Source: Candidatus Wukongarchaeum yapensis | GTDB lineage: Archaea > Asgardarchaeota > Wukongarchaeia > Wukongarchaeales > Wukongarchaeaceae | NCBI GenBank assembly: GCA_016840425.1 | Contig: JAEOSI010000080.1 | Coordinates: forward strand, 1 to 8,896 | Length of the DNA stretch: 8,896 bases | Reading direction: 5' to 3' | Shown: one piece after another, positions 1 through 8,896 of the stretch | How the letters are laid out: each line of letters opens with the position of its first letter | Position numbering within the stretch: position 1 is the stretch's first letter | Made by a program: the position numbers and the translations under genes | Notes under the pieces: generated by a model | The model's input: only the letters and a program-made list of their open reading frames with translations | Database searches by the model: none | Told to the model about the DNA's origin: nothing

Positions 1-128
1 ATTTTATTTTACATTTTGTTATCCTTGTTCCTCTCTTTCAAAATTTGAAAAAATAGGGTAATAAAAAGGAAAGCGAAGTAAGCCCTACTTTTATAAATTT
101 TTACCGTTTTTAATCCTTCTACTTTTCC

Positions 129-1256
129 TTATTCTGGGTTTGGGGCGGCTGTTTCAGGGACTACTGGTTTTGGTAATGGTTTTGGAGCCCCGAATTTTTT
201 CGGGGTTCCGTCTTCTGTGAAGAAGTATTTTTGAGCCCATAGAGAGAAGTAAACAAGGATGATTAGGACCGGAACCTCTATGAGGGGTCCTATAACGGTG
301 GCTAGTGCCTGTCCGCTTGTGATCCCCCAAGTGCCAACTGCTACTGCTATGGCTAGCTCGAAGTTGTTGCTAGCAGCGGTAAATGAAAGGGTTGCAGTTT
401 CAGAGTACCGGAATTTTAAACGCCATGAGATCACGTAAGATATAGCGAACATCAAAACAAAGTAGAATAAGAGGGGAATAATTATCCTAGCAAGGTCTGC
501 GCCAAGCTCTACTATGTTTTTCCCTTGCATGGAAAACATTACTACGATGGTGAAAAGTAACCCTATCAAGGCGGTAGGGCCTAGTTTCTCCATTAAAACT
601 TCTTCATACCACTCCTTTCCTTTCTTTTTTACTCCTACGTACCGGGTTATTATTCCTCCTATCAACGGTATTCCTAAGAATATAAACACACTTTTCGCAA
701 TATCAAGCATGGTTATACTCACTGTTGCTGATTCTCCAAGGATCCAGCCAGACATCACCGTGATGAAAAAGTAAGCATAAACCGAATAAAACAGGATCTG
801 AAAAATGGAGTTTAAAGCCACAAGGACGGCGCAGTACTCATTATGCCCTCCTGCAAGCATATTCCATATAAGAACCATGGCGATACATCTCGCCAAGCCC
901 GTAACTATCAAACCTTCTCTGTATTCAGGGTAGCCAGCTAAAAATATCAATGCAAGGGTAAACATGAGCCAAGGCCCTATAATCCAGTTTAAGAAACCAG
1001 AAACCCCAAATAACTTAAACTCACTAGCAACTTTGGAGAGCTCTTCATATCTTACTTTCGCGAGAACAGGGTACATCATCCATAAAAGCCCAATGGCTAT
1101 GGGAAGCGATACCGTTCCAAACTGTACAGCCTTGAAGAAATCTTGGATTCCTGGAACAAACCCTAAAAGAATCCCTATTACCATAGCGATGCCGATCCAC
1201 AAAGGGAGAAAACGATCTATTATGGACAACCTACCGATAACCCTCGTCTGAGACAA
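129..1256 (-). CDS. acr3: Acr3-family arsenite efflux transporter
   Basis: 375-aa hydrophobic ORF with about 10 TM-like segments. It has the Acr3 signature motifs DRFLPLWI, MMYPVLAKV, GLARCIAMV (essential Cys), ASNNFELAIAVA and GPLIEVPVL. TTG start at 1254-1256, with SD-like AGGCGGT on the minus strand at 1261-1267. Confidence 0.96.
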   Translation of the reverse strand: MSQTRVIGRLSIIDRFLPLWIGIAMVIGILLGFVPGIQDFFKAVQFGTVSLPIAIGLLWMMYPVLAKVRYEELSKVASEFKLFGVSGFLNWIIGPWLMFTLALIFLAGYPEYREGLIVTGLARCIAMVLIWNMLAGGHNEYCAVLVALNSIFQILFYSVYAYFFITVMSGWILGESATVSITMLDIAKSVFIFLGIPLIGGIITRYVGVKKKGKEWYEEVLMEKLGPTALIGLLFTIVVMFSMQGKNIVELGADLARIIIPLLFYFVLMFAISYVISWRLKFRYSETATLSFTAASNNFELAIAVAVGTWGITSGQALATVIGPLIEVPVLIILVYFSLWAQKYFFTEDGTPKKFGAPKPLPKPVVPETAAPNPE

Positions 1257-1349
1257 AAAAACCGCCTACTGATTATCATTTATTTTTTATGTTTGAGTGA
1301 GTTTTTTGGAGGTTTTTAGGATTATTACAGCATAATAGTTCATTAGTTG

Positions 1350-1377
1350 ATATAGATATATTTAAATATATCTATAT
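1350..1377. promoter_or_regulatory. Perfect 28-bp palindrome ATATAGATATATTTAAATATATCTATAT; candidate ArsR operator overlapping back-to-back TATA boxes
   Basis: Base-by-base pairing holds from 1350/1377 to the centre (1363/1364) and fails at 1349/1378. It lies between the divergent acr3 and DGC genes and contains TTTAAATA on both strands. The palindrome is seen directly; the operator and promoter roles are inference. Confidence 0.75.
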
Positions 1378-1461
1378 GTATTGATCCAAAATAAATGAAC
1401 TCAAAGATTCTTGGGTCATCTTATTTCCAAGAAATACTGAATTTTGAGAAAATAACAATTT

Positions 1462-1468
1462 GGTGATC
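1462..1468 (+). promoter_or_regulatory. Shine-Dalgarno site GGTGATC of the DGC gene
   Basis: Exact complement of the GAUCACC segment at the 16S rRNA 3' end, 5 nt before the ATG at 1474. GGTGA-type sites are typical of archaea. Confidence 0.7.
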
Positions 1469-1473
1469 TGATC

Positions 1474-1887
1474 ATGTGCAAATGCAAAGAAAAGACGGAA
1501 GAAGCCGATTTTGGAGTCGCGATGCTCGCCTGTTCAGGCGGATCAGCGACTGGTCTATTGACCATTAACGCCGCTGCCAGAGTTCAAAACGAGCTGGGAC
1601 TAGAAAAAGCGGGAATCCTATGTCTTTCGGGAATATCCGCTAGAATTCCAGGCTTCCTAAACGCCGTGAAGAGATACAAAGGACTTTTAGTAATAGACGG
1701 TTGTTCCGCTGAGTGCGCCTCAAAGACCCTAGAAGTTGCGGGAATAACACCGGACAGGCAGATTATAATACCCAAAGACTGCAAAATAAGCAAGAAAACC
1801 AAAGTCGTCGGCGAAAAGGAGATGAACACAGTAACGGAAGAAATCAAGAGAAAAGTAGAAGATATCCTAAACGGGAATAAGAAGTAA
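1474..1887 (+). CDS. DGC-domain putative zinc/metal-binding protein
   Basis: 137 aa with ACSGGS (C20), a central Cys (C50) and VIDGCSAEC (C77, C81), the pattern of the DGC family. It also has an N-terminal CxC (C2, C4) and a good SD site. Confidence 0.88.
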   Translation: MCKCKEKTEEADFGVAMLACSGGSATGLLTINAAARVQNELGLEKAGILCLSGISARIPGFLNAVKRYKGLLVIDGCSAECASKTLEVAGITPDRQIIIPKDCKISKKTKVVGEKEMNTVTEEIKRKVEDILNGNKK

Positions 1888-1903
1888 GGAAGCCTCCTTT
1901 TTT
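1886..1903 (+). terminator. Putative terminator after the DGC gene
   Basis: AAGGA-agcc-TCCTT short stem followed by a T run, then a long pyrimidine tract to about 1935. Confidence 0.5.
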
Positions 1904-2009
1904 TCCTTCTCCTTCCCTTTCTTGGTTCATTTTTTGCGCAAAGATTTGAAATTTCCACTATAAGAGAAGATGAAACCCAATCCGTCCGAATAATAGCTTA
2001 TTAGGTGAG

Positions 2010-2200
2010 CTAGTTCGATACTGGGTGGAAAATCTTCTCTAGAACTCCCTTTTTGTTTCGAATTCCTTTGATAGCAAATATTCGAGTCTTTCTGGTTAGA
2101 TTCCGTTTGCGAACAATTATTGCGGCAGAAGCCATGCAGACTGTTTCACTGAACTTGCTACAGTTTGTACCGGCCAGATATTCTTAGGTCTTTAGGGATT
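2010..2200 (-). pseudogene. Decayed Fe-S cluster-binding domain gene (PF04060-like, LPxTNCxxCGExTCMAFA type)
   Basis: Minus-strand translation from 2198 gives SLKT*EYLAGTNCSKFSETVCMASAAIIVRK, which aligns by eye with the family pattern PLxIYxYLPxTNCxxCGExxCMAFAxxL. There is an in-frame TAA at 2184-2186 and no usable start. The second Cys position reads TTC (Phe) instead of TGC. Not in the ORF track. Confidence 0.65.
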
Positions 2201-2308
2201 TCTTGAATCTTTACTCAGTTCCAAACTAAAATAACTTGTGCCACAGCTGATATGTTGTTATAATTTTTACAAAAATAAATAGAAGGCTTAAAGGTAGAAA
2301 AAGGAGTA

Positions 2309-2686
2309 TTAAAGTTTATTTGAAGCTAATTCTTCTATTTTTTCCAGTAACTTCTTTCCAAGCACGTCTGTTAGGGAATAAAAATTCCACTTCCCCCTGC
2401 TTCTTCCCCTTACTATTCCAGCATTTTCCAGCATATTAAGATGATAAGAAATTGTAGGTTGAGAAAGGCTAAGGGCTATCGTAAGCTCACAAACACACAT
2501 TTCCCGTGCCTTAAGAAGCTTAATAATCGTTAACCTATTCGGGTCAGCTAAACTTTTAAAAATCTGCACCTCTTTTCTAAGGTTTTCGTTTTGGAGGAAA
2601 CTTTTAGCCAATTCTATGAGCTCATTCCTGTGTTTTTCAACATCTTCTAGGTTACATTCTTCAACAAGTTTTTCCAGAGAGGGCAT
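2309..2686 (-). CDS. arsR: ArsR/SmtB-family metal(loid)-sensing transcriptional repressor
   Basis: 125 aa with FKSLADPNRLTII, the alpha3 metal box EMCVCEL (C64, C66), HTH LSQPTISYHLNMLENAGIV and wing RGKWNFYSL. SD-like GGAGTG upstream. Located near acr3. Confidence 0.93.
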   Translation of the reverse strand: MPSLEKLVEECNLEDVEKHRNELIELAKSFLQNENLRKEVQIFKSLADPNRLTIIKLLKAREMCVCELTIALSLSQPTISYHLNMLENAGIVRGRSRGKWNFYSLTDVLGKKLLEKIEELASNKL

Positions 2687-2723
2687 TGAGAAGCACTCCG
2701 CTTAATAAAACAGAACTTTTTTA

Positions 2724-2738
2724 TACTTAAAGTTTGGC
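2724..2738 (-). promoter_or_regulatory. Candidate BRE/TATA promoter of arsR
   Basis: The minus strand reads GCCAAAC-TTTAAGTA about 40 nt upstream of the arsR ATG. The region is AT-rich, so this is tentative. Confidence 0.4.
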
Positions 2739-2859
2739 TAAAACTTTTTCACAAAAAACAATAAAAAACCTAAAAAACTAAACAGGTTTTACAATAGATT
2801 TAACAGCGGAAAAGAAAAGGGAAAAAGAAACATTTTAATGAAAAGATATCAATTTTTAA

Positions 2860-2865
2860 AGGTGA
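2860..2865 (+). promoter_or_regulatory. Shine-Dalgarno site AGGTGA of the UbiD-family gene
   Basis: AGGTGA 6 nt upstream of the TTG at 2872, which supports that start codon. Confidence 0.65.
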
Positions 2866-2871
2866 ATCATT

Positions 2872-4257
2872 TTGAGGGCTTTGGATTCTTTTCGGGAATT
2901 TTTATTTTTGTCTGAGAAAAATGGGCTTTTAAAACGTTTTTCCTCTCCTTTATCTCCTGAGTTTGAATGCGCTTACTTAATGCGATGTTATGATGGCAAA
3001 GAAACGCTCGTCTTTGAAAATATTGAAGGTTATAATGACTTAAAAATCGCGGCCGGAGTTTATAATACTCGTCAGAAAATAGCTTTAGGGCTGGGTGTTT
3101 CTGTCAAAGAACTCCTTTCCAAGATAACAGAAGCTATACGCTGTCCTGGGCTAGAAATCGAAGAAGCGGATCTTGGGGAAGCCCCTGTCCGTGAAATAAT
3201 CGCTAAAGGCCCTAATATTAGGCAAGAGTTGCCTGTTTTGCGCCATTATGAACAAGAAACCCACCCTTATATGACAAGCAGTGTAGTGATCTGTAAAGAC
3301 CCTAGAAACGGCAGGATTAACGCTTCATATCACAGAATAAAAGTGTTGAGTGATAAAAAATTAACATTAAGGCTTGTAGAAGGAAGAACGCTCTACAACT
3401 TTCATAAGATGGCTGAGGAGACGGATCAACCTCTAGAGGTGGCAGTTGTCATAGGATTGGATCCCCCTGCAGCAATAGCTTCCGCCATAAGCGCTGGTAA
3501 CGTAAGTGAATTTGGAATAGCTTCCGCCCTCTTAGGAAAACCCTACGAAATGACTCCAGGTATCACGGTGGATCTACCCGTACCTGCTAATGCTGAAATA
3601 GTCCTTGAAGGAATAATTTTACCCCATGAAAGGGCAAAAGAAGGACCATTTGTAGAGCTGGGAGGTGTAGATATCATAAGAGACCAGCCTATAATGGAAG
3701 TATCCCTGTTATCGATGAGAGAAAACGCTTTCTACCAAGCTTTACTTCCTGCTGGAAAAGAACACCAACTTTTACAAGGAATGCCCTGCGAATCTACAAT
3801 TTTTGAAGCTGCAAAAAAACATGCCAAAATAGTTGGAGTGAATATGACCCCAGGCGGGGCTGGTTGGTTGGAAGTCGCAATAGCCATCGAGAAAAATCAT
3901 CCATATATCCCAAAAGTAGTAGCAATGGCTGCAATTCACGCCCACTCAAGTTTAAAAACAGTGATAGTTGTAGACGAGGACGTGGATATATACGATTATG
4001 AAGAGCTTTATAAGACCATATTACAAAGAGCAAACCCCTCAACAGATCTCCTCATAGTAGAGGGTATCCGAGGCTCATCCCTTGACCACAGCAATCTCCG
4101 CATAGAGGGAGAAAGGGTTGTTGAACTCCCCCCCAGCAAGCTGATAATTGACGCCACAATAAAAGGTCCAAAAGAACTTTTCCAAAAAGCTACGATACCC
4201 CTTACAGAAAACGTGAAAAAAATAGTTTTTATGGACAAGGAGGAAAGTTCAAGCTAA
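2872..4257 (+). CDS. UbiD-family prFMN-dependent decarboxylase, probably trans-anhydromevalonate 5-phosphate decarboxylase (AMPD)
   Basis: 461 aa with UbiD motifs PYMTSSVV, INASYHR, VAVVIGLDP, PVPANAEIVLEG, EGPFVE (catalytic acid motif), KTVIVVDEDVD and KLIIDAT. Family assignment is strong. AMPD specificity is inferred from the EGPFV..D..R.QP style of the motif and from the adjacent AcnX gene. Confidence 0.92.
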   Translation: MRALDSFREFLFLSEKNGLLKRFSSPLSPEFECAYLMRCYDGKETLVFENIEGYNDLKIAAGVYNTRQKIALGLGVSVKELLSKITEAIRCPGLEIEEADLGEAPVREIIAKGPNIRQELPVLRHYEQETHPYMTSSVVICKDPRNGRINASYHRIKVLSDKKLTLRLVEGRTLYNFHKMAEETDQPLEVAVVIGLDPPAAIASAISAGNVSEFGIASALLGKPYEMTPGITVDLPVPANAEIVLEGIILPHERAKEGPFVELGGVDIIRDQPIMEVSLLSMRENAFYQALLPAGKEHQLLQGMPCESTIFEAAKKHAKIVGVNMTPGGAGWLEVAIAIEKNHPYIPKVVAMAAIHAHSSLKTVIVVDEDVDIYDYEELYKTILQRANPSTDLLIVEGIRGSSLDHSNLRIEGERVVELPPSKLIIDATIKGPKELFQKATIPLTENVKKIVFMDKEESSS

Positions 4258-4275
4258 TAGAAAGGGGAAACACTG

Positions 4276-5790
4276 ATGACTGATAATAATGATGAGGAAA
4301 CAGGAGACGTTTTGGAAACTGAAAAGGCTATCAGATGGCTTGACGGCGTTGATATCCAAACAGGAATAATAACCCAAGAAGACCACCCGTTGGAAGGGGT
4401 TTCAATGGCAGGAAAAACTCTCATCATGCCTAAATCTGCCGGTTCAACGGTAGGCACTTACAGGCTTTTTGCCCTGATTAAAAACCGTAAAGCTCCGAAG
4501 AAAATAGTTTTGAAGGAGTATGATGCAATAACTCTTCCTGCTATCCTTTTCGGCGTTGAAGTAGAGATCACAAGAACTTGCAAAAAGAATGAAAGGGGTG
4601 TTTATGTAGACGAAGCTGATGTTTTAGGACTTCCAAGCGAGTTTTTAGATTACTTAAAGAAGGAAGCAGAGCTTGCAGGTTCTGAAAGGTTAGTGCCAGT
4701 AACTTCTGCTCAAATTTCAGGCGTAAGTTATAAAACAATAACCGATGCTGGTCTTGATTTTATTCAAAGCTTTGTCGAAAAGGGTTATAAAGTGCGTGTT
4801 CTAACCACGTTAAACCCTGCAGGGATGGATTTTGATGAATGGGAAACAATGGGAGTACCTGAAAATTTTGCAGTAAAACAAAAACGCATTGCCAAAGCAT
4901 TTCTAAAACTTGGAGTAACCCCCACTTTTACTTGTACCCCCTATCTTTGTGGAAATGTACCAATGTTTGGAGACCATATAGCATGGGCGGAAAGCAGTGC
5001 AGTAATATTTGCAAACTCCGTACTGGGAGCACGCACCGAACGGGAAGGATCAGCAAAAAGCCTTATCGCAGCGATTTGCGGTTTAACTTCGATGTGCGGT
5101 GCACATCTTATGGAGAACAGGATTCCAACCCACATAATTAATCTCGACTTCATGCCAAAAACTTTGAACGAGTATAGCTTGATCGGAATGTTTATTGGAG
5201 AAAAATTCGGAAGCGGACAGCAAAGATGTACCCCCTATCTTAGGTTTAAAAGCAAAAAATTAACCTTAGACCAGTTAAAAGCCTTAGGCGCTGGTCTTGC
5301 AACCTCCGGATCGATATCAGTTTATCACGTGGAAAATGTTACCCCTGAAGCAAAAACCAGCCTAATAACTCCTGAAAATGCTGAAGAGACTTTTAAATGC
5401 TCCAAAGAGGAAATCAAAGCTATTATGAAGAAGTTAACAACCACAGGGGAAAAACCAGACCTTATCACTTTAGGATGCCCACATGCCTCAATAACAGAGA
5501 TCTCAGAAATAGCAGAAACCCTCAAAGAAAAGAGATTAAAGATCCCTCTTTGGGTTTGCACAAGTAAACCTGTAAAAGAAATTGCAAAGAGACAAGGCTT
5601 TGAACGCATTATTAAAAGGTCGGGAGGTCTAATAGTAGCTGATACGTGCATGGTAGTAGCTCCCCTTGAAATGATGGGGTATAAAATCATAGGGACCAAC
5701 AGCTCAAAAGCAGCACATTATCTCAAATCTTTAAGCGGTTTAGATGTAGTTATTGCCTCCTTAAAAGAACTCATAGAGATAGCCACGTAA
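4276..5790 (+). CDS. acnX: Aconitase X, single-chain fusion of small (DUF126 swivel) and large (DUF521) subunits; probable phosphomevalonate dehydratase
   Basis: Residues about 10-115 carry small-subunit motifs GVDxxTG, GKTLIMP and GSTVG (catalytic Ser57). Residues about 135-504 carry SAQISGVSY, TTLNP, TCTPY (C220), AWAESSA, GARTxREG, GCPH (C401), DTCMVV (C458) and TNSSK. The frame is continuous. It starts 18 nt after the UbiD-family stop, with SD-like AGGGG. Confidence 0.92.
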   Translation: MTDNNDEETGDVLETEKAIRWLDGVDIQTGIITQEDHPLEGVSMAGKTLIMPKSAGSTVGTYRLFALIKNRKAPKKIVLKEYDAITLPAILFGVEVEITRTCKKNERGVYVDEADVLGLPSEFLDYLKKEAELAGSERLVPVTSAQISGVSYKTITDAGLDFIQSFVEKGYKVRVLTTLNPAGMDFDEWETMGVPENFAVKQKRIAKAFLKLGVTPTFTCTPYLCGNVPMFGDHIAWAESSAVIFANSVLGARTEREGSAKSLIAAICGLTSMCGAHLMENRIPTHIINLDFMPKTLNEYSLIGMFIGEKFGSGQQRCTPYLRFKSKKLTLDQLKALGAGLATSGSISVYHVENVTPEAKTSLITPENAEETFKCSKEEIKAIMKKLTTTGEKPDLITLGCPHASITEISEIAETLKEKRLKIPLWVCTSKPVKEIAKRQGFERIIKRSGGLIVADTCMVVAPLEMMGYKIIGTNSSKAAHYLKSLSGLDVVIASLKELIEIAT

Positions 5791-5797
5791 AAACACT

Positions 5798-5824
5798 CTT
5801 TTTCCTTATTTTAAAACCTTTTAT
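5798..5824 (+). terminator. T-rich putative archaeal terminator of the ubiD-like/acnX operon
   Basis: Several T4-T5 runs directly after the acnX stop codon and no strong hairpin. Confidence 0.4.
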
Positions 5825-5847
5825 GGGCGGATTTACTTTCTTTTTAA

Positions 5848-7221
5848 AAGTGTAGATTTTTCCTGCCTTTTTTCCCTACAAAAACCGGTAAACAGAGCAA
5901 TAATAGCAGAAAATCAACCATATAGTAGGGAGACTGGAATGGTGAAACTTGAAAATTTCCTTCCTAAAAACTCACAGAGGAAAAACAACAGAGAAGGGAG
6001 AAGGTAAGGAATATGAAAACGATGATTAGTTATAAGTTTAGGTTGTATCCAGACAAAAAGCAAGAGGAAAAGATGTTTGAAGTTCTTGATAGATGTAGGT
6101 TTGTCTATAACAAAATGTTAGAAGGTTTGAACAAGCAGGATAAGCCTAATAGGTTTGAGTTGCAAAACTCGCTTCCAGAGTTAAAAGAAAAATATCTGGA
6201 ATTGAAAAAAGTTTATTCTAAGGTTCTCCAATATGAATCATATAGGCTGTTTTCAAACCTTAGAAGCTTGGCGGGACTGAAGAAGAATGGTAAAAAAGTT
6301 GGGAGGCTTAGGTTCAAGGGTAAAGGATGGTTCAAAACTTTCACGTATAACCAGAGCGGGTTTAAAATCATAGAAACCAGTAAGAGACATGACTTGTTAC
6401 ATTTATCTAAAATCGGAGATATAAAGATTAGAATACATAGAAAGGTGGAAGGGAAGATAAAACAGGTAACAGTAAAGAGGTATAGTTCGGGCAGATGGTA
6501 TGCTTTTCTTTGTTACGAACAAATCATTCCCGATAAAAAAGAGGTTGAAAAAGTTGTAGGAATTGATGTGGGCATAATCCGCTACGTTACTGATACTGAC
6601 GGTAGACAAATAGAACATCCTCTTTATCTGAACAATTCTTTGAAAAGTTTGAGAAGAAATCAAAGAAAATTATCTAAGAAAAAGAAGGGATCGAACAATT
6701 ATAATAAGCAGAAAATAAAAGTTGCAAAAATGTATGAAAAGGTCAAAAACCAGAGGGATGATTTCTTACAAAAACTATCAAGGTTTTATGCTGACAATTA
6801 TGATTTTATAGCTGTCGAGAAATTAAACATAAAAGGTTTGATAAGGATAAGTTATAATGCTAGGAACGTAATGGACTCCTCTTGGAGAAAATTCGCACAA
6901 TTTCTGTCTTACAAGGCTGAAAGAGCTGGTAAGACGGTTGTAGAAGTGAATCCGAGAGGAACTACACAAGAATGTTATAAATGCGGTAAAGAAGTAAAGA
7001 AAAGCTTGGCTGTAAGAATCCACAAATGTCCTTACTGTGGGTTAGAAATTGAGAGAGACTACAATTCCTCATTTGTAGTTCTCAAAAGAGGTTTAGAAGA
7101 ACTGTTAGGGCAGGGACTGTCCGAATTTACGCCTGTGGAGATAGAACCTCTACCGAGAGAAATCTCAGCAAGTTCAGTCGTTGAAGCAGGAAGCTTTTTG
7201 CGATAGCTGGGAGCGGTTCAC
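5848..7221 (+). mobile_element. tnpB-only IS200/IS605-family element (IS1341-like), non-autonomous
   Basis: Contains tnpB and no tnpA. The right end has a subterminal hairpin and ends in TTCAC (7217-7221), typical of the family. The left boundary is inferred just after TTTAA (5843-5847), or at 5855 if the 7-nt AAGTGTA copy is host DNA, because joining there restores a clean 3' end for the HD gene. The right end is more certain than the left. Confidence 0.75.
6013..7206 (+). CDS. tnpB: TnpB RNA-guided endonuclease
   Basis: 397 aa with N-terminal YKFRLYP...RFVYN, RuvC-I GIDVG (D185), RuvC-II IAVEKL (E269), zinc finger CYKC/CPYC (C321, C324, C339, C342) and RuvC-III ERDYN (D349). Confidence 0.97.
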   Translation: MKTMISYKFRLYPDKKQEEKMFEVLDRCRFVYNKMLEGLNKQDKPNRFELQNSLPELKEKYLELKKVYSKVLQYESYRLFSNLRSLAGLKKNGKKVGRLRFKGKGWFKTFTYNQSGFKIIETSKRHDLLHLSKIGDIKIRIHRKVEGKIKQVTVKRYSSGRWYAFLCYEQIIPDKKEVEKVVGIDVGIIRYVTDTDGRQIEHPLYLNNSLKSLRRNQRKLSKKKKGSNNYNKQKIKVAKMYEKVKNQRDDFLQKLSRFYADNYDFIAVEKLNIKGLIRISYNARNVMDSSWRKFAQFLSYKAERAGKTVVEVNPRGTTQECYKCGKEVKKSLAVRIHKCPYCGLEIERDYNSSFVVLKRGLEELLGQGLSEFTPVEIEPLPREISASSVVEAGSFLR

Positions 7222-7241
7222 AAGTGTATGCTTGTAGCGAG
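7105..7241 (+). ncRNA. TnpB omegaRNA (reRNA): 3' scaffold plus guide
   Basis: Overlaps the tnpB 3' end. Visible elements are hairpin GGGCAG-gga-CTGTCC (7108-7122), CCTG (7132-7135) pairing with CAGG (7187-7190), GAAC/GTTC (7144-7147/7172-7175), GAGA-GAAA-TCTC (7155-7166), the right-end hairpin (7193-7214) and TTCAC. The predicted guide starts at 7222 (AAGUGUAUGCUUGUAGCGAG). The 5' end and guide length cannot be fixed from sequence. Confidence 0.8.
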
Positions 7242-8513
7242 TGTCGGGTCACCAAGAACTTTTTTCGCAGCTTTTTGTACCTTTTCTCTATACTTCTTTT
7301 CGCTATAAACTCTTAAAATACCGTAAAAACCGCGCATCACTTCGATAATTTTTGAGTATTCGGATAATTTTCCCCCGATTTTTCGATCTCCTTCCTCATA
7401 AAATACAGGGATCTCCATGGGTTCAAGCTCTATGCTGTGACGATAAGGTATGGATGGCAAGGTTGGCACATCGATTATCACGTTTTCTGGCGGTAAATCA
7501 GCTTTTTCTGCTATTTCCTGTTGCACACTTTCTCGAACTTTTTCCGTAGTAAAAATGCGGGAAAGCATCTCATCCTTGTGGTGTGAAACCCCCTCATACG
7601 CAACTTTTAAAAGGTTTCTTTTCCGAAGATCATCCATCAAAGTCTGCGATTCTGGTATTTCACTCAACTTCATCCATAATTTATAATCATCCCAAGAAAG
7701 ATACTCTTCAAGGGAAGGGTTTTTTAAAAGCTCTAACTCGTCTGAAGCCTTTTCAATGGCAAGAGTGATCATTAGCTGCGCTGCCCGCGAAACTTTATGA
7801 AAATAAACGCTCTTAAAACTAAACATTCTCGCCATGATAAAAGCTTCAAGGGCGGATAATGATGTAAGGTTTCCCGCTAAATTACCATCCACGACGCTTA
7901 CGGTGTAAAGAATTCTGAAAATATCAACCGCGCCATACTCTGCTCCCGAATGATAACTGTCCCGTAATATGTAATCCATTTTATCAACGTCAAGGGCGCT
8001 GGCCACAATCTGATCAAGAAACGGTTTTCCGGGCATGTTCAACCTCCCTACAGCCATGCTTGCAACCTTTCTTTTATCGATTCCTGCATCAGCTAAAATA
8101 TCCCCTATTTCTGTAGACATAATTATCTCAAAACTGAAATCTTCATGCGTTTTTCCAAGCATCTTAATAAGGTGAGGCTCAAGATTATGAGAAAAAGGAC
8201 CATGGCCCACATCATGAAGCAGTCCAGCACACTTAAACTCATAAATCTCCTCGTCGCTTATGAAAGCCTGCTCGTTCAAAACCCTTGCCATCTCTCCTGC
8301 AAGATGCATAACTCCTATCGAATGCTCAAACCTCGTATGATTTGCACCAGGATATGCATACTCAGCCCCAGAAAGCTGCTTTATACGTCTCAACCTTTGA
8401 ACAGGTAAAGTATCTATTATATCCTTCTCTAAATAAGAGATCCCCAAATAGCCAAAAATAGTATCTTTAATAAAGCTCCACGTAGCATGTTTCTTATCTG
8501 GGCTCGATTTCAT
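7218..8513 (-). CDS. HD-domain phosphohydrolase, SAMHD1-like dNTP triphosphohydrolase family
   Basis: 431 aa with QRLRRIKQLS, YPGANHTRFEHSIGV, GLLHDVGHGPFSH and LDVDKMDYILRDS, giving the full H...HD...D metal-binding set. Substrate not determinable from sequence. Confidence 0.93.
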   Translation of the reverse strand: MKSSPDKKHATWSFIKDTIFGYLGISYLEKDIIDTLPVQRLRRIKQLSGAEYAYPGANHTRFEHSIGVMHLAGEMARVLNEQAFISDEEIYEFKCAGLLHDVGHGPFSHNLEPHLIKMLGKTHEDFSFEIIMSTEIGDILADAGIDKRKVASMAVGRLNMPGKPFLDQIVASALDVDKMDYILRDSYHSGAEYGAVDIFRILYTVSVVDGNLAGNLTSLSALEAFIMARMFSFKSVYFHKVSRAAQLMITLAIEKASDELELLKNPSLEEYLSWDDYKLWMKLSEIPESQTLMDDLRKRNLLKVAYEGVSHHKDEMLSRIFTTEKVRESVQQEIAEKADLPPENVIIDVPTLPSIPYRHSIELEPMEIPVFYEEGDRKIGGKLSEYSKIIEVMRGFYGILRVYSEKKYREKVQKAAKKVLGDPTLATSIHL

Positions 8514-8579
8514 ACTAATCAGGATATAAAACTATCTCCACTAATTAAAAAGAAATCGGTTAAAAAGTATTATGAGTAT

Positions 8580-8873
8580 TCAAGGACGCAAATACGCAGC
8601 AACCTCTTCTTGAAGTTCATCTCTTAACATTAGAACAGTTTTCACCTCTATATCTTCTGCCTCTCTCACCGGGTTCTTAAGCTGTATCACGTTTCCAACA
8701 TTTTGAATATTCTCTATATCCACAGGAAATTCAACGCCAAGACCTTTAATCACCATCTCGACTTTCACAGGGTTTACACGAATCTTCACGCTACGAACAA
8801 TTCCTATCCGTCGCGCAGAACCATCGATCACCTCTTTTCCCACAAACCTACCAGGAATACTAAGCTCATACAA
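8580..8873 (-). CDS. PRC-barrel-like small protein (5' end may lie outside the window)
   Basis: FVGKEVIDGSARRIGIVRSVKI and FPVDIENIQNVGNVIQL match the PRC-barrel pattern (GxxVxDxxGxxIGxV ... IxxVGxVI). The listed start is a TTG and the frame stays open to the window edge (NNSIEAE-LYEL), so the true start is uncertain. Confidence 0.7.
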   Translation of the reverse strand: MYELSIPGRFVGKEVIDGSARRIGIVRSVKIRVNPVKVEMVIKGLGVEFPVDIENIQNVGNVIQLKNPVREAEDIEVKTVLMLRDELQEEVAAYLRP

Positions 8874-8896
8874 CTCCGCTTCAATACTGTTGTTAA

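What the first reader, a model, noticed from the sequence alone, without database searches (positions are those of the whole stretch)
4276..5790. Natural single-chain, archaeal-type aconitase X (probable phosphomevalonate dehydratase)
Seen: one uninterrupted 504-aa frame with the swivel domain first and the large domain second. It keeps the catalytic Ser57 and three Cys (C220, C401, C458) in the TCTPY, GCPH and DTCMVV motifs. Established: characterised archaeal phosphomevalonate dehydratases (Aeropyrum, Thermococcus, Methanosarcina) are two-subunit [4Fe-4S] enzymes, while the characterised single-chain AcnX enzymes are bacterial cis-3-hydroxy-L-proline dehydratases. Inference: this is an independent fusion of archaeal-type subunits. 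It looks compact, since the small subunit's N-terminal GRxIxxG strand and the large subunit's first roughly 30 residues (MYLTxEEE..G..G) are not recognisable. A one-gene enzyme would be useful for engineering the ATP-saving archaeal mevalonate pathway and could mark a lineage.
Basis: partly seen in the sequence, partly recalled or inferred. Interest (0 to 1): 0.75.

Follow-up and report, generated by a model that had tools for sequence, protein, structure and literature searches.

The report
Single-chain archaeal phosphomevalonate dehydratase gene
An Asgard archaeon makes its probable phosphomevalonate dehydratase, normally a two-subunit enzyme of archaeal lipid-precursor synthesis, as one 504-residue protein; the gene is real, but it belongs to a fused form already common in uncultured archaea and is not a one-off.

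Summary
Window 4276-5790(+) is an intact 504-aa ORF with an AcnX swivel domain first and the catalytic domain second. Ser57, Cys220, Cys401 and Cys458 sit in the named motifs.

It is archaeal-type, not bacterial type I. It has the type IIb cluster-cysteine pattern, keeps the mevalonate-5-phosphate contacts of T. kodakarensis AcnX, and both domains fall in archaeal clades.

It lies 18 nt after the genome's only UbiD decarboxylase. It is the only AcnX in a 92%-complete MAG that has MVK, IPK, HMGR and UbiX but no diphospho- or phosphomevalonate decarboxylase. It is therefore very probably the phosphomevalonate dehydratase.

The junction is not an artefact: it appears in three other metagenome contigs, a 90% orthologue and four sequencing runs.

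It is not a lineage-specific fusion. All sampled swivel-first archaeal fusions (Korarchaeia and other Thermoproteota, Thermoplasmata, Micrarchaeia, Parvarchaeota, Helarchaeota, this genus) form one clade in both domain trees. They share the same trimmed swivel domain and the same linker motif.

Sampled Asgard relatives carry split genes in large-then-small order, so this genus probably acquired the fused gene.

I found no paper describing this swivel-first class. Earlier notes of this scan report large-then-small fusions on other DNA.

The parts
4276..5790 (+). acnX, a single-chain swivel-first aconitase X of 504 aa; probable phosphomevalonate dehydratase
   Evidence: ORF. Pfam AcnX_swivel plus AcnX. 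AF2 model pLDDT 91.8, pTM 0.91. It is the only AcnX in the genome.
4303..4569 (+). Swivel domain (aconitase domain 4), residues ~10-98. It carries the catalytic Ser57 (codon 4444-4446) in GSTVG and is trimmed at both ends relative to split small subunits.
   Evidence: Aligns with 7cnr_B over 89 of 131 columns, rmsd 1.5-1.7. Aligns with AF0055 (2hi6) residues 16-108 of 132. The alignment shows the missing N-terminal strand and C-terminal hairpin.
4570..4599 (+). Short inter-domain linker, residues ~99-108; the least confident part of the model
   Evidence: Mean pLDDT is 63 for residues 101-110. Length and sequence vary among fused homologues.
4600..5787 (+). Catalytic part (aconitase domains 1-2-3), residues 109-504. 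Cluster ligands are C220 (4933-4935), C401 (5476-5478) and C458 (5647-5649). It also holds the MVA5P-contact residues.
   Evidence: VIA-align to 7cnr_A: Z 51.8, rmsd 1.8, 376 of 386 residues, model 109-504 against chain 1-386. Residue table.
2872..4257 (+). [quoted passage not shown]
   Evidence: Pfam UbiD_N, UbiD and UbiD_C; TIGR00148 at 302 bits. It is the only UbiD in the genome. All listed relatives that carry an organism name are archaeal, and one is named 'Anhydromev...' by UniRef. A ubiD-acnX operon recurs in many archaeal loci. M. mazei has MM_1526 (AMPD), MM_1525 (PMDh-L) and MM_1524 (PMDh-S) (PMC12547664).

Best explanation
The gene encodes a monomeric [4Fe-4S] phosphomevalonate dehydratase (PMDh), the enzyme that converts mevalonate 5-phosphate to trans-anhydromevalonate 5-phosphate. 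The upstream UbiD enzyme, supplied with prenyl-FMN by UbiX, then decarboxylates that product to isopentenyl phosphate, which IPK phosphorylates.

The N-terminal swivel domain supplies the catalytic Ser57 and closes over the cluster held by C220, C401 and C458 in the C-terminal domains, as in the T. kodakarensis heterodimer. Here the two parts are joined covalently in the order 4-1-2-3.

The gene belongs to one single-origin clade of swivel-first archaeal fusions. That clade lost the first strand and the last hairpin of the small subunit. This Asgard genus most likely acquired the gene, together with or next to ubiD, in place of the split large-then-small genes seen in the other Asgard genomes sampled.

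Shown here: the architecture, residue conservation, phylogeny, gene context and pathway complement. Inferred: the enzyme activity, the cluster type, and the direction of transfer.
For: Family and subtype:
- The best solved relative is the T. kodakarensis type IIb large subunit (E 1e-87, against 4e-67 to 9e-69 for A. tumefaciens type I, whose large-domain stretch scores 193-199 bits against 298). The swivel scores 64.5 bits against TK1248 and 35 bits against the type I domain.
- The NCBIfam hydroxyproline-dehydratase equivalog scores 314 bits against a 700-bit cut-off.
- Cysteines are at sites A, 1 and B, with Val at site C (DTCMVV). This is the type IIb pattern given in PMC10040528. Type I has Ser or Asn at site 1 and DxCWC.

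Substrate contacts:
- The TkAcnX MVA5P contacts listed in PMC8184944 are kept: S57, T58, V59, G149, V150, S151, N180, E239, S240, S241, K478, Y482.
- Only Tk Asn53 differs: it is Thr154 here, and Thr in 28 of 30 fused forms.

Structure:
- AF2 pLDDT 91.8. The large part matches 7cnr_A at Z 51.8. The whole chain matches type I 7cnp at Z 42.3 with the same domain order.

Context:
- ubiD lies 18 nt upstream.
- The genome has one AcnX, one swivel domain and one UbiD.
- It has MVK and IPK adjacent on C125, HMGR and UbiX, and no DMD or PMD above cut-off.
- ubiD directly precedes acnX in 9 of 16 other fused loci and lies closely upstream in many split loci.

Evolution:
- Fused forms are one clade in the large-domain tree with the junction excluded (92/86) and in the swivel tree (100/99).
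- In the earlier 54-row set, the AU test does not reject a single fused clade (lnL +3.7, p 0.60).
- Fused forms share the end deletions and the G-[IVL]-P-x-E-[FI]..[YF]-L linker motif.
- In 300 other genomes sampled from the phylum, the 150 best matches listed are large-domain only (ORFs mostly ~400 aa). In the 29 loci fetched the order is large-then-small wherever the small gene is in the locus.
Against: No enzyme assay exists for any member of the swivel-first archaeal clade that I could find, so activity and cluster type are inferred.

Thr154 replaces a phosphate-contacting Asn of TkAcnX.

I found no transcript evidence.

The MAG is 92% complete, so a split PMDh or a decarboxylase of another pathway could lie in the missing part.

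Transfer into this genus is not proven. A tree joining the query with the Asgard split forms is 11.7 lnL worse but is not rejected (p-AU 0.25).

The monophyly of fused forms could be inflated by shared constraints after fusion.
Confidence: 0.85

Rival explanations
1. The fusion arose independently within this Asgard genus from its own vertically inherited subunit genes. Its likeness to other fused forms would then be convergent.
For: The query clade sits on a long branch (0.68-0.75) inside a polytomy of the fused clade. The AU test does not reject grouping it with the Asgard split forms (p 0.25). Its highest identities, 49-52%, are to split large subunits and not to fused ones at 42-47%.
Against: Both domain trees put it inside one fused clade, at 92/86 and 100/99. 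It shares the same two swivel-end deletions and the same linker motif with fused forms of other phyla. The Asgard operons sampled are ordered large-then-small, so a local fusion would have needed a rearrangement as well.
Confidence: 0.1
2. The AcnX-UbiD pair serves another dehydration-decarboxylation route, for example on a hydroxy acid unrelated to mevalonate, and isoprenoid precursors are made some other way.
For: The closest solved UbiD relative is 6h6x/6h6v at 233 bits, and JGI names several relatives '2,5-furandicarboxylate decarboxylase'. No member of the clade has been assayed. Thr154 replaces a phosphate contact.
Against: This is the only AcnX and the only UbiD in a genome that has MVK, IPK, HMGR and UbiX and no alternative decarboxylase. 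All other MVA5P contacts are conserved. The same operon type is the characterised M. mazei AMPD/PMDh locus (PMC12547664).
Confidence: 0.07
3. [quoted passage not shown]
For: It has the same 4-1-2-3 domain order and a whole-chain structural match to A. tumefaciens AcnX: TM 0.86-0.87, Z 42.3.
Against: The NCBIfam equivalog scores 314 bits against a 700-bit cut-off. The type I ligand Cys at site C is absent and the site 1 Cys is present. The hydroxyproline-specific residues are replaced: type I has Asp, Cys and Ile at positions 148, 150 and 151, Thr at 59 and Trp at 22, where this protein has Ser, Val, Ser, Val and Leu (PMC8184944). Archaeal and bacterial sequences separate at 97/94. No hydroxyproline catabolism genes lie nearby.
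Confidence: 0.02
4. The single ORF is an assembly or binning artefact: two genes joined by error, or a contig from another organism.
For: The window is a short 8.9-kb contig of a 277-contig MAG with an IS element next to the gene.
Against: The same ORF is on three independent contigs, in a 90% orthologue, and covered without indels in four runs. Contig GC and tetranucleotide make-up are typical of the MAG. The TnpB element has many copies elsewhere in the MAG. A same-genus MAG has the syntenic DGC-arsR-ubiD stretch at 80-90% identity, ending at a contig break just after ubiD. An independent 15.5-kb contig joins C17, C59 and C89.
Confidence: 0.02

Closest known systems
Type IIb aconitase X, the archaeal phosphomevalonate dehydratase (A. 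pernix APE_2087.1/APE_2089; T. kodakarensis, PDB 7CNR/7CNS, small subunit TK1248; M. mazei MM_1525/MM_1524)
   Same: Cluster cysteines at sites A, 1 and B. The catalytic Ser, the Glu-Ser-Ser, Lys and Tyr residues and the phosphate-loop residues. Large part 42-44% identical to 7cnr_A, with rmsd 1.8 over 376 residues. Archaeal clade. Adjacency to the UbiD decarboxylase gene.
   Different: One chain instead of two subunits, with the swivel domain first although split operons encode large then small. The swivel lacks about 15 N-terminal and about 25 C-terminal residues. The MYLTxEEE..G..G motif is replaced. Tk Asn53 is Thr. This protein has not been assayed.
[quoted passage not shown]
   Same: A single polypeptide with 4-linker-1-2-3 order. 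Whole-chain structural match at Z 42.3, with 486 residues aligned.
   Different: About 30% identity. [2Fe-2S] ligands at sites A, B and C against A, 1 and B here. Different substrate-specific residues. Type I keeps the swivel N-terminal strand, the C-terminal extension and the LTxxDxxxLxGxxG motif. It falls in a separate bacterial clade, so its fusion is independent.
Uncharacterised swivel-first fused AcnX proteins of uncultured archaea in public databases (Korarchaeota RLG53534.1; Thermoplasmata; Micrarchaeia; Ca. Jingweiarchaeum/Parvarchaeota; Helarchaeota contig JAHPZH010000001.1)
   Same: The same architecture, the same trimmed swivel, the same linker motif and the same invariant active-site residues. 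One clade in both domain trees. ubiD is directly upstream in many of them.
   Different: Only 42-47% identical. The query and its 90% orthologue form their own long branch. At 504 aa it is slightly longer than the usual 475-500 aa. Its host is a different Asgard lineage.
Large-then-small single-chain AcnX (Poseidoniales, from earlier notes of this scan) and the PMDh of Ca. Promineifilum breve (Kanno et al. 2024, Appl Environ Microbiol 90:e0110624; not readable here)
   Same: Single-chain AcnX proteins assigned to the archaeal mevalonate pathway.
   Different: By those notes, the Poseidoniales proteins have the opposite domain order and are about 580-590 aa long, so they are separate fusion events.

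Membership tests
Aconitase X family (Pfam PF04412 AcnX + PF01989 AcnX_swivel) | Both domains match above the curated cut-offs | tested here: met
   445.4 bits against 31.5, and 67.1 bits against 27
Type IIb AcnX / phosphomevalonate dehydratase | Cluster cysteines at site A, site 1 and site B, with no Cys at site C (PMC10040528) | tested here: met
   C220, C401 and C458 are present and position 460 is Val. These are invariant in 30 fused and 27 non-Asgard split archaeal sequences; in the 11 Asgard split sequences position 460 is Val in 9 and Ala in 2.
Type IIb AcnX / phosphomevalonate dehydratase | MVA5P-binding and catalytic residues of TkAcnX (S62, T63 and V64 of the small subunit; G48, V49, S50, N53, N79, E129, S130, S131, K361 and Y365 of the large subunit; PMC8184944) | tested here: met
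   All are conserved (S57, T58, V59, G149, V150, S151, N180, E239, S240, S241, K478, Y482) except N53, which is T154 here. That position is also S or T in split euryarchaeal forms.
Type IIb AcnX / phosphomevalonate dehydratase | Separate large and small subunits (the definition of 'type II' in PMC8184944 and PMC10040528) | tested here: not met
   A single 504-aa chain, confirmed in independent assemblies and runs
Type IIb AcnX / phosphomevalonate dehydratase | Phylogenetic placement with archaeal sequences, apart from bacterial types I and II | tested here: met
   Archaeal and bacterial sequences split at 97/94 in the large-domain tree. In the swivel tree the fused clade has 100/99 support; the bacterial rows there are not one side of a branch.
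Type IIb AcnX / phosphomevalonate dehydratase | Pathway context: AMPD (UbiD), UbiX, MVK and IPK present, and no other route from mevalonate 5-phosphate | tested here: met
   ubiD is adjacent. There is one AcnX and one UbiD. MVK, IPK, UbiX and HMGR were found. The best TIGR01240 hit is 23 bits against a 171-bit cut-off. The genome is 92% complete.
Type IIb AcnX / phosphomevalonate dehydratase | Dehydration of (R)-mevalonate 5-phosphate to trans-anhydromevalonate 5-phosphate with a [4Fe-4S] cluster | not testable with these tools
   Needs anaerobic expression, cluster reconstitution and an assay
[quoted passage not shown] | NCBIfam equivalog NF051439 above its cut-off | tested here: not met
   313.8 bits against a 700-bit cut-off
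[quoted passage not shown] | [2Fe-2S] ligands at sites A, B and C (DxCWC) with Ser at site 1, plus the hydroxyproline-contact residues | tested here: not met
   The query has DTCMVV and GCPH. It has S148, V150, S151 and V59 where type I has D, C, I and T.
[quoted passage not shown] | A single polypeptide in 4-linker-1-2-3 order | tested here: met
   Whole-chain alignment to 7cnp_A: Z 42.3, 486 residues. The shared order reflects an independent fusion.

The most novel reading that the evidence does not exclude
Swivel-first, end-trimmed single-chain AcnX would be an undescribed third architecture of phosphomevalonate dehydratase. It would have arisen once, independently of bacterial type I, by joining domain 4 in front of domains 1-2-3 even though the ancestral gene order was large-then-small. 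It would have lost the small subunit's terminal strands, possibly because a covalent linker made them unnecessary for holding the subunits together. It would then have spread by gene transfer across at least five or six archaeal phyla and displaced the split genes in this Asgard genus. It would be a natural one-gene PMDh for pathway engineering.
Probability: 0.5. Interest if true: 0.5.

Novelty: new variant of a known kind. Interest (0 to 1): 0.4.

Why it matters
Phosphomevalonate dehydratase is the oxygen-sensitive step that is thought to limit the ATP-saving archaeal mevalonate pathway, and the forms used in E. coli need two subunits in equal amounts (PMC10040528, PMC12547664). A natural monomeric form about 30-40 residues shorter than a subunit pair is an easy candidate to test for simpler expression.

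For evolution, it shows that the aconitase superfamily reached the 4-1-2-3 order at least twice within AcnX alone. It also shows that a core lipid-pathway gene in an Asgard archaeon, a lineage used to discuss the origin of eukaryotic isoprenoid synthesis (PMC11052028), is probably not vertically inherited. That is a caution for pathway phylogenies that score 'AcnX1/AcnX2' presence.

The gain is modest. The function is the expected one, and the architecture is already common, though unremarked, in databases.

Tried and rejected
- Literature. Hayakawa 2018 (PMC6176645), Yoshida 2020 (PMC7054082) and Kanno 2024 (PMC11337835) are not held. I could not check whether they mention fused forms. Text searches for AcnX, DUF521/DUF126 and 'anhydromevalonate + fused' found no description of a swivel-first archaeal enzyme. 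One search was badly chosen and returned noise.
- The AU test on the 155-row tree did not finish in 288 s. I repeated it on 54 rows.
- The first trees left the fused forms in a polytomy with 2 changes. Adding named loci resolved one clade.
- The same-genus genome G002 gave no AcnX match. This is not absence: its ubiD contig ends directly after ubiD.
- The search for related loci coverage figures overstated fusions. Many loci listed as covering about residues 10-500 are split large-then-small genes whose tblastn pieces were joined. Only 16 of 80 are true single ORFs.
- Expression. There is no evidence either way.
- No solved AMPD structure was found for the UbiD neighbour.
- Complex prediction and the representative-library search were not used. 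They would not have changed the conclusion.
Full report
**What is there**

The window is the whole 8,896-base contig C59 of a 2.16-Mb, 277-contig MAG that is 92% complete. Positions 4276-5790(+) hold one uninterrupted 504-codon frame.

Pfam places an AcnX swivel domain at residues 22-91 and the AcnX catalytic region at 124-501. All four are invariant across 26 fused homologues.

**The junction is real**

- The identical protein is encoded on three independently assembled JGI metagenome contigs (L042-L044).
- A 90%-identical orthologue lies on an ENA contig with the same arsR-ubiD-acnX order (L045).
- Contigs from four sequencing runs of four studies cover the gene without any indel or joint. 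A 194-nt unitig spans 4510-4703.

**The contig belongs to the MAG**

- Its GC content and tetranucleotide make-up are typical of the MAG.
- Its TnpB element has many 78-90% identical copies and fragments on other contigs.
- A same-genus MAG carries the syntenic DGC-arsR-ubiD stretch at 80-90% identity.
- The 15.5-kb contig L042 joins C17, C59 and C89 end to end.
- The genome encodes a 375-aa actin that scores 445 bits. This fits the Asgard assignment made in earlier notes of this scan.

**Which kind of AcnX**

By sequence, the best solved relative is the T. kodakarensis type IIb large subunit (E 1e-87; 298 bits). A. tumefaciens type I scores 229-236 bits over both domains. The swivel domain scores 64.5 bits against TK1248 and 35 bits against the type I domain. 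[quoted passage not shown]

PMC10040528 gives the discriminating cluster ligands. Type I uses Cys at sites A, B and C. PMDh uses sites A, 1 and B. The query has C220 (A), C401 (1) and C458 (B), with Val at site C. The type I sequences I fetched have GSPH or GNPH and DxCWC.

PMC8184944 lists the TkAcnX residues that bind mevalonate 5-phosphate. All are conserved here: S57, T58, V59, G149, V150, S151, N180, E239, S240, S241, K478 and Y482. The one exception is Tk Asn53, which is Thr154 here. That position is Thr in 28 of 30 fused forms, Ser or Thr in split euryarchaeal forms, and Asn in most Asgard split forms. At the positions where type I contacts the pyrrolidine ring (Asp, Cys, Ile, Thr, Trp), the query has the PMDh-like residues.

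**Structure**

An AF2 model built on 26 fused homologues is confident: pLDDT 91.8 and pTM 0.91. The only weak stretches are residues 1-9 and the linker around 101-110.

- Large part: residues 109-504 align with all of the Tk large subunit (chain residues 1-386; 376 aligned, rmsd 1.8, Z 51.8).
- Whole chain: it aligns with type I AtAcnX (486 residues, Z 42.3).
- Swivel: residues 11-103 align with residues 16-108 of the 132-residue AF0055 small subunit.

The large subunit's N-terminal segment is therefore not deleted. Only its MYLTxEEE..G..G sequence motif is gone. What is really missing is the first strand ('LKGRxIxxGxAxG') and the last hairpin ('GDxLxVDADxGxVxI') of the small subunit. Bacterial type I keeps both, and also keeps the LTxxDxxxLxGxxG motif.

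**Context and function**

A UbiD-family decarboxylase gene ends 18 nt upstream on the same strand. It is the only UbiD in the genome. All of its listed relatives that carry an organism name are archaeal, and UniRef names one of them an anhydromevalonate phosphate decarboxylase.

The genome has a single AcnX and a single swivel domain. It also has:

- mevalonate kinase and isopentenyl phosphate kinase side by side on C125;
- HMG-CoA reductase;
- UbiX, which by the L042 bridge ends only 2.85 kb before window position 1.

Nothing resembling diphospho- or phosphomevalonate decarboxylase was found; the best hit is 23 bits against a 171-bit cut-off.

M. mazei has the characterised trio MM_1526 (AMPD), MM_1525 (PMDh-L) and MM_1524 (PMDh-S) (PMC12547664). 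PMC11052028 notes AMPD and AcnX on one contig in Hodarchaeales.

The simplest reading is that this gene is the organism's phosphomevalonate dehydratase. I put that at about 0.85. The activity has not been tested.

**How common is the fusion, and did it arise here?**

A protein search returned 60-odd clusters of 475-540-aa swivel-first archaeal proteins at 42-47% identity (plus one cluster at 90%). Those that are named carry labels from Parvarchaeota/Ca. Jingweiarchaeum, Micrarchaeia and Thermoplasmata. One cluster includes Korarchaeota records.

A scan of species-representative genomes returned 80 loci. After I checked the ORFs, 16 of them are true single-ORF fusions:

- Thermoproteota, including 'Kor1';
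- records labelled Nitrososphaerota or Crenarchaeota;
- Thermoplasmata;
- Micrarchaeia;
- one Helarchaeota.

Nine of the 16 have ubiD directly upstream. Many other loci, from Thermoplasmata, Hadesarchaea, Bathyarchaeia, Methanomassiliicoccales and Micrarchaeota, have the order ubiD, large, small.

Within the window's own phylum, the 150 best matches listed from 300 other sampled genomes cover only the large domain, in ORFs of mostly about 400 aa. In the 29 loci I fetched, the small gene, where it is in the locus, follows the large one.

A careful 74-row tree of the large domain, with the junction excluded, gives:

- archaea against bacteria: 97/94;
- all 30 fused forms as one clade: 92/86;
- that clade as sister to 27 split forms, mostly euryarchaeal or Thermoplasmatota (with a few Micrarchaeota and Bathyarchaeia): 98/92;
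- the two together, excluding the Asgard split forms: 94/96.

The swivel-domain tree gives one fused clade at 100/99. In the earlier 54-row set, forcing the fused forms together even raised the likelihood (p-AU 0.60). Forcing the query to group with the Asgard split forms cost 11.7 lnL but was not rejected (p 0.25).

Together with the shared end deletions and the shared linker motif, this points to one ancient fusion that is independent of type I. This genus then acquired the fused gene later. It does not point to a fusion specific to this lineage. The opposite gene order in split operons means the fusion was never a simple loss of a stop codon.

**Novelty**

The papers I could read describe archaeal PMDh only as a two-subunit enzyme (PMC8184944, PMC10040528, PMC11052028, PMC12547664). 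I found no description of this swivel-first class.

Three key papers were not available to me. One of them is Kanno et al. 2024 on Ca. Earlier notes also report large-then-small single-chain AcnX in Poseidoniales on other DNA. None reports the swivel-first class.

I therefore rate this a new variant of a known kind, of moderate interest. It is real, sensibly interpreted and potentially handy for engineering. However, its function is the expected one and its architecture is already widespread in databases.

Noticed in passing
window 6013-7206 (+): A 397-aa IS200/IS605-type TnpB (RNA-guided endonuclease family) sits 222 nt after acnX. The same MAG holds about a dozen copies and fragments at 78-90% identity, and the same-genus MAG holds several more. 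The 90% orthologous locus L045 has no TnpB after acnX, so this looks like a recent insertion.
   Followed up: partly
window 129-1256 (-), 1474-1887 (+), 2309-2686 (-): An arsenic-resistance-like trio lies upstream of ubiD: an ACR3 arsenite efflux transporter, a DGC-domain protein and an ArsR/SmtB regulator. The arsR gene is divergent from ubiD here, but on the same strand directly before ubiD in L045.
   Followed up: no
G000 C17:7085-7627; window 1-144 and 8753-8896: The window's first and last 144 bases are identical to the end of contig C17 and the start of C89. The independent contig L042 confirms the order C17, C59, C89. This puts UbiX (prenyl-FMN synthase) about 5.7 kb upstream of ubiD, a loose ubiX...ubiD-acnX neighbourhood that the MAG's fragmentation hides.
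   Followed up: yes
loci L013-L041, L056, L057, L070-L137: Wherever AcnX is split and the small-subunit gene was found in the locus, it follows the large-subunit gene, in archaea and in bacterial type II alike. Yet both fused classes examined here (bacterial type I and the archaeal swivel-first class) put the small domain first. Two independent fusions thus reached the same permuted order.
   Followed up: partly
alignment A1, columns ~233-241 (query residues 233-241): The Thermoplasmata/Micrarchaeia subclade of fused forms has D-A-F-L-S-E-S-S where the query, the Korarchaeia-type fusions and TkAcnX have H-[IV]-x-W-x-E-S-S, next to the catalytic Glu. The meaning is unknown.
   Followed up: no
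window 7218-8513 (-): A 431-aa HD plus HD_assoc_2 protein with weak dGTP-triphosphohydrolase-like matches is convergent with the TnpB gene. A 97-aa ORF with a weak, sub-threshold PRC-barrel match lies at 8580-8873 (-).
   Followed up: no
L079 (JAFGIB010000338.1): A 7-kb contig labelled 'Deltaproteobacteria bacterium' carries split AcnX genes that branch among archaeal sequences. It is probably a misbinned archaeal contig.
   Followed up: no
G000 C125:738-2553; C156:3717-4838; C62:8-790: mvk and ipk are adjacent on C125. There are two HMG-CoA reductase matches, one full-length and one at a contig edge. The second could be a paralogue or a strain duplicate.
   Followed up: no

Follow-up and report, generated by a model that had tools for sequence, protein, structure and literature searches.

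A tnpB-bearing IS200/IS605-type element between convergent genes of Candidatus Wukongarchaeum yapensis that supplies the stop codon of an HD-domain gene

The window analysed here is a stretch of 8,896 nucleotides (contig JAEOSI010000080.1, C59 in our numbering) from the 277-contig genome assembly of Candidatus Wukongarchaeum yapensis (GCA_016840425.1). It carries a gene for aconitase X (acnX) and, convergent with it, a gene for an HD-domain phosphohydrolase, and between the two lies an intact tnpB reading frame within a mobile element (Table 1). The terminus of this element was read directly as ...GGTTCAC with its last base at 7221. On the minus strand the last HD codon, TTG (Leu), is formed by CAA at 7221-7223, such that both the TGA stop and the third base of the last codon lie inside the terminal TCAC of the element, exactly as had been described in an earlier note made from the letters of the window. 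That note had also reconstructed the uninterrupted gene by deletion of 5848-7221, which gives a minus strand ending S-I-H-F-TAA, and the same sequence is found in two natural alleles that lack the element. The convergent HD-acnX pair is conserved, with an adjoining UbiD, in distant archaeal lineages (contigs L104-L107), and in some of these distant contigs acnX is divided into separate swivel and catalytic genes.

Table 1. Features of the window at and around the insertion
Feature	Coordinates	Strand	Evidence or remark
acnX (aconitase X)	4276..5790	+	Pfam AcnX and AcnX_swivel; convergent neighbour left of the insertion site
TTTAA target motif and predicted TAM	5843..5847	+	Empty alleles and ~22 canonical left ends
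Former HD stop TAA (TTA within TTTAA)	5844-5846	read on -	Empty alleles
Left copy of 7-bp duplication AAGTGTA	5848..5854	+	Element start or target duplication; once in the empty alleles, twice here
Non-canonical, T-rich left-end region, no family left-end hairpin	5855..6000	+	Homology to other copies from ~5998-6001
tnpB ORF, 397 aa, intact	6013..7206	+	Pfam HTH_OrfB_IS605, OrfB_IS605 and Cas12f1-like TNB
tnpB TAG stop, in loop of right-end hairpin	7204-7206	+	
Right end and predicted omegaRNA scaffold, ending GTTCAC	7100..7221	+	Conserved in 21-43 copies, covarying pairs
Terminal right-end hairpin	7193-7214	+	
Replacement HD stop (TCA 7218-7220 = TGA; 7221 = third base of last codon)	7218..7221	-	Direct reading, ORF list
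Predicted 20-nt guide (target half of empty site)	7222..7241	+	20/20 match to L051, 19/20 to L052, TTTAA before each
Right copy of 7-bp duplication AAGTGTA	7222-7228	+	Within the predicted guide
HD-domain phosphohydrolase gene, 431 aa, ending SIHL-stop	7218..8513	-	Pfam HD and HD_assoc_2

The empty alleles came from a search with the HD protein, which returned two close homologs of equal length ending ...TSIHF, P0001 (98% identity) and P0002 (90%), all other homologs being at most 57% identical. The 98% identical protein is encoded on contig L052 (NCBI) and the 90% identical protein on L051 (ENA). Neither contig has a tnpB at this place; 52-53 bp separate the HD stop from the convergent acnX, and in both the DNA runs from the left flank of the window's insertion through TTTAA directly into its right flank. 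The prediction of an empty allele ending IHF-stop some 55 bp from acnX is thus borne out in two relatives, with the junction as reconstructed. The last residue of the HD protein is tyrosine or phenylalanine in 116 of 120 homologs, and phenylalanine is therefore the ancestral residue and leucine the product of the insertion, which keeps the length of the protein and alters its last residue alone (F431L). Given how widely an aromatic residue is kept at this position, the change may carry a cost. Homologs ending ISL were considered as possible additional insertions and this was ruled out, as acnX directly adjoins them and no element is present. In L052 identity to the window is ~98-99% right of position 5600 and ~89-90% left of it, inside acnX (window 5104-5600). 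As judged from the two sequences, this position is a recombination mosaic boundary in L052 relative to the window; as it lies ~250 bp from the insertion site, the jump in divergence was rejected as a recombination end at that site.

The right border of the element is fixed at 7221, since 25 other copies or fragments in the genome end ...GGGAGTAGTTCAC and their flanks are unrelated beyond this point; alignment of other copies, the check that the earlier note had put forward, thus gives this end. The insert measures 1374 bp. AAGTGTA stands at both junctions and is single in the empty alleles (in a BLAST alignment of the window with the empty allele the flanks overlap by 7 bp), and the insert fits any of eight registers, from 5848-7221 through 5855-7228. 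With a 7-bp duplication flanking the insert, the left border lies at 5848 or 5855: either TTTAA is followed immediately by the insert, which then begins at 5848, or the insert consists of 5855-7221 accompanied by a 7-bp target duplication. Homology of the window copy to other tnpB copies begins only at ~5998-6001, and the ~150 bp before ~5998 have no other occurrence in the genome. The stretch 5848-6000 matches none of the ~22 canonical left ends of the family, and its sole stem is not conserved in the sister species G001. Among 400 genomes of the phylum this left end has one partial match, in G001, which is of the same genus, with no second copy within G001, and in exact-match scans of metagenome and genome contigs it was matched by the window locus and the G001 contig only. 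As these ~150 bp match no other copy and lack the left hairpin, insertion of the window copy by TnpA can only be presumed.

The family to which the element belongs is well represented in the genome, where its canonical left end consists of a 16-nt linker followed by a hairpin that resembles the right-end hairpin. TTTAA, often as TTTTAA, directly precedes ~22 of these left ends and also the window insert, which places insertion immediately 3' of the pentanucleotide. TTTAA is on these grounds the target of the family and its predicted TAM, in agreement with the earlier note; the comparison of copies which that note had proposed bears out the motif, and it shows that the left end of the window copy is unlike that of all other copies. 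The same pentanucleotide is the TAM of SisTnpB1 (10.1101/2023.03.06.531077) and of ISAam1 (PMC12433972). Many gene-less mini-elements of ~200 bp, each after TTTAA, combine the canonical left end with the same omegaRNA/right end. Two elements of 45 bp were also seen (G000:C104 ~5105-5149 and G000:C160 ~803-847), in which the start of the left end is fused via the hairpin to the right end, and these are probably recombination products of the two similar hairpins. The genome has ~31 TnpB loci, an intact Y1 TnpA (Y1_Tnp ORF, G000:C70:7637-7990) and a fragment of another at C117; the ORF list shows no Y1 TnpA or other transposase gene within the element besides tnpB. Mobilisation would have been in trans by the Y1 TnpA of the genome. 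A second tnpB/omegaRNA lineage (right ends at G000:C110, C228 and C258) has another scaffold body with the same terminal hairpin and GTTCAC, so that different TnpB lineages probably depend on a TnpA of one and the same specificity. Of the features that mark a tnpB-only, IS1341-type member of IS200/IS605, the window copy has the TnpB domains and D-E-D residues and the right-end hairpin and cleavage motif, with a Y1 TnpA in the genome; it lacks a left-end subterminal hairpin resembling the right-end one, and its target is not duplication-free (7-bp AAGTGTA at both junctions, with 8-bp duplications in two more copies).

The best explanation of the locus, to which we give a probability of roughly 0.88, is that a tnpB-only element of IS200/IS605 type (IS1341-like) inserted at TTTAA over the HD stop and supplied a replacement stop. 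On this view the 1374-bp element entered 3' of TTTAA, at a point where the motif overlapped the original HD stop, TAA, and it divided the last HD codon, TTT (Phe), between its second and third bases. The last base of the element, C, completes the new codon TTG (Leu), with the preceding TCA serving as the TGA stop on the HD strand. The insertion with its two junctions, the empty site, the target motif of the family, the intact ORF and the recurrence are directly established; omegaRNA expression, TAM-dependent cleavage, homing and mobilisation in trans are predictions. The element is of a known kind; its landing bias is under-described and the duplication is non-textbook.

In general terms a minus-strand gene ending NNT-TAA-A presents TTTAA on the plus strand and after insertion ends NNG-TGA. 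TTTAA holds a stop on both strands, and the right end ...TTCAC brings a stop for the opposite strand that falls into the corresponding frame, for which reason landings on stop codons would often survive. The count of element ends on opposite-strand stop codons that the earlier note had proposed gives 7 of 43 ...GTTCAC right ends in the genome at which a convergent ORF, no shorter than 145 codons, takes its TGA from the element. A comparable stop is found at 0.9% of all TTTAA sites (p 1e-7 for 7/43) and at 2.1% of tolerated sites, that is intergenic-like plus stop-overlapping ones (p 3e-5), corresponding to 18-fold and 8-fold enrichment respectively, and these statistics are rough in that the gene mask is crude, with 72% of the genome covered, and the copies are not fully independent. 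Besides the HD gene, the genes affected include those for aIF5B (612 aa) and lipoate ligase and two radical-SAM genes. At aIF5B the G001 empty allele reads ACT TAA and the window genome ACG TGA, a silent change, and at the B12 radical-SAM gene the corresponding readings are AGT TAA and AGG TGA. The insertions at the lipoate ligase gene and at one radical-SAM gene are common to the window genome and G001, showing that such arrangements last. The element at the aIF5B stop (G000:C239 ~850-1542) is itself truncated, with ~280 bp of the 3' part of tnpB plus the right end joined to ~400 bp of unrelated sequence, and the motif at its far border is GTTAA where G001 has TTTAA.

It is rather probable that the coincidence with stop codons reflects target composition and survivorship alone, with no benefit or function involved, TTTAA carrying TAA on both strands and being common at gene ends, and insertions elsewhere being purged. 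This explanation is compatible with insertion over the HD stop as proposed above and concerns only the cause of the bias. It is favoured by the drop in enrichment from 18-fold to 8-fold under the tolerated-site null, by the incomplete gene mask, which means that the true null share is higher, and by the finding of no evidence of host function. However, the excess over tolerated sites, in copies that are not fully independent, is still significant (p ~3e-5), and the two insertions common with G001 are old. A bias to convergent gene ends, as suggested in the earlier note, is thus upheld, but near-neutrality is not, since at the HD gene leucine replaces a residue that is aromatic in nearly all homologs. 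No paper was found in the literature in which paired stop codons of target motif and right end explain the persistence of such elements.

IS200/IS605 elements are described as duplication-free (PMC7290912). The 7-bp duplication of the window, single in the empty alleles L051 and L052, has counterparts in two 8-bp duplications at C125 and C232, each present as a single copy in the G001 empty allele. The flank of each right end was sought directly after an upstream TTTAA, with the flanks of other elements as control, and flank duplications were found at 3 of 43 right ends against 0.024 expected (7 nt). A chance origin of the 7-bp repeat was thereby ruled out. Four other full copies have no flank duplication. 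At C232 the canonical left end is present with its first 7 nt replaced by the 8 duplicated bases, and the left ends of C125 and of the window copy are T-rich and without the hairpin. A staggered double-strand cut, in place of the single-strand Y1 (TnpA) route, would make the element 5855-7221 with a true 7-bp target-site duplication, and would agree both with three duplications that are single in their empty alleles and with the missing left-end hairpin of the window copy. It is nevertheless unlikely, because all three duplications start right after TTTAA and the right junction is the canonical ...TTCAC border; these are the borders that target cleavage by TnpA predicts and would be unexpected from an unrelated transposase. 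Furthermore, C232 keeps a canonical left end minus its first 7 nt, the other full copies are without duplication and the element has no other transposase gene.

Canonical transfer of the right end with a host-repaired left junction is favoured over a staggered cut, given that the three duplications begin exactly at the TnpA-type target border and that the right junctions are canonical. Host repair may have built or rebuilt the left junction, as could happen after a strand transfer that failed at the left end or when a break is mended imprecisely. A short fill-in would have started from the 3' end of TTTAA and then been joined onto a left end that had been trimmed. Alternatively, the junction would stem from a break made by TnpB and repaired with loss of precision. 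Stated for the lineage, and only tentatively, the proposal is that in 3 of 43 insertions in this Asgard lineage TnpA made the right junction at TTTAA and a host-repaired left junction copied 7-8 nt of the target and trimmed or replaced the start of the left end. A literature search found no paper describing short TTTAA-adjacent duplications in IS200/IS605 elements.

Part of the aberrant left end has a relative elsewhere. A module at 5875-5971 is 85% identical to the region upstream of an unrelated, broken tnpB at G001:C26 (L080 ~671-770, window orientation), and the ~100 bp shared contain 33 identical nt in a row that form the start of a short ORF (MVKLENFLPKN...). The module may be a shared promoter or leader swapped between tnpB elements. 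The right flank of the G001:C26 locus has an empty counterpart in G000:C125 and the left flank has none. A 12-mer, AAAAGTGTATGC, stands after TTAA in L080, ~74 bp upstream of the shared module, and agrees base for base with the empty HD site in the lineage of the window, at a chance probability roughly put at ~1e-3. A later transposition could have brought it there as a piece of duplicated target, and its position upstream of a related module in the sister species hints that duplicated target bases can later travel as part of the element.

The TnpB protein itself retains the features of a nuclease. Comparison with ISDra2 TnpB structures gave E=1e-43, the RuvC motifs are kept (GIDVG 183, AVEKLN 267, ERDYN 347), as are the CxxC pairs of the zinc finger at 321 and 339, and dN/dS against the intact copy at C137 is 0.14; on these sequence characters the protein is apparently active. 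The last ~120 nt of the element are conserved in the mini-elements and stem pairs covary in the right end. No Rfam family was matched at threshold, with a sub-threshold RAGATH-18 match at 7132-7192 only, and a single-sequence fold of the right end was no better than those of shuffles (z = -0.84), so that the structure of the right end rests on covariation. If an omegaRNA is expressed from this region its guide would be the 20 nt to the right of the element, which by the family rule form, with TTTAA, exactly the empty site. The matches to the two empty alleles (Table 1) accord with the prediction of the earlier note that the guide is aimed at the empty 3' end of the HD gene. The guide runs antisense to the closing codons of the HD gene, and no matching target for its 20 nt was found in the window's own genome. 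Under TAM-dependent cleavage, alleles without the insertion would be cut by the ribonucleoprotein, which would favour retention or re-copying of the element, by analogy with the homing model for IS605 elements (10.1101/2023.03.14.532601). The sequence AAGTGTAGAT resembles the end of a Cas12a repeat, a likeness that was set aside as coincidence, no array being present.

The left arm of the right hairpin reads GCTTTTTGC in the window and GCTCCCTGC in most copies. With its three C-to-T changes the arm can still form G-U pairs in RNA, but three G-T mismatches in DNA make for a weaker DNA hairpin. The changes also create a T5 run at 7195-7199, which might work as an archaeal terminator in front of the guide. 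TnpB proteins 99-100% identical to that of the window were found on eight contigs, derived from samples at JGI (such as 3300001854, 3300027893 and 3300028823), NCBI and ENA. In every case tnpB lies between acnX and the HD gene, and no second insertion site occurs among them, which indicates a single copy that has become fixed in one lineage. One of the eight is listed without DNA, and the other seven match the window at 99.7-100% identity. A strain with 98.8% identity in the HD flank lacks the element. The missing left hairpin together with the changes in the right hairpin suggests that the window copy no longer transposes, and it is probably immobile. Domestication of an immobile copy, with TnpB/omegaRNA or antisense transcription serving the host in, for instance, regulation of the HD 3' end or exclusion of foreign alleles, would fit a single copy fixed in one lineage across samples, the intact tnpB ORF under purifying selection, the lost left end, the G-U pairs kept in RNA and the antisense guide, but is improbable. 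The catalytic residues are intact, which sets the protein apart from known TldR-type repressors; the signal of purifying selection comes from comparison with a paralogous copy and so is not locus-specific; and the T5 run of the hairpin could instead terminate the omegaRNA before the guide.

The tnpB-only element inserted over the HD stop can be set beside several known systems. IS608 (ISHp608) of Helicobacter pylori likewise inserts 3' of a short motif, TTAC as compared with TTTAA here, and its right end likewise closes, behind a subterminal hairpin, with a short motif of related sequence, TCAA as compared with TTCAC; similar left and right hairpins are a further IS608-like feature of the family copies. 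In contrast to IS608, the window copy is tnpB-only, has no recognisable left hairpin and is associated with a 7-bp duplication, IS608 making none. SisTnpB1 of Sulfolobus islandicus REY15A is also an archaeal IS200/IS605 TnpB with a TTTAA TAM, which was deduced, as here, from the motif before left ends (10.1101/2023.03.06.531077), and the ISAam1 TnpB shares this TAM. The closest solved relative found for the window TnpB is ISDra2 TnpB, with which it has in common an omegaRNA scaffold that overlaps both the right end and the 3' terminus of tnpB, a flank that serves as guide, and conserved RuvC and zinc-finger motifs, the scaffold and guide of the window copy being predicted. The TAM of ISDra2 TnpB is by contrast TTGAT, and in the window homing is inferred only, and the copy may be unable to excise. 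The ~200-bp mini-elements of the genome resemble PATE-like gene-less IS200/IS605 elements, whereas the window element is of full length and encodes TnpB.

The locus offers a natural before-and-after pair for a TnpB transposon that landed without breaking a gene, and it gives the predicted TAM, guide and target of an uncharacterised archaeal TnpB. Stop codons in matching frames of target motif and right end could explain how such elements persist beside essential genes, for example that for aIF5B, in compact genomes. The TAM-adjacent duplications go against a defining trait of IS200/IS605 elements and point to an alternative completion of insertions. If this is correct, repair-completed insertion would duplicate target bases in a family whose definition excludes such duplication, and could lock a TnpB/omegaRNA unit permanently onto a host stop codon. 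Such alternative completion would bear on how TnpB loci become fixed and are later domesticated.
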